IMG/VR virus record: IMGVR_UViG_3300020154_000003
Location: 62,001-126,000 of that record
DNA length: 64,000 nucleotides
Strand: one strand, 5' to 3'
Shown: one piece after another, positions 1 to 64,000 of the stretch
How the letters are laid out: each line of letters starts with the position of its first letter
Numbering within the stretch: position 1 is the stretch's first letter
Notes under the pieces: model-generated
What the model saw: only the letters and a program-made list of their open reading frames with translations
What the model was told of the DNA's origin: nothing
Database searches by the model: none
Program-made: the position numbers and the translations under genes

Positions 1-937
1 TCGTCAATTCCTTCTGCGTTGCACCAACTTCACCACTGTAAAAACCTCTAATTCCACCGATTGCCATTTTACATTTAGCAATAAATAAATCTCTAATCTG
101 AACTTTGGCAACACTGTTTAATTTTTCCCATTTAATGATGTCGATGGGAGCATCGCTAGGAAGTTTCACAACATCATTATTGGCTTCCAAGCACTTATCT
201 CTTCCGATATTGTTGGTATTGTAGTAAAAATACCAGACTTTGGTTCCTTCCATCGATTTACTGAAACCGTTGCTGATTTCATTTCTTTCTCCCGGAACAG
301 GATACAAATACAACAGTTTGGTTCCATTAGGGCCACCTGTTACACGGTATGTTAATTCAGACTGAAGAATACGTCTTTTTGTGCCCCTATCCTGCGCTGA
401 AAGCAACAATGAGTATGTGGGCTGTGCGTATTGGGCTGGTCTACCTAAATAACTCCATCCGAAGCTATTGGCGTTCCAATTCGACAATGCGAAAGGATCG
501 ACCAAACCACTGTCTATTTGAGGCGGGGTAGTCCAGAGCACTTCGTTGATCTCTCTATTGGCTGGAATTATGTAAACTTGGGTGTTTGCTGAGATCGTGA
601 CATAATCCCTATGGAGAACCCAAGAATCGCCAGATGGAGCGTTCATTCCAAGGCCAACCTGCTTAGAGTAGGCGTAGGTGAAACTCTCCATAAAGTCCGT
701 AGATTTCGTTGTATAGGCTTCAAAGAAATTGGAGCCATCGACCTGTAAACCTTGCAGGGATACCCACTGCTGCTCTATGAGCCAGTTGTTTACGATCATG
801 CTGTAGTCCTCAACCACCATTTCAAGATAGGAGTCAAGTTGTTCAGTTTTAAGTTCAAAGGGGCGCAATGGATACCCCAATTCGTGTTTAACTTGTTTGT
901 ATAATTTTTCTTTATCTACCTTTGAAATCAGTGACAT
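1..937 (-). CDS. T4 gp13-like neck/head-completion protein (runs off window edge)
   Basis: Not in ORF track; manual translation from ATG 937: MSLISKVDKEKLYKQVKHELGYPLRPFELKTEQLDSYLEMVVEDYS, resembling the gp13 N-terminus (LG.P..veL..eQl). Confidence 0.7.
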   Translation of the reverse strand, partial: MSLISKVDKEKLYKQVKHELGYPLRPFELKTEQLDSYLEMVVEDYSMIVNNWLIEQQWVSLQGLQVDGSNFFEAYTTKSTDFMESFTYAYSKQVGLGMNAPSGDSWVLHRDYVTISANTQVYIIPANREINEVLWTTPPQIDSGLVDPFALSNWNANSFGWSYLGRPAQYAQPTYSLLLSAQDRGTKRRILQSELTYRVTGGPNGTKLLYLYPVPGERNEISNGFSKSMEGTKVWYFYYNTNNIGRDKCLEANNDVVKLPSDAPIDIIKWEKLNSVAKVQIRDLFIAKCKMAIGGIRGFYSGEVGATQKELT

Positions 938-969
938 AATTCGTTATTTTACATAAATACTAAAAAAGT

Positions 970-1446
970 ATGTTTTCATTTGAATATAATATAACTACTA
1001 ATGAGCACGGAAGGCCGATAATTGACATTTCCGATAAAACTTTAAAGGAACTCGATTCTATCGAACATAAATTCATGGCATTAGAGATGAGTCGAACTAT
1101 TATAGAAACTTCTGTTATTGCCAATCAGAAAAAACCAGTACTCAGTGAGGAAGAGTTTAATGAGTTAAAATCAGTATTGTTTGGATTACGTAAGATTTCT
1201 GATATATTTGCGCTCACGATAAAAAATCAAAACGCACTCCTAAACACCGTTTGGGACAACTTCGATGTAGAAGTTAAGACAATGGATGATCTTTATAAGT
1301 TAAATTATAATGGGTTCTTCTATAAAGATAGAATCTTCTCCCGGAAGATAGGTCTGAGAGTCAGAGTTATTGAAAACGGAAACGTGTATGAATTGAAGGA
1401 TGGTATTGATAACCAACATTGGGTAGATGTCACAAAAAAAGAATAA
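970..1446 (+). CDS. hypothetical protein
   Basis: 158 aa ORF, co-oriented with helicase. Confidence 0.7.
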   Translation: MFSFEYNITTNEHGRPIIDISDKTLKELDSIEHKFMALEMSRTIIETSVIANQKKPVLSEEEFNELKSVLFGLRKISDIFALTIKNQNALLNTVWDNFDVEVKTMDDLYKLNYNGFFYKDRIFSRKIGLRVRVIENGNVYELKDGIDNQHWVDVTKKE

Positions 1447-1452
1447 TCTTAA

Positions 1453-2991
1453 ATGAGCGAAGAATTAGCACAACCACAAATAACACATGATTACGATCCT
1501 AGATCAACGGAGGAACAAGTAACAATATACAATTGGGTAGAATATGGTGAAGGTAATTTAGTAATCAGAGCACGGGCTGGTGCTGGTAAAACAACAACAT
1601 TGGTTGAAATCGCAAAGCTATTACCTGCTGATGCTTCAACCACATTTTTAGCATTCAACGTTCACATTAAGGATGAACTTAAGACCAAGCTTCCAAAAAA
1701 CGTATTTTGCTACACCACACACGGCTTAGGATACTCCGCTATCAAGCGAAAATATAAGGATGCTGAGGTTGATAATTTTAAGGCTGATAAGGTCATTGGT
1801 AAGCAAGCTAAAAAGTGGAATCTCGATGGAATCGACAATAAGCTTGATTACATGACCAACATGAAAAAATTGGTCAGCTTAATTCGATTGTCATTAACTC
1901 ATGATAAAAAGTATGTCCCGGACATTTGTGAACGCCATGATATAAAATTTGATGGTGAAGACATTAATCGTGCATTTCAAGTACTGGAAGAAATGTATAA
2001 CGATAAGAAAACCATTGACTATGTTGATATGGTTTACATGCCTTGTGTCGATCCTAAGATATGGTTATTCCCGCAAGATTATGTACTGGTTGATGAAGCA
2101 CAAGATTTATCTCGTGCTCAACATGAACTAATCAAGAAGTGCGTAAAGAAAAATAAGGCAGGTCAGTTTATCGGTAGAATGATTTATGTGGGTGATGACA
2201 TGCAAGCTATCTACGGATTTGCTGGTGCTGATTCTTACTCATTCAACAGTCTAACCAAGATACCTAACACAATAGTACTTCCTCTCACAACTAGTTTTAG
2301 GTGTGCTAAGAACGTTATTCTGGAAGCCAATAAATTGGTTGCAGACATTAAAGCTTTACCTGATGCACCCGATGGTATTGTACGTAAGGGTAGCGTACTT
2401 ATGGAAGTTAAGGATGGTGATTTTGTCTTGTCAAGAAAGACATTTCCGTTGGTAAAATTATTCTTTGAACTTCTCGTTGAAGATCGAAAGGCGTATATTA
2501 AAGGAAGTGATATTGGAGCATCATTAATCGAGTTTACTGAAAACCACAACACGCCCTCACAGTTGGATGCTTCGCTAACGAATAAATTGGCTGAATACCG
2601 AGAAAATTTAAGAGCACATGGAGTCCTTAATTATCAAGAAGATACTCGATACGTTGCTTTAAACGATAAAGTAAAAATATTGAGATTCCTAATGGGTATG
2701 GTCGATAATGTCGCGGCCTTAAAACAAAGAATCAACTATATCTTCAAAGAAACCAGTAATGAGGGTATTGTTCTGAGTACTGTCCATAAAGCAAAGGGTC
2801 TTGAGGCAGATAAAGTGTTTATTATCATGCCTAAAGATTTACCTTTAAGAACTGGAATACCTCAACAGTACGTACAGGAATTAAATTTGAAGTACATCGC
2901 AATTACACGGGCCAAGTATGAACTTGTCTTTGATGAAGATTGGACAGTTGATGACGGTACGTTTGAAGAATTTACATTAGATCACGAATAA
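1453..2991 (+). CDS. UvrD/Rep-like SF1 helicase
   Basis: ARAGAGKTT Walker A, VDEAQD, VGDDMQAIYGFAGA, STVHKAKGLE, YIAITRAK motifs. Confidence 0.92.
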   Translation: MSEELAQPQITHDYDPRSTEEQVTIYNWVEYGEGNLVIRARAGAGKTTTLVEIAKLLPADASTTFLAFNVHIKDELKTKLPKNVFCYTTHGLGYSAIKRKYKDAEVDNFKADKVIGKQAKKWNLDGIDNKLDYMTNMKKLVSLIRLSLTHDKKYVPDICERHDIKFDGEDINRAFQVLEEMYNDKKTIDYVDMVYMPCVDPKIWLFPQDYVLVDEAQDLSRAQHELIKKCVKKNKAGQFIGRMIYVGDDMQAIYGFAGADSYSFNSLTKIPNTIVLPLTTSFRCAKNVILEANKLVADIKALPDAPDGIVRKGSVLMEVKDGDFVLSRKTFPLVKLFFELLVEDRKAYIKGSDIGASLIEFTENHNTPSQLDASLTNKLAEYRENLRAHGVLNYQEDTRYVALNDKVKILRFLMGMVDNVAALKQRINYIFKETSNEGIVLSTVHKAKGLEADKVFIIMPKDLPLRTGIPQQYVQELNLKYIAITRAKYELVFDEDWTVDDGTFEEFTLDHE

Positions 2992-3277
2992 TTCTATTCA
3001 AAGAATCTCGTTTCGCAGCACACTTATTCATTTCATTTTTATAATGAACAATAATACTATCCTGTGCCTTAATTGTTTCATTACTCACAATTAATGAATT
3101 CGTTAAGGCATCGTTTAGTTTTTTTACTTCTCTATACTGCTCGTCATTAGATTTTAAACTAACCTCAAGATTCGAACTATTGTTGAAAAACACTAACGAA
3201 CCGACACTCACAAGAAATACAATGATCGTTATGAACCCAATTATTCCAATATTATTGATTTTCCACTTCAACATCAC
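2972..3277 (-). CDS. small membrane-anchored coiled-coil protein (possibly lysis-related)
   Basis: N-terminal TM helix followed by coiled coil. Confidence 0.5.
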   Translation of the reverse strand: MMLKWKINNIGIIGFITIIVFLVSVGSLVFFNNSSNLEVSLKSNDEQYREVKKLNDALTNSLIVSNETIKAQDSIIVHYKNEMNKCAAKRDSLNRIIRDLM

Positions 3278-3561
3278 TTCGATATATTTAATTTAGTATA
3301 AATTTCTTGGATTTCAATTCTTAATTGCTCTTCAGATTTGATTCTTTCCTTAATGTCTTCGATTCTTTCCTTCTTCATTTGATTGATTTTAATCCATAAT
3401 TTAACAATGACTGCTGCCATAATTAAAATCACTAAGCAAAGAATCCCAAGTATTGCATTATTTTGTTTTAAACTATTAATAGCATGGTCAGTATTTACTG
3501 GATTTGCTTGAGTCAAGACGTAAGTGTAAAGAAATACTGAACTTAAGTATAATAGTTTCAT
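3274..3561 (-). CDS. small membrane protein (holin-like candidate)
   Basis: TM segment plus charged C-terminus; late motif at 3578-3586. Confidence 0.45.
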   Translation of the reverse strand: MKLLYLSSVFLYTYVLTQANPVNTDHAINSLKQNNAILGILCLVILIMAAVIVKLWIKINQMKKERIEDIKERIKSEEQLRIEIQEIYTKLNISK

Positions 3562-3616
3562 GGTTTATCGTTTCACCTATAAATACTTTTTTGCAGTTTG
3601 AAAAATTTTATCGAAC

Positions 3617-3648
3617 AAAAAAAAGGGTAAGATTTCTCTTACCCTTTT
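3617..3648 (-). terminator. intrinsic terminator after major capsid gene
   Basis: AAAAGGGTAAGA/TCTTACCCTTTT hairpin with A/T tracts. Confidence 0.8.
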
Positions 3649-3669
3649 GTATTTTTTCTTACTCAATTA

Positions 3670-5340
3670 TTAGTTAAGTAAACCGATTCCGAATGTTTCC
3701 AAGCCATCGCACAACACTTTACCGAAGTAACGGTTGATGATGAACTTCTTAGCGTAACGGGTCATGATACCACGGATAGGCTTGAAGTCGAATGGATTAT
3801 ACATCACAGGAGTCAATTGCATAGGCACGTAAGGTGCGTAGATGTAACCAGACTCAAGGATTGATGAACCTTTGTGACCAACCAACAAAGTGTTAGCAGG
3901 AGCGTAAGGATCACGGAATACTTGGTATCTTCCTTGGAGTGAACCAATTTTCTCGATACCCATGTTATACTTATCCTGTTCAGGAGCAGCGTTAGATACG
4001 TGGAAGTACTCCAAGTTATCAAATACGGCACTGATTTCAGGAGATACTACAACCCAAGTTGCGCCACCTCTAAGAGTTGACTTATGGATTTGTGCAGAAA
4101 TCTGGTTGATCTTAGTGATCAAAGTTTGGTTCCAGTCTTTCTGAGTACCATGATAGGTGTTAGATTGCTTTCTCAAGCCATTGTAATCCCATCTTGTAAC
4201 CCAAGCTGCACCTCTTCTAAGGTCTCTAAGGATTTCACGGTCAACTTCAGCAGCCATCTGTTCTGACAACAATGCTGTCAATTCAGCTTCTGCATCAATG
4301 TTATGGAATGCACTTACGTCTTGCGCAAGTTCAGGAGTCCACTGTGCTCTCATCTTACGAGTCTCAACTGATACAGTTACTTCATCAAGACCGAAAGTTA
4401 CTTCAGCCATTTCTGAATCTTCTTCAAGATCAGAGTAAACTCTGTAAGAGTATACGAATCTAGTTGCACCACCAGTTGCAGCAGTAAGTGCTTGGTAACC
4501 GTTAGTACCTGCGTAAGTTAAGTCGATGATAACAACCAAGTTTCCAGAAGAATCAACGATTTGCTGACCATATTTCTGAACCTTTACGTTGAAAGGAATT
4601 GCAGCACCAGCAGCCAATGAAGCGTCTGAGTAACCTGCACCAGCGTTAAACGCCTTGTTTGAAGTGATTTGCAATGAAGCCAAGAAGCTTTCAGTGTCCA
4701 TAGGAACACCTTGAGGGCCAACAAGCTTACCTGCAGAAGTAGTTGAGAAACCACCGATTGTTGCAGTTACGTAAGTAGCACCAGTTGCATAAGCAGGAGA
4801 TACTGATGTGTTACCAGTTACGGTTACATATCTACCTTTGCTTCTATCGAACAATGATGAACCTTCGTTACCATATTCAGTTGCATAGAATGCATCGTAC
4901 AATGAAGTTGTTTCAAACTGAGTACCAGAGAAACCAGTAGCTGCAGCGTTTGAGTAAGCACCATCAGGTGAAGTGTGCTTCTGGTTAGGGCCAGCAGTTT
5001 GTCTAGTTGAAATCTTAGGGTTCATGTAGTACAACTTACCGATAGGCAAGTTCAATGCTTGAACTGATACGATTTCGTTAGCCAAAAGCTTTGCGAAAAC
5101 TCTTCTAATTACAGGGAATGCAACTGTTTCGAATGCACCGCTAGATGCTGAATCAGTAGATTCGTTGATCATATAAGACAACTGGTTCTCAAACAATTGA
5201 GCGCAGTTTTCTCTAATGTTACCTTCAAGACCTTTCAACAAACCGATTTTGTCCCATCTGTTTGTGATAAGTTCTCTTTGTTCACGAAGTTGTTTCAAAC
5301 CAATGTTACCAACTTCTTTACTTTCTGTTAAAAATCCCAT
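3670..5340 (-). CDS. major capsid protein, T4 gp23 family
   Basis: TRKMRAQWTPELAQDVSAFHNIDAEAELTALLSEQMAAEVDREI and GYIYAPYVP...GIMTRYA gp23 motifs. Confidence 0.97.
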   Translation of the reverse strand: MGFLTESKEVGNIGLKQLREQRELITNRWDKIGLLKGLEGNIRENCAQLFENQLSYMINESTDSASSGAFETVAFPVIRRVFAKLLANEIVSVQALNLPIGKLYYMNPKISTRQTAGPNQKHTSPDGAYSNAAATGFSGTQFETTSLYDAFYATEYGNEGSSLFDRSKGRYVTVTGNTSVSPAYATGATYVTATIGGFSTTSAGKLVGPQGVPMDTESFLASLQITSNKAFNAGAGYSDASLAAGAAIPFNVKVQKYGQQIVDSSGNLVVIIDLTYAGTNGYQALTAATGGATRFVYSYRVYSDLEEDSEMAEVTFGLDEVTVSVETRKMRAQWTPELAQDVSAFHNIDAEAELTALLSEQMAAEVDREILRDLRRGAAWVTRWDYNGLRKQSNTYHGTQKDWNQTLITKINQISAQIHKSTLRGGATWVVVSPEISAVFDNLEYFHVSNAAPEQDKYNMGIEKIGSLQGRYQVFRDPYAPANTLLVGHKGSSILESGYIYAPYVPMQLTPVMYNPFDFKPIRGIMTRYAKKFIINRYFGKVLCDGLETFGIGLLN

Positions 5341-5409
5341 GATTTTTTAAATATTTACTTTGTTTTTTATTTTATTTTATTCTTCCTAATTCAGTAATCT
5401 TTCTCTCGA

Positions 5410-6903
5410 TTACATGAGTGATTTTTTTTGTGTTATACCAGACAATCTCAATATCTTGTTTACTTGCTCATCTCCACCGCCCATTGATTCCTCAATCACG
5501 TTTTTAGAAGATGATTCAACAATAGTTGAAGCTATCTTGTTTTCGAGTGATTCAGTAAGAGTTTCTTTCTTCGTTTCTGCGTACTCCTTAAGAGTCTCTT
5601 TGTAAACTTTTTCAGATTCGTTGATTGAACCTACTTTCTTAAACTTCTCGATGATGTTTTTCTTATCGTCTTGTGAAAGTGCGAAACTCTCATTAACCAA
5701 CAAGTTATTTACATATGAAATGTTTGTGTTCAATACCGCCATTTCTTTCAATTGGTCTCTGTATTTTTCAAGAGCACCTTTGTAGTTTTCGTTCAAAGAA
5801 GTTACAGCATTTGCTTTCTTAGTTGCTTCAGTCAAAGAAGATTTAGCTTCCGCTAATTCAGCCTTAGCTGTATTCAACTGTTTCATCAAATTCATATTTT
5901 CCTTAAGCATGGCAGACATCTTTTTTTCGATAGACTCTTTTTGGAGAGCCAATCTTACTTTGTTTTCTGCATAACCTTTTCCATTGTCAAGGCTAGGTTG
6001 TGATTCTTGTCCAACAAGTTTATTGTGAGACAATGACACTCCGTGTCCTTCGTCAACTGGCTTTTCAGCAGCTTCAGCAGCAGGTGCTACTTCTTCTTGT
6101 ACCGGAGCCGCAGCAGGCTTTGAAGCACCACCTTTGGTTTTCTTGTACATGTCGAAAAGTTCGTTTACTTTAGATTCCTCCATTTGAGCCTTATATGTTT
6201 CACCATACATCTCAGACATTTTAGAATGGAATTCTTCCATCAATTGTTGATTTTCGTTCATTTCATCAATTTCTTTAAGATATTTACCCATTTCTTCATG
6301 TATTTGCTTAAATCTGTCAATGGGGTTATTGCTTGGTTGTTGTACTACAGCCTGTTGTTGAGGCTGTGCAGCAGCTTGTTGTGCTTGCATTTGTTCAGCT
6401 TGGTTGATTTCCTTCATCATTTCATCAATTTCACCTTCAATTGAAGTGAGATCAAAATTGTCCTCACCACCACTTGCAGGTAATTGCTGTTGATCTGCAG
6501 CACCGAGAACGGGAGCCTGCTGACTAGCATCGTCTCTCACTACTTGAAACTCATCTTCTGGTTGTGCGCTGTCGAACGCTGCCTCTACTTCAGCCAATGA
6601 AGCTTCCTTCATGTTGATCGTATTTGGTGCGCTAACCCCCACTACCTCTTGCGTTTCGCCAATTGGTTTTTGTACCATTGTTGACTCTTTAATATTGTCT
6701 TTTTTAGACTCTTTACCTTCTGCCATTACTGGCTCACTTGTATTAACGTTTTCTTGTAAAAATTTCTGGATCAAACTGTCAAGTTCAGCCTTGTTGTTTT
6801 CAACAAGTTTGCTCTTAGCAGCCTTTAGTACTTGCTCATATTCTAAAAGGGCTTCTTTTAAAACTGATTCATTTTTGAAATTTTCTTTGTTATTATCTTT
6901 CAT
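5410..6903 (-). CDS. prohead core/scaffold protein (gp22-like)
   Basis: Acidic coiled-coil, between protease and capsid genes, many [ILV]xE sites. Confidence 0.7.
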   Translation of the reverse strand: MKDNNKENFKNESVLKEALLEYEQVLKAAKSKLVENNKAELDSLIQKFLQENVNTSEPVMAEGKESKKDNIKESTMVQKPIGETQEVVGVSAPNTINMKEASLAEVEAAFDSAQPEDEFQVVRDDASQQAPVLGAADQQQLPASGGEDNFDLTSIEGEIDEMMKEINQAEQMQAQQAAAQPQQQAVVQQPSNNPIDRFKQIHEEMGKYLKEIDEMNENQQLMEEFHSKMSEMYGETYKAQMEESKVNELFDMYKKTKGGASKPAAAPVQEEVAPAAEAAEKPVDEGHGVSLSHNKLVGQESQPSLDNGKGYAENKVRLALQKESIEKKMSAMLKENMNLMKQLNTAKAELAEAKSSLTEATKKANAVTSLNENYKGALEKYRDQLKEMAVLNTNISYVNNLLVNESFALSQDDKKNIIEKFKKVGSINESEKVYKETLKEYAETKKETLTESLENKIASTIVESSSKNVIEESMGGGDEQVNKILRLSGITQKKSLM

Positions 6904-6994
6904 ACTAAAGAATGTCTTCTAAATAATTTTATTAATAAATACAGATGTTTTTACGAAAAGTGTTGCTTTTTATACTTTTTTGTAAAAAAATCCT

Positions 6995-7729
6995 TTATAA
7001 CAAGAATTTATTGATGCTTGTTATGATTTTTTTATGTTTATCGTTTTCATTGATGACATTTTCCCCTTTTACAGTGCCTTCAGTGAAACTCTTAGAAATC
7101 TCAGGAAATAGGTACGCTCCCGGAGTACTAGGTGAATGAACTAAGTCAAAACAGATAAGTTCAAAATCATCCTGTACGATGTTTTGGCCTCTAACTTCTT
7201 TTAGACTACCAACACCTCGACTTGAAATACCTAATCTAATCCCTCTCTTTAAATACTCAACAATTTTATCTCCGATCATACAAACAAACCCATCTCTCAT
7301 ATAAGCAGGAGATGTGATTATTTCTAGTGTGCCATAAAGAATGTGTTTATCTTCACCTTCTCCCCACCACATTTTAGTAATTCTGTGAGATACGTTTAAC
7401 AATGAAACTACTGAAGATTCAGGGTGATCAGCTTCACTTATAGCAGAATTCATATTTACTTGTTCCATGTACCTTTGTACTTCAGGAACTAAAACTTCTG
7501 CTGGATAAATTCTACCGTTCTTATTTTTTACACCCCATTTCTGAAGAATGCAATTTATAAGTACTGGTTGATTAGGTTTAATTTGAAAGTTCTCATTCAC
7601 CATTCTGTCAAACAAGTCCTTATTCATCATCTTGTCTACATACCCTGCATCCTCTTCAATGAGTAAACCAAAACCAGTTTCATTTGGCGATAATATTTTA
7701 CTTTCTCTAATTCTCAGTGAGTTCTTCAT
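6995..7729 (-). CDS. prohead protease, T4 gp21 family
   Basis: NKNGRIYP, EADHP, GISSRGVGS, FDLVHSPSTPGA motifs. Confidence 0.95.
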   Translation of the reverse strand: MKNSLRIRESKILSPNETGFGLLIEEDAGYVDKMMNKDLFDRMVNENFQIKPNQPVLINCILQKWGVKNKNGRIYPAEVLVPEVQRYMEQVNMNSAISEADHPESSVVSLLNVSHRITKMWWGEGEDKHILYGTLEIITSPAYMRDGFVCMIGDKIVEYLKRGIRLGISSRGVGSLKEVRGQNIVQDDFELICFDLVHSPSTPGAYLFPEISKSFTEGTVKGENVINENDKHKKIITSINKFLL

Positions 7730-7820
7730 TATTGTTAGAAACTTTTTGTTATAAATACTTGAGTTCTATGAATAAATAGTTTAAAAACCCTAGATTTACT
7801 ATTTATTGGAAAGAATAATC

Positions 7821-10800
7821 ATGGCAGCATCGGATAACATTATAGACCCAAATGAAATTATAACCTCTGACTCGTTTAATAAATTGGGGCTTAACGGTAT
7901 GCCAGATCATTCCAAAATGTATTTGTTCGTAGAATTAACCGCAAAAAGAAGAGGTGGCAGTATTTTAGTGACTGATGGAGTGGGATCATCTTCAAAAAGA
8001 ATATTGAAAGATGAAAATGATGCAATAAGTATCAATATGATGGGGTTCGATCAGAACACTAAAAATTACACTACAAGATGGAGCAAGAATTCTGATAATA
8101 ATGAAACAAATTTTGAAGGTTTTGGGATCACGGAAATAAATATCAACACAACCAGTAGTTATGTTCCAGTGGTTGATATTGAATTCGTTGACATTAGAGG
8201 TTCATCTTTATTTACTTTCGGTTCAAAATCCCCGTATTCAGTACTATTCAGCTTTCCACCGCCAGTATTTACCTTAACTGTTAAGGGTTATTACGGTAAG
8301 GCTTTAACCTATAATTTACATCTGGTACGCCAATCAAGTAGATTCGATGCTGCGTCAGGAAATTATTACATATCAGCCAATTTTGTTGCTCAAAAGTTTG
8401 CACCATTAACGGATGTCCTTTTCAAGTATATTGACGTTGTGCCTTTGATTAATGACACTTCTGGAGGTTCTGGTTTAAATGGCGTTGATTTTGATTTTAG
8501 CCAACCACCCAAAAATACTAGAGAACTTATCGTAAGAGCACAAAAACTATATGACGATCTTGAGAAGTTTAAAGCCAATTCTCAATTGGCAAATGATGCA
8601 GATAAATTCAGATCGGATTTTAACACCTCCCAATCACTTCTCTCGACCATAAACAATTTCAAAGCAAAGCTTGATCTTAACCTTCAAAATTTGAGTGATC
8701 TATATGTCATGGAAGTACCTAAGGATAATCCAAATGATGGTGGTGGTAATTTAAATAATGTTATCACTGAAAGATTTACTCCAATCACTTTACAGGAGTA
8801 TAATAATTTAATTAGGGTAGAGTCCCCTAATTTTCAGTCATCAAATATCAGTAGTAGATTATATATTTCTACAAAATTTGCAAATGCAGATACAACAACT
8901 GTGACTGGAACTACTGCATCGATCACAAAAAGAATAAAAAGTAACTTGCTCCAGTTGAAATTAACTATGTTAGGTGAGGCAAGTAGAGTTAACGCGAACA
9001 TTAAACCTAAAAGTAACGACATCAGAGACCCAAAAGAATTTATGGGGTCTGACGATAGATATTTTGGTATTGATATTACTGATTACTACATCAAAATCTT
9101 TCAAGATATTGAAACTAAAAGAAATCAGTTTCAAGCAAAACAAACTGAATTTAAAGATAAGGTTAATGATATTTCAGTAAGTGCATTAGGTAAAACTCCG
9201 ACAATTAAATTTATATTCGACATCCTATGTAATGATGTTGATAAGTTTTTTAATAAGCTTAAGGACGTAGATTACCTTTCCGAAATACATCACCAAAAAT
9301 ACTTTAGTCAAATCGTAACAAATAACGAATCCAAGAAAAATAAAATATCGCCTTTTCCATTAATTAAAAAGAAAACTGTTATCTCGAATTTGAATGATAG
9401 TACAACAGGTAGCATTGAGCGTGAAGAACGTGCTTATCCTCAAGAAGTGTTTAAGGATATTGAAACATTCCCTGAAGTACAGTTTGTTGAAAGCTTTATC
9501 ACTACGTTTTTGGATATTATTAAAAGCGATGAAATTCTTGACCTTAAAGAAGGAACTGACGAACAAGGTAATAATAAGTGGATACCTATCAACCCATTGG
9601 ACTCAGTTGTTAATGGTCGAATTAGTGCAATAACCCCGTATTTCGGTAAACTAAATCCAATACCTGAATTAATTACTGAGTTATTAACTAGATATTATGT
9701 GGTGACGCAATTTAGTTATGGTGAATTATTTTATCATAAGGATGGAAATATTATTACTGAATTTTTCGGTGTTGAAAGCAAACAAAATGATCTCATCTCA
9801 TTTTTAGCTAAAGCTGAGGCTGCTAATATCATAAATTCTATTGTTGATAGTAATCTTCTCAATGGACTTTCTGCACAAGCGACTCAGTGGAAATCAAATA
9901 TTCAAACTTTCTACGATTCTCTTTCTAATAACGTATCAACCTATAATACGATTCCAACTCATGGAACTGCGGGAGTTACATATTTAGAATTGAATGGCCA
10001 ACCAATTGTAAAGGATCGAACAAATTTTCTATATAAAGGATTTGAATTGTTGACTGGCGGTAAGCCAGACTTAAGGAATCCTTCTGACGATGGTAGTAAT
10101 ACAGGTGAGTTGAATGTTGTGGATAAATTTTTGGACAGATTCGCGAATAGTAGAGTTAGAAACTTTTTATTTGAAAATTTTGAATTTGAAGACTTCACTA
10201 AACAAAACATCATTTATGTTAAGGATGAGGCAAGCAGCGATAGTGGCGGGAATGATAGTGATTTTATAAAAAATGGTACAGTTCTCGACTCTGATTTATT
10301 CAGTTTCAATAGAAACGTAGATAAAACTATTTCAAACATTTATGCAGCAACATTAAGTAAAGCTGATAGCACCTTATTAACTATATTGAACGATCCTGAT
10401 ATTACAAACACAGTCAAAACTATGGTGTTTGTGTCAATGTTCGGTAGAACTCTCTCTTATTTTGATAAGGCAGTAAATAAGAAATTTGCATTCCCATCAG
10501 TAATCGAGGCTCCGAAATTTGCACATTTATACATGGGAGGTTTGGCATATTTCTACAAAGACCCAACAACCTTAATTAATGATGAAATTGACACATACAA
10601 TAATAAGTATGCAAGTTTCTTGCGTTTTGATAAGAATCTTGAAAGTGCAATACAAGTACAAAACATATCATCAATCGATGCTGAGGAATTGAAAACATAC
10701 TTCGAATCTTTTGCATCAGACACCACCTCAACTGGCTACATAACATTTGAAAACAGTGTAATTGCGTTGATCGAGGAAGTTCAAGCCCTTGGAATTAGCG

Positions 10801-12122
10801 ATACTGACGATAAATTTGATGAATATTTTAGAAGATTGACGGATGATGAACTTGATTCAGATAAAAATGAAAACGACTATAGCTTTCTTATAAATAAATT
10901 GAATGAGCAGTTATATGTTTTGAATTATACTCAAACAACATTTTATCCAGACACTACCGTTGATCCAGAATTCACAGCCTTGTCTTTATTGAACTTAAAC
11001 GCATCGTTTAAGTCTACCAATGACAAATATTTCAAAGAATTCTTCACTGAAGTAATTAAACTCATTGAAGAAAGAAATAAAAAATTGAAGGAAATTGAAC
11101 AAAGATTCCAACAAAGTATTGAAGATAAAGATATTAAAACCCAATGCTACTATTCATTTAAATCAATATCAGATAAGTGGGTTTTAGGATATGGTAAGGA
11201 AGGTATTATGGGTAATACAACACCTCTCATTGATGATTTTATTTTTGTTGATAGAGCCTTCAATGATATTGGTGATAAAGTTGTTATAGATTTTAGGCCA
11301 ATCATCGAGATGTCAAAAGATTTCGATGTGAGCGTTTTTACTGTAATGTCAAGATTATTATCGCTAAATGGTTTTGAATTTTTTCCAGTACAGAATTTTA
11401 TGAATTTCAAACAAGGGCAGAATCAGTGGGAAGATGCATTTAAAATTTCCGACTCTGCAAAAGTCGATGTCAGCACCAGTCCTAAATTCATATGTATGTA
11501 CGTTGGTGGCGCATCATCCCAATTGGATGATCCTTATGGTGATTTCGATGATGATGGAGTACAGAATTTGTCTGAGTTACCGGACTTCAAAGAAGGAAAC
11601 GTCTTTGGATTTAAAGTTGCATTTGCTAAACAAAATCAATCGTTGTTCACTAATATTGAACTAAACACTAATGAACATAAAGAGACGAATGAAAGCTTGG
11701 CAATACTGTCTGAAATCGCACAAGATCAAAGCGCATCCTCACCAGTACCTAAGGGTCAGAACTTGTTTTCAACTTTTGAACAAAGAAGTTATACGTGTAA
11801 AGTCGAGATGTTGGGCGATATAATGATTCAACCAACTCAGTATTTTTTATTAGAAAACGTACCGATGTTCAAAGGAGCGTATTTAATCCTACAAGTACAG
11901 CACAACATTGTCCCTAATTTTATGAAGACTAGTTTTGAGGGAGTAAGAATTAGAAAGGTTCCTCAACCATTTGTTCAGGAATTTGCAACTGCGGTGGGGG
12001 TTAAAGGAGGTGCTTCCGATTCTACGTTGGTTGGTGAGAATGACGTAAACAATAACCTTAACAACATACCAACTATAAATCCTATTACAACTGATCAAAC
12101 ATCCAGATTGATCAGTCCTTAA
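7821..12122 (+). CDS. large virion protein, baseplate hub-like C-terminus
   Basis: C-terminal VEMLGDIMIQPTQYF...GAYLILQVQHNI...TSFEGVR resembles hub/late-control-D ends; start placed at ATG 7821. Confidence 0.55.
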   Translation: MAASDNIIDPNEIITSDSFNKLGLNGMPDHSKMYLFVELTAKRRGGSILVTDGVGSSSKRILKDENDAISINMMGFDQNTKNYTTRWSKNSDNNETNFEGFGITEININTTSSYVPVVDIEFVDIRGSSLFTFGSKSPYSVLFSFPPPVFTLTVKGYYGKALTYNLHLVRQSSRFDAASGNYYISANFVAQKFAPLTDVLFKYIDVVPLINDTSGGSGLNGVDFDFSQPPKNTRELIVRAQKLYDDLEKFKANSQLANDADKFRSDFNTSQSLLSTINNFKAKLDLNLQNLSDLYVMEVPKDNPNDGGGNLNNVITERFTPITLQEYNNLIRVESPNFQSSNISSRLYISTKFANADTTTVTGTTASITKRIKSNLLQLKLTMLGEASRVNANIKPKSNDIRDPKEFMGSDDRYFGIDITDYYIKIFQDIETKRNQFQAKQTEFKDKVNDISVSALGKTPTIKFIFDILCNDVDKFFNKLKDVDYLSEIHHQKYFSQIVTNNESKKNKISPFPLIKKKTVISNLNDSTTGSIEREERAYPQEVFKDIETFPEVQFVESFITTFLDIIKSDEILDLKEGTDEQGNNKWIPINPLDSVVNGRISAITPYFGKLNPIPELITELLTRYYVVTQFSYGELFYHKDGNIITEFFGVESKQNDLISFLAKAEAANIINSIVDSNLLNGLSAQATQWKSNIQTFYDSLSNNVSTYNTIPTHGTAGVTYLELNGQPIVKDRTNFLYKGFELLTGGKPDLRNPSDDGSNTGELNVVDKFLDRFANSRVRNFLFENFEFEDFTKQNIIYVKDEASSDSGGNDSDFIKNGTVLDSDLFSFNRNVDKTISNIYAATLSKADSTLLTILNDPDITNTVKTMVFVSMFGRTLSYFDKAVNKKFAFPSVIEAPKFAHLYMGGLAYFYKDPTTLINDEIDTYNNKYASFLRFDKNLESAIQVQNISSIDAEELKTYFESFASDTTSTGYITFENSVIALIEEVQALGISDTDDKFDEYFRRLTDDELDSDKNENDYSFLINKLNEQLYVLNYTQTTFYPDTTVDPEFTALSLLNLNASFKSTNDKYFKEFFTEVIKLIEERNKKLKEIEQRFQQSIEDKDIKTQCYYSFKSISDKWVLGYGKEGIMGNTTPLIDDFIFVDRAFNDIGDKVVIDFRPIIEMSKDFDVSVFTVMSRLLSLNGFEFFPVQNFMNFKQGQNQWEDAFKISDSAKVDVSTSPKFICMYVGGASSQLDDPYGDFDDDGVQNLSELPDFKEGNVFGFKVAFAKQNQSLFTNIELNTNEHKETNESLAILSEIAQDQSASSPVPKGQNLFSTFEQRSYTCKVEMLGDIMIQPTQYFLLENVPMFKGAYLILQVQHNIVPNFMKTSFEGVRIRKVPQPFVQEFATAVGVKGGASDSTLVGENDVNNNLNNIPTINPITTDQTSRLISP

Positions 12123-12135
12123 AGTATTTATTAAC

Positions 12136-13578
12136 ATGGCATATAAACCGCTCACCAATAAAGGTAAAGAATTCATTAGAACTAGATGTACGTCTGCAGG
12201 CGATAGATTATCTGGAAAGCAGAACTATGCATTAGGCAGAAGTAATGTTCCTGCTGGAACCGTATTCACCTCAAACGCCTACAATGATGGTGACCCAAAA
12301 ACAACTGTCGATGATCGTGAAAAAATCACAACGAATGAGCAGTTAGCTGAAAACTTGATCACATGGTTCAATTATTATGCTGAAGAATATCTGCTTGATG
12401 CTAATATTATGGCTGCTCAATGTTATGTGGAAAGCAACTATAATTTATGGGCTTTTTCCTATGGTGGTAAAAGAGGGAGTAGTGCGATGGGTATAACTCA
12501 ATTTATTGATGTTTCCATCTACGACATAATATTCAAGAATTCATATTCGTTTGAACCTGAAATTGTACTTTTAGGACACAACTTAACTGGTGACACATCA
12601 GACATAAGAACGATAGTTCCATATTATAATAATCAAGCTGCTTCAATTATAAGCACTCCCACAACAAATGCTAGAGCGATTGCCAATAGGAAACAGTTGT
12701 TTCAAAATATTGTGGATAATCCTAAAGCAATGATTAAGGCTCAGTGTCATTTAATGCATAAGATTGGGGAGAGAAACAATAATTTAGCTGCATCTTCATT
12801 ATTTGCTTACAATAGAGCAGCTAGTTTGAGGTCTAAAACCTATAATGAAGCTATTGATAAGGCGGTTAAAAAGAAGATACGAATAGAGGAAGGTACTTCT
12901 TATGTTGATAAAATATTCAAACTTTTGAATGGGACATATGGAACCAGAACAGAGAGTAGCTTTGGTAATGGAATATATCAAGGCGAAGGATTTGGGTATG
13001 GTTTTCCGAATGAAATTGATGCGGTAGCTAATAGAAATTTATCCAACACTTTATTAGTTTCAGGAAATTTTGGATTAAATACAGTTCAGGAAAAGTTCAT
13101 ACAGTCATTGCATCCAGTAGCACAAGATAAATTTAGATTGTTTTTATCTACAATAGAAAAACAGACTCCATTCACGGTTTCTTTACAAAGTGCATATAGA
13201 TCATACGCACATCAGCAAAGATTAAAAAAAGAATATGCTGTAACCAAGCCATCTGTACCTGTTTCCTCTCCGGGAAATAGTTATCATAATTTTGGATTGG
13301 CACTGGATATTGTACTGGTTAATGGATACGTTACATACGGGCATGGTCAAACTAAAAAAGAATGGATTGCAACTGGAGTTCCTAAAATAGCTTCAGACCT
13401 TGGACTAGTATGGGGTGGAGATTTTAGTAATTATGATCCTGTACACTTCGATTTGAGCAACACTTACGCTTTGAATTCATTAAAGTCTGCAGCAACGGCA
13501 CAGTTTGGTACTGATCCTAACAAGGTTAACGGAAATCAAATAGCTAATTTACAACCATCTGAAGGAGGTTATTCTTAA
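12136..13578 (+). CDS. virion-associated lysin: SLT-like transglycosylase + M15 peptidase
   Basis: VESNYN, AMGITQF, AYN (SLT); SYHNFGLALD, WGGDF, DPVHF (M15). Confidence 0.85.
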   Translation: MAYKPLTNKGKEFIRTRCTSAGDRLSGKQNYALGRSNVPAGTVFTSNAYNDGDPKTTVDDREKITTNEQLAENLITWFNYYAEEYLLDANIMAAQCYVESNYNLWAFSYGGKRGSSAMGITQFIDVSIYDIIFKNSYSFEPEIVLLGHNLTGDTSDIRTIVPYYNNQAASIISTPTTNARAIANRKQLFQNIVDNPKAMIKAQCHLMHKIGERNNNLAASSLFAYNRAASLRSKTYNEAIDKAVKKKIRIEEGTSYVDKIFKLLNGTYGTRTESSFGNGIYQGEGFGYGFPNEIDAVANRNLSNTLLVSGNFGLNTVQEKFIQSLHPVAQDKFRLFLSTIEKQTPFTVSLQSAYRSYAHQQRLKKEYAVTKPSVPVSSPGNSYHNFGLALDIVLVNGYVTYGHGQTKKEWIATGVPKIASDLGLVWGGDFSNYDPVHFDLSNTYALNSLKSAATAQFGTDPNKVNGNQIANLQPSEGGYS

Positions 13579-14363
13579 GACAAACTTTCCTTAAGTTCGT
13601 GAAGCGAAAGAATATCGTTAGCGTATGTTTCATCATTGAAACTCATTGAGTTTATTTTCTCAACGGATTCGTTAATTCTTTCGTCAACTTCGGTAGATTC
13701 CCCTAATAATGATGAAAGAGTGTGAATTGTTTCACTTTTTAATGAATTAAAGAACCCTAATTTTTCTGATCTGCTTTCAGAAATAATACTTTTGAACAGT
13801 TTCTTCTCGCTTTCATTTAATGCGTTATACTTGTCATTAAATTTGTCGATAGCCTTCTTAATGAAGAATTCTTTGGGTATTGAACTGAATTCTGAGAAAT
13901 CTTCACTTTCAACTAGCTTAGGCTTATTATTTTTAATGTGCTCTAGGACGTAAGTAAATGATTCGTGAAGTTTATCAACGTCAGTTAATGACTTTCCTTT
14001 AAGCGATTCATAGATGAGCGTATGGATGTGATTGTAAAGAGATTCTTTATTGTTGGATACTCTAATCGATAGACCCTCAACCAGAGGGAATAATTTGGCA
14101 TTTTCAGCGATCAACGATTCTCTAGTAAATCCGTTGTCTGAAAACAATTTAAGATTTTCATCTATGTATTTTATGGCAAGATTTTCGTTAGGTAGATACT
14201 TATCCTCCAAACTCTTATAAACTTTGAATTCAGTCTGAAGTAGTGCTGATTCTTTAATCAATTTCATGAAATCTTTGAACATATCTTTGGCAAAAATGTT
14301 CTCTGACTCATTAAGATAATAAGTAAACGTAGCTTTGATTACCCCAAAGTTAAATTTTGTCAT
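13575..14363 (-). CDS. hypothetical head-module protein
   Basis: 262 aa, follows portal, late motif upstream. Confidence 0.7.
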   Translation of the reverse strand: MTKFNFGVIKATFTYYLNESENIFAKDMFKDFMKLIKESALLQTEFKVYKSLEDKYLPNENLAIKYIDENLKLFSDNGFTRESLIAENAKLFPLVEGLSIRVSNNKESLYNHIHTLIYESLKGKSLTDVDKLHESFTYVLEHIKNNKPKLVESEDFSEFSSIPKEFFIKKAIDKFNDKYNALNESEKKLFKSIISESRSEKLGFFNSLKSETIHTLSSLLGESTEVDERINESVEKINSMSFNDETYANDILSLHELKESLS

Positions 14364-14403
14364 AAAGTTTAATAATAAATACTCTTTTTTTGAATAAAAG
14401 TTA

Positions 14404-16425
14404 TTAGCTGGACATTGAATTTATAATATCATCGTCTATATCCTTCAATTTTTCGTCCTCCAATTCGTTAGACTTAACCACATTTTCTACCTTATTTTCC
14501 TTATAAGCGAAGTTTTCTGGATTTGTCGCCTCATTGTTAAATGTACCATTACTGTATAATAGCTTATCAATTTCGGTGATCATAGTCCTTGCGGTCTTAT
14601 TTAACTGATCGTTTTTCTTGGCAAATTCATCCTCACTTTGCTTTGCAGCCGTGACGTTTTGTTTGCCCATCAAATCTTCTAATAATTCATCAAATGTTTT
14701 CTTTTCAGTAATAATGTTCTTTTGTGAACTTACTGATTCTTGAGTATTTCCCCCTGCTGGTGCGGCTTGACTTGCACTGCCTTGTGGCTCAGGTAAGGCA
14801 GCAGGAGTTTGCGGAGCGTTAGTTGCTCCACCTTCTGGTGGTGGATTGCTTTCAGGCTGTCCTTCACCTCCCTGTGGAGGTGGGCCACCTTGAGTCAATG
14901 CAGCATCAGGGTTTCCGTATTTCTGGTCAATGTCATCAAATACACCAGTCTTAGGGATAATAACGGCAGTATCTTGAAGTTCTTGACTAATCGCTCTTTC
15001 CATTCTCTGGTTTTTCAAATCTTCAACAATTTCTTTATCAGACCAGCCAAGGATATTTCTCTTAGCCCATGTATGTGAAGATGCTGCGATTCCTGATCCT
15101 TCGTTGCGAGTAATTTCAGTGTACAACTGAATTTTAGCAGTTAATGTTTCTGTCTTAAGCTTATCTGCTTGTGTTGAAGGATTGGTTAATGAAAGACTGA
15201 ATTCGTGTAAATCATTTTCATATCCCTTGAGGAACAAATGAATGATTGCCATTTTATTCAATTCTTGCAATAATGCTTGTTGTATTTTGTTGATTTTTTT
15301 AGCAAATCTAACATCCATCTGTGCAAGGTTTTTACCTTCACCTGCACTACCTGAGAAACCAAGGAAAGGTTTAGGGATTCCAAGACCACTAAATAAATTG
15401 TCACGCAAGTAAGCGATGTCAGCAATAGCGTCCAAGTTGGTTGCTCCGGGTAATGTTTCAATCACTGTGCTTTTGCCATCACGTACTGGTACAAATATAT
15501 CTTCGTCATTCCCTAAGATATTAAATCTGTAGTCGATTTGACCGTTGTTTTTATAAACTTGTTGTTGTTTCTTGAATTTAGTAGCAACTTTATATACGTA
15601 TGCTTCAATGTCTTTATCGTCAATGTTACCTACTTCTATTTTGAAAACTCTTTTTTCACCTGCTCTCAAAATACGATAAGTTAACATTGCATCTTCAGCC
15701 ATAACTAATTGTCTGAATACTCTTCTTATTTTATTAAGTACAGAAGAACCATACGGTAAGTGCTTGTCATCACCAAGTAGTCTGAAGTGAGCAATTTCAA
15801 ACATGTTGAATTCGTCACCAGTTACTTTATTTTTGAAAACAGTACGTGCTTTTCTGTCTTTAACTTCGTCTTTTCTTTCCATGTCGAAGTTAACTAGCTG
15901 ACGTACATAACGTATACCCTTTCCTTTTTCTCCTAGCGTGTACACAAAATTATCACCGTATTTGGCAAGATTTCTAGCCCAAAAAGGTAAATTAACATTT
16001 ACGTTTACAACACCGTAGAAAAAGTCTTCAAGAATAGTTTTAATTCTTTCCTTCTTTGAAAATATATTAAGCATTTTACCATTATCACCAATGGTAGTTG
16101 CTTCTTCTGAAATTAAATCGAGGGCTGATGCGATAAGTGGATAGTACTCCATACCTTCGTAGTCGACGTATGCAGGTATTCTATGACCTTCATACTGCAT
16201 GGCTTTTTGAAAACCGTGCTGTTGTACTTGGTAAAATTTATCAAAGATAAGTTCTCTCTGCTGAAGTTCTAATGCTGCTCGTTGAATATCTTCAGGAGTT
16301 TCAGCCTTAAGAATAATTTTCTTTTCTGGTTGTTGGTTCTGATTAGTTTGACCGCCAAACCCGAAACCATCCAAATTAAGAAATGAATTTATATCCTGAT
16401 ATATCGTTTTTTTGTTCTCAGCCAT
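14404..16425 (-). CDS. portal protein, T4 gp20 family
   Basis: QLVMAEDAMLTYRILRAGEKRVFKIEVGN, ETLPGATNL..IADI.YLR motifs. Confidence 0.95.
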   Translation of the reverse strand: MAENKKTIYQDINSFLNLDGFGFGGQTNQNQQPEKKIILKAETPEDIQRAALELQQRELIFDKFYQVQQHGFQKAMQYEGHRIPAYVDYEGMEYYPLIASALDLISEEATTIGDNGKMLNIFSKKERIKTILEDFFYGVVNVNVNLPFWARNLAKYGDNFVYTLGEKGKGIRYVRQLVNFDMERKDEVKDRKARTVFKNKVTGDEFNMFEIAHFRLLGDDKHLPYGSSVLNKIRRVFRQLVMAEDAMLTYRILRAGEKRVFKIEVGNIDDKDIEAYVYKVATKFKKQQQVYKNNGQIDYRFNILGNDEDIFVPVRDGKSTVIETLPGATNLDAIADIAYLRDNLFSGLGIPKPFLGFSGSAGEGKNLAQMDVRFAKKINKIQQALLQELNKMAIIHLFLKGYENDLHEFSLSLTNPSTQADKLKTETLTAKIQLYTEITRNEGSGIAASSHTWAKRNILGWSDKEIVEDLKNQRMERAISQELQDTAVIIPKTGVFDDIDQKYGNPDAALTQGGPPPQGGEGQPESNPPPEGGATNAPQTPAALPEPQGSASQAAPAGGNTQESVSSQKNIITEKKTFDELLEDLMGKQNVTAAKQSEDEFAKKNDQLNKTARTMITEIDKLLYSNGTFNNEATNPENFAYKENKVENVVKSNELEDEKLKDIDDDIINSMSS

Positions 16426-16494
16426 TTTATAGTTTTTTATACTTTTTTATATAAATACTGATTTGTTTAAGCAAAATCCTCTATTAACGTTAAA

Positions 16495-18546
16495 TTATCG
16501 GTATTTATTTCCGAAGACCCATGCGTTTGAGCCATAGGGGTTATTTCTATGAACTACATAATCATGTGAGTCTGGCATTTTAGTTTCTGCCTCTCTAATA
16601 TGCTCATTATCATTTACAACCAGTATTGCATTTAACATACTTTTAACTCTTTCTACATTATCATTGACTTTATGTAGTTCGCAGTTAATTACATATAGTG
16701 CAATCGCCAATCCCATAATCAAATCATCATGGAATGTTCGTTTATGGTCAGCAAGACGATTCTTATTTTCAACAATTACGAAGGTTTTGAATTCGTTGGT
16801 CAACCTAACCGAACGAATAACAACATCCTCCATCCTGACACATCTCTCCATTTCTTGAAGTACCAAAGGGCGATTACTACCAATCATAAATCCCGGAATT
16901 AAGTCAACCTTTTTAGTTTGACCATTACCAGCATCGCGTTCAACAGTCTTCACATAAACGTTAAGTCTGTCTCTTGATGGCTTGTGCTGGACATCGGAAT
17001 AGTGTACGTTATTATATCCGAACATTTTCAATGATTCCATTGCAGACACACCGTAACCACCACTCACGTCAATTACACAATATGCATTATTGTACTTTTG
17101 TCCATAGTAATAGGCCATTTCAGCTAATTGCTGTGGTGTTACTTTACCACAGTATTCAGCAACTTCTTCTGAAATAGTTCTTTTTCTCTTTCTCGTTTTT
17201 TTGATTCCGTTATGTAGGTATTCTTGATCGACTAATGTTTCAGTAGTTTTCAGAATCACGATAGTTGAAAAGTCTTCTCCATAACCACTGGCAACGTCAA
17301 GAGCCATAACGTATTTTGCTTCAGGAATTGGGTCTTCGAAAATGTACATGAATTTATCTGTGTACTCAGTACGAAGAGGCTGTCTTTGTTCGTTATCTTC
17401 AATACGCTTTACAAATTCCTCATTGATGAAGTTATCACCAGAACCTAAAAACGAACAAAGAATCTCTTGAGCAAGTCTTCGCATGTCACCGTTGTAACCT
17501 GCCTTTGCATTTTCAAACCAACTACTGGTTGCAGAAAATCTTTTCTTAATTAACTCATCACGAACTTCTTTTGTAAAATTGTCGTCCTTAATTCGTATTT
17601 CAGTATCTTTTCCTTCGTCCTTAACCCACTCAAGATCAATCTCACCAGTTTCTTTATTGCGTATGTATCTAGGATCGTTATACCACCACAATTCAATAGC
17701 ATTAACGTATGGTTTTTTACCTTCCGATCTAGCTACAACGGATGAGTTGAAGGTTTTATAAAAAATAGGGTCTAAACCATTTGGAGTCGAAACAAAAATT
17801 ACGCGACCGCCAGTGTTTCGTACTGCAGGGCCAGCAGATTCCCAAAACTTTTCTCCCTTCTCCGTCCACGCAGTTTCATCCCAAAATACTAGCGTAGGTG
17901 TCGGCCCTCTAAGTTTGGTCGCAGCAAAAGCTTTTACTTGACTACCATTCGAATATTTTTTGTGACCCATAGAATCTTTACCACCGACTTTAGCAAGGCT
18001 AGGTCGCACGTATGATGGACAGTTCTCAATGAAATCAATGATGTCACTCATCAACTCATCACGAGCGGTTTCAAGTTTATCCGCAATAACTGCTACGTAT
18101 CTATTTTTATTGAAAGTAATATACCACGCGATATATGCACAAGTTGTTGTTGACACACCAGCCTGTCTGTATTTGTTAGCTACATTCTCTTTGTTAGACA
18201 TGTAAGCTTTGATGAGTTCCTTTTGGAATGGGAAAAGTTTGAAAGGCACGATTGAACCACCATCTCCGACTGTTTGGTCAAATACGGTTAGATAAGTCTC
18301 AATGTAATAAACTGGATCGATACCACATCTGTAGATTTCATATGCCTGTTCATCAACATTGAGAAGATTCGCTGGTTTAGCTTCCCCACTTTTTGTGATT
18401 ACAATGGGTTGGTTAACGTGTCGTTTTCTTAACTCACTAACTAATTTTTTGAGTTCTATCTTCCTGAGTTCATCAGTAGTAAGTGGACGATCATTATTAT
18501 CCGGTATAAAGTCTAAATCATCATCATCAGTTTTTTTCTTACTCAT
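16495..18546 (-). CDS. terminase large subunit, T4 gp17 family
   Basis: KYRQAGVST, WDETAW, STPNG, ALDVASG, HDDLIM motifs. Confidence 0.95.
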   Translation of the reverse strand: MSKKKTDDDDLDFIPDNNDRPLTTDELRKIELKKLVSELRKRHVNQPIVITKSGEAKPANLLNVDEQAYEIYRCGIDPVYYIETYLTVFDQTVGDGGSIVPFKLFPFQKELIKAYMSNKENVANKYRQAGVSTTTCAYIAWYITFNKNRYVAVIADKLETARDELMSDIIDFIENCPSYVRPSLAKVGGKDSMGHKKYSNGSQVKAFAATKLRGPTPTLVFWDETAWTEKGEKFWESAGPAVRNTGGRVIFVSTPNGLDPIFYKTFNSSVVARSEGKKPYVNAIELWWYNDPRYIRNKETGEIDLEWVKDEGKDTEIRIKDDNFTKEVRDELIKKRFSATSSWFENAKAGYNGDMRRLAQEILCSFLGSGDNFINEEFVKRIEDNEQRQPLRTEYTDKFMYIFEDPIPEAKYVMALDVASGYGEDFSTIVILKTTETLVDQEYLHNGIKKTRKRKRTISEEVAEYCGKVTPQQLAEMAYYYGQKYNNAYCVIDVSGGYGVSAMESLKMFGYNNVHYSDVQHKPSRDRLNVYVKTVERDAGNGQTKKVDLIPGFMIGSNRPLVLQEMERCVRMEDVVIRSVRLTNEFKTFVIVENKNRLADHKRTFHDDLIMGLAIALYVINCELHKVNDNVERVKSMLNAILVVNDNEHIREAETKMPDSHDYVVHRNNPYGSNAWVFGNKYR

Positions 18547-18663
18547 GCTTTTACACTTTTTTATAAATACTCGGTTATATAAAACCGCAAAACCCGAAAC
18601 ATATCAAGATGTCCGGGTTTCGAATCTCCTTCCTCCGAGTATGGCAGGATGAGCAAATCTTAA

Positions 18664-19155
18664 TTAATCCTCTTCTTCGTATTCAGGTTCCTCTTCATCT
18701 TCTGAGTTTGCACTGTTTACGGTTTCAGATTTACTTATTTCAACTTCCTTGAGCATAATATCTCTCGACATGAACAATTCTTTAACTTCACCAGCCTTCA
18801 TCCCATAATGAAATACTAGTAGCGGTGTTTCATCAAATAGAATATCGTTATTACTACTCTCAATATTCTCGTATGCTAGGCAGTGGATGGTATAATACCC
18901 ATCAATGTATGCTCTATCATCAAGTTCGTGTAAACATTTGAAATCAATTTTATTTGATTTTAGCGATAATATCATGTCGACATCGCCTTCTTCAGGTGGG
19001 TTCGCATTATTGCTTGCTGGTGCATCATCCCATCCTAATGATGCTGTGTCAATTGCAGATGCATCTTTAACGAATATGAATTCGTATAATCCTTCTTGTT
19101 TGCTGTTGTATCCTATCTTAAGGATATACACTAATTTTAAATCATCTTTATTCAT
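18664..19155 (-). CDS. hypothetical protein
   Basis: 163 aa acidic ORF upstream of terminase. Confidence 0.7.
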   Translation of the reverse strand: MNKDDLKLVYILKIGYNSKQEGLYEFIFVKDASAIDTASLGWDDAPASNNANPPEEGDVDMILSLKSNKIDFKCLHELDDRAYIDGYYTIHCLAYENIESSNNDILFDETPLLVFHYGMKAGEVKELFMSRDIMLKEVEISKSETVNSANSEDEEEPEYEEED

Positions 19156-19215
19156 GAAAATAAAAGCCCTAACACATTACGTTTTAGGGCTTTTTGTTTA
19201 ATTGAAAACTGATTA

Positions 19216-21378
19216 TTACTTTATATTAAATTTTTTCAAGAAATCTTTGTTGTTCTTAATCTCTTCGTTGATCATTGCATCAATTCTCTTTGAAAGATTT
19301 GATTTTGAACTTTCACTCAACGAAGGCTTTCTCAAACCTAAACGCTCTTGAATTTTTGTCTTAATGATCGACTTCAATTTGTTAACACTTTCAGAAACTT
19401 CTTCTTTTTTTTCTTCCTTTTTGTCTTCTTTCTTATCTTCTTTCTTTATAAGTGAATCACCAGCAGGAGCGAATTTAATTTCGTTCTTTTTAGGTTCTTC
19501 AACTACTTCTTCAGCGACAACTTTAGGTTCTTTTGAAGCGTATTTCTTGGGTTTAACTGAGAAAGTGTCAACACTTTCAGCCAAAGTTCCAAAACCACAT
19601 TCAACAACACCTTCTTTAACTTCTGGTGACCAGAATTCAGCGATTGCTTTAACGTCAGCTTGTGACAAGTCACCGCATTCATTTGCATATCCGCTAACCA
19701 ATGAAACCATTTCCATAATAGAAACTTCATTAACATTTTCAGCATCGTAACCTCTTTCTGCCATGTAACCTTTAAAAGGTTTCACTTCAGTTTCGCCACC
19801 TTCTTCGCCATTCACCATGTCTGAAAGATGTGCGTTGATAGCTTCTTCAATTTCCTTGTCATCAGGTTCGCCTTCAGCACCAGCTTCTTCACTACCTTCA
19901 GCACCACTGAAATCAGGAGCACTTGAAGCTTCTGGTTCAGCACCACCATCAACAGGTTCAGCAGATTCAGGAGAACCGTTAGATTCTTCACCTTCAGCGT
20001 CAGCTTTCAATATGATATTTGCAAGTTCTTTTCTGAAATCAGAATCGAGTTCAGGAATTTTTGCATCGAATGATTTCAACAATGCTTTCAAGAAACCGCC
20101 AGCCATTTCAGGAGTCAACTCAGTAGTTCTTACTTTTTGACCTGTCTTACCAACTAATTTCTCAACATCTTTTACTGCAGCGTCATCGCCAATTGCAGCA
20201 TTTGCAGTTCCGCTTGCAGGAGCATCATCGATAGGAGCAGCTTCTGCGCCAGCATCTGCAACAGGTGCTTCAGCACCGCCTTGAGCAGCACCATCAACAT
20301 CTGAAGAAGTGATGTCCAAGTTATCCAAAGCTTGAGCAGCAGCGTCTAAGCTTGCATCTTCATCACCAGCAGCAGGTACTGCATCAGATGCAGCAGGGGT
20401 TGGAGCCTGAGTTTCAGGTGCGCTTTGTGCAGGAGCAGCATCAGCCACAGGAAGTTCTTCTTCTTGTCCGAAAGCTTCCGCAATCTGAACAGTTTTAACG
20501 CTTGCGTTAATTTGAGAATCTGCAGTAGCTAAAGGCGATGGTTGGCTATGACCAGCATCAGCTTTAGATTTTGCGTTAGTATCGTTTATAGGAGCCGTAG
20601 CTTTTTCTTTTCCAGTAGTTTTGTTAGCCACTACATCAGAATCCTTAATTTCAGAATCTTCAGTTGAAGGAGCAGCAGGAGTTTTCAAACCTGCGTCAGC
20701 CTTTGTCTTTGCAGTAGCATCATTAACAGGTGCCTGAGGTTTTTCTTTACCGCCTTGTTTGTTAGCAACCATGTCACCGTCAGCAATTTCAGAATCGGCA
20801 GTTGCCAATGCTTCACTTTCAGCGATTTTCTTTGTAGGGGTAGATACTGATCTCTCAGAATCTGCAGTTGCTAATGGAGAAGGTTGGCTAGTTCCTTTGT
20901 CTGCTTTTGATTTTGCGTTGCCATCGTTGACTGGTGCTTGAGGGGCACCTTTGCCTCCTGTTTTGTCTGATACGATGTCAGAATCTTTTATTTCAGAATC
21001 AGCAGTTGCAAGTGCTGCTTGTTCGTTCAACGTTTTTGCGGGGTTGAATTTTCTATCTAAACTTTCGTTAATGTTTTGAATGTAGAAGTTTCTAGTTTTA
21101 ACCGCTTCAGACAAACTTGCATATTTGTACTTAAGCTTGTTTTCCAATCCACCAATATATGTGAAATTTTCAACACCAATGTTATCACCTTTAACGTTTG
21201 ATGACTTTATGTAAAAGCTATCATTCTCTTTTATGATACCTAATGCTGACCCATCGTTTGCTCTTGCGTATTCGATAAGAGTTGCATTTTCCAAAGAACC
21301 TGATTTTGAAGGAGATTCGACATTACCTAGTTCTCTTAGTCTCTTATAAAAATTTTCTTGATTTGAAAATTGTCTCAT
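19216..21378 (-). CDS. acidic low-complexity repeat protein, probable prohead/internal protein
   Basis: Three ~45 aa repeats with LATADSEI / AP[VI]ND..AK.KAD; late motif at 21430. Confidence 0.65.
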   Translation of the reverse strand: MRQFSNQENFYKRLRELGNVESPSKSGSLENATLIEYARANDGSALGIIKENDSFYIKSSNVKGDNIGVENFTYIGGLENKLKYKYASLSEAVKTRNFYIQNINESLDRKFNPAKTLNEQAALATADSEIKDSDIVSDKTGGKGAPQAPVNDGNAKSKADKGTSQPSPLATADSERSVSTPTKKIAESEALATADSEIADGDMVANKQGGKEKPQAPVNDATAKTKADAGLKTPAAPSTEDSEIKDSDVVANKTTGKEKATAPINDTNAKSKADAGHSQPSPLATADSQINASVKTVQIAEAFGQEEELPVADAAPAQSAPETQAPTPAASDAVPAAGDEDASLDAAAQALDNLDITSSDVDGAAQGGAEAPVADAGAEAAPIDDAPASGTANAAIGDDAAVKDVEKLVGKTGQKVRTTELTPEMAGGFLKALLKSFDAKIPELDSDFRKELANIILKADAEGEESNGSPESAEPVDGGAEPEASSAPDFSGAEGSEEAGAEGEPDDKEIEEAINAHLSDMVNGEEGGETEVKPFKGYMAERGYDAENVNEVSIMEMVSLVSGYANECGDLSQADVKAIAEFWSPEVKEGVVECGFGTLAESVDTFSVKPKKYASKEPKVVAEEVVEEPKKNEIKFAPAGDSLIKKEDKKEDKKEEKKEEVSESVNKLKSIIKTKIQERLGLRKPSLSESSKSNLSKRIDAMINEEIKNNKDFLKKFNIK

Positions 21379-21518
21379 TGTATAGTGTGTTAATTTAATT
21401 ATTCGTATAAGTTTATTTAAACTTTTTTTATAAATACTCTTTTTAGGTTGAAAAATACACTTTCTTACAAATTTTTATAACATTTCCGCAGATTTTACGT
21501 ATATTTTAAAAAAAGTTT

Positions 21519-21866
21519 ATGAAAACACTGTTTATAGTAGTCATATCCATGTTCATGGCGATAGCGTCATTTGGCCAGACTGCATCCTATTATGTCGCCT
21601 ACGTAAAAGATACCAACTGTGGGACTACTATAATCTTGGAAAATGCCAAGCGAGTTCGTACCCAAAAAGTCGCAAATTTCCTTGAAAAGTACCCTGTGCT
21701 GACCTTAATTAAGGATTTTGACAAAGCCAAGAAATACTCCTTGATTAATTCGCACTTGGTAAAAGGACTTCCAGAAGAAAAAGGGAACAACATCATTTTT
21801 TATCTTATCAACGGCCAAAAATACGTTGTGAAAGGTAAAAAAAGAGTGACTTTTAGTTCACTTTAA
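21519..21866 (+). CDS. secreted hypothetical protein
   Basis: Signal-peptide-like N-terminus; AAC-N16-CGTA promoter at 21479-21501. Confidence 0.65.
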   Translation: MKTLFIVVISMFMAIASFGQTASYYVAYVKDTNCGTTIILENAKRVRTQKVANFLEKYPVLTLIKDFDKAKKYSLINSHLVKGLPEEKGNNIIFYLINGQKYVVKGKKRVTFSSL

Positions 21867-23076
21867 ACTGTACTGGACATTTGCTGACATCAGCAGGTTT
21901 GTTGCTGCCTTTCTCAACGTTCAACTTGATACCCATATCCTTTACTTTAAGAAAAATGTATCGGTAAGAAGGAACATCTTCAGTTTCGGTCTCAACAATT
22001 CTACCCTTAATTACAACATTCACATACTGGTACTGATCATATTCCTCTAAGTTTTCCAGAGGGGCTTCCTGAGCGTTAGATTTCCACAAGGAGGCATCAA
22101 TACCTCTTTGTTGGTAACTAGCTACTGCTTGCGGATCGACTTCATACGGGCTTTTAGGGCCAGAAGTTCCATCACCGTTTTGGCCTGCCACATTTATCTT
22201 AATCTTTTCAGCCGTAATCGCTCCCTTTTTATTTACTCCCTGACCACCAAGGTCTTGTTCCATACCGTTAATTAAGCTTACGATGGTCTCTGCTCTTTTT
22301 TGAGAAGATTGCTGCCATGTCATACCTTCAAATTCCCCTCTGTTTCTTAGGGTTGATGAAGATGCTTCAATGATTACACTATCCACTTCGGTGAACATAT
22401 TCATCATTTCTTGAACTTGTGCTTTAACTTGTTCAGGGCTTTCTAATTGTGCCGAGTTAGGCTTAAATGTACGCTTCAATGGAACTGACATTGTACTGAT
22501 CACAGTATCTACTCTGATCACTTGCTGTGAATTCTGATCGAATTGTATAGCGTTAGGATTGTTATCTTGATTCTTCTGCCATCCACCGATACTTGCATAG
22601 TTGAATTTATCAACATCCTCAAGACTCTTTATTTTACTTTTAATACCATTAAGTATATTCTGTTTCTGTTCTGGCGATAGCTTGTTATAAGCATTTAAAC
22701 TACCTTCAAGCCCGTTCTTTTTCATTACTCGAATAAGTCTGTTCTCAATTTTTGCCAATGGAATGTCACCATCAGTTTGTTGTCCAGATACTTGTTCAAT
22801 TTTTTCTTTAGGAACACCAGCAGCCATAAGTTGCTGCGCATTTACGTTGTTCGCCAGAAGGGTAGAGATCACTGCAGCAGTTAATAAACCTTTGGTCGCA
22901 TAACTTTTAATCGTATCAACAATACCTTCCTCAATAAGAGCAGCTTCGTTTAGCGAACTTCTCTTTTTTCTGATTTCCTCCATTATTTGGGTACAAACAA
23001 GCTTTTCCTTTTTCTTGGATTCGACTAACGCTTTGAATTGACTTTCAGTAATGTAATAGGTTCTATTTGTACTCAT
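21853..23076 (-). CDS. hypothetical virion protein
   Basis: 407 aa; N-terminal ITESQFKALVE resembles a protease-cleaved propeptide. Confidence 0.65.
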   Translation of the reverse strand: MSTNRTYYITESQFKALVESKKKEKLVCTQIMEEIRKKRSSLNEAALIEEGIVDTIKSYATKGLLTAAVISTLLANNVNAQQLMAAGVPKEKIEQVSGQQTDGDIPLAKIENRLIRVMKKNGLEGSLNAYNKLSPEQKQNILNGIKSKIKSLEDVDKFNYASIGGWQKNQDNNPNAIQFDQNSQQVIRVDTVISTMSVPLKRTFKPNSAQLESPEQVKAQVQEMMNMFTEVDSVIIEASSSTLRNRGEFEGMTWQQSSQKRAETIVSLINGMEQDLGGQGVNKKGAITAEKIKINVAGQNGDGTSGPKSPYEVDPQAVASYQQRGIDASLWKSNAQEAPLENLEEYDQYQYVNVVIKGRIVETETEDVPSYRYIFLKVKDMGIKLNVEKGSNKPADVSKCPVQFKVN

Positions 23077-23931
23077 TTATTTTTCTGTTTTAATTTCATC
23101 TGATGATACTGTACGATCAAAACTATCATTCTTAAGATTTGATAACTTATCTAAGTACCCTGTATTTCTTAATATTTTAAATGCTAAATTTTCTGGAGAA
23201 AACTCACCTTCTTTATATAGGCCAGCTTGTCTCATTTTTTTTATCTTCTCTTTGATCATTGTTGCCTTGTTTGCAACATCTTCACCCTTGTTAAACTCGT
23301 CAACCAAAGTGTCGATTCTATTCATAATATCTGCGGCTTTTAGTTGAACTGCAGATTCATCAATATTTATGAACTTCTTTATTGGCTTTCTAACCCAATC
23401 GTTATTCATTAATGAGTAAATACCTAATGATGCGTTCGGTTCTTCAGTACTTTGAACGTAGCATTCAACAGTATGGTCATCGATTGAAATGTCGTGCTGT
23501 ATTCCCCACAACTCTTTCTTTGCTTTAAAAAACTCACCAATGATTTCAGGTTCAGCCTTGATTTGTGAAAAATTCAATACAATGTGTAGGTCTATGTCTG
23601 AATAGGGTGAATAATTATAATTTGCGTTACTGCCAAGAACGACTATATCACTAAACTTTTTATCTTCAACTTTACAAAATTTAATAAATTCAACTGCGAT
23701 CTTCAGTAGCTTCTGCCTGATGTCCTCTTTTAATTTGTCGTTTTTATCCCAAAGCACTGGATTTAGGTCATCATTCAACTTTATTGAAGACATATCAATC
23801 TCTTCAGGTTCAATAACTTCTTGCAAAACTTGCTTTATTGAAGCATTGTTCCAGTACTTACCACACCAATTTCTCGGATTTTTGATACTAGTTTTATCCT
23901 TTTTATCAATGTTTTCAGCCTTTTTTGCCAT
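23077..23931 (-). CDS. Pol-beta-superfamily nucleotidyltransferase
   Basis: LGSNANYNYSPYSDIDLH (GS...DxD) motif. Confidence 0.8.
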   Translation of the reverse strand: MAKKAENIDKKDKTSIKNPRNWCGKYWNNASIKQVLQEVIEPEEIDMSSIKLNDDLNPVLWDKNDKLKEDIRQKLLKIAVEFIKFCKVEDKKFSDIVVLGSNANYNYSPYSDIDLHIVLNFSQIKAEPEIIGEFFKAKKELWGIQHDISIDDHTVECYVQSTEEPNASLGIYSLMNNDWVRKPIKKFINIDESAVQLKAADIMNRIDTLVDEFNKGEDVANKATMIKEKIKKMRQAGLYKEGEFSPENLAFKILRNTGYLDKLSNLKNDSFDRTVSSDEIKTEK

Positions 23932-24017
23932 GAGTGATCAATAAATATAGTTTTTTATAAATACAGAAATTTCCAATAAATACCATTTCAATTTAGTATT
24001 TATGAAAAAAAGAAGAA

Positions 24018-25904
24018 ATGATGGATTTAAATTGTCTTAACACAATTATTACTGATAACTTGGCTGTTCACATCGATTTAACCAGCTTAAAATCATGGAA
24101 TTTGAATACTGGTTACACATCGGTTAGCTTAAATAAATGGGCAGGTGCTGTTTCAGACAATATATTTCTATACGATTTCGGGTTAACAGCATTCGACAAC
24201 GGAAGAGTTGATCACATGCATGATACCTTAACCATTACTCCTAGTGATAATAAAGTAACATTATACCGTATCGGGTATAATAACAGTACTGGCGGTACTT
24301 TCTATACCCCATCGGGTATAACTGCAGTGACTGCGCTCACGGCAACAACGGTCGGTAACTACTTCCAACTTAATGGGGATTACTTACAAGGCTTCTTTAA
24401 ATTGAAAGACTATAACTACGAATTGATTCCAGCACGTTATGGTAAAGGTATTACCATTGAAACTCTTATCAATATTAGTGAGGATTCCTTCAATGACGGA
24501 TATTTCTATTTGATGGGTGCAAGAGCAGAAAGTAAGTACATTCCACCTTTCTCAGGAGAATCATCAGTGTTTAGTAGTGGTTATACCGAAGCTAACGGTA
24601 AACATGTAATTGAGAAGGCAAAGATTGTTTTCAGTGGCGTGACAACTAGCGAAGGTCATTACTTAAATAATTATGTCGAGACTGAAGTACTAAAAACAAG
24701 TATCAATAGCGAAAAATACTTCGACACTCTTTGGGTAGAAAATGACGACAACGGTATCAACAATAACGTAATTGGATTTTTCATCTCATCCGATCAAAGA
24801 ATTGGATTCACACGAATCAACAATCAAGGATTGATTGAAACTCAATCATCTGACAATTTGCTTTCGACTGGATGGACACTCATAACTATTGTCTTCAAAC
24901 CATATGAAATTATTACTGATACTGAAGTTCTAAAATGTACTCCAAGCAGAAAGGGTGATTTCACAATTTATGTGAACGGTAGAAGATTTTGGAAGATAGA
25001 AGATTTTGATGAATACTATTTCAAAGGTTTCAAAACACAAAAAGAAAAACAATTAGGTGTTCCATATAATATTAGTTGGGGTGGTGGTAGTTTCGGATTG
25101 AGACATTCACATCATTATGATCTCAACACAAGAACTATATTCAATGGAAATAGTGAATTAAGCGTTGGAACTGGCTTCACATTTATCAATAACCCGAATC
25201 CTATTGATAGCTGCGAATTACCTAATGTAAGTGGATTCACACAGTACGTAGTGGTAACTGGCGACAACACAACCTTCACTGTTGCTGACGAGTGTGGTAC
25301 TGGTACGACTGGTCAGACTGTTTTGAAAATTCACAATACGGGCACTACAACTGGATTGACAACTAACGAATACTATCTCCAATTCAATGAAGAATATGAG
25401 TTACTGAGTAATCGCGACTATATCTTTACAGTTCAAGTTTATGATGCTGGTATATTCACAAATAACGATGGTGTGATTGGACTGTTCTTCTCAGGCAGCA
25501 CAGGAATAACCGTTGTTGAAGCAATTAACTACAATCAAATTGGTTATGCTGTGAATACATGGAACCAACTTCGATATAAAATAAGAACTACTGAAAATAC
25601 TGGTCTATCAACAGTTAAGGTTGGTCTATATATGAAATCAGCATATGAATTGAGTGATAATTTCCTTCTTTATTTTAATGAATTCAGTTTTGTTGGCCCT
25701 GACAAACTTACCCACGATATAATTAAGGATGATCAGACAATTGAAAATACGTATTCACAATCATTTGTCGGTAGCATCCAGAAGTTAAGAATATACGACA
25801 CCGCATTCAATTCACAGATGGTATTGCACAATGCTTCAATAGAAAGTAGAACTGCAGGTTATAATATGGTTGTTAATAGAGGTGGTAGAATAATTAATGG
25901 ATGA
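24018..25904 (+). CDS. LamG/ConA-like beta-sandwich virion protein
   Basis: WTLITIV, IYVNG, FVGSIQKLRIYD motifs. Confidence 0.65.
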   Translation: MMDLNCLNTIITDNLAVHIDLTSLKSWNLNTGYTSVSLNKWAGAVSDNIFLYDFGLTAFDNGRVDHMHDTLTITPSDNKVTLYRIGYNNSTGGTFYTPSGITAVTALTATTVGNYFQLNGDYLQGFFKLKDYNYELIPARYGKGITIETLINISEDSFNDGYFYLMGARAESKYIPPFSGESSVFSSGYTEANGKHVIEKAKIVFSGVTTSEGHYLNNYVETEVLKTSINSEKYFDTLWVENDDNGINNNVIGFFISSDQRIGFTRINNQGLIETQSSDNLLSTGWTLITIVFKPYEIITDTEVLKCTPSRKGDFTIYVNGRRFWKIEDFDEYYFKGFKTQKEKQLGVPYNISWGGGSFGLRHSHHYDLNTRTIFNGNSELSVGTGFTFINNPNPIDSCELPNVSGFTQYVVVTGDNTTFTVADECGTGTTGQTVLKIHNTGTTTGLTTNEYYLQFNEEYELLSNRDYIFTVQVYDAGIFTNNDGVIGLFFSGSTGITVVEAINYNQIGYAVNTWNQLRYKIRTTENTGLSTVKVGLYMKSAYELSDNFLLYFNEFSFVGPDKLTHDIIKDDQTIENTYSQSFVGSIQKLRIYDTAFNSQMVLHNASIESRTAGYNMVVNRGGRIING

Positions 25905-26103
25905 GTTTAATGAAATTGTGAATGGGTGGAAGAATTACATATTCAAAACCCCTGAAACAGAAGAGTTAGCTAAGAAAAGATTGCGAAGCTGTCTTATGTG
26001 TAGACACTATATGAATGCATCAAAGCGATGTAGATTATGTGGTTGCCCTGTCGCAGCAGCAGTTAGATCAATTCCTAAAAAATGTCCCGTAGGTAAGTGG
26101 TGA
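25897..26103 (+). CDS. small Cys-rich Zn-binding protein
   Basis: CxxC...CxxCGC...CP.GKW. Confidence 0.75.
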   Translation: MDEFNEIVNGWKNYIFKTPETEELAKKRLRSCLMCRHYMNASKRCRLCGCPVAAAVRSIPKKCPVGKW

Positions 26104-26763
26104 TTAGTCTCTAAATCCAAGTATATTCAATAAAAATTTCTTTCTAAAAACTGGAATGTTTGTTTCCTTAAGTGGATACATTTCTTTGAATATTACGTCA
26201 AATACATTTTTCTTAAATCTAGCATCATAGTAGTCAGTTAAATCAGCCTTATAGGTTTTTAAAACGAAGTGCGGATGTGGATGTATTTTTCTAATCACCT
26301 CATAATACAAAATCTTTTCCTTGTTGTTGTCATACTTTAAAATTATGAAACCAGTATATGGATTAAAAATTTCGACCTTACATCCTGAGATAATAATGTT
26401 ATTATTGACTTCTTCTAGTAAGCCACTGAATTTCATATATAGATCAACTAGAATTTCCTTCGAGAATTGTGCGATTGCTTTGATTTCATTAAGGGATTTA
26501 TCGTCAACCAGAGACTGCGTTACAGCTTGCATATTTTTTAGATCGAAACCAACAACGCTAGTTTTTGATTCTTCCATCTTCTTAGTGTTACTCAAAAATT
26601 CATTAACGATTTTTATTTTATCGATAATGTCAGTCAAGTAAGGATAAATTTTTTTCTGATCTAAGTAATTGGTGCTTGCCTGATCATATGCTAAAAGCAA
26701 GTATTTTTTATATTCAAAATCTATGGGGTCACTGGTCAGCCAATTATTGTCAAGTTTCTGCAT
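26104..26763 (-). CDS. hypothetical protein
   Basis: 219 aa ORF, late motif at 26768. Confidence 0.7.
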   Translation of the reverse strand: MQKLDNNWLTSDPIDFEYKKYLLLAYDQASTNYLDQKKIYPYLTDIIDKIKIVNEFLSNTKKMEESKTSVVGFDLKNMQAVTQSLVDDKSLNEIKAIAQFSKEILVDLYMKFSGLLEEVNNNIIISGCKVEIFNPYTGFIILKYDNNKEKILYYEVIRKIHPHPHFVLKTYKADLTDYYDARFKKNVFDVIFKEMYPLKETNIPVFRKKFLLNILGFRD

Positions 26764-26848
26764 GTATATAAATACTTACATAAAAATGACAATAATTTAA
26801 CTTATTCACAAATAATGCGTATAATTGTAATATATACAAAATGCTCTT

Positions 26849-27109
26849 ATGGAAGTTGAAGTGTTGAACGCATTTGTTACCAAATGGAATGATACCACGG
26901 TAATATGTTACATGGTTGAGGAAGAGTCACTTAGAGAGTTCAATAGGACACCATTATTTGCTGATTATAAGCTATTTAAAGGTAAGGAAGTAACGTTCGA
27001 AGTGAACATCCAGCCCGGAGAAATGAAAGTGCTATGTAAGGAGAAAGGAACTAAGAAAATAGTTCAAAAGAAACGGTACTGGCTTTGGAAGCTTAAAAAT
27101 ATGTTTTAG
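26849..27109 (+). CDS. hypothetical protein
   Basis: 86 aa; promoter 26799-26821. Confidence 0.6.
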   Translation: MEVEVLNAFVTKWNDTTVICYMVEEESLREFNRTPLFADYKLFKGKEVTFEVNIQPGEMKVLCKEKGTKKIVQKKRYWLWKLKNMF

Positions 27110-27181
27110 TAACCATGATTGGAATCGAACCAATATCCTTCGAGTCAGAGTCGAAAATAATAACCGTTATACTACATGGTA
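27110..27181 (-). tRNA. tRNA-Gln(CTG)
   Basis: Cloverleaf; anticodon arm TTCGA-CTCTGAC-TCGAA. Confidence 0.88.
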
Positions 27182-27182
27182 G

Positions 27183-27255
27183 TTTTCCTGTCAGGATTCG
27201 AACCTGAACTGAGTAATCCAAAGTTACTCGTGCTGAACCGTTACACTACAGGAAA
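27183..27255 (-). tRNA. tRNA-Gln(TTG)
   Basis: Cloverleaf; AGTAA-CTTTGGA-TTACT. Confidence 0.9.
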
Positions 27256-27258
27256 ATA

Positions 27259-27334
27259 TGGGGCGATGAGTAGGAGTCGAACCTACATCTGCCCGCCTCA
27301 ATGCAGGCCGTGTTACCACAACACTTCCCTCGCC
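27259..27334 (-). tRNA. atypical tRNA (His-type 8-bp acceptor, 8-nt loop CATTGAGG)
   Basis: D and T arms intact, encoded CCA, anticodon ambiguous. Confidence 0.6.
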
Positions 27335-27336
27335 AT

Positions 27337-27519
27337 TTAACTTACAAACTTGAATTTCTTCATGAAATCACTTTGAGTAAACCATTGTTTACAATTAATT
27401 CCTTCTTTAGTTCGGGCAGTACGAGTGACTTCAATTGAGTTACTTGTCTTACCAGTAATTTTTTCAATTACTTTTCCATCCAATACGGAATCACCAATTT
27501 TTATTTCTTCGAAACTCAT
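27337..27519 (-). CDS. hypothetical protein
   Basis: MSFEEIKIGDSV..., trimmed to avoid tRNA-Pro. Confidence 0.55.
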   Translation of the reverse strand: MSFEEIKIGDSVLDGKVIEKITGKTSNSIEVTRTARTKEGINCKQWFTQSDFMKKFKFVS

Positions 27520-27521
27520 AG

Positions 27522-27595
27522 TCGGGGCAGCAGGATTCGAACCTGCGATTTCTTGCTCCCAAAGCAAGCGCGATACCGGACTTCGCTATACCCCG
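27522..27595 (-). tRNA. tRNA-Pro(TGG)
   Basis: CGGGG acceptor; CTTGC-TTTGGGA-GCAAG. Confidence 0.93.
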
Positions 27596-27599
27596 TGTT

Positions 27600-27677
27600 T
27601 GGGTGATTGAGGGGACTCGAACCCCCGTTCTTCAGAGCCACAATCTGACGCTTTCGGCCAACTAAGCTACAACCACC
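27600..27677 (-). tRNA. tRNA-His(GTG)
   Basis: G-1:C73 acceptor; TCAGA-TTGTGGC-TCTGA. Confidence 0.93.
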
Positions 27678-27684
27678 ATGTATA

Positions 27685-28020
27685 TTAAAAATCAAAATTC
27701 TTTGTCAATCTTTTTAAAATATAATCTTTGACACAAGAAGCCAACACCTTACTTCTTTTATAACCTAAAACTTTTTTCGTGTAACTGCCAGTACCTTTGC
27801 AATCACTGCACTCAGGATCATAATTATTTCCGTAATCATAGTTCTCATTGCAGTAACACGTTTCATTTCTAGTTGTATCTTCTAAATTACCTCCACCACT
27901 ACTATTCTCACTAGAGAATGAAACCCAATCCACATAATCATCAGTACAATTGGTGACGATGCAGATGCTACCATAAGGGCTTTTAATTACGTTACCTGTT
28001 CTAAAGGGTGTCATGTTCAT
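27685..28020 (-). CDS. hypothetical protein with CxxCxGxG motif
   Basis: CSDCKGTG. Confidence 0.6.
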   Translation of the reverse strand: MNMTPFRTGNVIKSPYGSICIVTNCTDDYVDWVSFSSENSSGGGNLEDTTRNETCYCNENYDYGNNYDPECSDCKGTGSYTKKVLGYKRSKVLASCVKDYILKRLTKNFDF

Positions 28021-28064
28021 TTTTATTTAAAAACTGGACATACTATCATAATGTGTCCAGTTTG

Positions 28065-28143
28065 TCGCGTAGGCAGGATTCGAACCTGCGCAAATCTCCT
28101 GTGTCCAAGACAGGCGGGAACGGCCAGACTTCCCCACTACACG
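28065..28143 (-). tRNA. tRNA-Pro(TGG)
   Basis: CCTGT-CTTGGAC-ACAGG; T arm GCAGG-TTCGAAT-CCTGC. Confidence 0.88.
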
Positions 28144-28151
28144 ATATAAAC

Positions 28152-28182
28152 AAAAAAAACCCAAGCTTTTGGCTTGGGTTTT
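28152..28182 (-). terminator. attenuator terminator, tRNA operon 1
   Basis: AAAACCCAAGC-CAAAA-GCTTGGGTTTTTTTT. Confidence 0.9.
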
Positions 28183-28203
28183 CTGTATTGTCCTAATTAT
28201 ATT

Positions 28204-28302
28204 TTATCTATTTAGTGGACATAGAATACAAAATCCTCCCAAGCATGAGCATTGTGGCTGATGTTGGGGGTGTTGAAGTGCTATGTTTACTAATGTTTTC
28301 AT
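28204..28302 (-). CDS. leader peptide 1 (Gln/His/Pro sensor) MKTLVNIALQHPQHQPQCSCLGGFCILCPLNR
   Basis: 32 aa ORF between promoter and terminator; CAA CAC CCC CAA CAT CAG CCA CAA run. Confidence 0.85.
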   Translation of the reverse strand: MKTLVNIALQHPQHQPQCSCLGGFCILCPLNR

Positions 28303-28317
28303 TTCGTTATTGTGATG

Positions 28318-28356
28318 CAAATGTAATAGTAAATACGTAGATTCCAAAAAAAGGTT
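28318..28356 (-). promoter_or_regulatory. composite promoter of tRNA operon 1
   Basis: AAC-N16-CGTA, overlapping GTATTTA, then TACATTTG. Confidence 0.75.
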
Positions 28357-28375
28357 CAATTATTTTTTCACTTTT

Positions 28376-29422
28376 TTATTTAGGGCCAAAACTTCTATTT
28401 GGATTACCCCACAATTTAGCAGCAGAATCGGAGTGGGGAACATCAGGATGCAATGTCTCGCCAGTAAGTTCCTCAACCCATTTATACATCTCAGATGCAA
28501 TACCCATCCTTCTTTTATCGGGTCTCACATCAATACTTGCTTTCATTATTGAAGACTCATGCTGTTTACCGTAACTTACGTGACCTACCTCAGTACCATC
28601 TTCATTATCGAATGCGTATATATCGCCCCAAAGAAACCATTTCTCTTCAGGATATGGGTCTTTAATATGTATTAATGTAACCTTCGGAAGAACTTTCTTT
28701 TGATCGTAATTGGTGTAGTCCTTAAGTTTTTCTCTTTTATTTTTAACAAATTCAACACCAACATCATCATATGCCTCTTGAATCATTTCACCAACAAAAG
28801 CTGGTACTGGTCGCTTCGATCTATTCAATGAAAGTTCTAAACCCTTCTTCCAGTTAGGAGGCAAATTTGTAACGACATCGTTTATGTCTGTTTTTGTTTT
28901 TTCAAAATAATCTAAGATTTGGTCTTCCTGATGATCTTGAATATCTGGTGACACTAAAAATATAGTCCTGTTTGGAAACTCTATAAAGTAGTTCGTACTA
29001 ACTCTTTTAAGGCTGTCCCACACTCTGGTTGCATCGACTGTTCTATCAGTGTCAGTTGTTTTGTCTTTGTCTGATGACGATACAAACCCTAATTGATCGG
29101 AAAGCTTCTCATATATTTTCTTACCTAAACCGAGATTTCTAAAAGTATTTGGGATAGGCTCAACCGTCAAAATGTAATTAAAATTGGTAGGATCAATCAT
29201 GATTGATGGATTCCCAATTTCAGAATCAGCTTTAAACTGTGCATTAATTTCAGGGTCTCTGAAACCAATTTCATACCTACGATTATTGGCTTTTGGGATC
29301 AAAAGAATATCGTCTTTGGAAAGATTTTTGACTTTTTGCTGAATAGGGCTAACAGCATTGTCTGGTACGAGTTCAGAAATGTAGTTTTCCAGTTCTTCCT
29401 TAATTAAGTATTTTAAATCCAT
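28376..29422 (-). CDS. tandem GNAT acetyltransferase-like protein
   Basis: Two acetyl-CoA motif A copies: FRNLGLGKKIY and RRMGIASEMY; late motif at 29436. Confidence 0.65.
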   Translation of the reverse strand: MDLKYLIKEELENYISELVPDNAVSPIQQKVKNLSKDDILLIPKANNRRYEIGFRDPEINAQFKADSEIGNPSIMIDPTNFNYILTVEPIPNTFRNLGLGKKIYEKLSDQLGFVSSSDKDKTTDTDRTVDATRVWDSLKRVSTNYFIEFPNRTIFLVSPDIQDHQEDQILDYFEKTKTDINDVVTNLPPNWKKGLELSLNRSKRPVPAFVGEMIQEAYDDVGVEFVKNKREKLKDYTNYDQKKVLPKVTLIHIKDPYPEEKWFLWGDIYAFDNEDGTEVGHVSYGKQHESSIMKASIDVRPDKRRMGIASEMYKWVEELTGETLHPDVPHSDSAAKLWGNPNRSFGPK

Positions 29423-29451
29423 TTAAGATTTTTTTATAAATACTTAACTTT

Positions 29452-29955
29452 ATGCTATATTTGTATTTTATGGGATTGGACATCAATACAAGTAAAGGTC
29501 AACTTTCACTCACTCAGGAACGAGAGGTTCAGGAGATTGTTAGTAGTAAATGGAAGGTTGACGTAATTGAAACAGGGAAGGACTCGATTGCTGCCTGTGA
29601 TGGCTTTCTAAGCCGAAATAACGTGATTATAGCCTGTTTTGAGACTAAATGCAGGTATGACATGACTTATGAGGAACTACTGGACAGGGGTAGCTGGTTG
29701 GTCACTTTCGATAAAATAAAGAAGTGTCAATTAGTGTCAAAATTGTTGCAAGTTCCCTTTATAGGGTTCCTTTATTTGCTACCTAAAAGCAACCCGGAAC
29801 AAAAATTGTTGGTCTATTGGAAGATTACGGATAAACAAGGGAACTTTGTTTTTGATTTTGAGGTAATGGATCAGGCAACGCAAAGGACGATTAACGGTGG
29901 AGAGACGGTCAGGCGAAATGCTTATCTTCCCGTAAATGAAATGGTTATTCTATAA
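29452..29955 (+). CDS. PD-(D/E)XK nuclease-like protein
   Basis: CDG...FETKCR motif; true start may be a few codons downstream. Confidence 0.6.
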   Translation: MLYLYFMGLDINTSKGQLSLTQEREVQEIVSSKWKVDVIETGKDSIAACDGFLSRNNVIIACFETKCRYDMTYEELLDRGSWLVTFDKIKKCQLVSKLLQVPFIGFLYLLPKSNPEQKLLVYWKITDKQGNFVFDFEVMDQATQRTINGGETVRRNAYLPVNEMVIL

Positions 29956-29963
29956 GTATTTAT

Positions 29964-30479
29964 ATGAAAAACAAAATGAAAAAGCCTACTAACGAATCGA
30001 TTACTAAAAATGCTGCTAATCTGGACGAGATCATCAACAATGTGGATGAGATGGAAATGATTCTACAGTCTAAAGAATTCCAAACCGCATTGGTTAATGA
30101 TTTAATCAGTGGGAAAAGGAATGTTGTAGAGTGGAAGTTGATTGACGGTAGTGGTAGTTTGGATGATGTTGAAAAGGGAACAATCAAAGACTATTTTGGT
30201 ATTGATTATAGCTTCGACTTCAAATACAGATACAATGGAAAGGTAATTCCTTTGACATTGTTCATTGGTGGTAGAGTGCATTTTAATGCGACACCAGTAC
30301 GTAGTGGAGATTGGATGACACCTCCCGAAGGTGGTGAAGTAACGGTAGATGAGAAGAACTTAGGGAGCGGTCTTGAATTAAGTTTGTTTGATCAAGAAGG
30401 TTCAGAAATTAGTGTGAAATGGCTAACACCTGATTTAGAGAAAAAATTAGCCAGAGAAATTATTAAGGATTACGTTTAA
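29964..30479 (+). CDS. hypothetical protein
   Basis: 171 aa, GTATTTAT at 29956. Confidence 0.65.
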   Translation: MKNKMKKPTNESITKNAANLDEIINNVDEMEMILQSKEFQTALVNDLISGKRNVVEWKLIDGSGSLDDVEKGTIKDYFGIDYSFDFKYRYNGKVIPLTLFIGGRVHFNATPVRSGDWMTPPEGGEVTVDEKNLGSGLELSLFDQEGSEISVKWLTPDLEKKLAREIIKDYV

Positions 30480-30887
30480 ATGAAAAAGTACAATCTCTAT
30501 TTGGATGATGTTAGAAAGCCAATTGATTCTTTGGATTATACCAAGAATAAGGCATATGTTACAGAAGAATGGGAGATCGTAAGATCATATGATGCTTTTG
30601 TGGCGCATATTACGAAGCATGGTTTGCCCGAACTTGTTTCGTTCGACCATGACTTGGCAGAGCCACATTATCATGAAAGCATGTATAAAGATGGGAAGGT
30701 TTATATGAAATATTTGGAAACCATTTCTGAAAAAACTGGCATGGATTGCGTTAAGTGGTTGGTGGAATACTGTCTCGATAACGGAAAAAAATTCCCAAAT
30801 TGGTACTTACACACCATGAATCCAGTTGGCCACGAGAACATGAAATCGTACATAATGTCGTTTTTGAAGCATTCAAGCACGATTTAG
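30480..30887 (+). CDS. cyclic-phosphate-processing receiver-like domain protein
   Basis: LYLDDVR, SFDHDL, TGMDC..WL, HTMNPVG motifs. Confidence 0.8.
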   Translation: MKKYNLYLDDVRKPIDSLDYTKNKAYVTEEWEIVRSYDAFVAHITKHGLPELVSFDHDLAEPHYHESMYKDGKVYMKYLETISEKTGMDCVKWLVEYCLDNGKKFPNWYLHTMNPVGHENMKSYIMSFLKHSSTI

Positions 30888-30951
30888 TATAGTTTACATT
30901 ATATTGGCATTAGGTTCGCATAAGGACTAATGTATTTAACCCCAAAGTGTA

Positions 30952-31266
30952 ATGAAACTGTTTGATAAGGTTAGTAATTTCCAAGAAGGCAAGGCAAATG
31001 TCCTTTATAATGAGATCGTTGATAAATTATCAGGTGATACTACCAATGAGAAAATCAGAACCGTTTGCCTTGACATTCTTGATAAGAAAATCAAGTTTGC
31101 TAACTCGCATAGAAAAAAAGGGAAAATAAATTTGATGGAAAATGAAATTTTCTTTGCAAATACGATAATTCATAATATCTTTGCGCCAGAGTATTCGATC
31201 ATCATCTCGAACGATGAGTTCGGACTCTCAGGAAGAAAAATCAAAAATAAATGGGAAAAACTGTAA
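30952..31266 (+). CDS. hypothetical protein
   Basis: 104 aa ORF. Confidence 0.55.
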   Translation: MKLFDKVSNFQEGKANVLYNEIVDKLSGDTTNEKIRTVCLDILDKKIKFANSHRKKGKINLMENEIFFANTIIHNIFAPEYSIIISNDEFGLSGRKIKNKWEKL

Positions 31267-31315
31267 CATTTTATAATTTTTTCCGTATTTACTAACAAAC
31301 CAGATAATACATTCG
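31265..31315 (+). promoter_or_regulatory. composite promoter of tRNA operon 2
   Basis: AAC-N16-CGTA overlapping GTATTTA; degenerate TACATTCG. Confidence 0.7.
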
Positions 31316-31318
31316 AAA

Positions 31319-31435
31319 ATGAAAACTTTAATATCATCAGTAACTTTAGAAGCATTAGCATTGAACGCTATGGCGGTTGCCTTAGTGGAGGATGATATGC
31401 GTCATGGGTTTTCTGATATTATAGTTGGATTCTAA
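31319..31435 (+). CDS. leader peptide 2 (Val/Leu-UUR/Glu/Ala/Met/Asp sensor) MKTLISSVTLEALALNAMAVALVEDDMRHGFSDIIVGF
   Basis: 38 aa ORF before terminator; 18 of 20 codons (8-27) are V/L/E/A/M/D; all Leu codons are TTA/TTG. Confidence 0.85.
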   Translation: MKTLISSVTLEALALNAMAVALVEDDMRHGFSDIIVGF

Positions 31436-31458
31436 AAAAATAACAACATCAAATCAGG

Positions 31459-31484
31459 AAACCCGACCGAAAGTCGGGTTTTTT
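31459..31484 (+). terminator. attenuator terminator, tRNA operon 2
   Basis: AAACCCGAC-CGAAA-GTCGGGTTTTTT. Confidence 0.9.
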
Positions 31485-31511
31485 GTTTTTAGGAGTTCTT
31501 TGAAAATAAAA

Positions 31512-31705
31512 AGTAATCGATGCGTGGTGGAATTGGTATACACTGCCTTTGAAACGCGATAAAACACATGAGCAACCAGTAAGCTGTTGTCATGATGCGC
31601 TGAGTAGTTGGACTGTCCGATGAAATCTAATCGGGCTGCGGGGGATAAACCGTGGGTTGTTTTCAACATCCAATACAGGTTCGAGTCCTGTCGCTGAAGA
31701 TTGCT
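31512..31705 (+). ncRNA. large tRNA-like RNA
   Basis: Leu-type D arm GTGGAATTGGTATACAC, T arm ACAGG-TTCGAGT-CCTGT, closing AGTAATC/GATTGCT, ~130 nt insert. Confidence 0.55.
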
Positions 31706-31717
31706 AGTAATTAAAAT

Positions 31718-31794
31718 GGTGCATTGGTGAAGTTGGTTATCATGCTTGCCTGTCACGCAAGAGTTCACGGGTTCGAGTCCCGTATGCACCGCCA
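31718..31794 (+). tRNA. tRNA-Asp(GTC)
   Basis: CTTGC-CTGTCAC-GCAAG; encoded CCA. Confidence 0.95.
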
Positions 31795-31797
31795 CTT

Positions 31798-31869
31798 AGT
31801 CAGTGGGTACGTAGGTATGTATGTCCGGCTGTCACCCGGAAGAAGCGGGTTCAATTCCCGTACTGACTG
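31798..31869 (+). tRNA. tRNA-Asp(GTC)
   Basis: TCCGG-CTGTCAC-CCGGA. Confidence 0.85.
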
Positions 31870-31895
31870 CGAAGGATGGTTGCAAACATCAGGGT

Positions 31896-31967
31896 TGTAT
31901 GTTCGTCTAGGGGTCTAGGACACTCCCTTCATCGGGGGAAACATTGGTTCGAATCCAATACATACTC
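31896..31967 (+). tRNA. atypical tRNA (Glu-type D arm, irregular anticodon loop TTCATC[G])
   Basis: Acceptor GTATGT/ACATAC, T arm ATTGG-TTCGAAT-CCAAT. Confidence 0.55.
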
Positions 31968-31972
31968 AAATT

Positions 31973-32080
31973 GGTTGTGTAGTTTATGCGACTGTAAAAT
32001 CGGTCGGGCGTGTGATGCGCAGCATGTTTGGTTAGAATACTCTGGAATGAGAGAAGCAGGTTCGAATCCTGACACAACCG
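31973..32080 (+). ncRNA. tRNA-like RNA with D-loop insertion
   Basis: Acceptor GGTTGTG/CACAACC, T loop TTCGAAT, non-canonical anticodon loop. Confidence 0.55.
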
Positions 32081-32210
32081 CAAAAAAAGAAGAAATGAAA
32101 ATTGAATTTATCACAATTGGGAACGTGCAGTTTTGGAGAGTCACAACATATGACTATTCATATAGCAGCAAAGATTTAGGTAAAGCTATTTTCAAATGCA
32201 TTGGCAGAAT

Positions 32211-32294
32211 GCCCCAATGATGGAACTGGTAGTCATGCCACACTCAAAATGTGGTGCTCGTAAGGGCGTGTAGGTTCGAATCCTACTTGGGGTA
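32211..32294 (+). tRNA. tRNA-Leu(CAA)
   Basis: CCACA-CTCAAAA-TGTGG, long variable arm. Confidence 0.93.
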
Positions 32295-32304
32295 CAATAA
32301 ATAT

Positions 32305-32376
32305 GGGGCCATCGTATAATGGCTATTACTCCTGACTTGCACTCAGGGAATTAGGGTTCGAATCCCTATGGCTCCA
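32305..32376 (+). tRNA. tRNA-Ala(TGC)
   Basis: G3:U70; CCTGA-CTTGCAC-TCAGG. Confidence 0.93.
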
Positions 32377-32377
32377 C

Positions 32378-32590
32378 ATGTATAAGAAATATAGTAAAGA
32401 AGAGTTTGGAAAAATATTTAACAAAGTTGTTGAAGAAGCTTTTTCAGAAGATGAAGTAGGTGAAACTGGTGTGTTGATTAAAGCGGGTGATATGGTGGTA
32501 TATACTAGTAGAGAGTTTTACGAAGAATTTAAAACTGATTTAATAAGACAATCACTCAAACCAGATGGAACCACTACGGAAGGAAATTAA
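32378..32590 (+). CDS. hypothetical protein
   Basis: 70 aa ORF between tRNAs. Confidence 0.55.
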   Translation: MYKKYSKEEFGKIFNKVVEEAFSEDEVGETGVLIKAGDMVVYTSREFYEEFKTDLIRQSLKPDGTTTEGN

Positions 32591-32765
32591 TACTAGATTC
32601 AAATTTGCTAAAGAGCAAGGTGAAATCTTTTTTAAACAGATAAAGAATGTTGAACGTGGAGGTGGAAATGTAGTCTCTTGTCTCGCAGCAAGAAAATATA
32701 GACAGGCTGGAAGAATTTACGATCATTATCAAAAGGAGTTTACTAAATATATAAACCAGAAATGA
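32565..32765 (+). CDS. hypothetical protein
   Basis: 66 aa ORF. Confidence 0.5.
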   Translation: MEPLRKEINTRFKFAKEQGEIFFKQIKNVERGGGNVVSCLAARKYRQAGRIYDHYQKEFTKYINQK

Positions 32766-32799
32766 AAAAGAAGGCACGATTATGTCGCCACGATAGCAA

Positions 32800-32884
32800 G
32801 GCTTCGTGGTGGAACGGCAGACACGCTAGACTTAAAATCTAGTGCTCAGTAATGGGCGTATGGGTTCAAGTCCCATCGAGGCTA
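32800..32884 (+). tRNA. tRNA-Leu(TAA)
   Basis: CTAGA-CTTAAAA-TCTAG, long variable arm. Confidence 0.93.
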
Positions 32885-33038
32885 CAATTTAAATGTAGTA
32901 AAGTTATGAATGAAAAAAGATTAGAGCAATTAAGAGAAACGTGGGTTAAGAACGTAATGAAAGTTCAGAACATCACAAGAGCAGAGGCTGAAGTTTTATA
33001 TAGTAAAATTCAACCTCACAATTTAGCCAAGTAAAAAT

Positions 33039-33111
33039 GGCGCATAGGACGATAGGCTAAGTCACAACCCTTTCAAGGTTGAAAAACAGGGTTCGAGTCC
33101 CTGATGCGCTA
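33039..33111 (+). tRNA. tRNA-Glu(TTC)
   Basis: CAACC-CTTTCAA-GGTTG. Confidence 0.9.
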
Positions 33112-33113
33112 CG

Positions 33114-33311
33114 ATGGAACAAAAGAAATTTAAGTTAGTCTTTGATGTTGAAAAACTTGTCAAAGAAGGTAAGGCAACCATAATACCTGAGCATGAAGTT
33201 CAAAATTCTTTTAGGAGAATTAATGCTGAAATGAAAAAAGCACATCGTGATTTTAGACGTAAATCAAAGATGTCAGAACTGAGGGCCAGTAAGATTATAT
33301 TGAATTCTTAA
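33114..33311 (+). CDS. hypothetical protein
   Basis: 65 aa basic ORF. Confidence 0.5.
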   Translation: MEQKKFKLVFDVEKLVKEGKATIIPEHEVQNSFRRINAEMKKAHRDFRRKSKMSELRASKIILNS

Positions 33312-33316
33312 TTAAG

Positions 33317-33388
33317 GCTCCCATCGAATAACGGTTAGTTCGCGTCACTTTCAATGACGAAATAGGGGTTCGATTCCCCTTGGGAGTA
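33317..33388 (+). tRNA. tRNA-Glu(TTC)
   Basis: CGTCA-CTTTCAA-TGACG. Confidence 0.92.
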
Positions 33389-33446
33389 CAAAAAAAGTTC
33401 TTTGAAATTTTGAATATTGTAACTTGTTTATTAAGTTTACATAAAT

Positions 33447-33519
33447 GGCGATATAGTATAACGGCTTATTACGTCCCTCTCATAAGGGGAAAAAGATGGT
33501 TCGATTCCATCTATCGCTA
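33447..33519 (+). tRNA. tRNA-Met(CAT), elongator-type
   Basis: TCCCT-CTCATAA-GGGGA. Confidence 0.85.
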
Positions 33520-33522
33520 CTT

Positions 33523-33599
33523 ACGACAGAATAATCACAAGTGGTGCTTGTGGCTTCCGTGCTTTGGAAGTGATCATGGTTCGATTCCATCTGTCGTTA
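33523..33599 (+). tRNA. atypical tRNA-like element (loop GTGCTTT)
   Basis: ACGACAG/CTGTCGT acceptor, 6-bp D stem, T loop TTCGATT. Confidence 0.5.
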
Positions 33600-33605
33600 C
33601 AACAT

Positions 33606-33693
33606 CGCGGGATAGAGTAGTGGCCTAACTCGTCAGTCTCATAAGCTGAACCGTCTCATAAGGATGGCGTTGGTTCGAATCCAACTCCCGCTA
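33606..33693 (+). tRNA. tRNA-fMet-like(CAT) with extra CAT-bearing arm
   Basis: CGCGGG acceptor with C1 mismatch; GTCTCATAAG occurs twice. Confidence 0.8.
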
Positions 33694-33830
33694 CAAAATT
33701 TGTTAAACTTAAAGGTATGTATTATGGATGTCCAAAATGTGGTTCAACTCAAGTAAGTGTTCTAACAGAAAATTATTATATCTGTTTGGGTTGTAACAAT
33801 ACATGGACTGAAAATATAAAAAATAAACAT

Positions 33831-33903
33831 CGCGGGGTGGAGAAGTCGGTATCTCGTTTGGCTCATAACCAAAAGGTCGCAGGTTCAAGTCCTGCTCCCG
33901 CTA
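33831..33903 (+). tRNA. tRNA-fMet(CAT)
   Basis: CGCGGGG acceptor with C1 mismatch; TTTGG-CTCATAA-CCAAA. Confidence 0.9.
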
Positions 33904-33912
33904 CAAAGTAAA

Positions 33913-34305
33913 ATGAGGAATAAGGAAAAACAAAAGCAGTATGCTAGGAAACATTATTTAAAGAATAAGGATAAAGTAAAAAAAAGTGCTGCATTTTATA
34001 AAAAAATTTCTAAAAAAAGAAATAAAGATTTTGTTATTGATTATTTATTAAAGCATCCATGTATTGATTGTTCAGAATCAGATATTGTTGTATTGGATTT
34101 TGATCATGTAAAAGATGATAAAATAATGAATATCGCTGATGCGATAAATAATGGTTGGTCAATAGAAAAACTAAAGACAGAAATTGAAAAATGTGTTATT
34201 CGATGTGCAAATTGTCATAGAAGAATAACACATCTAAGAAGACATAGCAGCTTGCGCATAGCTGGTAAACTTGTTAGATCGGATCATGCCCGAATCGGAC
34301 TTTAA
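33913..34305 (+). CDS. HNH endonuclease
   Basis: CIDC...LDFDHV...CVIRCANCHRRIT. Confidence 0.85.
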   Translation: MRNKEKQKQYARKHYLKNKDKVKKSAAFYKKISKKRNKDFVIDYLLKHPCIDCSESDIVVLDFDHVKDDKIMNIADAINNGWSIEKLKTEIEKCVIRCANCHRRITHLRRHSSLRIAGKLVRSDHARIGL

Positions 34306-34357
34306 TCTGCGGAGCAATAGCTTACATTGGGGTCTGAATCAAGTATGCTGCAATTAT

Positions 34358-34430
34358 GCTTTCGTAGCTTAGTGGCAAAAGCACCATCTCGACAAGGTGG
34401 GAACCGTGAGTTCGAGTCTCACCGAAAGTA
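34358..34430 (+). tRNA. tRNA-Val(GAC)
   Basis: CCATC-TCGACAA-GGTGG (C33). Confidence 0.85.
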
Positions 34431-34431
34431 C

Positions 34432-34620
34432 ATGAATGTTAAAACAGTTGACGAAAAAATTATTGGCCTCACAATAGATGAGGCTAAAAAATTATGGGAT
34501 GATATTCGTGTTATAGAAATTGATGGAAATCAAACAGTAATAACAAGGAATTACGTTCTAATGAGAATGAATGTAAAAGTAAGAGACGGTAAAATTGTTG
34601 AGTTCGTCAACTTCGGATAA
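34432..34620 (+). CDS. peptidase inhibitor I78/potato-I-like small protein
   Basis: IGLT..EA...IRVI..DG..TVITRNY...RMNV.V.DGKI. Confidence 0.55.
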   Translation: MNVKTVDEKIIGLTIDEAKKLWDDIRVIEIDGNQTVITRNYVLMRMNVKVRDGKIVEFVNFG

Positions 34621-34621
34621 C

Positions 34622-34694
34622 ACTTTCGTAGCTTAGTGGCAAAAGCATCTGCATTACAAGCAGACAACCGGGGGTTCGAGTCCCTCCGAAAGTA
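34622..34694 (+). tRNA. tRNA-Val(TAC)
   Basis: TCTGC-ATTACAA-GCAGA. Confidence 0.88.
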
Positions 34695-34700
34695 CAACAT

Positions 34701-34774
34701 GCCCACGTAACTCAGTGGTTCAGAGAGGTCGCCTTACAAGCGATCAGTCGGGAGTTCGATTCTCTCCGTGGGTA
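34701..34774 (+). tRNA. tRNA-Val(TAC)
   Basis: GTCGC-CTTACAA-GCGAT. Confidence 0.9.
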
Positions 34775-34775
34775 C

Positions 34776-35126
34776 TTATTTTTTAAGATTCTTGAAAAAA
34801 GGTATGACATATTTTATCCAAGCGTATGGCTTACGCTCGAATAAATAAGTCAGGTTGCTTTCATTATCATAAGCTTCATGCTCAAACGGATTTTGACGAT
34901 AAGCTTTGTAATGATCCTTGGTAGCCAATCTCTTAATTAAATAGAAGATACCATAAAGAATCCAATGAAATATAAAACCCATTTCAACTTGTTGGTGGAA
35001 ATGAACTAACTCATGATTGATAAGAACGTGATCATTCAATTTTGATTTATCTTTTAAGAAGATAAAAATGAAAATTGACATACCGTTAAAGTTTTTTAGG
35101 AGTTTAGGTGCTACAATTTTGAACAT
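34776..35126 (-). CDS. HExxH metallopeptidase-like membrane protein
   Basis: NHELVH..Q, NPFEHEAY. Confidence 0.7.
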   Translation of the reverse strand: MFKIVAPKLLKNFNGMSIFIFIFLKDKSKLNDHVLINHELVHFHQQVEMGFIFHWILYGIFYLIKRLATKDHYKAYRQNPFEHEAYDNESNLTYLFERKPYAWIKYVIPFFKNLKK

Positions 35127-35156
35127 AAGAAGGTTTATTAATAAATACTGAAAAAA

Positions 35157-35762
35157 GTGAAAATAGAATTAAAAAATAAGAGTTGGTTTTCTAGTGATTT
35201 TCACTTAGGTCACACAAATATTGCAGGGAAAAAAGTATCGAAATGGAATGGCGGCTATAGGGATTTCGATAGTGTTAGCCAGATGGATGAAACGATTATA
35301 AATACAATCAATCGCTATGTTGGAGTAGAGGACACGTTGTTTTTTTTAGGTGATTTTACATTCGCAAGAAAAGAAGCAGTGGCTAATTATCGTGATAGAA
35401 TTTATTGTCAAACAATTCATTTTGTAAAAGGTAATCATGATCCGCACGTTGACATGTATGCGGAAAAGTTTACTTCAGTAGGGACTGAACTTTTATTCGA
35501 ATACGAACCAAACAAACGATTGTACCTCCATCATTTCTCACACAGAGTATGGCACAGTTCGCACAGAGGTACAATTCATTTGTATGGCCATTCACATGGG
35601 ACAATTCCTGATCATGGTAAATCTATGGATGTTGGGGTTGATGTAGCCTACAGAATGTTCGGAGAATATAGACCATTCTCACTTGAAGAAATAATTGATA
35701 TAATGGCAAAAAAGGAGATACCAAATCTTGATCATCACAGAGCCAAGTTGGTAAGAGGATAA
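35157..35762 (+). CDS. calcineurin-like metallophosphoesterase
   Basis: SDFHLGH, LGDF, GNHD, GHSH. Confidence 0.9.
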   Translation: MKIELKNKSWFSSDFHLGHTNIAGKKVSKWNGGYRDFDSVSQMDETIINTINRYVGVEDTLFFLGDFTFARKEAVANYRDRIYCQTIHFVKGNHDPHVDMYAEKFTSVGTELLFEYEPNKRLYLHHFSHRVWHSSHRGTIHLYGHSHGTIPDHGKSMDVGVDVAYRMFGEYRPFSLEEIIDIMAKKEIPNLDHHRAKLVRG

Positions 35763-36475
35763 TGAAAGTAGTAGTAATTGGAGATATTCATGGTAGAGAC
35801 AATTGGAAAGCAATTATTCCTAAAGTAGACGAATACGATAAAATTGTCTTCGTGGGGGACTATACTGACAGTTATGAATTGCCAAATCCAGTAATTCTTC
35901 AAAACCTACAGGAGATCATTAAATTCAGAAGAGAATTTCCTGATAAAGTCGTGACATTGGTGGGGAACCATGATATTGCTTATATGTGGTATGGTGAAAC
36001 ATTATTCTTAAATAACGGTTTTAGACCTGAAGCAGCACACGATTTATCTACAATTTTTAGAGCACATCACGATATTTTTGATGTTGCATGGCAAAGCGGT
36101 AAAACTATCATCACCCATGCTGGTATTACAAATGGATGGATGAGATACAATGCTGAAACGATTCAACATGCTCGTGAAAGATATAAAACTGAAACGATTG
36201 CAGATACATTTAATATGATGTTACGTAATTATACGTATAATCGGTGTTTACATCAACTCAGTGGTAAAAGAGGTGGCCCGTATAACTACGGAGGAATTAC
36301 TTGGGCAGATAAACAAGAAACCGAAAAAGACGGTTTGAAAGGATACATACAGGTAGTAGGACACACACCTGTTGAAGACATCACAACAGTGAAGTTGGAA
36401 GATTATGATTTCCAAATTACGTATTGTGATGTATTATGGAAAAAGACATCATTTTATGAATTTATTATTGACTAA
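35762..36475 (+). CDS. calcineurin-like metallophosphoesterase
   Basis: GDIHG, GDYTD, GNHD, HAG, GHTP. Confidence 0.9.
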   Translation: MKVVVIGDIHGRDNWKAIIPKVDEYDKIVFVGDYTDSYELPNPVILQNLQEIIKFRREFPDKVVTLVGNHDIAYMWYGETLFLNNGFRPEAAHDLSTIFRAHHDIFDVAWQSGKTIITHAGITNGWMRYNAETIQHARERYKTETIADTFNMMLRNYTYNRCLHQLSGKRGGPYNYGGITWADKQETEKDGLKGYIQVVGHTPVEDITTVKLEDYDFQITYCDVLWKKTSFYEFIID

Positions 36476-36684
36476 TGGGAGAAATTGAATTAAATATATC
36501 AGTAAACAGAAGAACGAAAGAACTAATTGGATATTGGTCGCCTGACGGTGATCCGATAGGAATTATTGTTAAGGCATATGCTGTTGATGATCTCGAAAGA
36601 AAATTCGAGGAAGCAAAAAAACAATACATAAACTTGCATGGTGGTAGCCATGAGGTGTATGTGCAATTAAAAAAAGAGGACTAA
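36475..36684 (+). CDS. small protein, weak HicB-like pattern
   Basis: GIIVKAYAVDDLERKFEEA. Confidence 0.4.
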   Translation: MGEIELNISVNRRTKELIGYWSPDGDPIGIIVKAYAVDDLERKFEEAKKQYINLHGGSHEVYVQLKKED

Positions 36685-36699
36685 TAATCCTCTTTTTTC

Positions 36700-37449
36700 T
36701 TATGCTTTCTGACAATCTACATGCAAGCAGTTGTTTTCCCTTTCTGCAAGATACCCTCTCAATCCGGGGATTTTTTTATCTTTCATGGCCTTTAGAATAA
36801 TTGCAAGTTCGTCATTAATACCATTACCTCCACCGCCAATGTCAAGTGCTAAACCCGGAGCATGTGGTGATGAACCAATAACTTTACCTTTTCTATTCAC
36901 CGTACCACGGATGTAGTTCATCAATACTGTTGCAGGTAGTGGTGGATTAATAATTACATTTATGTTGAGTAGATTACTCCAAGCCATTTGCCAAACATAG
37001 TCACCGTTCGGTAACTTATCGTTCACATCACAACTCATCGCTTCAGGATATTTCTTATCCAAACCTTTTCTAACTAGATAACCTTTAATGATGCGAAGTT
37101 GATCTTTCGAATCTCTCAGACCAGATGTTACGTATGCTTTGTGATTTGCTTCTTCAAAATACTTATCTAAAGCCACGATTACTGGCTCAATAACAGGTGT
37201 TAAAACAACACTATCTTGTACGATCAGCCATTTGTTGTCTTCAGCAGATGGAACCCCTAAAGCATTCCATGATATTTTACCTACAACACCATCAGCCAAA
37301 AGACCTTTTTTCTGTTGAAATTCTTTTACTTTGGCTTCAGTACCGTTACCGAAATCACCATCAGCTATACAAGTAAACCCATGTTTTGTTAGCAGTTCTT
37401 GCAATTGAACGACTAAAACGCCATCATCACCCTTTTTTAATACAGTCAT
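36700..37449 (-). CDS. endolysin candidate: peptidoglycan-binding domain + M15-like peptidase
   Basis: LKKGD.G..V..LQ..L...DGDFG..TE..VK.FQ...GL.ADGVVG; SPH..GLALDI; HVD. Confidence 0.8.
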   Translation of the reverse strand: MTVLKKGDDGVLVVQLQELLTKHGFTCIADGDFGNGTEAKVKEFQQKKGLLADGVVGKISWNALGVPSAEDNKWLIVQDSVVLTPVIEPVIVALDKYFEEANHKAYVTSGLRDSKDQLRIIKGYLVRKGLDKKYPEAMSCDVNDKLPNGDYVWQMAWSNLLNINVIINPPLPATVLMNYIRGTVNRKGKVIGSSPHAPGLALDIGGGGNGINDELAIILKAMKDKKIPGLRGYLAERENNCLHVDCQKA

Positions 37450-37480
37450 ATTATTTATAATTTCTTATAAATAGTTGACT

Positions 37481-39244
37481 TTAGATTTTTACGACACCGT
37501 GTTTATATTTACCTTTAGATGTAACAAAAATCATTTCGTTGTTCATCACATACTGCTCAACAATAATTTCCTTTTCTGGTTCAGGTTCGTTTGGTATCGG
37601 TTCAGGTTCTGGCTCAGTTGTAGTAACAATACCCTTCACACCGAATCCTTTTGCCTTCCAGTAACAATCATCAGCTAAACGAAGATCATCAGGAGGGAAA
37701 AATGATTGAACAGTATTCGGATTATGTCCAGCTTTATCATTTCTGATACCATTTTCATCCCATGTCAATGTTAAAAATTGCTCACTTTCTTTTGGTCTAA
37801 TAACAGTTGCACCAGTTTTTGTTACGTGATCTTGGATACATTTACAAAAAACATATGTACCATCTTCTCTTGAATCAATCGCGATGTCATCGTATTTCCA
37901 GATTGTTGGAGTGTTATCAGGGCCATCAAAATACTTTCCATATGTTTGATGCCATACCTTAATTTTACTTACAGGAGTTTCACCGAAACCACTGTTAATA
38001 TATTTTGGTGCTGGTAAAGCTTTGTCGAGAATGACTTCACCAATTTCAGTTGCTAAGAAGTCTCTAGTATCTTCAAATACTCTTTCTTTAGAACCGTCAT
38101 GTATAATTCTTTCGTAATGTACGGGGTCAGTACCGTGTCTGTTGGAGATGATATAAGGAATTTTCTTTTCGCCAGTACCATCAGCATATGAATTATTGAA
38201 GCCACGGAAGTAAACGTTTTTGTATTTCCACGTAATACCCATCTTGGCACTGTTGTGAAGGTATTGACCTTGATTCCTTCCATCATTAAGGAGAACATTT
38301 TCAACTAATGAAACACCGTTAGGTGCATTTGTAGGGTCTTCACCCGAACCGTATACTGCCAATCCTTGAGATGCAAAACCGTCAAGAATAACGTTACTTA
38401 ATTTGTTAACACCTGACGACACAACCCACTGCATACCAGTATCTTGATAAGGCTGGAAGGCATGTAAATAATCCATATCTGATCCGTAGATAACAATGTC
38501 AGCTACATCTGCACCACCGATCATATGTTGTAACTGAAGCGATTCAGCAGCAGTTCTAGCCACAATACCATTCTTAATTTTGAGATTTCTCAATTTAGCT
38601 TTGGCTCCTGATTGTGTTGAGCCGATGTAGAATCCTTCGCCACCGCCAGTGTCATGTATATAGAAATTACTAATGTCGATGCTTTCGACAAATATATCGA
38701 CCGCACTGCTGTATAATCTAACTCCTGAGAAACCGAATTGAATTTCGAATCCGTCAAGTTTAATTGATCCACCATTTAAAGTTGAAAGTTCAATACCATG
38801 ACCACCAGTCATGTTTAGATTTTTAACGTGTATACCGAAGTTTCCTGTAAGGAATTTTCTTGAGTAAGGCCATTCGAGAAGACCTTTATATTTTTCACAC
38901 ACACCAGAAATGTGTAGGTTCACTAAGCCATGTGATGTTATTGCTCCACATACAACTTTTGTATTTGGAATATTTTTTATTGATGCTGACTTAATCAGCC
39001 ATCCTGTTTGTCCGTTTGAAGTATTCCTAAATTGATATTTATTAACGAAACCTAACTTCTCGCCATCAAGCCAGATCACTGCACCTTCCCTTAAAGTCGG
39101 CCATTCTTTAACCATGAAGTAGTAGCTTACTTCTTTTGAACCATCTTCAAATGTTCTGGTTGGTGAATCGATAATTAAATCTCCGGGTGTGATATAATTT
39201 CCGTATAAGGAAATGTCTTCTGCTTTTGCAATTCTATTTGCCAT
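37481..39244 (-). CDS. right-handed beta-helix protein (depolymerase-like)
   Basis: NFYIHDTGGGEGFYIGS and repeated beta-helix rungs; PEPE linker. Confidence 0.6.
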   Translation of the reverse strand: MANRIAKAEDISLYGNYITPGDLIIDSPTRTFEDGSKEVSYYFMVKEWPTLREGAVIWLDGEKLGFVNKYQFRNTSNGQTGWLIKSASIKNIPNTKVVCGAITSHGLVNLHISGVCEKYKGLLEWPYSRKFLTGNFGIHVKNLNMTGGHGIELSTLNGGSIKLDGFEIQFGFSGVRLYSSAVDIFVESIDISNFYIHDTGGGEGFYIGSTQSGAKAKLRNLKIKNGIVARTAAESLQLQHMIGGADVADIVIYGSDMDYLHAFQPYQDTGMQWVVSSGVNKLSNVILDGFASQGLAVYGSGEDPTNAPNGVSLVENVLLNDGRNQGQYLHNSAKMGITWKYKNVYFRGFNNSYADGTGEKKIPYIISNRHGTDPVHYERIIHDGSKERVFEDTRDFLATEIGEVILDKALPAPKYINSGFGETPVSKIKVWHQTYGKYFDGPDNTPTIWKYDDIAIDSREDGTYVFCKCIQDHVTKTGATVIRPKESEQFLTLTWDENGIRNDKAGHNPNTVQSFFPPDDLRLADDCYWKAKGFGVKGIVTTTEPEPEPIPNEPEPEKEIIVEQYVMNNEMIFVTSKGKYKHGVVKI

Positions 39245-39368
39245 AATTCTTTCGCCTCCACCGTTAAATAGTTTGGGATTTCCAAACGAAGCGGCTGTAT
39301 CGGCAGAATGTCGATAAAATAGTTTAAGTCGAAAAAAACATTTTCTTGACTTTTACGTAAAAGACTGT

Positions 39369-39779
39369 ATGGAACAAATATTCTTAGTTTTAGGGTTACT
39401 GTCTCCGGGAGATTTTAAGCCTTGCCAATGTGTTGTAAATCAGAACATGCAGGTAGTGGGCGAAACTGAAATCCTAGTCAAAGGTACTGGTGATGAGAAG
39501 TGTATGGTCGATTTGACGAATCTCATAATTGAGATCACCCCGGAAGACGATAATTACTTAAATAAGAAATATGAAGTTACCTTGGTTTCCTCCAAAAGGG
39601 GTGAAATTGAGGGTTATGTGCTTTCTGGTTTCACCAGTAGCATGAGGGGTTGGAAAACCCAAAATCTTATTATTCAACAGCGATTTGTGGCCAAAAAGAA
39701 TGAGAAAATCTGGTTTAAAGTCAAAACAGTGACCGAATCAGAGCCAAATTTCCTCTTTTCGATGAGCAAAATGTATTAA
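39369..39779 (+). CDS. hypothetical protein
   Basis: 136 aa; promoter 39337-39359. Confidence 0.6.
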   Translation: MEQIFLVLGLLSPGDFKPCQCVVNQNMQVVGETEILVKGTGDEKCMVDLTNLIIEITPEDDNYLNKKYEVTLVSSKRGEIEGYVLSGFTSSMRGWKTQNLIIQQRFVAKKNEKIWFKVKTVTESEPNFLFSMSKMY

Positions 39780-39804
39780 GCGATATTATTTACATCAATT
39801 TTGA

Positions 39805-39843
39805 AACTTTTTTTTGGAAATTACGTATTTATCTTTACCTTTG
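39805..39843 (+). promoter_or_regulatory. composite promoter of tRNA operon 3
   Basis: AAC-N16-CGTA, GTATTTAT, TACCTTTG. Confidence 0.75.
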
Positions 39844-39879
39844 TGCAACAATTGCGAAGGCAAAAAAGAAAAAGAAATC

Positions 39880-39948
39880 ATGAGAACTTCAAAGACATAT
39901 AAAACTTATAAGTATCAGCCACAAGCTGAGTCGAGTTTTATTGTCTAA
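39880..39948 (+). CDS. leader peptide 3 (Lys/Tyr sensor) MRTSKTYKTYKYQPQAESSFIV
   Basis: 22 aa ORF; AAG ACA TAT AAA ACT TAT AAG TAT run. Confidence 0.85.
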   Translation: MRTSKTYKTYKYQPQAESSFIV

Positions 39949-39971
39949 AAATATCTTGCAAGGAAGACACC

Positions 39972-40004
39972 AAAAACCCGATTCAGAAATGAGTCGGGTT
40001 TTTT
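39972..40004 (+). terminator. attenuator terminator, tRNA operon 3
   Basis: AAAAACCCGATTCA-GAAA-TGAGTCGGGTTTTTT. Confidence 0.92.
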
Positions 40005-40019
40005 GTTTTATAGAGATTT

Positions 40020-40277
40020 ATGCTAGACCTGAAAAAAATAAGTGGCGAGTTTGATGCTCTCTTGAAAACCAAGACCAAAGAGGATTTGGAGAAATGGTTG
40101 CGCATGGATAAAAAGCGAATGAAAAAAGAACGAATACCGAGGAAGGATAAAAAATCCTTGAAAAAAGAAGGTGAGCGTTTCAAAAAGGAATTGAAAAACA
40201 GTCCACTGCTAAAAGGTACTGGACGATCATTTAAAACGGCAGAAGAATTTAAAAGTTATGTCAACAAAAAAGGATAA
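40020..40277 (+). CDS. Lys-rich hypothetical protein
   Basis: 85 aa, very Lys-rich. Confidence 0.55.
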   Translation: MLDLKKISGEFDALLKTKTKEDLEKWLRMDKKRMKKERIPRKDKKSLKKEGERFKKELKNSPLLKGTGRSFKTAEEFKSYVNKKG

Positions 40278-40441
40278 ATGTGAGATTGGAATTTGCGTGT
40301 TGTCGATCATTCGTTCAACTACGAGTGCGACTACACCATGCGATCACACATGCCAATACTACGATAAAATGAAAAAGATGAAACGAAAACAATAAAACTA
40401 CACTACCAGTGAGTCATGTCACGGGTGTGTAGTTAAAAAAC

Positions 40442-40529
40442 GCATCCGTGGCAGAATGGAGAATGATGCCCCACACTTTTAATGTGGACTGTCGTAAGAC
40501 TAACGTAGGTTCGATCCCTACCGGATGCA
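40442..40529 (+). tRNA. tRNA-Lys(TTT) with long variable arm
   Basis: CCACA-CTTTTAA-TGTGG plus GTC-GTAA-GAC arm. Confidence 0.8.
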
Positions 40530-40591
40530 CAAACGTAGATTTATGCGGTGAATAGAGACGCTATTCATCGCAGAATATGCGGAGATTAGTC

Positions 40592-40663
40592 GCCTCCTTA
40601 ACTCAATGGTAGAGTACCATACTTTTAATATGGGAGTTATCAGTTCGAATCTGATAGGGGGTA
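40592..40663 (+). tRNA. tRNA-Lys(TTT)
   Basis: CCATA-CTTTTAA-TATGG. Confidence 0.9.
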
Positions 40664-40666
40664 CTA

Positions 40667-40888
40667 GGGCTTTGCAGATTGTTTCTCAATTGCATAGAAC
40701 ATGTGCCCATATCAAACAAGGGTTCATAGAAATTGAAATACGGGTTGACTTTCGGTGTGGAGAACCGAGCCGCCTATAGGGGCGGTGCCATTGTGCTAAG
40801 GTAAAATAATGTAGAATGCTGCTGAATAGAATAGATGCGCATAAAGATTCAGTAAGGTCTACAGTAGGTTCGAATCCCCTGCAGCCCA
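40667..40888 (+). ncRNA. large structured RNA with tRNA-like ends
   Basis: GGGCT/AGCCC-A ends, GGTTCGAATCC T loop, several internal helices. Confidence 0.55.
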
Positions 40889-40894
40889 CAATAT

Positions 40895-40967
40895 ACCTTC
40901 GTAGCTTAACTGGTAGAGTAGGTGACTCTTAATCATCGGGTTGTGGGTTCGAGTCCCACCGGAGGTA
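40895..40967 (+). tRNA. tRNA-Lys(CTT)
   Basis: GGTGA-CTCTTAA-TCATC. Confidence 0.92.
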
Positions 40968-41272
40968 CATGAATGAAATTAATACCATATGTATGGATTG
41001 TGGAAAAGAGTGTGAACGATGGCAAATCGTAAATACTGCCATGATCGGAAAAGTATGGGAAGTGTGGTGTTATTGTAAGGAATGTAACGTTGAAACTTTT
41101 CATCCTTTTGAGGGTGGAGAAGATGATTAAAAAAAACAATGTTATGAATATTGCGTATAAGTTATAAAGTTCGTAATATTGTCTTCCCAATCGCAGTTAA
41201 TTCTAAGGCGTAGAATGTCACGATAGGAATAAGGTTATATCAAAATGAGGGAGTAGCAATACTTCCTCACAT

Positions 41273-41357
41273 GGGTAGGTAGCAAAGTTCGGTTAAATGC
41301 GCCACGCTGTAAACGTGGTCTCTTCGGAGTTCGGTGGTTCAAATCCATCCCTGCCCA
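41273..41357 (+). tRNA. tRNA-Tyr(GTA)
   Basis: CCACG-CTGTAAA-CGTGG. Confidence 0.92.
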
Positions 41358-41358
41358 C

Positions 41359-41541
41359 AAGACACATCATGGTACTCTGACCGAGAACGATAGTGTGCTG
41401 GATGAAATATAGGTAAGGCCAGCAGAGCGGATAGGAGATTGAATAAGACTACAATCGTCAGTCACTTCCGAGTATAGTTGCACTTCAGAGAGTTTGAGCA
41501 TGTCGGTTATATCGCTTAGATGAAAGGTTCTTGATGTTCTT
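41359..41541 (+). ncRNA. candidate structured RNA
   Basis: Non-coding spacer closed by AAGACACATCA/TGATGTTCTT. Confidence 0.4.
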
Positions 41542-41545
41542 ACAT

Positions 41546-41630
41546 AGGTTGGTAGCAAAGTTCGGTCAAATGCGCTGCGCTGTAAACGCAGTCTCTTCGG
41601 AGTTCGGGGGTTCAAATCCCTCTCAACCTA
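41546..41630 (+). tRNA. tRNA-Tyr(GTA)
   Basis: CTGCG-CTGTAAA-CGCAG. Confidence 0.92.
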
Positions 41631-41796
41631 CAAAATGGACTTAATTAAAGAAACGTATATCGATAAGGAAACTGGCATGTATGTCTCTGTGATTAATAAA
41701 GAAGCATTGATTGATCGAGAGAGTAAAACACCTCAGGAAGCCTTAATAAGATCGTACAATCGATTCATGGATGCAATAAAGAAGCCATTGAAAAAT

Positions 41797-41879
<83 letters not shown>

Positions 41880-41888
41880 CTATTTATG

Positions 41889-41922
41889 ATGAGACCTATG
41901 TAAATGGGTCTCATTTTATTTT
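41889..41922 (+). terminator. end-of-operon terminator
   Basis: ATGAGACCTAT/ATGGGTCTCAT hairpin + T tract. Confidence 0.7.
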
Positions 41923-41953
41923 ATAATAATTTTATTTTTGAAAAGAGTGCAGT

Positions 41954-42223
41954 ATGTTTTACGTGGTGCAGAAAAAAGATTTGAAAGATGGGTATTACTA
42001 TTCAGGATTAATTACTCAGAACTGGTGTGCTGTTAGTAAGGAGCAGCCAATGATTATTGGGAAATGGGATAAGGAAGATGGATGTTTTTATTTTTGGGAA
42101 TTTGATGGAAACATAAAATCAAAATCAAAGCTGTACTATCTGCCTGATATAGATAATGAAATTGAACTTGGGTTTTTCCCTATTAAAGAAATCATTCCGA
42201 AAGATGAACATGTTATTGAGTAA
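41954..42223 (+). CDS. hypothetical protein
   Basis: 89 aa ORF. Confidence 0.6.
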   Translation: MFYVVQKKDLKDGYYYSGLITQNWCAVSKEQPMIIGKWDKEDGCFYFWEFDGNIKSKSKLYYLPDIDNEIELGFFPIKEIIPKDEHVIE

Positions 42224-42290
42224 TGTTTGAACATTACAAATAGTTTGTTATTTTTGGTTTTGATAATCTATTTATAGTAAATATACCTAT

Positions 42291-42554
42291 ATGTCTGAAA
42301 ACAAATTTTATTGCCTATACAGTGACAGTGATCAAACAAAATTCTTGAGTATGGCTTCTACTCTGGAAAAATTGAAAGAGGAAAGTGAATATTGGAGCGA
42401 GGGTGTATGGTTCGAATACACGCACAAAGATGGCAGCAATTTGCTTGAGAATGAAACAGAAATGGCTGGTATCGAATTTCCTAAAGACCCTAAAAAAAGA
42501 TCATTTAAAGAAATCGAAGGAACACCAAAAACCGCATTTAAGTGGGTATCTTAG
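42291..42554 (+). CDS. hypothetical protein
   Basis: 87 aa ORF. Confidence 0.6.
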   Translation: MSENKFYCLYSDSDQTKFLSMASTLEKLKEESEYWSEGVWFEYTHKDGSNLLENETEMAGIEFPKDPKKRSFKEIEGTPKTAFKWVS

Positions 42555-42739
42555 TCACATGGACTATAAGTATTTTACATACGGCAGTAAGGTCGTTGTA
42601 AAAAAATCCATTATTAAAAACGGTGTCGATTTGGAAAATAAAACTGGTTTTATTGTCAACAAAAACAGAAACCTTAAGGGTATTGTGAAGGTATTAATTA
42701 CGGAGTTGGAGTTAACTTATAACCTTCACTATACCGATC

Positions 42740-42991
42740 TCACAATAGTGAATTGAGGTATGTTAATATTTTTTGAACGTCCTCTTCAGCGTAAATGTCA
42801 ATCGGACTGAATTCGTAACCATCCCTGTCAATCAACTTCTGATCCTTGATCAGCACTATCGTAATTCTTCCTAACAGGTCTATACCGTCTCTCTCGGTGT
42901 GTAGTTCAAAAACAATATCTTGCTTAGGTATTGCAAGGGGATATTCAAGGTTATATATTTTTTCTTGGAGTAGTTCTTTAGATGGGGTCAT
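42740..42991 (-). CDS. hypothetical protein
   Basis: 83 aa ORF downstream of Pnk. Confidence 0.55.
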   Translation of the reverse strand: MTPSKELLQEKIYNLEYPLAIPKQDIVFELHTERDGIDLLGRITIVLIKDQKLIDRDGYEFSPIDIYAEEDVQKILTYLNSLL

Positions 42992-43389
42992 GATAATCTC
43001 TTTCTGAAAAATTTTATTTTTCTATCGTAATTTAGGTTTTTACTTTTGATGAATTTCTTTACATGGTATCGCATGAGACCATCGAATTCATTGTCAGTAT
43101 ATTTAAGTTCCTTTTTTAGTACGTACCAAATATCTTCTGAGGGTTCGGTAAGTTCATGGAAATGGAAATGACAGAATTTGCTGTTGTATGTAAAATACGT
43201 ACCGGCTAAATGTCCACGAATACTTCCATTGTTATATTTCCCGAACCTCATTTCATCAGTAAAAGATACTGCTGAGTTCATATGTTCGAAAATCGTAAAC
43301 ACAAAACTCTCAACCTCCTTTTTGTAAAGTTGCTTGATGGGTTTTTCCGTGAATTGGGAGATGTGTTGTAAATATTCGATGCGAGTCAT
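42988..43389 (-). CDS. hypothetical protein
   Basis: 133 aa ORF downstream of Pnk. Confidence 0.55.
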   Translation of the reverse strand: MTRIEYLQHISQFTEKPIKQLYKKEVESFVFTIFEHMNSAVSFTDEMRFGKYNNGSIRGHLAGTYFTYNSKFCHFHFHELTEPSEDIWYVLKKELKYTDNEFDGLMRYHVKKFIKSKNLNYDRKIKFFRKRLS

Positions 43390-43406
43390 AAAAAAGGGGT
43401 GAGTAA

Positions 43407-44315
43407 TTAATACTCACCCTTGCTTACTTGGAACACTTTAAGTCCGTTTTCTCTCCACATGTTGACAACTGGTTGACGATCCTCCAGTACTGCCCGGACA
43501 GAATATTTCCCCTTCACATTTTCCACCCACAATTCTCTCTTTACGACAATATCCTTACGGAAATCATCCATCTTACGCATCAACAGCAGGTCATACTCAA
43601 CACCATATGTTCTTAGCGACAGTTCGGTGCCCTCACGGGATTCCTCACTTCTACCAGTACAGATGATGATCGTGTAACCAGCAGCTTTGTAACAAAGATA
43701 GGTTTCGTATACAACCTGATCAAGATCATCCCGATCAACTTTATGCCAATCGAAATAACCACGCTTACCGTTCGCGTGAAACAATGTGCCATCCAGATCA
43801 ATCATAACGGCTTTAGGAAGCGCAGGATCGAATTCTGGTTCTTTGTACACGTAAGTCTTTTTAGACTGGTTTTGCAAAGCAAAGCTGTCCATTAAGATCA
43901 TGTAGTCTTCGTACATTTTCTTGATAACTTCCTCACCGACTGGTCTTTCACGAACACTGTCCCTCTCAACTGCCTTCTCGAATGAGATGTCAAATACCAT
44001 GAATTCAACGTCCGCACGATATTCCACGTACTTGATCATATCCTCAATGTATCTGGATTTGACGTGAGTAGCGTCAAGCAGGATGTTAAGTCTTCTATCC
44101 AAAGCCACATCGATGGCGTTCAAAACCAATTGAGTAATCATATCCTCAATCTTTGGTTCGCAAAATCCTTGATCCTTCAACATATAGCGGAAGTCATCCC
44201 GGTTAATTCTCACATAATCAGGGTTTTTGCGGACATATTCCTTTGACCACGTTGATTTACCTGCTGCAGGGATTCCGATAAGGATTTTGACGATTTGATT
44301 CTTTTTCTGTGCCAT
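43407..44315 (-). CDS. pseT: polynucleotide 5'-kinase/3'-phosphatase (T4 PseT/Pnk)
   Basis: GIPAAGKSTW...RINRDDFR kinase; DLDGTL, TGR, EDRQPVVNMWR HAD phosphatase. Confidence 0.93.
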   Translation of the reverse strand: MAQKKNQIVKILIGIPAAGKSTWSKEYVRKNPDYVRINRDDFRYMLKDQGFCEPKIEDMITQLVLNAIDVALDRRLNILLDATHVKSRYIEDMIKYVEYRADVEFMVFDISFEKAVERDSVRERPVGEEVIKKMYEDYMILMDSFALQNQSKKTYVYKEPEFDPALPKAVMIDLDGTLFHANGKRGYFDWHKVDRDDLDQVVYETYLCYKAAGYTIIICTGRSEESREGTELSLRTYGVEYDLLLMRKMDDFRKDIVVKRELWVENVKGKYSVRAVLEDRQPVVNMWRENGLKVFQVSKGEY

Positions 44316-44343
44316 AATGTAAAGTTACTATAATTATATGTTA

Positions 44344-44399
44344 TACGAAAACTTTGTATAAATGTTTCAAAACATATTAAATAATATTACGTATATTTG
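44344..44399. promoter_or_regulatory. back-to-back AAC-N16-CGTA promoters
   Basis: 44344-44366 (-) and 44371-44393 (+); TATATTTG at 44392. Confidence 0.7.
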
Positions 44400-44704
44400 T
44401 GAAAAGTACAAGGATGCCTGAATTTAGATATGAAGATTTGCCTAACGGGGAAAAAACTCGTGCAAAAGATGTGTATCGGCAGTTAGATGTATTCCGAAAG
44501 TTTCAAAATAAAGCGTCATTACCTCTCTTTACTTACCTTTTTAAGGAAAGGGGAGAACATCTGTTTGTTGAGGTATTTGTGAGAAAATCCAATAGAAATC
44601 TCCTTGATTTTTTTAACCGAGTAGATGCAGACGTTCATGAAATAATTATAATGAATGTTATGTTTAACGAATCGCTATACGCCCACGACTTTTTATATGA
44701 ATAA
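44399..44704 (+). CDS. hypothetical protein
   Basis: 101 aa ORF. Confidence 0.55.
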   Translation: MKSTRMPEFRYEDLPNGEKTRAKDVYRQLDVFRKFQNKASLPLFTYLFKERGEHLFVEVFVRKSNRNLLDFFNRVDADVHEIIIMNVMFNESLYAHDFLYE

Positions 44705-44993
44705 ATATCAACGCTTAATTAAGGATTTGGAAGAAACTGGTACTGGAAAGATGAAAGTTTTCGGTCAGTCCATGAAACCCTTAATTTACACAGGCTCCCT
44801 ACTCACCTTCACGAAAGTCTCTGAATACGAAGTCGGGGATATTGTCTTTTGCAAAGTAAAAGGCAGATTCATTGACGCACATCTCATAACCAAAAAAGAT
44901 CAAAACAAAGGCTTCATGATCTCCAATAATCATGGGTATGATAACGGATGGACTAAAACAATTTATGCTAAAGTAACTAATATCGAAGCATGA
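44697..44993 (+). CDS. S24/S26 peptidase-like protein
   Basis: VFGQSMKPLI..G...GDIVFCKV. Confidence 0.7.
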   Translation: MNKYQRLIKDLEETGTGKMKVFGQSMKPLIYTGSLLTFTKVSEYEVGDIVFCKVKGRFIDAHLITKKDQNKGFMISNNHGYDNGWTKTIYAKVTNIEA

Positions 44994-45331
44994 AATATTT
45001 ATTTGTCGGAGAGAAAAGAAGTGAATTGGCTAAAAAAATGAAAGTTACGTGGACTGACGGAAGGTTGGCTGCAAAACAATTATTTGATGCTTTCGTATAT
45101 TGTGGTATCGATCCTGAAAAACAGGAATTTTGCAACTGGTTTGAAGGGGGTAAAACTAAGGTACGATCTTACAACGGAACTATCGTAGCAATGGGTAAAA
45201 AGGTAAGTGATGCTCTTACTAAGGAAAAAATTAATCATATTTACATTGTTCATCCAGCAGCCAGAGGCAAAATCAGGAAAAAAGAATTATATTTCCAACA
45301 CGTAAAACAAGCACTAATAAAAACAAATTAA
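44990..45331 (+). CDS. uracil-DNA-glycosylase-fold-like protein
   Basis: LFVGE, IVAMGK, HPAAR. Confidence 0.5.
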   Translation: MKYLFVGEKRSELAKKMKVTWTDGRLAAKQLFDAFVYCGIDPEKQEFCNWFEGGKTKVRSYNGTIVAMGKKVSDALTKEKINHIYIVHPAARGKIRKKELYFQHVKQALIKTN

Positions 45332-45344
45332 ACTATAAACCAAA

Positions 45345-45893
45345 ATGAAAGGATTACTTATTGCCCTACTATTATTCGGTATTCTCGGTGTCACATTTTT
45401 CGTTATGTACATCTCTTACGACAACAAGTTTGTCACCACCAAGAATCTTTACGAAGCACAGGTCTCACAAGACCAGATCATCCACGATGAAATGTGGAAA
45501 GTTATTCAGCAGCAAGCTGGAGTTTCTGAAAAGTACAGCGAAGATTTCACTCGTAACTATAAAGAAATTATGAATGCCAGAAACTATGGTGGTGAATTGA
45601 TGAAATGGATTACTGAACAGAACCCTAATTTCAGTCCTGATTTATATTCCAAACTCATGAACACCATTGAAGTTCAAAGAAATAAATTTACTGTAGTACA
45701 ATCCAAGCTGATCTCCATTCATAATGAAATGAAAAATCAACTTACATTATTTCCGAGTAGATTGTTTTTGGTAAATATTGGTGGCCACGTATTGCCTGAC
45801 CTTAACATCGTAACTAGTTCACGTACTGATGAAGTATTCAGAACCGGGAAGGATGATGATGTCCAGCTTTTCAAGTCTGACACTGCAAAATAA
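45345..45893 (+). CDS. LemA-like membrane-anchored protein
   Basis: N-terminal TM, helical body, C-terminal FPS motif. Confidence 0.55.
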   Translation: MKGLLIALLLFGILGVTFFVMYISYDNKFVTTKNLYEAQVSQDQIIHDEMWKVIQQQAGVSEKYSEDFTRNYKEIMNARNYGGELMKWITEQNPNFSPDLYSKLMNTIEVQRNKFTVVQSKLISIHNEMKNQLTLFPSRLFLVNIGGHVLPDLNIVTSSRTDEVFRTGKDDDVQLFKSDTAK

Positions 45894-45944
45894 TTCATGG
45901 GGTGCTGCCACTGGTAGCACCCTTCACTTCTTAAACCAACTCCA

Positions 45945-47096
45945 ATGGTTCTCTATCTAGCTTTTGCTATTCCGGTCTTAGCTGCTTTAGTTCTATACAC
46001 ATTCTTCAAACACAAAACCAAGATATGGGAAGTAGCAATTCCGATGCTCTTCACAATCCTTTTGATTTTGGGTGCAAAAGCCATTTGTGTTAGTTCACTA
46101 ACTGGCGACACAGAATATTTGGGTGGGATGGTTTATGAAGTTAGATATTACGAAGAATGGGATGAATACATTCACCAGACTTGTAGTAGAGAATGTTGCT
46201 GCTCAAAAGATTCAGATGGACATGAATCATGTAGCACCGAATACTACGATTGTTCTTACGTGGATAACCATCCAGAATATTGGGAGGTAGTGACAACCCT
46301 AGGCTCATTCAATGTCTCTGAAAATTATTATAGGTATCTGGTAAAAAAATTCGAAGTTGCCCCGACCTTTAAAGACATGCATAGAGATTATCACAGCATC
46401 GATGGTGATATGTACTTTGCGAAATGGGATAACACAGACGAAAAGTTGGAACCTGTCACTATTACTCATTCGTATGAAAATCGACCTAAAGTATCAAGCA
46501 GCATTTATCGCTTCGAAGAAGTTGATACTTTTGATATAAGACAATATAAACCATACAACTATCCTGAAGTTAATGGACTGAAACAGCGTGTTATATTGGG
46601 TTATGACGATCCTAAAGCGGAACATGCACTACAAGTTCTTAATTCAAGGTTGGGTAAAGAGAAACAAGTAAGGGTTTATTTTTTGATTTTTAAAAATCAA
46701 CCATTAGATGCTGGTTCGATTCAGGAACGGTATTGGGAAGGTGGAAATAAAAATGAGTTGAATGTGTGCATCGGGATTGACGATAATAATAACGTCAAGT
46801 GGGCCTACGTTTTCTCGTGGACAGAACAAAGCGAAGTCAAAGTAAATATCAGAACGCATATTCAGGAATCAAAAAAGCTTGATCTTTATGAATATGTTAA
46901 CTATACGAAAGCAGAGGTTCTTGAGAATTGGGTTAGGAAGCAATTTAAAGATTTTGATTATCTGACAATCGAACCAACCATGAAGCAGATCATATGGATT
47001 TATATCTTGACGATCATCTTCAATGCAGGTATTTGTGTCTGGATAGTTAATAATGAATTTGATGATGAACCGAGAGGAAAATACTACTGGAAATGA
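45945..47096 (+). CDS. membrane protein with Cys-rich extracytoplasmic segment
   Basis: Two N-terminal TMs, one C-terminal TM; paired with LemA-like gene. Confidence 0.65.
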   Translation: MVLYLAFAIPVLAALVLYTFFKHKTKIWEVAIPMLFTILLILGAKAICVSSLTGDTEYLGGMVYEVRYYEEWDEYIHQTCSRECCCSKDSDGHESCSTEYYDCSYVDNHPEYWEVVTTLGSFNVSENYYRYLVKKFEVAPTFKDMHRDYHSIDGDMYFAKWDNTDEKLEPVTITHSYENRPKVSSSIYRFEEVDTFDIRQYKPYNYPEVNGLKQRVILGYDDPKAEHALQVLNSRLGKEKQVRVYFLIFKNQPLDAGSIQERYWEGGNKNELNVCIGIDDNNNVKWAYVFSWTEQSEVKVNIRTHIQESKKLDLYEYVNYTKAEVLENWVRKQFKDFDYLTIEPTMKQIIWIYILTIIFNAGICVWIVNNEFDDEPRGKYYWK

Positions 47097-47569
47097 AAGT
47101 GAAACCAAGAATACCAGAAACTTTATACAAGTCGAGAGTCATATTACATTCACAAAAAAGAGCAAAGGAACGATACGACATATATCTGATCACTGACGTT
47201 TATTCCATCAACAGGGTAATACGAAGTGAACTGGAAGCTAAGAACCCAAATCCAAACACACTATTACTGCTGTATCGGGAAAATAAAAAATCAAATAGAT
47301 TTCATTATTTGGTGTATTGGAGGAATAACTATTATTGGGTGGTTTGGAATGATACATTGAAAACAATTCACACATTTATGCCGACCGATGGGCTACAAAC
47401 CAGAATAAGTAGGTTTACGAATTCCGTAGCTGCATTTTTATCGTGCAGAGGATTGATTGATATGCAGCAATATAGAAGAATGAAAATTCTTAATATCTCG
47501 AAAAAGAAGCCTTCTGCTTTGGTGCATAGTGATCTTGGTAAACATCATCATTTAGACCATAATCAATAA
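47093..47569 (+). CDS. hypothetical protein
   Basis: 158 aa ORF. Confidence 0.5.
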   Translation: MKVKPRIPETLYKSRVILHSQKRAKERYDIYLITDVYSINRVIRSELEAKNPNPNTLLLLYRENKKSNRFHYLVYWRNNYYWVVWNDTLKTIHTFMPTDGLQTRISRFTNSVAAFLSCRGLIDMQQYRRMKILNISKKKPSALVHSDLGKHHHLDHNQ

Positions 47570-48173
47570 TCACGATTTCTGGCTGGCCATTTCTGTTGAC
47601 TTCTCCGTAGGAAGAGATTCTACTAAGATCGCCAGATGGCATGTCGTAATTCAGCATAAGATCAAGAATTGTGCTTGCGAATTCGTTATTCTCAACCATT
47701 TCCAGTTGTTCTGGTGTCATCTCTGACCCCATCTTCCCCCTGCCTTTGTTTTCAGCATGTTTTTTCCAGAGATATGTGCTGAGAGTTTTGATGTCAATAC
47801 CAGTTAATTCTCGGAATCTTGTGGGTGTCACTCTTTTAGCATGTTCAGCCTCAATCCATTCGTCTTTAGGGTGTGTTTTGAAGACTTGGGCCACCATGTC
47901 CCTGATATAATAATCGTTGCTTAAACTGGCCTCTAATTCATTCTGAGCGATGCCTTTGGCGTTCTTTGCAAGTTTCAGAACCGACTTATCGTCAATTTCG
48001 TATACAATCCGTGCGCTGCCAGCACCAATTTTTCTTAAATGTTGGGCGCAGTAACGTACTCTTTCAGCGAATGAGCGTAAATTGGCGAATTCCTCATGGT
48101 TGAATGACGCTGGATAGTCCTCTTTCATGAAATATCCTGCTAATTCTTCAAAAACCATGTCGCGAATGTTCAT
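47490..48173 (-). CDS. protein-kinase-like protein
   Basis: IGAGSARIVY Gly loop, VLKLA, QNELE, IIDYG; late motif at 48191. Confidence 0.7.
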   Translation of the reverse strand: MNIRDMVFEELAGYFMKEDYPASFNHEEFANLRSFAERVRYCAQHLRKIGAGSARIVYEIDDKSVLKLAKNAKGIAQNELEASLSNDYYIRDMVAQVFKTHPKDEWIEAEHAKRVTPTRFRELTGIDIKTLSTYLWKKHAENKGRGKMGSEMTPEQLEMVENNEFASTILDLMLNYDMPSGDLSRISSYGEVNRNGQPEIVIIDYGLNDDVYQDHYAPKQKASFSRY

Positions 48174-48248
48174 AATTTGCTAACTTTACTATAAATACAA
48201 CAAAAACCTGTATTTTACGTATTACCAAGTATCAAAAACACTCATTTT

Positions 48249-48485
48249 ATGAAAGTACGAGACTTAATTAAGCAATTGGCAAAGTTTGATCAGAATTCCA
48301 CTGTGATTGTGACTTCTAGCAATTTTGAATTGGATGGAAGTCAAGTGGCTGTCACTTCTGTTTACGGAACTGAAGAGGGTTCAAAAAAAGAACAGACTTT
48401 CAGAGATGCTTTCGATGGGGAATCATACAACAAAACCACATGGTCAACACAGGGAGGAAAACTCAAAGTGGTGAAAATATCTTAA
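48249..48485 (+). CDS. hypothetical protein
   Basis: MKVRDLIKQL start; promoter 48199-48221. Confidence 0.6.
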   Translation: MKVRDLIKQLAKFDQNSTVIVTSSNFELDGSQVAVTSVYGTEEGSKKEQTFRDAFDGESYNKTTWSTQGGKLKVVKIS

Positions 48486-48487
48486 CA

Positions 48488-48802
48488 ATGAATTATTTAG
48501 AAAAAGAAATAGCCCTTTTCAAAAGGAGAAAACAACTTTTGAACCAGCCAATATTGAAAGTTGTTGGGGAAGGTTGTCAAGCAATTAGCGAATTTCAATG
48601 GATTGGAAAAGTAATCGGTTTCGAAGAAGATAAGGAAAAGGGTTGGACTGTGGCAGTCATCAAAATTTTGAAACATAATCGTTCATACGGTGATGCCAGA
48701 GACGCTAAGGAGGATGAAATTTATACTTATCCAATAGCGAACAAGTATTACATGATCAATGACATTCAAAACGTTGATGGTGTATGGATACTTTACACAT
48801 AG
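48488..48802 (+). CDS. hypothetical protein
   Basis: MNYLEKEIALF... Confidence 0.55.
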   Translation: MNYLEKEIALFKRRKQLLNQPILKVVGEGCQAISEFQWIGKVIGFEEDKEKGWTVAVIKILKHNRSYGDARDAKEDEIYTYPIANKYYMINDIQNVDGVWILYT

Positions 48803-48812
48803 AAATGCGGAT

Positions 48813-49874
48813 ATGTTACTAACTAGAGATCAATTCAGGGAAGGTGTCTTTAAAAGAGATAAATACAGATGTGTCGTGTGCTTTAATCCTGCAGTTGATG
48901 CTCACCATATCATTGAAAGAAAATTATGGGATGACGGTGGATACTATTTGGATAACGGGGTTTCTCTTTGTGAACGTTGTCACATGAAAGCAGAACAAAC
49001 GATTATTTCTTGCGATGAGTTAAGAAATTCTGTTGGTATCACAACTAATCATTTACCAGCAATATTGTTTGATCGATTGATGGATGACAACAGAATCACG
49101 AATATAGGAAAGGTAAGTTTCGATAAATGGGGTAACCTAATACTGGCAGACGGTAGCCGTAGACCGGGGCCAATGTTTAATACGGAACAGGTTCAAAAAA
49201 TCATAAAGCAAGCCAATTTATTACATCTGTTTGTGGAAGATAAATATGTAAAATATCCAAGGACGTATCACTTACCATACAGCGAAAAAGCCTCTGCAGA
49301 CGATAAAAGATTATCCAGTACTGAGCAATTCGCAGGTAAGGAAGTGGTAGCAACCATCAAACTTGATGGGGAAAACACCACTTTGTATCAAGATCATATC
49401 CATGCAAGGTCTTTGGATTCAGCACATCATCCCTCTCGCGATTGGGTTAAAGGTTTGTGGGGAAGTTTCAAACATGAAATACCTGACGGTTGGAGAATTT
49501 GTGGTGAGAATGTTTACGCACTGCACACAATACCCTACAACAACTTAGAAACATACTTCTACGTTTTTTCCATATGGGATAATACGAATACCTGCCTTTC
49601 GTGGGATGAAACGGTTGCATACTGTGAAATGCTCGGACTAAAAACAGTACCCGTAATTTATCGTGGTGATTTTGATCAAGCGAAAATACAAGCTGCTTTT
49701 CCTGCAACACACAATGGTGATCCCACTGAAGGATATGTGGTTAGACTGACCGAACGTTTTCATTACGATGAGTTTGAAAATTCGTTAGCTAAATATGTGT
49801 CAAAGTCCTTCATTATCGAAGGCGCACAACATTGGATGCAGAATGCAATAATACCAAACAAGCTTTCTTCTTAA
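48813..49874 (+). CDS. HNH domain fused to ATP-dependent RNA ligase
   Basis: RDKYRCVVC..DAHHI..NGVSLCERCH; KYPRTYHL, KLDGEN, ICGEN, EGYVVR, AKYV. Confidence 0.88.
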   Translation: MLLTRDQFREGVFKRDKYRCVVCFNPAVDAHHIIERKLWDDGGYYLDNGVSLCERCHMKAEQTIISCDELRNSVGITTNHLPAILFDRLMDDNRITNIGKVSFDKWGNLILADGSRRPGPMFNTEQVQKIIKQANLLHLFVEDKYVKYPRTYHLPYSEKASADDKRLSSTEQFAGKEVVATIKLDGENTTLYQDHIHARSLDSAHHPSRDWVKGLWGSFKHEIPDGWRICGENVYALHTIPYNNLETYFYVFSIWDNTNTCLSWDETVAYCEMLGLKTVPVIYRGDFDQAKIQAAFPATHNGDPTEGYVVRLTERFHYDEFENSLAKYVSKSFIIEGAQHWMQNAIIPNKLSS

Positions 49875-50050
49875 TAGATGGACATTGAAACATATTTCTT
49901 TCAAGATAAAATTATTGTAGAGGTTTATAACGCCTATATTGATGGTTTATCTTCGCAGGATATTGCATTTAAAATGAATTTGTTTCACGATGTTAGTCTT
50001 GACGAAAATCAAATAAATAATATTATCGATCTCATAAACCAAATTTTATA

Positions 50051-50644
50051 ATGTTTAAAACATCTCGCTTCTTAGTCATTTTGTCTATATTTTTTTTATG
50101 TTCCTTCGTGTCGAATAAAGAAGTAATGGTGATTGGCGACAGCATAACAGCTAATGGCACTTTTGTGGATTACCTTAAAGTTGAAACTGGTATGAACTTT
50201 AAATCGTATGGGTTCACTGGTGAAGGAACTTCACATATATTGAAGAGGTTGAAAAACATCAATGTCACAAAATACAATTACATCATTATTGAAGCGGGTA
50301 TAAACAACATCGACAATGCTTCTCAAGTAATGAGTGATATGAAGGAAATGTTTCAATACGCAAAATCTGAAAACCCTGACATCAAGGTTATCGTGTTGAC
50401 AATCGTACCATTCAAAGGTTATCCAACATGGACACCGAAGAAACAAGAAAATCTTCTGAAAGTAAATTCATGGCTTTTAACAAAACCAGAAAATGTCGAT
50501 ATTGTTGTTGATATTTATGATGTCATGTCCGTTAATGGATTTCAACCACACTCGACTGATGGTCTTCATCCTTCCAGAAAGGGACATAGATTAATGGCTG
50601 ATTTGATAAAACCTCATTTACAAGATGGCATACGGAGTTATTGA
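50051..50644 (+). CDS. SGNH/GDSL hydrolase, secreted
   Basis: GDSIT, GINN, DGLHP. Confidence 0.88.
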   Translation: MFKTSRFLVILSIFFLCSFVSNKEVMVIGDSITANGTFVDYLKVETGMNFKSYGFTGEGTSHILKRLKNINVTKYNYIIIEAGINNIDNASQVMSDMKEMFQYAKSENPDIKVIVLTIVPFKGYPTWTPKKQENLLKVNSWLLTKPENVDIVVDIYDVMSVNGFQPHSTDGLHPSRKGHRLMADLIKPHLQDGIRSY

Positions 50645-51053
50645 ATACGATGATGATGGCAATCCCATTTGTGAGATTTGTAAAAAATCTTTCAAAAGAG
50701 TATTGAGTCATGTTCGCCAAAAGCATGACATGAATGAACGAGAGTATAAGCTTAAGTTCGGTTTTGATCTCACCAAGGGAATATGCAGTGAAGAAAGTTC
50801 GGAAGCATCAAGAATTATGGTGTACCAGAATTATGATCGCTGTATATCTAAGAATTTAATAAGAAAGGGTGTTAAAACCAGATACAAAAAAGGTGATCCC
50901 GGACGAACCAAAGATATGGTGCAAGAACAAACCAGAATTGCATTAATTGAACGGTTAAAAGAACCGAAGATGGTCAAAGCAATGAAAGCGTCTGGTAAGA
51001 AAGTAGGGAAAACAGGTTTAGGAAATTTAGCCCGATGGGGTAAAAAAAGTTAG
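50625..51053 (+). CDS. C2H2 Zn-finger protein
   Basis: CEICKKSF...HVRQKH..EYK. Confidence 0.65.
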   Translation: MAYGVIEYDDDGNPICEICKKSFKRVLSHVRQKHDMNEREYKLKFGFDLTKGICSEESSEASRIMVYQNYDRCISKNLIRKGVKTRYKKGDPGRTKDMVQEQTRIALIERLKEPKMVKAMKASGKKVGKTGLGNLARWGKKS

Positions 51054-51095
51054 TAAATGTTGAATAGTATTCATTTCTCTTCCTATATTTGAGAC

Positions 51096-51371
51096 ATGAA
51101 TTTGATCGGTGAGTTGGGGACTGCATTTACTAAATTAAGACTGTATTGGAAATATTTCGGTCTGCCTGCGGAAGATAAAAAGTTGTTAGTTGAGATTGAA
51201 ATGTTGGCAATGGAGCCTGATTCACCTCAAAAATGGGGACTTCTTGCTGAACGGTACTGGAAGCTAATTGAGTGTCATGATGGTTTAAGCAGGCACTCAA
51301 TTGAACATTACGCGAACCAATACACTGCTTGTAGAACTAAGTTTCTGAAGAAAAGTCTGCCTCTTAATTAA
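51096..51371 (+). CDS. hypothetical protein
   Basis: 91 aa; TATATTTG at 51084. Confidence 0.55.
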   Translation: MNLIGELGTAFTKLRLYWKYFGLPAEDKKLLVEIEMLAMEPDSPQKWGLLAERYWKLIECHDGLSRHSIEHYANQYTACRTKFLKKSLPLN

Positions 51372-51400
51372 TTTTTATAAAAAAATACATAAAAAATCGC

Positions 51401-51439
51401 AACTTTTAATTGCAAGTCTCGTATTTATGGTTACATTTG
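51401..51439 (+). promoter_or_regulatory. composite promoter of tRNA operon 4
   Basis: AAC-N16-CGTA, GTATTTAT, TACATTTG. Confidence 0.75.
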
Positions 51440-51454
51440 CAACGCATTAAAAAA

Positions 51455-51586
51455 ATGGAAAAACTAACGTCAAATATTAATCGATCAAACTGGTGTGGAA
51501 GTAATTCTATATCAGGGAATATTCTTGGCTCTACATTTAGAGGCACGAACGGGTTAATGTTTGATACAGATGGTGGAACACTGTAA
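51455..51586 (+). CDS. leader peptide 4 MEKLTSNINRSNWCGSNSISGNILGSTFRGTNGLMFDTDGGTL
   Basis: 43 aa; codons 4-33 use only L,T,S,N,I,R,W,C,G,F. Confidence 0.85.
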   Translation: MEKLTSNINRSNWCGSNSISGNILGSTFRGTNGLMFDTDGGTL

Positions 51587-51610
51587 ATAGAAGAAAAAAT
51601 ATCAAACACT

Positions 51611-51638
51611 AACCCGACCCAAAAAGTCGGGTTTTTTT
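51611..51638 (+). terminator. attenuator terminator, tRNA operon 4
   Basis: AACCCGAC-CCAAAAA-GTCGGGTTTTTTT. Confidence 0.9.
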
Positions 51639-51646
51639 ATGTCTAT

Positions 51647-51740
51647 ACATCGGCATTCATTGGTGAGATAAGCAGTCTCCAAAACTGTGCGAAAGGAGTA
51701 ATTACTGAGTAGCTTGTGGGTTCGAATCCCACCCTTTGTG
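51647..51740 (+). tRNA. atypical tRNA-Trp(CCA), long variable arm, weak acceptor
   Basis: GCAGT-CTCCAAA-ACTGT; GTGGG-TTCGAAT-CCCAC. Confidence 0.6.
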
Positions 51741-51754
51741 CGAAAATAGTAAAT

Positions 51755-51826
51755 GGATAGGTAGCTTAATGGTGAAGCTTTCGGCTGTTAACCGAATGAG
51801 TGTGGGTTCGAGTCCCACCCTGTCCT
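51755..51826 (+). tRNA. tRNA-Asn(GTT)
   Basis: TTCGG-CTGTTAA-CCGAA. Confidence 0.9.
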
Positions 51827-51835
51827 CAATAATAA

Positions 51836-51908
51836 GGGGTTCAAGCTAATCTGGTGAAAGCGTCTGCCTGAAGAGCAGAAGAGTTCGGTTCGAAACCGAA
51901 GTTCCCCA
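51836..51908 (+). tRNA. tRNA-Phe(GAA)
   Basis: TCTGC-CTGAAGA-GCAGA. Confidence 0.85.
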
Positions 51909-52059
51909 CCGTGATCTAAAGTATTTCGAGACCTAAATCGGGTACTGGTGATGACAACGATCATTGACATGCTGGAAAAAAATTTGATAAAATTAGGTTA
52001 ATTTTGGAAAAAGTTAACTATGTTTACAATTGTTGAACAAGTTAACTTTTTCTATATTT

Positions 52060-52143
52060 GCCGATGTCGCATAGTGGTTGATTGCACCTGACTTGTAATC
52101 AGGAAGATAATATCTCGCGGGGGTTCGAATCCCTCCATCGGCT
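52060..52143 (+). tRNA. tRNA-Thr(TGT) with long variable arm
   Basis: CCTGA-CTTGTAA-TCAGG. Confidence 0.85.
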
Positions 52144-52159
52144 CAAGAAATTTTAAAAC

Positions 52160-52504
52160 ATGATTATTGATCAATACTTAATAATATCTGAAGGAAAAAA
52201 GAAGTGGAATCCCAATGTTAAATTGGTGAAAACATTGAAAGGCAACATGCCTTCGAATGCTATCGCTCTTAAACTTAACATTGACATACCCGACAGTATT
52301 TTCAAGCGTCCTCAGCTTCAAGCTTCAATTAAGATTAATGAAGAAGACATTGCCAAACCAGTAATTAATGGACAGGTACTGGATAACATTAAAGAAGTGT
52401 TTAAGCAGCAGCTTGGAGTTGAAGTAACCTTACAACACATTCAACCTGATTTAGAACTTGCTAATTATAATATTGGTGTTAAGAATTTCCTAAAGGAAGA
52501 ATAA
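52160..52504 (+). CDS. hypothetical protein
   Basis: 114 aa ORF. Confidence 0.6.
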   Translation: MIIDQYLIISEGKKKWNPNVKLVKTLKGNMPSNAIALKLNIDIPDSIFKRPQLQASIKINEEDIAKPVINGQVLDNIKEVFKQQLGVEVTLQHIQPDLELANYNIGVKNFLKEE

Positions 52505-52510
52505 TAATTT

Positions 52511-52583
52511 GCCTTCGTAGTTCAACGGAAGAACATCACTCTTCTAAAGTGTATGGTTGGGGGTTCGAATCCCTCCGAAGGTA
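52511..52583 (+). tRNA. tRNA-Arg(TCT)
   Basis: CACT-CTTCTAA-AGTG. Confidence 0.88.
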
Positions 52584-52597
52584 CGATTTAATGAAAT

Positions 52598-52669
52598 GCC
52601 CTTGTAGTTCAATGGATAGAATAGTTGCCTTCTAAGCAATTGATATTGGTTCGATTCCAATCAGGGGTA
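52598..52669 (+). tRNA. tRNA-Arg(TCT)
   Basis: GTTGC-CTTCTAA-GCAAT. Confidence 0.92.
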
Positions 52670-52793
52670 CTAAATGGAAAAAAGAAGAGTAAGACCTTCT
52701 GCTTTAATGTGGTGGAGAATACAATTAATGATCGCAATATTAATGTATCTTTTTTCACATGAGATTGCTGAAGTTATAGTTATATTAGTACAA

Positions 52794-52866
52794 GCCCTTA
52801 TAGATTAACTGGAAAATCACTCCGCTACGAACGGAGAGACTGTAGGTTCGACTCCTACTAGGGGTA
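52794..52866 (+). tRNA. tRNA-Arg(ACG)
   Basis: CTCCG-CTACGAA-CGGAG. Confidence 0.92.
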
Positions 52867-52870
52867 CAAT

Positions 52871-53083
52871 ATGAAAAACAAAAGGGTTATTAAAATAAAG
52901 TTTTATGGGTTTGCCCAATTACTTACTGTCCTATTTATAGGATTGAAATTAACAGATCATATTGACTGGTCATGGTTATGGGTTCTATCCCCGTTATGGT
53001 TGCCTGCAGTAGTTGTGATTTCAATATTATTAATTATGTTTCTATTCATGTTAATTGTTGCAGCAGCTTCAAGTAGTAGATAA
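52871..53083 (+). CDS. small transmembrane protein
   Basis: LFIGLKLT..IDWSWLWVLSPLW. Confidence 0.7.
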   Translation: MKNKRVIKIKFYGFAQLLTVLFIGLKLTDHIDWSWLWVLSPLWLPAVVVISILLIMFLFMLIVAAASSSR

Positions 53084-53089
53084 ATAAAT

Positions 53090-53263
53090 TGTAGAGTGGC
53101 GAAATTGGCAGACGTTGCCCATCGGTCTCATGGGAGGGGAGCAAGAAATAAAGATGAAACAATGTTGTTTGTTGGTTGGAAATCAATAAACGGGTGGCGA
53201 AAGAAATTTTAACATTAAAGTAATCCTAATCTCCCCGTGTAGGTTCGACCCCTACCTCTACAG
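53090..53263 (+). ncRNA. tRNA-like RNA with ~95-nt variable-arm insertion
   Basis: TGTAGAG/CTCTACA acceptor, D arm, CCCAT-CGGTCTC-ATGGG, insert closed by GGGGAG/CTCCCC, T arm. Confidence 0.65.
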
Positions 53264-53277
53264 CAAAAAATACAAGT

Positions 53278-53511
53278 ATGGAAGGGCCAACGAAATTATT
53301 TTTCCCTGCAAGGGAAGAACTTCATTGTTCAGGATGTAAATATTATGATTATCATTTAGTGAAAAGTGGTCATCATCCTGTTTATGCGAAGCATTGTACT
53401 CACCCAACAGTTGAGCAATCAATGTGGTGTTTCGAAGGAAATTTACCTAAAGATGGTATCACTCCTGAATGGTGTCCATACTTGAAGAAAAATGAAAGAT
53501 CAACATATTAG
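53278..53511 (+). CDS. Cys-rich small protein
   Basis: CSGC...C...TPEWCP. Confidence 0.6.
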   Translation: MEGPTKLFFPAREELHCSGCKYYDYHLVKSGHHPVYAKHCTHPTVEQSMWCFEGNLPKDGITPEWCPYLKKNERSTY

Positions 53512-53713
53512 TAGAGCACGAGCACATTGCTCGTTATGTGATATAAATTTCGTTGCGTCTGCAACACATGAAATTTCGGTTGAAGCTGAATTGAAATCAA
53601 TTGATCAATTAAAAGAACAATTAGAAGAACATTTTATTACTTCAATGCATCAAAAAAATGTTGAAGCATTTAAGCAATACAATGAAGAAATAGTCGGGTA
53701 TATCAACGGTTAG
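53492..53713 (+). CDS. C2H2 Zn-finger small protein
   Basis: CSLC...H....H; 3' end overlaps tRNA-Ile. Confidence 0.55.
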   Translation: MKDQHISRARAHCSLCDINFVASATHEISVEAELKSIDQLKEQLEEHFITSMHQKNVEAFKQYNEEIVGYING

Positions 53714-53764
53714 ATTGTCATCCTGATAAGATGAAGGTAGTGGGTTCGACTCCCACCCTGACTA
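53692..53764 (+). tRNA. tRNA-Ile(GAT)
   Basis: TCATC-CTGATAA-GATGA. Confidence 0.9.
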
Positions 53765-53850
53765 CTGAGATATGTTATGAATTAATAACAGTGTTTTGAA
53801 ATTCTGTAGAACGTGTACAGAAACACGAGAGCAATCTCGTCTCAAAGAAT

Positions 53851-53922
53851 GGGCGGTTCATATAAGGGTAAATATGCGAAGCTGATAACTTCGACACAGC
53901 AGTTCGACTCTGCTACTGCCTA
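53851..53922 (+). tRNA. tRNA-Ile(GAT)
   Basis: CGAAG-CTGATAA-CTTCG. Confidence 0.88.
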
Positions 53923-54025
53923 CTTGCATCGAAGGATGGTGTAGTTTCATCTTAGGCCAATGTAACCTGAGCCTTAATCACTGAACGTGGGAGCAGAAAG
54001 AGAGATGATTAGCATATCGATATAT

Positions 54026-54100
54026 TGGCCCTTAGCTTAGTCCGGTGAAAGCGACACACTCATAATGTGAAGATCGGGGGTTCGAATCCCTCAGGGCCAA
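54026..54100 (+). tRNA. tRNA(CAT), probably Ile2 (lysidine type)
   Basis: CACA-CTCATAA-TGTG; GGCCC acceptor; follows two Ile tRNAs. Confidence 0.8.
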
Positions 54101-54109
54101 CTTAAAATT

Positions 54110-54388
54110 ATGGAAGAAAGAATATACACAATTGATCGAGTTCGTTTCGAAGGGAAATGGGTCGAGTACTGGTTCGTTGAAAAACCGCTTGAAGGAAGAA
54201 TGAGTTTTGATGCTTGCTCTAAAGGCTACATGCTTTGGAATGCAATAGATAAAGCGGGTATTTATGATGAAGTCGTTTCAAACGGACTTAAAGGAAGAAA
54301 AATGAAATGGGTTAAGAATGAAAATTCATATGTTTTCGAACCAAAAGAATTTGTGATGGACGTTTCTTGTTTCTGTAATCAAGATTAA
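54110..54388 (+). CDS. hypothetical protein
   Basis: 92 aa ORF. Confidence 0.55.
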   Translation: MEERIYTIDRVRFEGKWVEYWFVEKPLEGRMSFDACSKGYMLWNAIDKAGIYDEVVSNGLKGRKMKWVKNENSYVFEPKEFVMDVSCFCNQD

Positions 54389-54392
54389 AAAT

Positions 54393-54482
54393 AGAGAGTT
54401 ACCCAAGCTGGTGAAGGGGCCGATTTGCTAAATCGGTAGGTCATGTTAAAGTGGCGCGAGGGTTCGAACCCCTCACTCTCTG
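54393..54482 (+). tRNA. tRNA-Ser(GCT)
   Basis: CCGAT-TTGCTAA-ATCGG, long arm, G73. Confidence 0.93.
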
Positions 54483-54546
54483 CGAGAATGAATACATGCC
54501 AAGTTGAAAGGGAACTCACAGTGGGAGCACTGCCCCTTGGCTCCAT

Positions 54547-54617
54547 GCAGATGTGGTATAGTGGTATTACGTTAGCTTGCCAAGCTAAGGACGAGGGTTC
54601 GATTCCCTTCATCTGCT
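54547..54617 (+). tRNA. tRNA-Gly(GCC)
   Basis: TTAGC-TTGCCAA-GCTAA, U73. Confidence 0.93.
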
Positions 54618-54620
54618 CAT

Positions 54621-54977
54621 ATGTTTTACGAAAATTATCCAATTGAAGAAATTCCTAATGATATTAGGGAAATCTATGAACGTGATGTTAAACCATACAT
54701 CGGTCAATTAGTATTAAATGGCCATGAGGTTGTAAGGTTAGCAGGAATGACATTAGCTGGCGATGGAGAATGGTGTTATCGATACATGATTTTTCCTTCA
54801 TTTTATTATTGGAATCAAAATCGTAAACAAGAAATTTGTGAACCATCACTTTTGATTATGCATCCAATCCCGCTTAAAGGAGTTTTACCGGATGAGACTT
54901 ATGATGAGTTAGAAAGAGTATGGAAAATGAATGAAGAACGTTGTCCTTATTCTAAAGATTGGTTTAAGGAATTTTAA
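54621..54977 (+). CDS. hypothetical protein
   Basis: 118 aa ORF. Confidence 0.6.
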   Translation: MFYENYPIEEIPNDIREIYERDVKPYIGQLVLNGHEVVRLAGMTLAGDGEWCYRYMIFPSFYYWNQNRKQEICEPSLLIMHPIPLKGVLPDETYDELERVWKMNEERCPYSKDWFKEF

Positions 54978-54980
54978 AAT

Positions 54981-55052
54981 GCGAGTGTGGTGCTAGTGGT
55001 AACACAGTGGACTTCCAATTCACAGTCGCGGGTTCGATTCCCGCTACTCGCT
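54981..55052 (+). tRNA. tRNA-Gly(TCC)
   Basis: GTGGA-CTTCCAA-TTCAC. Confidence 0.92.
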
Positions 55053-55057
55053 CAATA

Positions 55058-55144
55058 GGAGAATTAGCATAATTGGTAATGCAGCACTCTCGAAAAGTGC
55101 CATGACTGTAAAAGGTCTTGTAGGTTCGAGTCCTACATTCTCCG
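55058..55144 (+). tRNA. tRNA-Ser(CGA)
   Basis: GCACT-CTCGAAA-AGTGC. Confidence 0.92.
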
Positions 55145-55161
55145 CAAAAATCAAATTTTAC

Positions 55162-55665
55162 ATGAAAGTAATCAATATATTCGGTGGCCCCGGAACGGGT
55201 AAATCAGTAACTGCAGCAAAGTTGTTTGCAGAATTAAAGATCAAAAAGTATAATTGTGAACTAATCACAGAATACGCAAAAGAACTAGTTTACGATGAAT
55301 CTTTTAAGTTGATGGAAAATCAGATTTGGATTTTTGCCAATCAGCACCACCGAATGCATCGCCTCAGGGACAAAGTGGACTACTTAATTACGGATTCACC
55401 GTTATTTAACTCTATTGTTTATTCGGGAAAAGGTGAAGAACACAAAACTTTTCATAGTTTTATCATGACAGAGTTTAACAAATACAACAATTTAAATGTA
55501 TATTTGGAACGTGAAACCGAATACCAAACTGTTGGTAGGTATCAGGATGAGGAAGGTGCGAAACAGGTTGATTTAGAGGTTCTTAGACTGTTTAAATACT
55601 TTGATGTTCCGTATGTGAAGATCGGTTTACATAATGTAACAAGTAATATAATGAATCTTTTATGA
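55162..55665 (+). CDS. P-loop nucleotide kinase/AAA (NadR-like)
   Basis: GGPGTGKS, EYAKE, ITDSP. Confidence 0.8.
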   Translation: MKVINIFGGPGTGKSVTAAKLFAELKIKKYNCELITEYAKELVYDESFKLMENQIWIFANQHHRMHRLRDKVDYLITDSPLFNSIVYSGKGEEHKTFHSFIMTEFNKYNNLNVYLERETEYQTVGRYQDEEGAKQVDLEVLRLFKYFDVPYVKIGLHNVTSNIMNLL

Positions 55666-55892
55666 TAACGGAGGAACAACTTGACTCACTCCTTGAATTC
55701 GGGAAAGAAGCTGATGGAAGTTATTGCGATAGATGGCAGTTTTCCATCAAAAAGAGATTCGGGAAATGGAATTTTTACCTGTTTTGTGAGGTAGATGGTA
55801 AATTAACACATATTAAAGTTTTAAAAGACTTTGAAGATTTGAAAAATGTGTATAAAGCCATCACCGATCAAGAATTAGAATATAAAAAATAG
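55662..55892 (+). CDS. hypothetical protein
   Basis: 76 aa ORF. Confidence 0.55.
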   Translation: MITEEQLDSLLEFGKEADGSYCDRWQFSIKKRFGKWNFYLFCEVDGKLTHIKVLKDFEDLKNVYKAITDQELEYKK

Positions 55893-55977
55893 AGAGTTGC
55901 CAGAGTGGTTTATCGGGGCGGTCTTGAAAACCGTTGAACTGTAACAGGTTCCGGGGGTTCGAATCCCTCACTCTCTG
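55891..55977 (+). tRNA. tRNA-Ser(TGA)
   Basis: GCGGT-CTTGAAA-ACCGT. Confidence 0.93.
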
Positions 55978-55978
55978 C

Positions 55979-56308
55979 GTGATATACGTAGTTAACAAAT
56001 ACAAGCACACCCCAACAGAATTTGATGTCAAAATATCAAGACCATCACCTTTGGGTAATCCCTTTACTTCGAAAGATGTTAAATCTACTAGAGCAAAATA
56101 TCAGTCGAGTTCAAGGGAAGAGTCAATCAAAAACTTTGAAAGTTACATAGTTGCTAAGATTGCACAACGCGACAAAGCAATATGTGATGAACTTAACAAG
56201 ATATATTTGATGGCCAAAAGGGGTGATGTGTATTTGGTGTGTTTTTGTAAACCGCAGGACTGTCACGGTGACATCATAAAGAAAATTGTTGAAAGTAAAT
56301 TAGCATGA
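55979..56308 (+). CDS. DUF4326-like protein
   Basis: RPSPLGNPF...L.CFCKP..CHGD; GTG start. Confidence 0.75.
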   Translation: MIYVVNKYKHTPTEFDVKISRPSPLGNPFTSKDVKSTRAKYQSSSREESIKNFESYIVAKIAQRDKAICDELNKIYLMAKRGDVYLVCFCKPQDCHGDIIKKIVESKLA

Positions 56309-56643
56309 CCAGAACATTAAAATTTGAAAAAGATACCTTATCACAGTGGTTTGCTGTGATTCCTGAATGGTCTGGTAGCAGAGATGATTTACAAATGGTA
56401 ATGGGTGCTGATACATTACTTGAGATCATTGCCCAAGGAGAAAATAACGTGGAGGTTTTATTTAGTACAGAACCTTTTGAAGGAAGCAATGTCCTCAATT
56501 GGAGTGAAGATGATCTAGTAATTGGCGGTGGTTATTACGAACTACCTACTTACATGAACATTGAATATAATCTAAACATATGGCTTTGTGATGTCACCAA
56601 ATTTGTGTTTGGAGATATGCCAAGACATATTTACTTTAAATAA
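56305..56643 (+). CDS. conserved hypothetical protein (DUF6717-like)
   Basis: LQMVMGADTLL...WLCDVTKFVFG..P..IYF. Confidence 0.6.
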   Translation: MTRTLKFEKDTLSQWFAVIPEWSGSRDDLQMVMGADTLLEIIAQGENNVEVLFSTEPFEGSNVLNWSEDDLVIGGGYYELPTYMNIEYNLNIWLCDVTKFVFGDMPRHIYFK

Positions 56644-57148
56644 CATGGCAAGCGAAATTTTAGCGGTTCCTGAAGAATATCTGGAGGAAGTAATTAAGGT
56701 CATCCGCACAGGGTTGAAACACACAAAAGTTTCAAAAAGCGTAAAATCCAATCTAACTAAATGGTGTAATGAAGAAGAGCAGTATTTATTGGAAATGGAT
56801 GATGACGAATGAAACCATACGGAAGAAGAGAAAAAGGCGTTCAATTCCACTCAAAAACCGATCATAACATCAGGTTCAAAAATCGAAAGATCGGAAATTG
56901 GTGGGAAGATATAGGTTCTTCTAGTAAGAAAACGGAACGTCAAAAAGCTAAAAAATATTGTAATGAAGAAATGGTGGTATACAATAAGACCGAACCAAAG
57001 TGAGACTGTTCGTAAATTAATTGCCTTAGGTAAGGGCAGAGATATTATGAACGCAATTCAAATAGAAATGAGATCAGGGAAAGGTCATGGCACTTACAAT
57101 GGGATTAGGGTTGAGCGGGTTGGAAGAATTATTATTGATTAAATAAAT

Positions 57149-57220
57149 ACGGGTATCGTACAGTGGCTAGTATAGCGATCTCCAAAATCGTTGACGTGGG
57201 TTCGAATCCTACTACCCGTG
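57149..57220 (+). tRNA. tRNA-Trp(CCA)
   Basis: GCGAT-CTCCAAA-ATCGT. Confidence 0.92.
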
Positions 57221-57236
57221 CAAGTTTTAATTTATT

Positions 57237-57479
57237 ATGGCGAAGAAAGTTAAAAAAGTAGAAGATATATTAGGTCAACCAGACATCATAGAATCGTTTA
57301 GTGTTTTTTATTATCAAGATCAAAAATCAAAAGGTTACTCAATATTCTCTGACGAGTTTCCATTCTTTGGGTCTCAAGGCGAAACAAAAGAATTGGCATT
57401 TGAAAACTTCATAAAAGATTTAGGTGCGATTCTCGCCATACAAAGACGAGACAAAGAAAAAAGAAAGAAGAAAAAATAA
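57237..57479 (+). CDS. HicB-like domain protein
   Basis: GYSIFSDEFP..GSQGETKELAFEN. Confidence 0.5.
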   Translation: MAKKVKKVEDILGQPDIIESFSVFYYQDQKSKGYSIFSDEFPFFGSQGETKELAFENFIKDLGAILAIQRRDKEKRKKKK

Positions 57480-57486
57480 AATATAT

Positions 57487-57576
57487 TCTTGGGTTGCTAT
57501 AGTGGCCGAATAGTCCAGACTGTTAATCTGGTGAACGCAAGTTCCATCGCAGGTTCGACTCCTGCCCCAAGAGCCA
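57487..57576 (+). tRNA. tRNA-Asn(GTT) with long variable arm
   Basis: CCAGA-CTGTTAA-TCTGG, GAAC-GCAA-GTTC arm, encoded CCA. Confidence 0.85.
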
Positions 57577-57593
57577 CACATTAAATAATTGAA

Positions 57594-58520
57594 ATGAACA
57601 AGGAATTACTAGACTTCGTAAGGGTTTTATCTGAAAACGATAAAAAGAATCTATGTCAAAAAGCATTGAAAACCTCTGAAGAAGTTGGTGAATTAGCGAA
57701 AGCAGTATTACCATTTGAAAATGCTGCAGGTACGCTGCATAGATTTTCTGACCGAAGAAAAATTCTTGAAAATGTTGCTGACGTTATTTTGAGTGCAATA
57801 TCAATAGCATATGATATGAAGTTCACGGATGAGGCGATTGAAGATATGATGCTTGAGAAGTCTAAAAAGTGGCAGGGAATACAGGCGAAGGAAGACAAAA
57901 CAAAATTTCCTTTACCATATGAAATTCATGTCACGGTTCAACGACCTGAGGATATTGAGGAATTTAAGAAAGTGTGCGGTGTGATTGGGGTTAAACCGAT
58001 CATCATTGAATTGGAAAAGAATCAGGAAGTGGTAATGCAGGATGTTATGACATCATCCGTTCATTTCGGGGATAATAGGTCTGCTTACGAAGAGGTTGAA
58101 AGAATCTCAAAAAGATTGGCATTACATTCGTTCAATGTTTTGAGAAGTAAAATTGAGACTGTGCCTTGGCATCCCGCAGCACCGACAAGGAATGGTGAAA
58201 GTAAAATGCCAATGGACTGTTATTTTGAGTCGCATTTAAGAATTGTAACTGACAAAACTAAATACGATAATTTGAGGGCGATTGCGGAATATCATGAAGC
58301 ACATTTATCAAGAAACTACTTTAAGAAATTAAGCGAAACGGAATACATCATCATGATGACGTTAAGATCGTATGATGATAATGCAGAAAATTTCAAAAGT
58401 AGAGTGGAAGCATTAAAGAACGAATTGCGTGATTTGAATTTTAATGTTGATAAGGTTGAAATTGAATTTGCGGTTTACGATACAAAAACATCTCACGACA
58501 TTGCGTGGATAGGGAAATAA
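57594..58520 (+). CDS. MazG-like NTP pyrophosphatase fused to an uncharacterised domain
   Basis: KTSEEVGELAKA...ENVADV. Confidence 0.75.
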   Translation: MNKELLDFVRVLSENDKKNLCQKALKTSEEVGELAKAVLPFENAAGTLHRFSDRRKILENVADVILSAISIAYDMKFTDEAIEDMMLEKSKKWQGIQAKEDKTKFPLPYEIHVTVQRPEDIEEFKKVCGVIGVKPIIIELEKNQEVVMQDVMTSSVHFGDNRSAYEEVERISKRLALHSFNVLRSKIETVPWHPAAPTRNGESKMPMDCYFESHLRIVTDKTKYDNLRAIAEYHEAHLSRNYFKKLSETEYIIMMTLRSYDDNAENFKSRVEALKNELRDLNFNVDKVEIEFAVYDTKTSHDIAWIGK

Positions 58521-58523
58521 AAA

Positions 58524-58874
58524 ATGGACTACAATACGTTTCTTGAAGAATACAAGAAGAATGAAAAAGATGGTGTCTATTGGATAATGACAACACTTAA
58601 GGATATGGGGAATAATAAGGAATATGATGATTTCCAAACTATCCTTGATAATGCGGAACCAGAAATTTTTAAAGACGGATCAGTAACAATTGCCTTAGTT
58701 GCATGGTGGTTTGGAGATCATCTTGATCGCTCGAATTACGTAAAGAAGGCCATCCAATATTACGATGAATTAAAGGGCGATGGCTACGGTGAAAAATTGT
58801 TTGGTCGATTTGGTAATGGTTCATGGAAACCTTCATTCGGATTTGAAAGACGAATGTTTGATATTAAAGAATAG
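58524..58874 (+). CDS. hypothetical protein
   Basis: 116 aa ORF. Confidence 0.55.
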   Translation: MDYNTFLEEYKKNEKDGVYWIMTTLKDMGNNKEYDDFQTILDNAEPEIFKDGSVTIALVAWWFGDHLDRSNYVKKAIQYYDELKGDGYGEKLFGRFGNGSWKPSFGFERRMFDIKE

Positions 58875-58961
58875 AGAGATGACCGAGTGGCTGATGGTGC
58901 CTGCTTGGAAAGCAGGTTTACGTGTAAAAGCGTAACAAGGGTTCGAATCCCTTTCTCTCTG
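58873..58961 (+). tRNA. tRNA-Ser(GGA)
   Basis: CCTGC-TTGGAAA-GCAGG. Confidence 0.93.
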
Positions 58962-58967
58962 CAACAT

Positions 58968-59040
58968 GCGAAGGTAGTTTAACTGGATAAAGCAGCCCCC
59001 TCCGAAGGGGTAGATGTAGGTTCGACTCCTGCCCTTCGCA
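58968..59040 (+). tRNA. tRNA-Arg(CCG)
   Basis: GCCCC-CTCCGAA-GGGGT. Confidence 0.9.
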
Positions 59041-59042
59041 CA

Positions 59043-59187
59043 AAGTAAGCGAAAGGTTGTGGGTTGGATTCCCATCATCCGCATCGAAATAGAGATAAAC
59101 CGAATCTGAAAATTCGGTCGTCAGCTATCAGGTAGTCAGGAAGTACAACTGTAGGATGTAACTCAATGTCAGAGTAGTCGCTTATTT
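59043..59187 (+). ncRNA. candidate structured RNA
   Basis: Closed by AAGTAAGCGA/TCGCTTATTT; internal ACCGAAT/ATTCGGT hairpin. Confidence 0.4.
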
Positions 59188-59191
59188 ATTT

Positions 59192-59266
59192 GCCTTAGTG
59201 GTGTCTCAACGGCTAACACACGCCCTTGGTAAGGGCGAGATTCGAGTTCGATTCTCGACTAAGGCT
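59192..59266 (+). tRNA. tRNA-Thr(GGT)
   Basis: CGCCC-TTGGTAA-GGGCG. Confidence 0.9.
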
Positions 59267-59431
59267 CACAATGAAAAGATTGAAAAAGACACAATATTGT
59301 ATTTATTGTAAGGAACAAAAAATACACCCCGCATTTAAAGAGGAACTTTTGTGTGGTACTTGTGCTAGTGATTGCTTTGAAGACTATCGAGATAGAATTT
59401 CAACGTATCATAAAAATAAAATTTCTATAAT

Positions 59432-59514
59432 GCCCTCATGATGTAACGGTAGCCATGCTGGTCTAAGAAGCCAGTGCTGTAAAAGGCGTGTCAGTTCGAA
59501 TCTGACTGAGGGTA
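59432..59514 (+). tRNA. tRNA-Leu(AAG)
   Basis: CTGGT-CTAAGAA-GCCAG, long arm, A73. Confidence 0.88.
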
Positions 59515-59691
59515 CAAAAACTTAAAATTTAATATGGCAGTTTATAGACCAGTATGTATTTGTCCTGATTGTGGAAAACCGTTTGAAGAAGTACACAAAC
59601 AGTATGATCCTTCTGTAGTGTTTGTTGGAGATACTTTTATGTATTATGATTTCGATGGACATGTCTGCGAAAGGAAGGAAGAAGAAGTTGA

Positions 59692-59901
59692 ATGAAAGAA
59701 TATGAACCATACCATGTTTGGATGTATAGAAAAGCACCCGAACTTCCTGTTGATTACATATTGAGCAATAAGGAGTGTATGGATTATTTGATGAAGGATG
59801 ATAATTTATTTGATTGGTTGGAAGTTTTAGTTGCTCTTAAAGAGCATAACATGATGGTTGAAATTGCGGATAAGAACCTCGATGAAATCCTATCTACTTA
59901 A
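59692..59901 (+). CDS. hypothetical protein
   Basis: 69 aa ORF. Confidence 0.5.
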   Translation: MKEYEPYHVWMYRKAPELPVDYILSNKECMDYLMKDDNLFDWLEVLVALKEHNMMVEIADKNLDEILST

Positions 59902-59905
59902 GAAA

Positions 59906-60148
59906 ATGGAAGACTTGTTTTTTGATAGTTATTACGATGAACTAATCTCTGAAAGAGAGAATGAGATAACTAGGAAAGCATTATTAAGTAATAGAATTTT
60001 AAAAGGATCAATGTATATGGATGTAGGATATGTTTATGCACCATACATACCTATAACTACAACACCATTGACCGTTAACCCAAATATTGTGGGTCGATAT
60101 AAAAAGAAGTGCGTTATGGGAAAATATTATGGAAGACTCGTTCTTTGA
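59906..60148 (+). CDS. small protein carrying a copy of the major-capsid C-terminal motif
   Basis: KGSMYMDVGYVYAPYIP...RYKKK...YYG vs capsid KGSSILESGYIYAPYVP...RYAKK...YFG. Confidence 0.7.
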   Translation: MEDLFFDSYYDELISERENEITRKALLSNRILKGSMYMDVGYVYAPYIPITTTPLTVNPNIVGRYKKKCVMGKYYGRLVL

Positions 60149-60344
60149 TGAGTATGAAGAATTAATACGTAAAAGAGAAAAACAGGTAACTGATCACGCC
60201 TTTGCAATGAACAAGTTAGATCGTTCAATGGGCGACATACAACAAAAACTAGTATTATTAGGTACATCAATAAATAATTTTGGTGAGGTACTTACTACAC
60301 ACAATCTGAAATTAGAAGAAGTTCTAAAAAAGATGAAAAAATAA
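60129..60344 (+). CDS. hypothetical protein, N-terminus paralogous to 59906 ORF
   Basis: MEDSFFDEYEELIRKREKQVT vs MEDLFFDSYYDELISERENEIT. Confidence 0.6.
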   Translation: MEDSFFDEYEELIRKREKQVTDHAFAMNKLDRSMGDIQQKLVLLGTSINNFGEVLTTHNLKLEEVLKKMKK

Positions 60345-60347
60345 TTA

Positions 60348-60430
60348 GCCCCCGTGGTGGAACGGCAGACACAGCAGACTTAGAATCTGCCGCCTTCAGT
60401 GGCATGAGAGTTCGAATCTCTCCGGGGGCA
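60348..60430 (+). tRNA. tRNA-Leu(TAG)
   Basis: GCAGA-CTTAGAA-TCTGC. Confidence 0.93.
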
Positions 60431-60557
60431 CTATGAAAGAATTTAAATTTAAAATCAGATTTTATTACTGGTACTGGTTTACATTCTCTAACTGGAAATA
60501 TTTCTTGAGATTCATACTCCTATTTCCAATCATGTACTGGTTAACACAATTTATATT

Positions 60558-60779
60558 ATGAAAAATTGGGGAAATATTTTTAATATTGAATCTAAAGATG
60601 GAACATGGGAAATCACTCATCATGAGGAAGATAATATCCTGTCATTTCAATTTTGGAATTATGAGAATCAAGGAACAGAGGGAGAGAAACTAAAAAATAA
60701 GAAATATATGTTTCTTACCTATGAACAAGCTAACTCATTGATCGATTTTATTGAGGAAGTAAAAAAGAGGGTAGAATAA
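60558..60779 (+). CDS. hypothetical protein
   Basis: 73 aa ORF. Confidence 0.5.
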   Translation: MKNWGNIFNIESKDGTWEITHHEEDNILSFQFWNYENQGTEGEKLKNKKYMFLTYEQANSLIDFIEEVKKRVE

Positions 60780-60786
60780 AATAAAT

Positions 60787-60861
60787 GCACGTATGGCTGA
60801 GTGGTCAAAAGCATCTGCCTGCAAAGCAAAAAAATCGTTGGTTCGAATCCAACTACGTGCT
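60787..60861 (+). tRNA. tRNA-Cys(GCA)
   Basis: Loop CTGCAAA, U73. Confidence 0.85.
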
Positions 60862-60862
60862 C

Positions 60863-61258
60863 TTACAATTCGTATAATTTTTTCAGATTTTTTTCCTGTA
60901 CATACATTTTGATGAAGTTACCAGCCTTCACATTGGCTTCGTCTTCAGCAAACCCGCCAATCGCGGTATAGTTGTCACCGATCTGGCCCTTATCTTCCTG
61001 CTTCTTATGCACCATCTCGTGAGCGATGGTTTTGAGAATGTCAACCAAGGCTCTGCCTTCAGCGACAGCCCAAATAGTATCATCATTTCTTTGGTAAAGG
61101 CCAGTACTGCATCCTTCCTTTTCTCCCCTTTTGACGAGAAATATATTAATGTCGTTCTGGAAGGGTAGTTTGGTGGTTACGAATTTGGCAAAATCCAGCA
61201 TGAAATCCAGATATTCATCTGAAAGTTGTAAGGACGGTTTTTTATGGATTTTTATCAT
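60863..61258 (-). CDS. HExxH zinc metallopeptidase-like protein
   Basis: TIAHEMVH.KQ...EDEAN. Confidence 0.7.
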   Translation of the reverse strand: MIKIHKKPSLQLSDEYLDFMLDFAKFVTTKLPFQNDINIFLVKRGEKEGCSTGLYQRNDDTIWAVAEGRALVDILKTIAHEMVHKKQEDKGQIGDNYTAIGGFAEDEANVKAGNFIKMYVQEKNLKKLYEL

Positions 61259-61428
61259 TTCTTCAAATGCATTAAGCGGATCAAAGCACCTACTTTATTC
61301 CATTTATACCCGTGATTATAGAGATTTATTAAATTCTGCTTTTTATCTCCCGTGGGTTTTGGTGGTGTTTTTGCCATTATATTGATAAATACTGCAACAA
61401 AAATCAAAATAAGTCGTATAATTGCACA

Positions 61429-61536
61429 TAGTCTTTCATCCAACCGGAATCCTAAATGTTCAAACCGACTATTGGGCTATGACACAGGGAAGGTCGGCAC
61501 TCCTGTGTATTCAAGGTGGAACCTTGTGGAGGATTA
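61429..61536 (+). ncRNA. candidate pseudoknotted RNA
   Basis: Closing TAGTCTTTCA/TGGAGGATTA; ACACAGG/CCTGTGT hairpin with loop GGTCGG complementary to upstream CCGAC; promoter 61396-61418. Confidence 0.45.
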
Positions 61537-61539
61537 TAC

Positions 61540-61612
61540 GTCTTAGTAGCACAATTGGCGGTGCAACGATCTCTAAAATCGGAGGATGCGGGTTCGATCC
61601 CCGCCTAAGGCA
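61540..61612 (+). tRNA. amber suppressor tRNA (CTA)
   Basis: GTCTTAG/CTAAGGC acceptor; CGAT-CTCTAAA-ATCG. Confidence 0.85.
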
Positions 61613-61613
61613 C

Positions 61614-61797
61614 AAATAATTCTCCTGCTTGAAAGCCATACAACCACGAATATGACCTATTCGCTTGACAAAGACCAGTTCTGTTCCAGCAGTTAATGGT
61701 GGCCTAGGGATAAGATGAATCCATTAGGATGGAACCTCGTAAGAGTGATAAGAATTACGTCTTATTCCAATCTGGAAGTTGGACAGGAGAATTATTT
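61614..61797 (+). ncRNA. 184-nt RNA candidate (6S-sized)
   Basis: Perfect 14-bp closing stem AAATAATTCTCCTG/CAGGAGAATTATTT. Confidence 0.5.
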
Positions 61798-61894
61798 AAA
61801 TTGTATTGTTTTTTTGAAATGTAGTATTTACTTTTACTAAAATTCAGACCCTTAAGGTCTGGTTTTGAAATAATATTACATTTTCAAGAAGATA

Positions 61895-62674
61895 ATGAAA
61901 GCAAAAAAAACTAAGAAAACTGCTAAAACCAGCACAAAAAGACCCGCCAAGAAGAAGCCTACCGCAAAAGCAAAAGCCTCATCAAAGACCAAAGCGAAAG
62001 CTAAGGTTAAATCCAAATTGGATTATACACACATAATCGCAGTACTGGACAAATCCAGTTCTATGCATTCAGTAGCGAATGCTGCCATGAAAGGTTTTAA
62101 TGAATTCCTGACATCACAAAAAGCCTTAAAAGGGAAAGCCACTATGGACGTGTTATTGTTCAGTAGTGCTGATAAAATCGACTATATCTCGCAGGGTGTT
62201 GACATCAGTGAGGTTGCTGAATTAACCTCTGAGACTTATCGTCCTCAGGGCACTACAGCATTATTCGATGCAATCGTGAAAGCCACTTCAACTTACAAAC
62301 TGAAGTATGATGAATTGAAGCCTTCAAAGAGACCCGATAAGATTTTGGTAATTGCTATTACTGATGGAGAAGAAAATAGCAGCACAGAATTTCCTATAAG
62401 TAAAGTTGGTGATGTCAAAGCATTGATCACAAAACGTAAGTCGGAAAACTGGCAGTTTATGTTCTTGTGCTCGACTGAAGATGCCGTGTTAACTGGCGAA
62501 TCTCTTGGAGTTTCAAGAGGTAACACAATGCAGTTTACCAATAGCGATCTTGGTAATCAAGCCATGTACTCTGCTGTGGCATCTGCTGCGACCATGTACA
62601 GATCGACTTCACTGAGAAGTAAGAGTTTTAGCAAGGTCAGCGATAATTTGCTGGCTGAGGATGATATTTCCTAA
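61895..62674 (+). CDS. vWA domain protein with Lys/Ala-rich N-tail
   Basis: MIDAS LDKSSSM, GTTALFDAI, ITDGEENSS. Confidence 0.88.
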   Translation: MKAKKTKKTAKTSTKRPAKKKPTAKAKASSKTKAKAKVKSKLDYTHIIAVLDKSSSMHSVANAAMKGFNEFLTSQKALKGKATMDVLLFSSADKIDYISQGVDISEVAELTSETYRPQGTTALFDAIVKATSTYKLKYDELKPSKRPDKILVIAITDGEENSSTEFPISKVGDVKALITKRKSENWQFMFLCSTEDAVLTGESLGVSRGNTMQFTNSDLGNQAMYSAVASAATMYRSTSLRSKSFSKVSDNLLAEDDIS

Positions 62675-62683
62675 ATTTAATTA

Positions 62684-62977
62684 ATGGGTGGTATGAATAA
62701 TACCATCCATTTTTTTATGAAACGAAAGAAAGAACCAGTACCAATATTTCGAGATTACGTAGTGTTCTATGAGGTTAAGAATGATAAAAACTCTACCAAA
62801 TGGGACATGTTATGGCGAGAAACAGGCGAAAAGGCAGGTGATGTAGAATTTTTTAAAGATAAATTCGACACTTATGTTTATAATGTTTTCCCACAATTTA
62901 AGCGTTTAAGCGGGGTTTGGGTTGATCTCAGGAAACTTATAAAAGAAAAATCTGGTCACGACATTGCAAAATTCTAA
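62684..62977 (+). CDS. hypothetical protein
   Basis: ORF; true start probably at a downstream Met. Confidence 0.5.
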   Translation: MGGMNNTIHFFMKRKKEPVPIFRDYVVFYEVKNDKNSTKWDMLWRETGEKAGDVEFFKDKFDTYVYNVFPQFKRLSGVWVDLRKLIKEKSGHDIAKF

Positions 62978-63000
62978 AACATTTTTTAGATTTGCACGTA
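62978..63000 (+). promoter_or_regulatory. AAC-N16-CGTA promoter of amber-island operon
   Basis: AAC ATTTTTTAGATTTGCA CGTA. Confidence 0.7.
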
Positions 63001-63022
63001 TATATAGAAAACACCAAAAATC

Positions 63023-63403
63023 ATGAAAAAAGAACTGTAGATTTCCAATCCTAGCGATCTTAAACTGGTAACCATTACCAGACAAGACCTACCAATGGGC
63101 GCAATCATTGCCCAAACAGTACATTCAACAGCATCATTTGCCATCCAGTACCCTGACAAATTTCGTCATTGGGAACAAACATCAAACTACGTAGCGTGTC
63201 TAGCTGCAAAGGATGAGCAAGAACTACTCAAGTATTACGACCGATTAATAAAGGCAGGAGCCGATGTGGTATTATTCCGTGAACCCGACATGGATAACCA
63301 AGCAACATCCCTATGCTTTTACGGCACTCCTGAGTTTCGGAAAATTACAAGCAGTTTACCATTAATGTTCAAGCAGAAGAAGGAGGTGGCTATGGCAGCA
63401 TAA
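63023..63403 (+). CDS. peptidyl-tRNA hydrolase Pth2-like, with in-frame TAG at codon 6
   Basis: MKKEL*ISNPSDLKLVTITRQDLPMGAIIAQTVHS...FREPDMDNQATSL. Confidence 0.8.
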
Positions 63404-63411
63404 TTTCACAT

Positions 63412-63486
63412 CCTTTGGTAGCTTAAGCTGGTTAAAGCCCATGACTGATCCTCATGGAGATGGTTGTTCGAATCGGCCCCAAAGGA
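63412..63486 (+). tRNA. atypical tRNA (GAT anticodon, loop CTGATCC)
   Basis: CCTTTGG/CCAAAGG acceptor; CATGA/TCATG stem; C37. Confidence 0.7.
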
Positions 63487-63493
63487 CTTAAAA

Positions 63494-63573
63494 CCTCGTG
63501 TAGCTTAGTGGTCTAAAGCAGCATACTTATAATATGCCTATCGTCTTAAACGGTTCGAATCCTACCACGAGGA
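63494..63573 (+). tRNA. tRNA-Ile(TAT)-like
   Basis: GCATA-CTTATAA-TATGC; poorly paired T stem. Confidence 0.65.
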
Positions 63574-63585
63574 CTTTAAAAAAAT

Positions 63586-63658
63586 GAGAGTATGGCTCAG
63601 TGGTTAGAGCAAGGACTTCTAAACTCCTAGGTCGTGGGTTCGAATCCCACTACTCTCT
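63586..63658 (+). tRNA. amber suppressor tRNA (CTA)
   Basis: GAGAGTA/TACTCTC acceptor; AGGAC-TTCTAAA-CTCCT (C31:C39 mismatch). Confidence 0.75.
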
Positions 63659-63677
63659 CTCAATAAAATAAAAAGTT

Positions 63678-64000
63678 ATGAAAACAATTAGAGAAACAAG
63701 TCAACCAGTAATCGATGCTCTTTTGAAGCATGTCGATCTTTGTGATGATCATTAGATACTTGAACCTTCAGCAGGCTTCGGTAATCTTGCGGATGGAATC
63801 GTAAGAGCGTGTCCTGACATAAAAGTTGATTGTGTCGAATTGAATGAACGCAACGTACAAATTCTCAAGGAGAAAGGGCATAACGTAGTTGGTCGTGACT
63901 TCTTTCACTTCAAAACAGAAAAGAAGTACTGGTACATCATCGCAGCACCAAACTTCAAAGACAATATTGATGTCGAACACATCATGAAGATGTACACACA
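63678..64000 (+). CDS. SAM-dependent methyltransferase with in-frame TAG at codon 26 (runs off window)
   Basis: MKTIRETSQPVIDALLKHVDLCDDH*ILEPSAGFGNLA...VDCVELN...GRDFF...IIAAPNF. Confidence 0.75.

Follow-up and report, generated by a model that had tools for sequence, protein, structure and literature searches.

Several bacterial operons are controlled by ribosome-mediated (leader-peptide) transcription attenuation, a textbook mechanism known for amino-acid biosynthesis and a few other operons. In the enterobacterial leaders trpL, hisL, leuL and pheL, and in the multi-amino-acid leaders thrL (Thr and Ile) and ilvL (Ile, Val and Leu), a short translated ORF carries a run of regulatory codons, and the position of the ribosome decides between mutually exclusive 1:2, 2:3 and 3:4 helices and thus between termination and read-through at an intrinsic terminator just before the regulated genes. 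The pheM leader of the Escherichia coli pheST operon uses the same principle to regulate a component of the translation apparatus, phenylalanyl-tRNA synthetase, according to the supply of the cognate charged tRNA. T-box riboswitches also control translation-related genes by a terminator/antiterminator decision, but bind uncharged tRNA directly through a specifier loop and the T-box sequence, without a ribosome or an ORF. In the mgtL and mgtP leaders of Salmonella mgtA and mgtCBR, slow decoding of Pro codons changes downstream RNA structure and transcription. T4-like and huge phages carry large tRNA gene clusters, which in the literature we could find are described as promoter-driven cargo, with no codon-sensing control reported.

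Here we analysed a 64-kb window (positions 62,001 to 126,000) of the 366-kb IMG/VR contig IMGVR_UViG_3300020154_000003, which derives from a T4-like jumbo phage encoding a Gp23-type capsid, a Gp20-type portal and a T4-type terminase; the window contains 52 tRNA genes. The sequence and comparative evidence supports the presence of a leader-peptide attenuator (A1; minus strand, 28348-28152) ahead of a cluster of Pro, His and Gln tRNA genes. Like thrL and ilvL, this leader would sense several amino acids, but its output is tRNA genes rather than biosynthetic enzymes. In contrast to pheM, which is cellular, senses a single amino acid and regulates a synthetase that cures a charging defect, the phage element would regulate the tRNA itself and cure a tRNA shortage. 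The mgtL and mgtP leaders control Mg2+ transport and virulence genes and are unrelated in sequence and host. At Rfam gathering thresholds only tRNAs were reported over the whole window, and at E-values up to 5 over positions 27000-32000 the only leader hit was Leu_leader at 18.8 bits against a threshold of 50, on the wrong strand. No T-box was matched at any threshold used.

All sequence features of the original prediction, which proposed an attenuator with 1:2, 2:3 (antiterminator) and 3:4 (terminator) pairings that senses Gln, His and Pro decoding, are present on the minus strand. The promoter (28348-28318) consists of a -33 TTTG (28348-28345), a 19-nt spacer containing CGTATTTA and a -7 box TACATTTG (28325-28318), which appears to be of the Bacteroidota sigma-A type. 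TTTG-N19-TAnnTTTG occurs five times in the window against 0.76 expected, and 0 of 100 shuffles reach five. The longer motif CGTATTTAnnnTTACnTTTG occurs exactly three times, each just upstream of a leader (A1 and the sister units A3 and A4 described below). The leader ORF (28302-28204) comprises 32 codons plus a stop (MKTLVNIALQHPQHQPQCSCLGGFCILCPLNR) and begins about 15 nt from the inferred transcription start without a Shine-Dalgarno sequence, which is normal for Bacteroidota. Its control run QHPQHQPQ (CAA CAC CCC CAA CAT CAG CCA CAA; 28275-28252) samples both Gln codons, both His codons and two Pro codons, and also contains segment 1 (CACCCCCAA, 28272-28264). A run of 7-8 of 8 codons read by this tRNA cluster occurs in 0 of 11,006 windows of the phage's long genes.

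Segment 2 (GCUUGGGAGGAUUUUGUAUUCUAUGUCC, 28244-28217) lies inside the ORF at codons 20-29 and pairs either with segment 1 or with segment 3 (GGACAAUACAGAAAACCCAAGC, 28193-28172). GCTTGGG..TTTTGTATT..TGTCC in segment 2 is complementary to GGACA-AATACAGAA-CCCAAGC in segment 3, the 3' part of which (28184-28172) is the terminator 5' arm. The intrinsic terminator is a 13-bp G+C-cored stem (AGAAAACCCAAGC / GCUUGGGUUUUUU; 28184-28154; -13.9 kcal/mol for the core) with the loop CAAAA, followed by a run of eight T to 28152. The CCCCCAA:UUGGGAGG (1:2) hairpin and the terminator are both in the minimum-energy fold (-47.2 kcal/mol, z = -3.07; 1 of 200 shuffles folds as well). The terminator is one of only five strong hairpin-plus-T-run terminators in the 64 kb (four with perfect stems and the A4 stem with one G.U pair), four of which sit between a leader ORF and a tRNA cluster. 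On the same strand, the downstream genes (28143-27109) are tRNA-Pro(TGG) (28143-28064), a 111-aa ORF (28020-27685), tRNA-His(GTG) (27676-27601), tRNA-Pro(TGG) (27595-27521), a small ORF, an odd Gln-like tRNA with a 6-nt anticodon loop (27333-27259), tRNA-Gln(TTG) (27255-27182) and tRNA-Gln(CTG) (27181-27109). As the first tRNA starts 9 nt after the T-run, there is no room for a separate promoter and transcription must pass through the terminator to reach it. Searches of the neighbouring proteins against PHROGs and Pfam gave almost no annotation.

To test the geometry of the proposed switch, the leader was folded with a ribosome placed codon by codon, assuming a 30-nt footprint. In the full-length A1 transcript at thermodynamic equilibrium the terminator wins at every ribosome position, which refines the original prediction in that the switch must be kinetic (co-transcriptional), as in trpL. 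Co-transcriptional kinetics could only be approximated by cutting the transcript before the terminator 3' arm. In this nascent transcript, the probability that CCCAAGC is already paired in the antiterminator (GCUUGGG:CCCAAGC) is 0.97-0.99 with the A-site at codons 8-15, partial at codons 16 and 17 (0.61 and 0.42), 0.00-0.25 at codons 18-33, and 0.21 with no ribosome, which in this model places the switch at the control run. The same step falls at the end of the control run in A2, A3, A4 and in homologue L399 (0.96-0.99 falling to 0.11-0.22), one of the related loci described below.

The window contains three further units of this architecture, all on the plus strand, and the four units together would gate nearly all 52 tRNA genes. 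A2 (31319-31485) comprises the leader MKTLISSVT-LEALALNAMAVALVEDDM-RHGFSDIIVGF (31319-31435) and a terminator (31455-31485) ahead of Asp x2, Leu(CAA), Ala, Leu(TAA), Glu x2, Met x3 and Val x3 tRNAs, and has homologues in the loci L399, L362 and L092. A4 (39880-40005, with a promoter at 39813-39843) comprises the leader MRTS-KTYKTYKY-QPQAESSFIV (39880-39948) and a terminator (39972-40005) ahead of Lys x3 and Tyr x3 tRNAs; seven other Lys/Tyr-rich leader variants sit ahead of Tyr/Lys tRNAs in other phages. A3 (51455-51638, with a promoter motif at 51420-51439) comprises the leader MEKL-TSNINRSNWCGSNSISGNILGSTFRGTNG-LMFDTDGGTL (51455-51586) and a terminator (51611-51638) ahead of Asn, Phe, Thr, Arg, Ile, Met, Ser, Gly, Trp, Leu(AAG/TAG), Cys and other tRNAs, with an analogue in the L021/L046 group of loci. 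Each leader is rich in the codons read by its own downstream tRNAs (chi-square P = 1.5e-9). The control runs are 7/8 (A1), 15/18 (A2), 6/8 (A4) and 29/29 (A3; binomial P = 4.4e-8 for the whole leader) cognate, and 0 of about 11,000 windows in long genes reach any of these values, although the A4 run contains two Thr codons whose tRNAs lie in another cluster. Leucine is split by codon box: TTA/TTG occur in the A2 control run, whose cluster has tRNA-Leu(TAA, CAA), while CTA/CTT occur up to the end of the A3 control run, whose cluster has tRNA-Leu(TAG, AAG). Furthermore, Trp codons appear in the A2-type leaders of L399 and L092, whose clusters hold tRNA-Trp, but not in A2 of the window, whose cluster lacks it. 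Across 24 candidates chosen by an objective filter, 0.504 of leader residues have a cognate tRNA downstream, against 0.301 +/- 0.027 after permutation (0 of 20,000 permutations reach it).

In total, 31 distinct homologues of the Q/H/P leader were identified in phage and metagenome contigs. tRNA-Pro is the first downstream gene in all 29 in which one can be seen, and the chains contain only Pro, His and Gln tRNAs apart from one Asp. TAnnTTTG is upstream of 29 of the 31 leaders. Frame 0 is open in 31 of 31 homologues, whereas frames +1 and +2 are open in 0 and 8, respectively. All 31 keep a run of 7-10 Q/H/P codons, with synonymous CAA/CAG and CCG/CCT/CCA variants within identical runs; however, as the set was collected with a pattern that required CAM-CCC-CAA, conservation of that motif cannot be judged. 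Two homologues (L399 and L362) keep His codons in the run although no tRNA-His is visible in their cluster. The N-terminus MK(T/N/R)L(V/I)NI is conserved, while the C-terminal half is not. The median gap between terminator and first tRNA in the family is 44 nt, and in some members it is 114-641 nt, which could hold a second promoter.

Segment 2, the terminator 5' arm and the 3' arm change together across about five stem alleles (GAAU/AUUC/GAGU, GCUU/AAGC/GCUU, GAAC/GUUC/GAAC, GAGU/ACUU/AAGU and GAGU/ACUC/AGGU), and compensatory changes occur at seven terminator stem positions. Because an initial pair count relied on predicted duplexes and folds, which return canonical pairs by construction, and because MAFFT alignment of the K/Y units misregistered the short stems, pairs were counted in fixed, anchored register with permuted partners. 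In 30 of the 31 homologues (one has no GGG anchor), segment 2 pairs with its own terminator arm at 3.93 of 4 positions, against 2.85 for arms from other loci. The residues encoded by segment 2 follow the RNA (EWG, LNG, LLG), so it is the RNA pairing that is conserved, not the peptide. Contigs of 90-95% relatives differ by about 2% across the attenuator, against 6-10% in the flanking genes. The metatranscriptome-labelled runs that hold these relatives cover coding and non-coding DNA evenly, are probably DNA, and gave no information on transcript ends.

The family was found only in phage contigs. Among the representative genomes of 185,579 species, 91 pattern matches yielded only one true hit, which is a mis-binned phage contig. 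A megablast search with 10 kb of the window found no match among GenBank phages, and tblastn searches with the capsid and the VWA protein found only distant relatives and no cultured host. A search for loci related to the GNAT-like neighbour found only the window's own contig, a generic Bacteroidota promoter pattern was too unspecific and gave no new attenuators in viral contigs, and the pattern ATGAAAACW..GCACNTCAAC found nothing there beyond the window and the loci L126 and L154. The closest syntenic relative (IMGVR_UViG_3300032157_000001; L041) shares about 60% amino-acid identity, and tRNA sequences were too divergent (60-89%) to serve as a search pattern.

Taken together, we propose that this element is a ribosome-mediated transcription attenuator controlling a phage tRNA operon, a reading to which we assign a probability of roughly 0.86 on sequence and comparative evidence alone, as translation of the ORF, function of the terminator in the unknown (probably Bacteroidota) host and increased read-through upon stalling are inferred. 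In this model, transcription starts at a host-type promoter and a ribosome follows the polymerase. If charged tRNA-Gln, -His and -Pro are plentiful, the ribosome runs through QHPQHQPQ and onto segment 2, the terminator 5' arm is free to pair with its 3' arm, and transcription stops 9 nt before tRNA-Pro. If any of these codons is read slowly, the stalled ribosome covers segment 1 and leaves segment 2 free to capture the terminator 5' arm as soon as it is made, and the polymerase reads on into the tRNA genes. With no ribosome, segments 1 and 2 pair and the terminator forms. The result would be a negative feedback loop, in which a shortage of decoding capacity for a codon set switches on the phage's own tRNAs for exactly that set.

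Other explanations of the locus appear very unlikely. The hairpin lies about 190 nt downstream of the stop codon of the 348-aa GNAT-like gene (28376-29422, minus strand) and is thermodynamically dominant, and could be an ordinary terminator of that gene, with a coincidental Q/H/P run and tRNAs made by leaky read-through or from an unseen promoter. However, a consensus promoter lies between that gene and the leader, the ORF, run, segment 2 and terminator are conserved together in 31 homologues with different upstream genes, no window in the long genes matches the codon run, and the layout recurs at three other tRNA clusters with different cognate codons. The conserved open frame and the Cys-rich, hydrophobic tail of the window's copy (CSCLGGFCILCPLNR) might alternatively suggest a functional micropeptide followed by its terminator, but in homologues the C-terminal half reads RMLNGETMHI, DGEWGSYT or QLVLGNSMFDTDLI and changes in step with the terminator arm, as expected for an RNA constraint, and only the N-terminus and the Q/H/P run are kept. 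It is similarly doubtful that uncharged tRNAs bind the codon run directly in a T-box-like manner, or that the switch senses only general ribosome availability. The run does display codons complementary to the anticodons of the downstream tRNAs, and A2, A3 and A4 lack a strong 1:2 helix and default to read-through without a ribosome. Nevertheless, no T-box or other riboswitch was matched even at an E-value of 5 over positions 27000-32000, a start codon, an open frame and synonymous variation are conserved, the stop codon is placed so that a terminating ribosome covers segment 2, and leader composition tracks the specific tRNA set of each cluster, which a general sensor would not need.

A different question is what the attenuator is for. 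A defence-related role, in which it would sense the loss of host tRNAs through host anticodon nucleases or the phage's own host shut-off and replace exactly those missing, rather than buffer amino-acid supply or codon-usage mismatch, remains tentative and concerns the purpose of the same mechanism. As the regulated genes are tRNAs rather than biosynthetic enzymes, only a shortage that extra tRNA can cure would make the loop useful. In addition, the element was found only in phage contigs, Lys and Tyr tRNAs, which appear to be targets of anticodon nucleases (PrrC, PARIS, retron-associated PtuAB), have their own dedicated and widely conserved attenuator, and a Gln-like tRNA with a shortened anticodon loop sits in the A1 cluster. 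Contrastingly, nothing in the sequence distinguishes the cause of the stalling, no anticodon nuclease or host is known for this phage, and all amino acids are covered, not only known nuclease targets.

More broadly, it seems likely that jumbo phages of Bacteroidota run a codon-resolved tRNA supply network, in which the whole phage tRNA repertoire is divided into a few operons, each gated by a leader peptide that acts as a live test of how well ribosomes read that operon's codons, and each group of tRNAs is made only when, and as far as, decoding of its own codons falters. This could be because the phage's codon demand outruns the host's tRNA pool, or because host tRNAs are destroyed during infection, including by tRNA-cleaving defences. 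It would be the first case known to us of tRNA genes under ribosome-mediated attenuation, and of a virus measuring translation capacity codon by codon. The family also offers compact, natural and modular sensors for codon-specific translation stress (Q/H/P, K/Y, D/E/A/V/L/M and a mixed set), the specificity of which can be read straight from the leader, and gives a rule for annotating transcription units in tRNA islands. If confirmed, wiring this device back onto tRNA genes represents a new regulatory logic for tRNA supply, changes the view of phage tRNA arrays from passive cargo to an on-demand system, and bears on the long-running question of why phages carry tRNAs.

The window is part of a 366-kb IMG/VR contig of a T4-like jumbo phage, which encodes a Gp23-type capsid, a Gp20-type portal and a T4-type terminase; the G+C content is 36.7%. 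It carries 52 tRNA genes. Two tRNAs have anticodon CUA (61540-61613 and 63586-63659, plus strand; amber suppressors, labelled Pyl by ARAGORN), which hints that TAG is read as an amino acid in part of this phage's genes. The element studied here (A1) is located on the minus strand. It begins with a promoter of the TTTG-N19-TAnnTTTG type (28348-28318), followed by a 32-codon ORF, MKTLVNIALQHPQHQPQCSCLGGFCILCPLNR (28302-28204), which contains the run CAA CAC CCC CAA CAT CAG CCA CAA (28275-28252) and, still inside the ORF, segment 2, GCUUGGGAGGAUUUUGUAUUCUAUGUCC (28244-28217). Segment 3, GGACAAUACAGAAAACCCAAGC (28193-28172), and a 13-bp terminator stem with a run of eight T (28184-28152) follow, and nine bases later tRNA-Pro(TGG), a 111-aa ORF, tRNA-His(GTG), tRNA-Pro(TGG), an odd Gln-like tRNA, tRNA-Gln(TTG) and tRNA-Gln(CTG). 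The Gln-like tRNA (27259-27333, minus strand) has a 6-nt anticodon loop (a-UUG-ag), and ARAGORN calls the same oddity among the Gln genes of a metagenome locus (L445). All features listed in the original prediction, which had described eight consecutive Gln, His and Pro codons ahead of Pro, His and Gln tRNAs and a downstream leader segment pairing with the terminator 5' arm, are present.

The free RNA folds into a hairpin between segments 1 and 2 (the 1:2 hairpin) plus the terminator at -47.2 kcal/mol (z = -3.07). A run of 8 codons of which 7 are read by the tRNAs of this cluster under strict wobble rules occurs in 0 of 11,006 windows in the long genes of the phage, and the A1 run is 8 of 8 if tRNA-Pro(UGG) reads CCC. 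Furthermore, the 64 kb contain only five strong hairpin-plus-T-run terminators, four with perfect stems and one (that of unit A4) with one G.U pair, and four of the five are located between a short ORF and a tRNA cluster.

In addition to A1 (28302-28152, minus strand; leader MKTLVNIAL-QHPQHQPQ-CSCLGGFCILCPLNR, control run between hyphens), the window contains three further units of the same architecture on the plus strand. Unit A2 (31319-31485; MKTLISSVT-LEALALNAMAVALVEDDM-RHGFSDIIVGF) precedes Asp, Leu(CAA, TAA), Ala, Glu, Met and Val tRNAs, unit A4 (39880-40005; MRTS-KTYKTYKY-QPQAESSFIV) precedes three Lys and three Tyr tRNAs, and unit A3 (51455-51638; MEKL-TSNINRSNWCGSNSISGNILGSTFRGTNG-LMFDTDGGTL) precedes Asn, Phe, Thr, Arg, Ile, Met, Ser, Gly, Trp, Leu(AAG, TAG), Cys and other tRNAs, although that the 12-kb cluster behind A3 is a single transcription unit is inferred only from the composition of its leader. 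Between the A2 and A3 terminators and the first called tRNA lie T-arm-like motifs (ACAGG TTCGAGT CCTGT at about 31674-31700 and GTGGG TTCGAAT CCCAC at about 51716-51738, plus strand), which may represent degenerate or unusual tRNAs; neither ARAGORN nor Rfam calls a tRNA there. The first feature after the A4 terminator is an 85-aa, very lysine-rich ORF (40021-40278, plus strand) ahead of the Lys and Tyr tRNAs, the translation of which would itself depend heavily on tRNA-Lys.

Scoring every leader codon by which cluster's tRNAs decode it gave a chi-square P of 1.5e-9. The control runs of A1, A2, A4 and A3 are 7/8, 15/18, 6/8 and 29/29 cognate, respectively, and none of about 11,000 windows in long genes reaches any of these values. 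The match holds at codon level, as in the control runs Leu is encoded by TTA/TTG in A2, whose cluster has tRNA-Leu(UAA, CAA), and by CTT in A3, whose cluster has tRNA-Leu(AAG, UAG); A3 also has a CTA just before its run. A 16-base promoter motif, CGTATTTAnnnTTACnTTTG, occurs exactly three times in the window, each just upstream of A1, A3 or A4. A full TTTG-N19-TAnnTTTG consensus is also present inside the 3' end of ORF 30952-31266 (31153-31183, plus strand), about 135 nt upstream of the A2 leader, and may be the promoter of A2, which would give A2 a much longer 5' UTR than A1.

To investigate whether the geometry is compatible with attenuation, each leader was folded with about 30 nt masked around every possible A-site codon. 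For the complete A1 transcript, the terminator wins at equilibrium at all positions, and the switch therefore has to be kinetic, as in trpL, which could only be approximated by folding the nascent transcript cut before the terminator 3' arm. In this nascent transcript, the probability that the CCCAAGC core is already paired upstream depends on ribosome position, being 0.17-0.23 with the A-site at codons 2-6, 0.97-0.99 at codons 8-15 (on the run), 0.61 at codon 16, 0.00-0.25 at codons 18-33 and 0.21 with no ribosome. The pairing partner is segment 2, exactly as the original prediction proposed, and without a ribosome segments 1 and 2 pair. In A2, A3 and A4 the same step falls at the end of each control run; however, these three units lack a strong 1:2 helix and default to read-through when no ribosome is present.

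The promoter motif, a VWA-domain protein encoded inside the tRNA island and a 135-aa protein of unknown function (phrog_1479) encoded between A1 and A2 were used as anchors to identify other phage contigs, 30-60% identical at protein level, with the same devices. The 135-aa protein (30480-30887, plus strand; 5978-6385 in the related locus L126/L399) keeps its place between the divergently transcribed Q/H/P and D/E/A/V/L attenuators in distantly related phages, and relatives were confirmed in 68 IMG/VR loci. Seven further Lys/Tyr-rich leaders, such as MMTIFGTYYYGKKSYKKQLIGIGNTMSKN, are located ahead of Tyr/Lys tRNAs, A3-like leaders ahead of Thr, Cys, Asn, Phe, Ser, Arg, Gly and Ile tRNAs, A2-like leaders ahead of Asp, Glu, Val, Leu and Ala tRNAs, and single mixed leaders ahead of one mixed array. 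Where an A2-type cluster contains tRNA-Trp (loci L399 and L092), the leader has a Trp codon, while the A2 unit of the window has neither. Over 24 candidates taken by an objective filter, which still includes some false positives, the mean fraction of leader residues with a cognate tRNA downstream is 0.504, against 0.301 +/- 0.027 after permuting the tRNA sets (0 of 20,000).

Homologues of A1 were found first in L126/L399 (MKTVLLNIAHQPQAQHPQRMLNGETMHI) and in a further locus, L362 (MKNLVNIQPQPQQHPQDGEWGSYT), and the set comprises 31 distinct sequences with a terminator. As this set was collected with a pattern that fixed CAM-CCC-CAA, conservation of that motif cannot be judged from it. A TAnnTTTG box is present upstream in 29 of 31, the first downstream gene is tRNA-Pro in 29 of 29, and the chains contain only Pro, His and Gln tRNAs, apart from one Asp at the end of one chain. 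However, two homologues keep His codons without a visible tRNA-His, and in some family members 114-641 nt separate the terminator from the first tRNA. The leaders are 22-32 codons long, with frame 0 open in 31 of 31, frame +1 in 0 and frame +2 in 8, and identical peptide runs are written with synonymous variants.

The stretch inside the ORF that pairs with the terminator 5' arm changes together with both terminator arms. The four bases next to the G/C run occur as the triples (segment 2/segment 3/segment 4) GAAU/AUUC/GAGU (21 sequences), GCUU/AAGC/GCUU or GUUU (3, including the window), GAAC/GUUC/GAAC, GAUC or GUUC (3), GAGU/ACUU/AAGU and GAGU/ACUC/AGGU, with one imperfect case (locus L518). 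Counted in fixed register without energy optimisation over 30 of the 31 sequences (one lacks the GGG anchor), the antiterminator (segment 2:segment 3) has 3.93 of 4 canonical pairs at its own locus (3.87 Watson-Crick) against 2.85 with other loci, and the terminator (segment 4:segment 3) has 3.87 (3.07 Watson-Crick) against 2.57. One terminator-arm base, at position +2 of the stem (28176 region of the window), pairs as U.G in most terminators (21 of 29) but as U-A in most antiterminators (24 of 31), and the antiterminator is therefore systematically the better helix per pair.

The amino acids encoded by segment 2 follow the RNA (E-W-G, L-N-G, L-L-G or C-L-G) and the peptide after the run is otherwise unconserved, which argues against a functional peptide and for an RNA constraint read by a ribosome. 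Rfam 15 reports only tRNAs at gathering thresholds over the window and nothing credible at E-values up to 5 around A1 and A2, and the element is not a member of a curated leader family or a T-box. The same pattern run on the representative genomes of 185,579 bacterial and archaeal species gave 91 matches, of which one is a true leader. This leader is located on a 362,763-bp contig deposited as a 'Candidatus Paceibacterota' MAG (GenBank JBAZIW010000001.1), which has the same length and the same Q/H/P leader plus Pro/His/Gln tRNA array as a phage-like metagenome contig (Ga0265297_10000074) and looks like a jumbo phage binned as a bacterium. As far as this search sees, the element belongs to phages.

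The phage and its relatives occur in soil metagenomes. Four runs labelled metatranscriptomic contain 90-95% relatives, but cover coding and non-coding parts alike, are probably DNA and say nothing about transcript ends. They do show that contig pieces across the attenuator differ by about 2% (4 of 199, 6 of 265), against 6-10% in the flanking genes. In two of these runs (X3 and X6), a contig from a 90-95% identical relative aligns on both sides but skips 28181-28251, the stretch from the terminator 5' arm to the end of the control run, and close relatives therefore seem to carry a replaced segment 2/segment 3 module.

The sequence and comparative evidence supports the interpretation of A1 as a leader-peptide attenuator sensing Gln, His and Pro decoding, as put forward in the original prediction, and the most likely mechanism is classical ribosome-mediated attenuation applied to tRNA supply. 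In this model, slow reading of Gln, His or Pro codons holds the ribosome on the run, segment 2 then captures the terminator arm, and the polymerase reads into the Pro, His and Gln tRNA genes, whereas fast reading carries the ribosome onto segment 2 and the terminator forms. In the absence of functional data, translation of the leader, terminator function in the unknown host, which is probably a member of the Bacteroidota as judged from the promoter consensus, and the response to stalling are inferred. For the phage, such control could relate to codon-usage mismatch late in infection, loss of host tRNAs or tRNA-cleaving defences. Full-text literature searches, which did not extend to most subscription journals, found no description of leader-peptide attenuation of tRNA genes in cells or in phages. 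While the mechanism itself is known, its wiring, a decoder gating its own production, repeated across the whole tRNA set of a phage, appears to be new.

Follow-up and report, generated by a model that had tools for sequence, protein, structure and literature searches.

A soil jumbo phage (IMG/VR record IMGVR_UViG_3300020154_000003) carries a large tRNA array, and within the 64,000-nucleotide stretch of its genome that we analysed, referred to herein as the window, each tRNA cluster is preceded by a short open reading frame (ORF) and a terminator-like hairpin. This raises the question of whether the short ORF senses the supply of the tRNAs encoded downstream. We focused on the unit upstream of the Asp/Leu-UUR/Ala/Glu/Met/Val cluster, which a first-pass annotation had proposed to be an attenuator with a codon-box-specific leader, and which we refer to as A2. 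Its 38-codon ORF contains a core, codons 8–27, that reads VTLEALALNAMAVALVEDDM. In agreement with the annotation, 18 of these 20 codons belong to the set {V,L,E,A,M,D}, the exceptions being Thr and Asn, and all six amino acids occur. All five Leu codons are TTA or TTG, and the five Ala codons (GCA, GCA, GCT, GCG, GCC) sample all four possibilities. Given the codon usage of this phage, however, these last two details are individually weak (p = 0.059 and p = 0.078, respectively). To determine whether the composition of the core exceeds chance, ORFs were scored by their best segment for the amino acids of the downstream tRNAs. The A2 leader scored 18.7 bits for its own tRNA set, which ranks first of 402 short ATG ORFs in the window (random-peptide p about 1.5e-5). 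The coordinates of A2 and of the related features are collected in Table 1.

Table 1. Features of unit A2, its downstream region and the three sister units, in window coordinates.
Feature	Coordinates	Strand	Description
A2 promoter-like motif	31265..31291	+	AAC-N-TTTT...CGTATTTA, with CGTATTTA at 31284-31291; promoter function inferred
A2 leader ORF	31319..31435	+	38 codons plus TAA (31433-31435)
A2 regulatory core	31340..31399	+	Codons 8-27
A2 region 1	31324..31346	+	5' strand of the predicted long upstream hairpin (anti-antiterminator); overlaps codons 2-10
A2 region 2	31401..31426	+	Within the 3' part of the ORF; 31401-31417 pairs with region 3 as the antiterminator (-20.4 kcal/mol), 31406-31426 pairs instead with region 1
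A2 region 3	31453..31467	+	3' strand of the antiterminator; 5' arm of the terminator plus upstream bases
A2 intrinsic terminator	31455..31490	+	13-pair stem (31455-31485) with 6 G-C pairs, CGAAA loop, T-run
A2 tRNA array	31718..34775	+	Asp x2, one tRNA with an odd anticodon loop, Leu(CAA), Ala(TGC), Leu(TAA), Glu x2, Met(CAT) x3, Val(GAC), Val(TAC) x2; small ORFs interspersed
Probable tail of the transcription unit	34776..36698	+	Two phosphoesterase-like ORFs, up to the next strong + strand terminator (36670-36698); extent of the operon inferred
Sister unit A1	28154..28347	-	Promoter TTG-N7-CGTATTTA-N4-TAcaTTTG (28347-28318); leader ORF 28302-28204, core QHPQHQPQ; terminator 28184-28154; followed by Pro, His, Pro, one odd tRNA, Gln, Gln (28143-27109)
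Sister unit A3	39814..40003	+	Promoter 39814-39843; leader ORF 39880-39948, core KTYKTYKY; terminator 39972-40003; followed by Lys x3 and Tyr x3 (40442-41880)
Sister unit A4	51410..51640	+	Promoter 51410-51439; leader ORF 51455-51586, 29-codon core of N/S/G/I/T/R/F/W/C/L; terminator 51611-51633 plus T-run; followed by Asn, Phe, Thr, Arg, Ile, Ser, Gly, Trp, Leu(CUN), Cys tRNAs from 51755 onward

Leader codons match the downstream tRNAs at four clusters

Since the same design recurs at the three other tRNA clusters of the window, we next compared each leader with each operon. The scores of A1 to A4 for their own operons were 26.4, 18.7, 11.4 and 26.3 bits, while those for the other operons were 9.9 bits or less, and each leader ranked first of the 402 short ORFs for its own set. 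Together the four cores cover all 20 amino acids. The match extends to the codon level, as 7/8, 16/20, 6/8 and 29/29 core codons of A1 to A4 can be read by the anticodons of their own operon, compared with 0–4 by those of other operons. The 16/20 for A2 assumes strict wobble and rises to 18/20 if U34 of tRNA-Ala reads all of GCN. Every anticodon of operons A1–A3 has a cognate codon in its core. The motif upstream of A2 is shared by all four units and lies upstream of 17 of 21 distinct units in other contigs, although A2 lacks the adjacent TAnnTTTG (-7) box, and its promoter is therefore unclear.

Predicted alternative structures of the A2 leader

We examined the predicted folds of the leader. 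The A2 terminator is the top-ranked terminator-like site in 26–44 kb, and across five leaders of this type its helix is 97.8% paired, with compensatory changes in 3 of 9 pairs. The antiterminator pairing proposed by the first-pass annotation, GGGTTTTCTGAT (31406–31417) with ATCAGGAAACCC (31453–31464), can indeed pair, with 12 pairs, one of them G-U, and this is the predicted fold of the transcript before the 3' arm of the terminator exists. The pairing of region 2 with region 3 exceeds that of 200 dinucleotide shuffles (z = -4.3), and the whole leader folds at -49.5 kcal/mol (z = -4.7 against 200 shuffles). In contrast, the competing TATGGCG/CGTCATG hairpin of the annotation was not found in any predicted fold. 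The upstream structure predicted instead is a long hairpin between regions 1 and 2, which takes in the 5' strand of the antiterminator.

To assess how ribosome position might affect these structures, folding was repeated with a ribosome footprint masked. A1 and A3 switched from a free terminator arm to 0.8–0.9 sequestered only when the ribosome sat on the regulatory codons, reproducing classical behaviour. A2 and A4 were not classical at equilibrium, as the antiterminator formed even without a ribosome or with one at the stop codon, and termination in the unstalled state of these units therefore rests on kinetic and steric arguments. In the Lys/Tyr type, the regulatory codons sit in a helix that co-varies.

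Conservation and co-variation in other phages

We next asked whether such units occur elsewhere. Searches of GenBank phages with this region and with a Lys/Tyr unit gave only tRNA-level hits and no cultured relative, a protein search with the neighbouring 348-aa gene found only the source contig, and a DNA pattern for AVALVEDD found only the window's own contig and one other leader, L039, the other 37 hits being chance. Pattern scans, however, found 54 distinct units in viral and metagenome contigs. Among these are four other distinct leaders of the A2 type (numbered leaders from these scans carry the prefix L): L039 and L212 are close orthologs followed by the same tRNA order, while L016 and L007 are diverged versions. 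All five leaders of this type are predicted to fold into the same three states, namely region 1 with 2, region 2 with 3, and region 1 with 2 plus the terminator, with a region 1–2 helix of different sequence. L039, L212 and L007 lack the TAnnTTTG box, as does A2. Column-wise co-variation of the antiterminator helix in these five leaders was not above shuffles, because the helices differ in register.

Across the 54 units, the own tRNA set outscored unrelated sets in 1300 of 1312 comparisons, and 98% of downstream tRNA identities occur in the leader, although some amino acids occur only once or twice in a leader. For 15 of the 20 amino acids, presence in the leader is significantly associated (p < 0.01) with presence of that amino acid's tRNA in the operon; W, for example, is present in 7/7 leaders with a Trp tRNA downstream against 4/51 without (p = 1e-6). 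As the units are related by descent, these family-wide p-values overstate independence. Rearranged operons have rearranged leaders: the L268 core TYCFSSSWFSY precedes Trp, Phe, Ser, Cys, Tyr; the L050 core ITITQITRIR precedes Thr, Arg, Arg, Ile; and the L007 core, with W and CTN Leu codons, precedes Asp, Glu, Val, Leu(CUN), Ala, Trp. This comparison also supports the codon-box specificity that is only marginal within the window. The A2 leader type uses TTR where the operon carries Leu(CAA/TAA), the L007 version uses CTC/CTA/CTG where the operon carries Leu(GAG/TAG/CAG), and the cores of the Asn/Phe/Ser/Gly-type leaders use CTN with Leu(TAG/AAG).

The 3' part of the ORF pairs with the terminator arm beyond shuffles in 46 of 54 units (median z = -3.5), and this pairing is specific to each unit's own arm in 2060 of 2402 cross-comparisons (permutation p <= 2e-4). 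Four more such units were found in an unrelated 642-kb megaphage, LR756502.1, with scores of 11.8–20.5 for their own operons against 4.8 or less for the others. A leader match in the Lak-B1 megaphage is suggestive only (p about 0.02 after correction for its AT-rich composition). No leader ORF plus terminator unit was found before the tRNA clusters of the three other phages examined, Aeromonas T4-like phage AsFcp_2, Flavobacterium phage immuto and Bacteroides phage crAss001.

Relationship to known regulatory systems

Only tRNA models of Rfam pass in the window, and no leader model (Trp, His, Leu or Thr) or T-box model matches 31250–32230 at E <= 1; weak hits over the leader, such as STnc150 (26.8 bits against a gathering score of 60), were treated as chance. 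The multivalent ilvGMEDA (ilvL) and thr (thrL) attenuators of Enterobacteria likewise have a short leader ORF with codons for several amino acids (Ile/Leu/Val; Thr/Ile), four RNA regions with alternative pairings before an intrinsic terminator, and a ribosome stall that favours the antiterminator. They differ in controlling biosynthetic enzymes rather than tRNA genes, whereas the units described here are phage-encoded, monitor up to 10–11 amino acids in one leader, and have the leader stop codon after region 2 rather than before it. The trpL and hisL attenuators share the logic of region 1 with 2, 2 with 3, and 3 with 4, but use single-amino-acid runs and control biosynthetic operons. The pheST attenuator (pheM leader) of E. 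coli controls a component of the translation apparatus, phenylalanyl-tRNA synthetase, in response to the cognate aminoacyl-tRNA, but for one amino acid; here the controlled product is the tRNA itself, which would directly relieve the stall. T-box riboswitches also sense tRNA status and switch between terminator and antiterminator ahead of translation-related genes, but bind uncharged tRNA directly and need no translation, while here an ORF carries the specificity. The phage itself is T4-like (Gp23 capsid, gp20 portal and T4-type terminase), and full-text literature searches found no report of attenuators before phage tRNA genes.

Discussion

Our data support the interpretation, in which we are fairly confident, that A2 is a ribosome-mediated (leader-peptide) transcription attenuator that gates a phage tRNA operon and senses the supply of the tRNAs that the operon encodes. 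The mechanism is inferred from sequence. The only sequencing runs holding this phage, labelled metatranscriptomic, contained relatives at about 92% identity as short assembled contigs that are probably DNA, in which no transcript starts or ends were seen. In this model, transcription starts near the conserved CGTATTTA motif, or reads in from the upstream genes, and a ribosome translates the leader, presuming that transcription and translation are coupled in the presumed Bacteroidota host. When aminoacyl-tRNAs for Val, Leu(UUR), Glu, Ala, Met and Asp codons are all plentiful, the ribosome runs through region 2 to the stop codon, region 2 cannot pair with region 3, and the terminator forms, such that RNA polymerase stops before the tRNA genes. 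When any of these tRNAs is scarce, the ribosome stalls inside codons 8–27, where it covers region 1 and leaves region 2 free to pair with the 5' arm of the terminator, and polymerase reads into the tRNA array. As the phage tRNAs accumulate, stalling would end and the operon would shut itself down, a negative feedback with OR logic over six amino acids. The three sister units probably do the same for the other tRNA operons.

Alternatively, the same machinery may respond to amino-acid supply or general translational status rather than tRNA abundance, timing tRNA expression during infection as a multi-amino-acid starvation or ribosome-availability gauge. A stalled ribosome cannot distinguish a missing tRNA from an uncharged one, classical attenuators such as trp and his respond to charging, and the anatomy fits either signal. 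We consider this unlikely, since making more tRNA does not relieve amino-acid starvation and feedback would be pointless, and since the match extends to anticodon and codon box and follows tRNA genes when they move between operons, both of which are expected if the products themselves close the loop. Less probable still is that the conserved ORF and hairpins control precursor processing or stability through translation, or encode a functional micropeptide. No transcript data exist, and the 3' parts of the peptides show some conservation within types, such as IGIGN or ESGLV in the Lys/Tyr type. However, these motifs coincide with the RNA strand that pairs with each unit's own terminator arm, the core keeps its composition but not its sequence, a strong terminator with a T-run follows every unit, and no micropeptide function predicts that amino-acid composition tracks operon content. 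Coincidence, in which a chance ORF lies next to the terminator of the upstream gene and both leader and tRNA set merely reflect codon usage, is effectively refuted by the diagonal specificity of four of four clusters, the 54 units elsewhere, the unit-specific pairing and the negative control phages, despite the marginal Leu, Ala and Lak-B1 results.

A broader possibility, which we judge slightly more likely than not, is that large phages of Bacteroidota carry a four-channel sensor of decoding capacity, in which each leader spells out the anticodon repertoire of its operon and the phage reads the host's usable tRNA pool codon by codon, deploying only the tRNAs that are short. Likely triggers are host tRNA degradation, tRNA-cleaving immunity, or a mismatch in codon usage. 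This would be the first case of tRNA genes autoregulated by translation of their own cognate codons.

The units occur in dozens of uncultivated phages from soil, sludge and freshwater, and in the published genomes of LR756502.1 and, as a weaker candidate, one Lak megaphage they seem to have gone unnoticed. Since a leader ORF of this kind predicts which tRNAs lie downstream, and the reverse, it helps to annotate huge-phage genomes and find operon boundaries, and each unit, at about 170 nt and specific to a codon box, could serve as a readout of tRNA availability. tRNA genes are generally thought to be controlled at promoters and by processing; attenuation by a leader peptide made of the operon's own cognate codons would be a new, self-closing feedback loop for tRNA supply. 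Codon usage, host shutoff and escape from tRNA-targeting defence have all been proposed to explain why phages carry tRNAs and when they use them; these leaders would make tRNA expression conditional on a measurable deficit, which turns this question into a testable one.

Organization of the tRNA gene clusters and their leader units

The window is part of a 366-kb viral contig assembled from a soil metagenome, IMGVR_UViG_3300020154_000003, and it holds 52 tRNA genes, 50 of which pass the Rfam tRNA model. The phage is T4-like, as it has a Gp23 capsid protein, a gp20 portal and a T4-type terminase. Within the target unit, referred to as A2 herein, a 38-codon ORF is followed by a 19-nt spacer, the strongest terminator-like hairpin of the region, and an array of tRNA genes. 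Every countable statement of the first-pass annotation was confirmed: codons 8-27 of the ORF are 18/20 from the set {V,L,E,A,M,D}, all five Leu codons are TTA or TTG, all four Ala codons occur, and the proposed antiterminator strands are complementary over 12 pairs, including one G-U. Only the TATGGCG/CGTCATG hairpin, which had been proposed as a competing upstream structure, was absent from the predicted folds.

The same layout precedes every tRNA cluster in the window, giving four units in total (A1 to A4). The four leader cores together use all 20 amino acids, with almost no overlap. The split of tRNAs among the operons loosely follows the first codon base, with A1 covering CAN and CCN, A2 covering GAN, GCN and GUN plus UUR and AUG, and A3 covering AAR and UAY. 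All four units share an upstream motif. In A1, A3 and A4 this motif is TTG-N7-CGTATTTA-N4-TAnnTTTG, which occurs nowhere else in the window and appears to contain the -33 and -7 boxes of Bacteroidota promoters. A2 keeps AAC-N-TTTT...CGTATTTA but lacks the -7 box.

Coordinates of the leader units and neighboring features. Positions are those of the window unless an accession is given.
Feature	Coordinates	Strand	Description
A1 leader ORF	28302-28204	minus	Core QHPQHQPQ; downstream tRNAs Pro, His, Pro, one odd tRNA, Gln, Gln
A2 leader ORF (target)	31319-31435	plus	Core is codons 8-27; downstream amino acids Asp, Leu(UUR), Ala, Glu, Met, Val
A2 motif region	31284-31318		Keeps CGTATTTA, lacks the TAnnTTTG box; ATTCGAAA directly precedes the ATG
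A2 upstream hairpin (predicted)	31324-31346 with 31406-31426		Codons 2-10 (region 1) with the 3' part of the ORF (region 2)
A2 antiterminator, favored predicted fold	31401-31417 with 31453-31467		Region 2 with the strand that includes the terminator's 5' arm (region 3)
A2 antiterminator, complementary strands	31406-31417 with 31453-31464		As proposed in the first-pass annotation
A2 terminator-like hairpin	31455-31485		Stem, with a T-run to 31490
A2 spacer	31490-31717		230 nt; contains the T-arm-like ACAGGTTCGAGTCCTGT
A2 tRNA array	31718-34775		Asp x2, one odd tRNA, Leu(CAA), Ala, Leu(TAA), Glu x2, Met x3, Val x3
A3 leader ORF	39880-39948	plus	Core KTYKTYKY; downstream tRNAs Lys x3, Tyr x3
A4 leader ORF	51455-51586	plus	Core of 29 codons of N, S, G, I, T, R, F, W, C and one CTT Leu; downstream tRNAs Asn, Phe, Thr, Arg, Ile, Ser, Gly, Trp, Leu(CUN), Cys
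First tRNA gene with a 6-nt anticodon loop	27259-27333	minus	
Second tRNA gene with a 6-nt anticodon loop	31896-31967	plus	38 bits with the Rfam tRNA model
tRNA-like stretch	31973-32079	plus	Matching acceptor stem and T-arm, long insert
tRNAs with anticodon CTA	61540-61613 and 63586-63659		Labeled Pyl by ARAGORN
Segments lacking in relatives at about 92% identity	31969-32200, 29451-29956, 28356-28758		A 230-nt piece holding the tRNA-like stretch, the 167-aa ORF, and 401 nt of the 348-aa gene region
cREC_REC protein	30480-30887		Directly upstream of the A2 unit
ORF with an HNH-like motif	33913-34305		Inside the A2 tRNA array; no Pfam hit
ORF that looks phosphoesterase-like	35157-35762		By eye; no Pfam hit
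ORF matching calcineurin-like phosphoesterase families	35762-36475		Follows the A2 tRNA array
Units in LR756502.1 (L271)	3708, 6198, 19726, 31936		
Candidate unit in Lak-B1, MK250020.1 (L272)	16069		Suggestive only

Two tRNA genes have 6-nt anticodon loops and so could not be named by ARAGORN, while a third tRNA-like stretch was not called by any tool. The spacer between the A2 terminator and the first called tRNA contains a perfect T-arm-like sequence but received no tRNA call. Relatives at about 92% identity in other soil samples lack three segments of the window, which are strain-level insertions or deletions inside and beside the tRNA operons. The HNH-like motif inside the A2 array was recognized by eye only, and both phosphoesterase-like ORFs follow the array. 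Two further tRNAs carry the amber-reading anticodon CTA, although large ORFs, including capsid and portal, are intact under the standard code; suppression, partial recoding or counter-defence are possible roles.

Leader codon content matches the downstream tRNA genes

To assess whether each leader is matched to its own operon, we calculated best-segment log-odds scores using background amino-acid frequencies from the 34 large ORFs. The scores of the four leaders, A1 to A4, for their own operon's amino-acid set were 26.4, 18.7, 11.4 and 26.3 bits, while every mismatched pairing scored 9.9 or less. Each leader was the top scorer for its own set among all 402 short ATG ORFs of the window, and random-peptide p values ranged from 5e-6 to 1e-3. 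At the codon level under strict wobble, the anticodons of the own operon read 7/8, 16/20, 6/8 and 29/29 core codons, whereas those of other operons read 0-4. Every distinct anticodon of operons A1-A3 has a cognate codon in its leader core. Two details of the A2 leader were not significant by themselves, namely the use of TTR for 5/5 Leu codons (p = 0.059) and the occurrence of four Ala codons in five draws (p = 0.078).

Predicted alternative folds of the leader transcripts

We next examined the predicted folding of the A2 transcript. Up to the spacer, the transcript folds into a long hairpin in which codons 2-10 pair with the 3' part of the ORF. Once region 3 is made, the favored fold is the antiterminator, and once the terminator's 3' arm is made, the minimum-energy fold is the upstream hairpin plus the terminator (-49.5 kcal/mol, z = -4.7).

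To model the effect of translation, a ribosome footprint was masked codon by codon. A1 and A3 behaved classically: the 5' arm of the terminator was free without a ribosome (0.23 and 0.37), sequestered when the ribosome sat on the regulatory codons (0.80 and 0.90), and free again once the ribosome had moved on (0.03-0.30). In A2 and A4, the arm was sequestered at equilibrium unless the ribosome lay on region 2. For these two units, termination in the unstalled state therefore depends on the inferences that the upstream hairpin forms first and that a ribosome at the stop codon fills the loop between regions 2 and 3.

Related units in other viral and metagenome contigs

A search of GenBank phages revealed nothing close. 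Scanning for the promoter motif returned 50 viral loci and 62 metagenome loci, most of which carry a short ORF, a CCCGA...TCGGG-type terminator and tRNAs. A detector that ignores the promoter gave 54 distinct leader units, four of which are of the target's type. Two of these, L039 on a 371-kb viral contig and L212 on a 25-kb metagenome contig, share the AVALVEDD stretch and are followed by tRNAs in the same order as in the window, although L212 has only one Met tRNA. In the ortholog L039, tRNA-Asp follows the terminator almost directly. The other two leaders contain W: L016, on a 72-kb contig, precedes Ala, Asp, Asp, Trp, Glu, Val and Glu tRNAs, and L007, on a 41-kb contig, precedes Asp, Glu, Val, Leu(GAG/TAG/CAG), Ala and Trp tRNAs, with four of its six Leu codons being CTC, CTA or CTG. 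The ORF is therefore conserved, and its content follows the operon. The A2, L039, L212 and L007 leaders keep CGTATTTA but lack the TAnnTTTG box found 4 nt downstream in most other units, and a conserved ATTCGAAA directly precedes the ATG instead.

Other rearrangements among the detected units say the same. The core TYCFSSSWFSY of unit L268 precedes Trp, Phe, Ser, Cys and Tyr tRNAs, the core ITITQITRIR of unit L050 precedes Thr, Arg, Arg and Ile tRNAs, and a T/R-rich core in unit L034 precedes Thr tRNAs. Across the units, the own set beat unrelated sets in 1300 of 1312 comparisons, and 98% of downstream tRNA identities occurred in the leader (this analysis used a generic background composition). 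For 15 of 20 amino acids, occurrence in the leader was significantly associated with the presence of its tRNA. As these units are related by descent, the p values overstate independence, and the rearranged cases are the informative ones.

Antiterminator pairing across the family

In 46 of 54 units, the ORF contains a site that pairs with the 5' arm of the terminator more strongly than dinucleotide shuffles do (median z = -3.5). In nearly every unit this site lies in the 3' part of the ORF, after the core, and it usually ends before the stop codon. The site matches each unit's own terminator stem, for example GGAATCGGG with CCCGATTC, GCTTGGG with CCCAAGC, AGTCGGG with CCCGAC, and GGAGGG with CCCTCC. 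The own arm beat foreign arms in 2060 of 2402 comparisons (permutation p <= 2e-4). On the five-sequence alignment of the target's type, the terminator helix showed three compensatory pairs. In the Lys/Tyr type, the regulatory codons sit in a helix that co-varies: the last Tyr and Lys codons (UAUAAG) form a conserved hairpin with CUUAUA just 5' of region 2 (alignment columns 7-13 with 19-25), and G-C to A-U compensatory changes occur in four sequences.

Units in an independent lineage and control genomes

The published 642-kb uncultured megaphage LR756502.1 has four units of the same logic, but with different amino-acid groupings, plain Bacteroidota-type promoters and no CGTATTTA. In this genome, a K/H/F leader precedes Phe, His and Lys tRNAs, an S/R leader precedes Arg, Ser and Arg, an E/Y/I/G/A leader precedes Glu, Tyr, Ile, Gly and Ala, and an N/L/T/V/I/R leader precedes Asn, Leu, Val, Ile, Thr and Arg. 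The diagonal scores of these units were 11.8-20.5 bits, against 4.8 or less off the diagonal. Prevotella phage Lak-B1 has a candidate that is only suggestive (p about 0.02). In contrast, Aeromonas phage AsFcp_2, Flavobacterium phage immuto and Bacteroides phage crAss001 have tRNA clusters without such units, and 120 promoter-motif hits in cellular genomes contained none. In Flavobacterium defluvii (NZ_FQWC01000008.1), the TTG-N7-CGTATTTA-N4-TAnnTTTG motif lies about 55 nt before a host tRNA-Arg gene, with no leader ORF or terminator between them, and the phage motif may imitate a host tRNA promoter.

Discussion

The logic of these units is that of the trp, his, ilv, thr and pheST attenuators known from the literature. 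What differs is that the regulated genes are tRNAs, that one leader monitors 2 to about 11 amino acids chosen to mirror the operon, that specificity extends to the codon box, that the stop codon lies beyond region 2, and that the system is viral. No Rfam leader or T-box model matched. Searches for leader peptides or attenuators before tRNA genes or in phages returned nothing relevant in the full-text literature examined, which does not cover all journals.

The anatomy of the units and the co-variation of leader and operon content are shown by our analyses, and the best-supported reading is classical ribosome-mediated attenuation applied to tRNA operons. Translation of the leader, the direction of the switch and the physiological trigger are inferred, and the mechanism is still to be demonstrated. 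The protein directly upstream of the A2 unit has a cREC_REC (cyclic-phosphate-processing receiver) domain that is RNA-repair-associated, which would be compatible with conflicts involving tRNA damage but is only context. In the attenuation reading, scarcity of any cognate aminoacyl-tRNA would stall the ribosome in the core, the antiterminator would form, and the tRNA genes would be transcribed, with their products then ending the stall.

What the first reader, a model, noticed from the sequence alone, without database searches (positions are those of the whole stretch)
39805..39843. tRNA operon promoters stack three promoter classes
Operons 1, 3 and 4 read CGTATTTA-N4-TAnnTTTG, e.g. CGTATTTATGGTTACATTTG. 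That is ECF -10, late motif and Bacteroidota housekeeping -7 within about 20 nt; operon 2 has the first two plus a degenerate third. Inference: leaders are transcribed at all infection stages, leaving attenuation as the real control.
Basis: partly seen in the sequence, partly recalled or inferred. Interest (0 to 1): 0.6.

Follow-up and report, generated by a model that had tools for sequence, protein, structure and literature searches.

The report
Nested host-and-phage promoters before tRNA operons
Each tRNA operon of this 366-kb phage of a Bacteroidota host starts with a conserved 40-base promoter that interleaves a complete host-type promoter with a complete phage-type promoter; this probably lets different forms of RNA polymerase start there, and a leader-peptide attenuator just downstream then sets how much tRNA is made.

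Summary
CGTATTTA-N4-TAnnTTTG occurs exactly three times in the window and in the whole 366-kb phage genome (0 expected), each time before a tRNA operon. Operon 2 has CGTATTTA only.

The anatomy is richer than reported. All four sites, plus a fifth before a lone tRNA-Gln outside the window, read AAC-N16-CGTATTTA. That is the -35/-10 geometry of about 40 ECF-type promoters in this phage, which encodes two ECF-type sigma factors. Operons 1, 3 and 4 also carry TTG 19 nt upstream of TAnnTTTG, which makes a full Bacteroidota sigma-A promoter.

Related phage contigs keep both modules. They use two different interleavings, and at lone tRNAs the two modules sit about 75 nt apart. So these are two separable promoters, predicted to start about 11 nt apart.

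The third, "late" layer is uncertain. CGTATTTA contains the late heptamer in register, and it is specific to tRNA loci (5/5 against 0/39). But the sites score poorly on the late model, and a dedicated promoter class explains them equally well.

Timing was not testable. The leader-peptide attenuators downstream are well supported by sequence.

This is a new variant of overlapping multi-sigma promoters.

The parts
39805..39843 (+). Operon 3 (Lys/Tyr) composite promoter. Elements: AAC 39805-07 (phage -35-like); TTTG 39813-16 (host -33); CGTATTTA 39824-31 (phage -10-like, contains the late heptamer); TACCTTTG 39836-43 (host -7). Predicted starts: A39837 (phage type, C+13) and A39848 (host type, G+5).
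39880..39948 (+). Operon 3 leader ORF (22 codons). Residues 5-12 are KTYKTYKY. The distal part, 39926-39940, is an antiterminator decoy of the terminator's 3' half.
39972..40005 (+). Operon 3 intrinsic terminator (attenuator). tRNA-Lys and tRNA-Tyr genes follow from 40442.
28318..28356 (-). Operon 1 (Pro/His/Gln) composite promoter. Elements: AAC 28356-54; TTTG 28348-45; CGTATTTA 28337-30; TACATTTG 28325-18. Predicted starts: 28324 (phage type) and 28313 (host type).
28152..28302 (-). Operon 1 leader ORF 28302-28204 (contains QHPQHQPQ), antiterminator decoy 28245-28228, and terminator 28182-28152. The first tRNA-Pro is at 28143.
31265..31291 (+). Operon 2 (Asp/Leu/Ala/Glu/Met/Val) promoter. 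Elements: AAC 31265-67 and CGTATTTA 31284-91. A decayed host -7 box (TAATTTTT, 31274-81) lies between them, which is arrangement B. There is no TTG at -33. Predicted phage-type start: A31297.
31319..31485 (+). Operon 2 leader ORF 31319-31435 (contains LEALALNAMAVALVEDDM), antiterminator decoy 31400-31418, and terminator 31457-31485.
51401..51439 (+). Operon 4 (Asn/Phe/Thr/Arg/Ile/Ser/Gly/Trp/Leu/Cys...) composite promoter. Elements: AAC 51401-03; TTG 51410-12; CGTATTTA 51420-27; TACATTTG 51432-39. Predicted starts: 51433 (phage type) and 51444 (host type).
51455..51638 (+). Operon 4 leader ORF 51455-51586, antiterminator decoy 51549-51561, and terminator 51611-51638.
31153..31183 (+). A perfect host-type TTTG-N19-TATCTTTG lies about 100 nt upstream of the operon 2 promoter, inside a 104-codon ORF. 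It may replace operon 2's decayed host box, or it may be chance.

Best explanation
The stretch is a conserved composite promoter that serves phage tRNA operons. Two complete promoters are interleaved within about 40 bp.

(a) One is a host Bacteroidota sigma-A promoter: -33 TTG, a 19-20 nt spacer, then -7 TAnnTTTG. It is predicted to start 5 nt after the G, at A39848 in operon 3.

(b) The other is a phage-specific promoter with ECF-sigma geometry: AAC, 16-17 nt, then CGTATTTA. It is predicted to start 13 nt after the C, at A39837 in operon 3.

The -10 of promoter (b) is a variant found only at tRNA loci. It equals the CGTAT of the phage's ECF-type 'class 2' promoters fused in register to the GTATTTA of its late motif. 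So it may be read by one dedicated factor or by two phage factors.

Both predicted starts lie upstream of a short leader ORF. Transcription then meets a leader-peptide attenuator, which reads through only when ribosomes stall on codons for the very amino acids whose tRNAs lie downstream.

What is shown: the motifs, their spacing, their specificity for tRNA loci, their conservation and separability in relatives, the sigma genes, and the attenuator anatomy. What is inferred: which holoenzyme uses which element, the start sites, and the timing.
For: - The exact composite occurs 3 times in 366 kb against 0 expected.
- AAC-N16-CGTAT has 60 genome sites, 44 of them intergenic. Only 5 of these read CGTATTTA, and all 5 precede tRNA genes. 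The other 39 intergenic sites have none (p = 9e-7).
- The phage encodes two ECF-type sigma factors, one similar to SigW/SigH.
- A viral scan for TTG-N7-CGTATTTA-N4-TAnnTTTG, with AAC not required, gave 48 sites. Twenty have tRNAs downstream and all 20 have AAC. None of the 25 sites without AAC has tRNAs.
- A scan for GTAAC-N6-TTG-N7-CGTATTTA, with the -7 box not required, gave 23 tRNA-linked sites. Twenty-two of them have TAnnTTTG 4-6 nt downstream, against 0 of 7 sites not linked to tRNAs.
- Seven promoters in the alternative arrangement B (host box between AAC and CGTATTTA) turned up in flanks and were not selected by any pattern. All have TTG at 19-20 nt from the box, AAC at 16-17 nt from CGT, and a leader ORF plus tRNAs.
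- At lone tRNAs the two promoters sit about 75 nt apart.
- Bacterial genomes do not carry the composite before stable-RNA genes: only 3 of 120 hits have AAC and only 2 precede a tRNA.
- The host -7 box lies at -12 to -5 relative to mapped starts in Flavobacterium psychrophilum (PMC9723704).
- Class 2 and late sites share a hard minimum of 13 nt to the start codon, with A at +13 in 30/36 and 48/57 sites. The tRNA promoters have A at +13 in 5/5.
- For the attenuators: the leader codons match the downstream tRNAs, each leader has a terminator, and the antiterminator pairings are stronger than shuffles.
Against: - There are no transcript data. Start sites, sigma usage and timing are all inferred.
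- The tRNA promoters score below all or most training members of both the class 2 and the late position-weight models.
- Class 2 sites have an invariant A after CGTAT (35/35), where the tRNA promoters have T. The class 2 sigma may therefore not read them.
- Operon 2 of this phage has lost its host box, so the host module is dispensable at one operon.
- The loci used for comparison were partly retrieved by motif patterns. Only the elements left out of each pattern count as independent.
- My gene calls are crude (longest ORFs), so the class counts are approximate.
Confidence: 0.6

Rival explanations
1. One reading: three promoter classes are stacked (host sigma-A, an ECF-type middle class, and late). 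The leaders are therefore transcribed early, middle and late, and attenuation is the only real control.
For: - GTATTTA(T) is the phage's late motif. It has 53 or more upstream sites, including those before the tail sheath and large terminase genes.
- It lies in the same register as the ECF-type -10, with A at +13.
- The tRNA promoters replace the class 2 invariant A with the late TTTA in 5/5 cases.
- C is tolerated before GTATTTAT in a few late sites.
- T at the eighth position is enriched in arrangement A, although no pattern required it.
Against: - Late-model scores of the tRNA promoters are 5.0-10.0 bits, against a training median of 17.3 and minimum of 7.1. Between 95 and 438 genome sites score as well.
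- The late downstream A-run is only half matched.
- In arrangement B the eighth base is G or A, not T.
- No gp55-family late sigma was found.
- The temporal classes themselves are inferred only from gene content.
Confidence: 0.3
2. A dedicated tRNA promoter class: AAC-N16-CGTATTTA is read by one phage factor. Candidates are one of the two ECF-type sigma factors or the divergent 257-aa protein with a weak Sigma70_r2 match. The resemblance to the late motif is then incidental, or reflects a shared -10 preference. The host sigma-A promoter is nested with it.
For: - The variant is almost exclusive to tRNA loci in this phage (5/5) and in relatives.
- It differs from class 2 at an invariant position and from late sites in its flanks.
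- The phage has three sigma-like genes and at least three -10 variants: CGTTAA, CGTATAAT and CGTATTTA.
Against: No sigma can be assigned to the motif. A hybrid in exact register with two other classes is a notable coincidence.
Confidence: 0.35
3. Only the host sigma-A promoter is a promoter. AAC...CGTATTTA in its spacer is an operator for a phage regulator, or a strength-tuning spacer or UP-like element.
For: CGTATTTA occupies the -24 to -17 spacer of the host promoter in arrangement A. Two bacterial tRNA-Arg genes carry CGTATTTA in a sigma-A spacer.
Against: - In arrangement B, and at lone tRNAs, CGTATTTA lies outside the host spacer yet keeps AAC at 16-17 nt.
- Operon 2 keeps AAC/CGTATTTA without a host box.
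- The same AAC-N16-CGT geometry heads about 40 protein genes that lack a host box.
- Only 3 of 120 bacterial hits have AAC.
Confidence: 0.08
4. The similarity is a relic of recent duplication of one leader region (paralogy). There is no selection on the individual motifs.
For: The four leaders share their layout and similar terminators.
Against: - Outside the motif positions the four regions are diverged. Invariant columns fall on AAC, the T-run, CGTATTTA and parts of the -7 box.
- The motifs persist across many divergent contigs, with variable spacers and two different arrangements.
Confidence: 0.03

Closest known systems
Bacteroidota primary-sigma (sigma-A) promoters: -33 TTTG / -7 TAnnTTTG (Bayley 2000, Vingadassalom 2005 and Chen 2007 as cited in PMC9723704)
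   Same: Operons 1, 3 and 4 have TTG or TTTG, a 19-nt spacer, TAnnTTTG, and a purine 5 nt downstream of the box. Relatives have 19-20 nt spacers.
   Different: The spacer or flank carries a second conserved promoter. Operon 2 of this phage has lost the box.
ECF sigma-factor promoters (-35 with an AAC core, -10 with CGT; Staron 2009 as cited in PMC9723704; motif SM6 of F. psychrophilum)
   Same: The sites read AAC, 16-17 nt, then CGT. The phage encodes two ECF-type sigma factors and about 40 promoters of this geometry.
   Different: The -10 is extended to CGTATTTA, a variant seen only at tRNA loci. The cognate sigma is unknown. Here the promoters are phage temporal-class promoters, not stress regulons.
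T4-type late promoters (an 8-bp TATAAATA at -10, no -35, gp55) and T4 genes served by tandem early, middle and late promoters (textbook knowledge)
   Same: The phage's late motif aGTATTTAT has no -35, sits a fixed short distance from the start, and precedes structural genes. The large terminase is distantly T4-like. Using several promoter classes for one transcription unit is the same logic.
   Different: No gp55-family protein was detected. Here the classes are overlaid within one 40-bp stretch, not placed in tandem.
Leader-peptide transcription attenuators (trp, his, leu, thr, pheA, pheST of enterobacteria)
   Same: Each unit has a short ORF enriched in regulatory codons, an intrinsic terminator, and an alternative pairing that the ribosome's position decides.
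   Different: The controlled genes are tRNA genes of a virus. The sensed quantity would be decoding capacity for sets of 2 to 11 amino acids. No Rfam leader family matches.

Membership tests
Bacteroidota sigma-A promoter | TAnnTTTG box (-12 to -5) | tested here: met
   Exact in operons 1, 3 and 4. Absent or decayed in operon 2. Present in 22 of 23 tRNA-linked sites in relatives found by a scan that did not require it.
Bacteroidota sigma-A promoter | TTTG/TTG at -33 with a 19-21 nt spacer | tested here: met
   TTTG at 19 nt in operons 1 and 3, and aTTG at 19 nt in operon 4. All 7 arrangement-B promoters have TTG at 19-20 nt.
Bacteroidota sigma-A promoter | Initiation by host sigma-A holoenzyme 5 nt after the box | not testable with these tools
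   Start positions are only predicted from PMC9723704.
ECF-type sigma promoter | AAC-core -35 and CGT -10, separated by 16-17 nt | tested here: met
   Met in all 5 tRNA-linked sites of this genome. Met in 20 of 20 tRNA-linked sites in relatives found by a scan that did not require AAC.
ECF-type sigma promoter | A cognate ECF sigma factor is encoded | tested here: met
   Two proteins of 187 and 190 aa carry Sigma70_r2 plus r4 and the ECF profile. One is similar to SigW/SigH. Which one reads CGTATTTA, if either, is unknown.
This phage's class 2 promoters (AACAtTT-N12-CGTATAAT) | A after CGTAT (35/35 sites) and a model score within the class range | tested here: not met
   The tRNA promoters have T at this position (5/5). 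Four of the five score below every training member.
This phage's late promoters (aGTATTTAT-N4-AA) | The 8-mer GTATTTAT, no -35, AA at +13/+14, and a model score within the class range | tested here: inconclusive
   The heptamer is present in 5/5, the eighth-position T in 3/5, and A at +13 in 5/5, but +14 is C in 4/5. Scores of 5.0-10.0 bits fall at or below the bottom of the training range.
Leader-peptide attenuator | A short ORF with regulatory codons, a terminator, and an antiterminator overlapped by the ORF end | tested here: met
   All four operons have these features. Duplex energies are -11.9 to -20.1 kcal/mol. Shuffles reached the observed value in 1, 1, 2 and 25 of 300 trials. Function was not tested.

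The most novel reading that the evidence does not exclude
Each phage tRNA operon is a self-contained homeostat. Its promoter can be read by every RNA polymerase holoenzyme present during infection: host sigma-A, a phage ECF-type sigma, and the late machinery. That promoter keeps feeding a leader-peptide attenuator. The attenuator opens only when ribosomes stall for lack of exactly the tRNAs encoded downstream. The four operons partition the twenty amino acids among four sensors. This would be ribosome-mediated attenuation controlling tRNA genes, in a virus, and it is conserved across a large clade of uncultivated Bacteroidota phages.
Probability: 0.3. Interest if true: 0.85.

Novelty: new variant of a known kind. 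Interest (0 to 1): 0.55.

Why it matters
Phage-encoded tRNA arrays are common, but how they are expressed and regulated is largely unknown. This work defines a compact, conserved promoter cassette specific to tRNA operons in a clade of jumbo phages of Bacteroidota. The cassette appears to be readable by the host polymerase and by phage-redirected polymerase, and it is coupled to an attenuator.

It provides three things:
- Concrete sequence definitions of three phage promoter classes and their probable start sites.
- A natural test bed for sigma-factor takeover in a phylum with unusual promoters.
- Portable parts for engineering Flavobacteriia and Bacteroidia: nested promoters, strong terminators and amino-acid-specific attenuators.

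If initiation is indeed constitutive across infection, tRNA supply in these phages is set by feedback from translation itself.

Tried and rejected
I did not try another route, so there is no read evidence.
- Near and distant DNA searches of cultured phage records found nothing. The large terminase is only 26% identical to Flavobacterium phage immuto and other T4-like phages, so no cultured model is at hand.
- The idea that the composite is a host stable-RNA promoter copied by the phage is rejected. Of 120 bacterial hits, only 3 have AAC and only 2 precede a tRNA.
- A T4 gp55-type late sigma was sought with phrog_234 and phrog_12791 and found no match. An earlier guess, phrog_1024, rang nowhere and says nothing. 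The 257-aa sigma-like protein has no relative among solved structures.
- Rfam finds only tRNAs in 26-64 kb and no known leader family.
- Literature searches found no description of leader-peptide control of phage tRNA genes or of this promoter. The library is incomplete, so this is weak evidence of novelty.
- Co-variation between the tRNA -10 and the late motif could not be used. The relatives G001-G003 share the same late motif.
- Plain minimum-free-energy folds of the whole leaders show only the terminator form. The antiterminators were found by duplex search.

Full report
CONTEXT. The window is bases 62,001-126,000 of a single 366,038-bp virus record with 36% G+C, judged complete by CheckV. 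It carries 52 of the genome's 54 tRNA genes. The large terminase is distantly T4-like; the best cultured match is a Flavobacterium phage at 26% identity. No cultured phage shares DNA similarity. Start codons lack Shine-Dalgarno sequences, and Bacteroidota-type promoter boxes are present. Both point to a Bacteroidota host; this is an inference.

OBSERVATION. CGTATTTA-N4-TAnnTTTG occurs at 28337..28318 (-), 39824..39843 (+) and 51420..51439 (+). That is 3 matches against 0 expected, and there are no others anywhere in the genome. Operon 2 has CGTATTTA at 31284-31291 with no box after it. The given coordinates hold operon 3's copy.

PROMOTER CLASSES OF THIS PHAGE. K-mer enrichment in regions upstream of ORFs, followed by inspection of instances, gives three phage-specific classes.
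- Class 1 is G(T/C)AACCTT, about 13 nt, then CGTT(A/T)A. It is clustered before small genes at 156-176 and 203-212 kb.
- Class 2 is (A/T)AACAtTT-N12-CGTATAAT, that is AAC-N16-CGTAT. It has 60 sites, 44 of them intergenic, and precedes RIIA and polynucleotide kinase among others.
- The late class is aGTATTTAT-N4-AA, with no -35 element. It has at least 53 upstream sites, including those before the tail sheath and large terminase genes.

The genome encodes two ECF-type sigma factors of 187 and 190 aa, one of which resembles SigW/SigH. It also encodes a 257-aa protein with a weak region-2 match. No gp55-family protein was found. Host-type TTG-N18-20-TAnnTTTG sites are about 7 times denser in intergenic than in coding DNA, with 16 intergenic sites. 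Their timing is inferred from gene content only.

ANATOMY OF THE tRNA PROMOTERS. All four operon promoters read AAC-N16-CGTATTTA. So does a fifth site at genome 362,187 (-), about 105 nt before a lone tRNA-Gln. Among the 44 intergenic AAC-N16-CGTAT sites, CGTATTTA is found at these five and at none of the other 39 (p = 9e-7). Operons 1, 3 and 4 also have TTTG or TTG exactly 19 nt upstream of TAnnTTTG. That is the full Bacteroidota sigma-A promoter. In Flavobacterium psychrophilum the box lies at -12 to -5 relative to mapped starts (PMC9723704).

Class 2 and late sites share a register. The distance from position 0 (the C of CGTAT, or the base before GTATTTAT) to the start codon has a sharp minimum of 13 nt. 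The base at +13 is A in 30/36 and 48/57 sites. This implies leaderless transcripts that start at +13. The tRNA promoters have A at +13 in 5/5. The predicted starts in operon 3 are therefore A39837 (phage type) and A39848 (host type). Both lie upstream of the leader ORF, which starts at 39880.

IS EACH ELEMENT SELECTED? Three scans of public viral contigs each left one element out.
- TTG-N7-CGTATTTA-N4-TAnnTTTG gave 48 sites. Twenty-three have AAC at 16-17 nt, and 20 of those are followed by tRNAs. None of the 25 sites without AAC is followed by tRNAs.
- GTAAC-N6-TTG-N7-CGTATTTA gave 33 sites. Of the 23 followed by tRNAs, 22 have TAnnTTTG 4-6 nt downstream, against 0 of 7 others.
- In the first scan (AAC-N16-CGTATTTA-N4-TAnnTTTG), the tRNA-linked hits all have TTG 19-20 nt from the box.

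I also located promoters from tRNA positions alone in three jumbo relatives of 357-371 kb. These show the same operon types and two arrangements.
- Arrangement A is the one seen in operons 1, 3 and 4 here.
- In arrangement B the whole host promoter is shifted upstream, so that TAnnTTTG lies between AAC and CGTATTTA.

Seven B promoters that no pattern had selected all keep TTG at 19-20 nt, AAC at 16-17 nt, a leader ORF and tRNAs. Operon 2 of this phage is a decayed B: TAATTTTT at 31274-81 and no TTG. At lone tRNAs in this phage and two relatives, the phage-type promoter sits about 75 nt upstream of a separate host-type promoter.

Two class 2 promoters of protein genes also carry a host box in the B position. 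In bacterial genomes the composite is at chance level: of 120 hits, 3 have AAC and 2 precede tRNA-Arg. The four regions of this phage are diverged outside the motif columns, so recent duplication does not explain the pattern. Together these results show two separable, selected promoter modules.

THE THIRD LAYER. In favour:
- CGTATTTA contains the late heptamer in exact register.
- The tRNA promoters replace the class 2 invariant A (35/35) with T.
- The eighth-position T is enriched in arrangement A.

Against:
- On position-weight models the tRNA promoters score 5.0-10.0 bits on the late model, whose training median is 17.3 and minimum 7.1.
- They score 9.7-21.4 bits on the class 2 model, whose training range is 17.1-33.3.
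- In arrangement B the eighth base is G or A.
- The variant is nearly exclusive to tRNA loci, as a dedicated class would be.

I therefore hold the dual reading (host plus phage) as well supported. The triple reading gets about 0.3, and a dedicated single phage factor about 0.35. The latter two are alternatives within the dual reading.

DOWNSTREAM CONTROL. Each promoter is followed by a short ORF whose middle is rich in the amino acids of the tRNAs downstream.
- Operon 1: QHPQHQPQ before Pro, His and Gln tRNAs.
- Operon 2: LEALALNAMAVALVEDDM before Asp, Leu, Ala, Glu, Met and Val tRNAs.
- Operon 3: KTYKTYKY before Lys and Tyr tRNAs.
- Operon 4: a 29-residue run of T, S, N, I, R, W, C, G, L and F before the matching tRNAs.

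A strong intrinsic terminator follows each ORF. The distal part of each ORF can pair with the 5' half of the terminator. Duplex energies are -13.4, -20.1, -11.9 and -12.4 kcal/mol, and shuffles reached these values in 1, 1, 2 and 25 of 300 trials. A ribosome that reaches the stop codon would cover this segment. A ribosome stalled at the regulatory codons would leave it free to block the terminator. That is classical attenuation logic, here applied to tRNA genes. Relatives have the same design. No Rfam family matches, and no paper found in the library describes it.

VERDICT. Overlapping promoters for several sigma factors are a known kind of arrangement. This tRNA-specific cassette, with two conserved interleavings and coupled to leader-peptide attenuators in a clade of Bacteroidota jumbo phages, is a new variant.

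LIMITS. There are no transcript data. Gene calls are crude. The comparison loci were partly selected by pattern. The assignment of sigma factors to promoter classes is open.

Noticed in passing
window 28152-28302 (-), 31319-31485, 39880-40005, 51455-51638: Leader-peptide attenuators precede all four tRNA operons. The regulatory codons match the tRNAs downstream, and the four operons divide the amino acids among them. An antiterminator decoy lies in each distal leader ORF. The design is conserved in many viral contigs. I found no description of it in the literature searched.
   Followed up: partly
window 61540-61613 and 63586-63659: Two tRNAs with anticodon CUA (amber suppressors, labelled Pyl by ARAGORN) lie at the end of the operon 4 array. 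I did not examine whether late genes carry in-frame TAG. Standard-code ORFs already cover about 92% of the genome.
   Followed up: no
window 31520-31700: A stretch of about 180 nt lies between the operon 2 terminator and the first tRNA-Asp. It has tRNA-like ends (a D-arm-like 5' part and a T-arm-like GGTTCGAGTCC 3' part), but neither ARAGORN nor Rfam calls it a tRNA. A similar stretch is present in relative G003 upstream of its Asp tRNAs.
   Followed up: no
window 40020-40277: An 85-codon ORF lies between the Lys/Tyr attenuator and the first tRNA-Lys. It is very lysine-rich. It could be coincidence or a second Lys-sensitive element.
   Followed up: no
genome 362,006-362,206 (outside the window; G000:C1): A lone tRNA-Gln(UUG) has the tRNA-type phage promoter (AAC-N16-CGTATTTAT, with TACCCTTCG in place of the -7 box) about 105 nt upstream. 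A separate host-type TTG-N19-TATATTTG lies just before the tRNA, and there is no leader ORF. Relatives G002 and G003 have the same layout.
   Followed up: partly
whole genome (e.g. G000:C1:143,473 (-); 204,331 (+); 74,124 (+) = window 12124): Many class 2 and late promoters sit exactly 13 nt before the start codon, with A at +13. This implies numerous leaderless mRNAs. Leaderless mRNAs are rare (about 5%) in Flavobacterium itself according to PMC9723704.
   Followed up: partly
genome 156-176 kb and 203-212 kb (outside the window): There is a dense array of G(T/C)AACCTT-N13-CGTTAA promoters, often right after terminators, each before a small gene of unknown function. One of them precedes the 187-aa ECF-type sigma gene at about 175.3 kb. 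How the cascade is bootstrapped is unclear.
   Followed up: no
window 43407-44315 (-) and genome 323,214-327,431 (-): A polynucleotide kinase gene sits behind a class 2 promoter. A 1,404-aa protein with tRNA nucleotidyltransferase and RNA ligase domains sits behind a late motif. Together they form a tRNA repair and maturation kit alongside the tRNA arrays.
   Followed up: no
window 31153-31183: A perfect host-type TTTG-N19-TATCTTTG lies inside a 104-codon ORF, 100 nt upstream of the operon 2 promoter. That promoter has lost its own host box.
   Followed up: no
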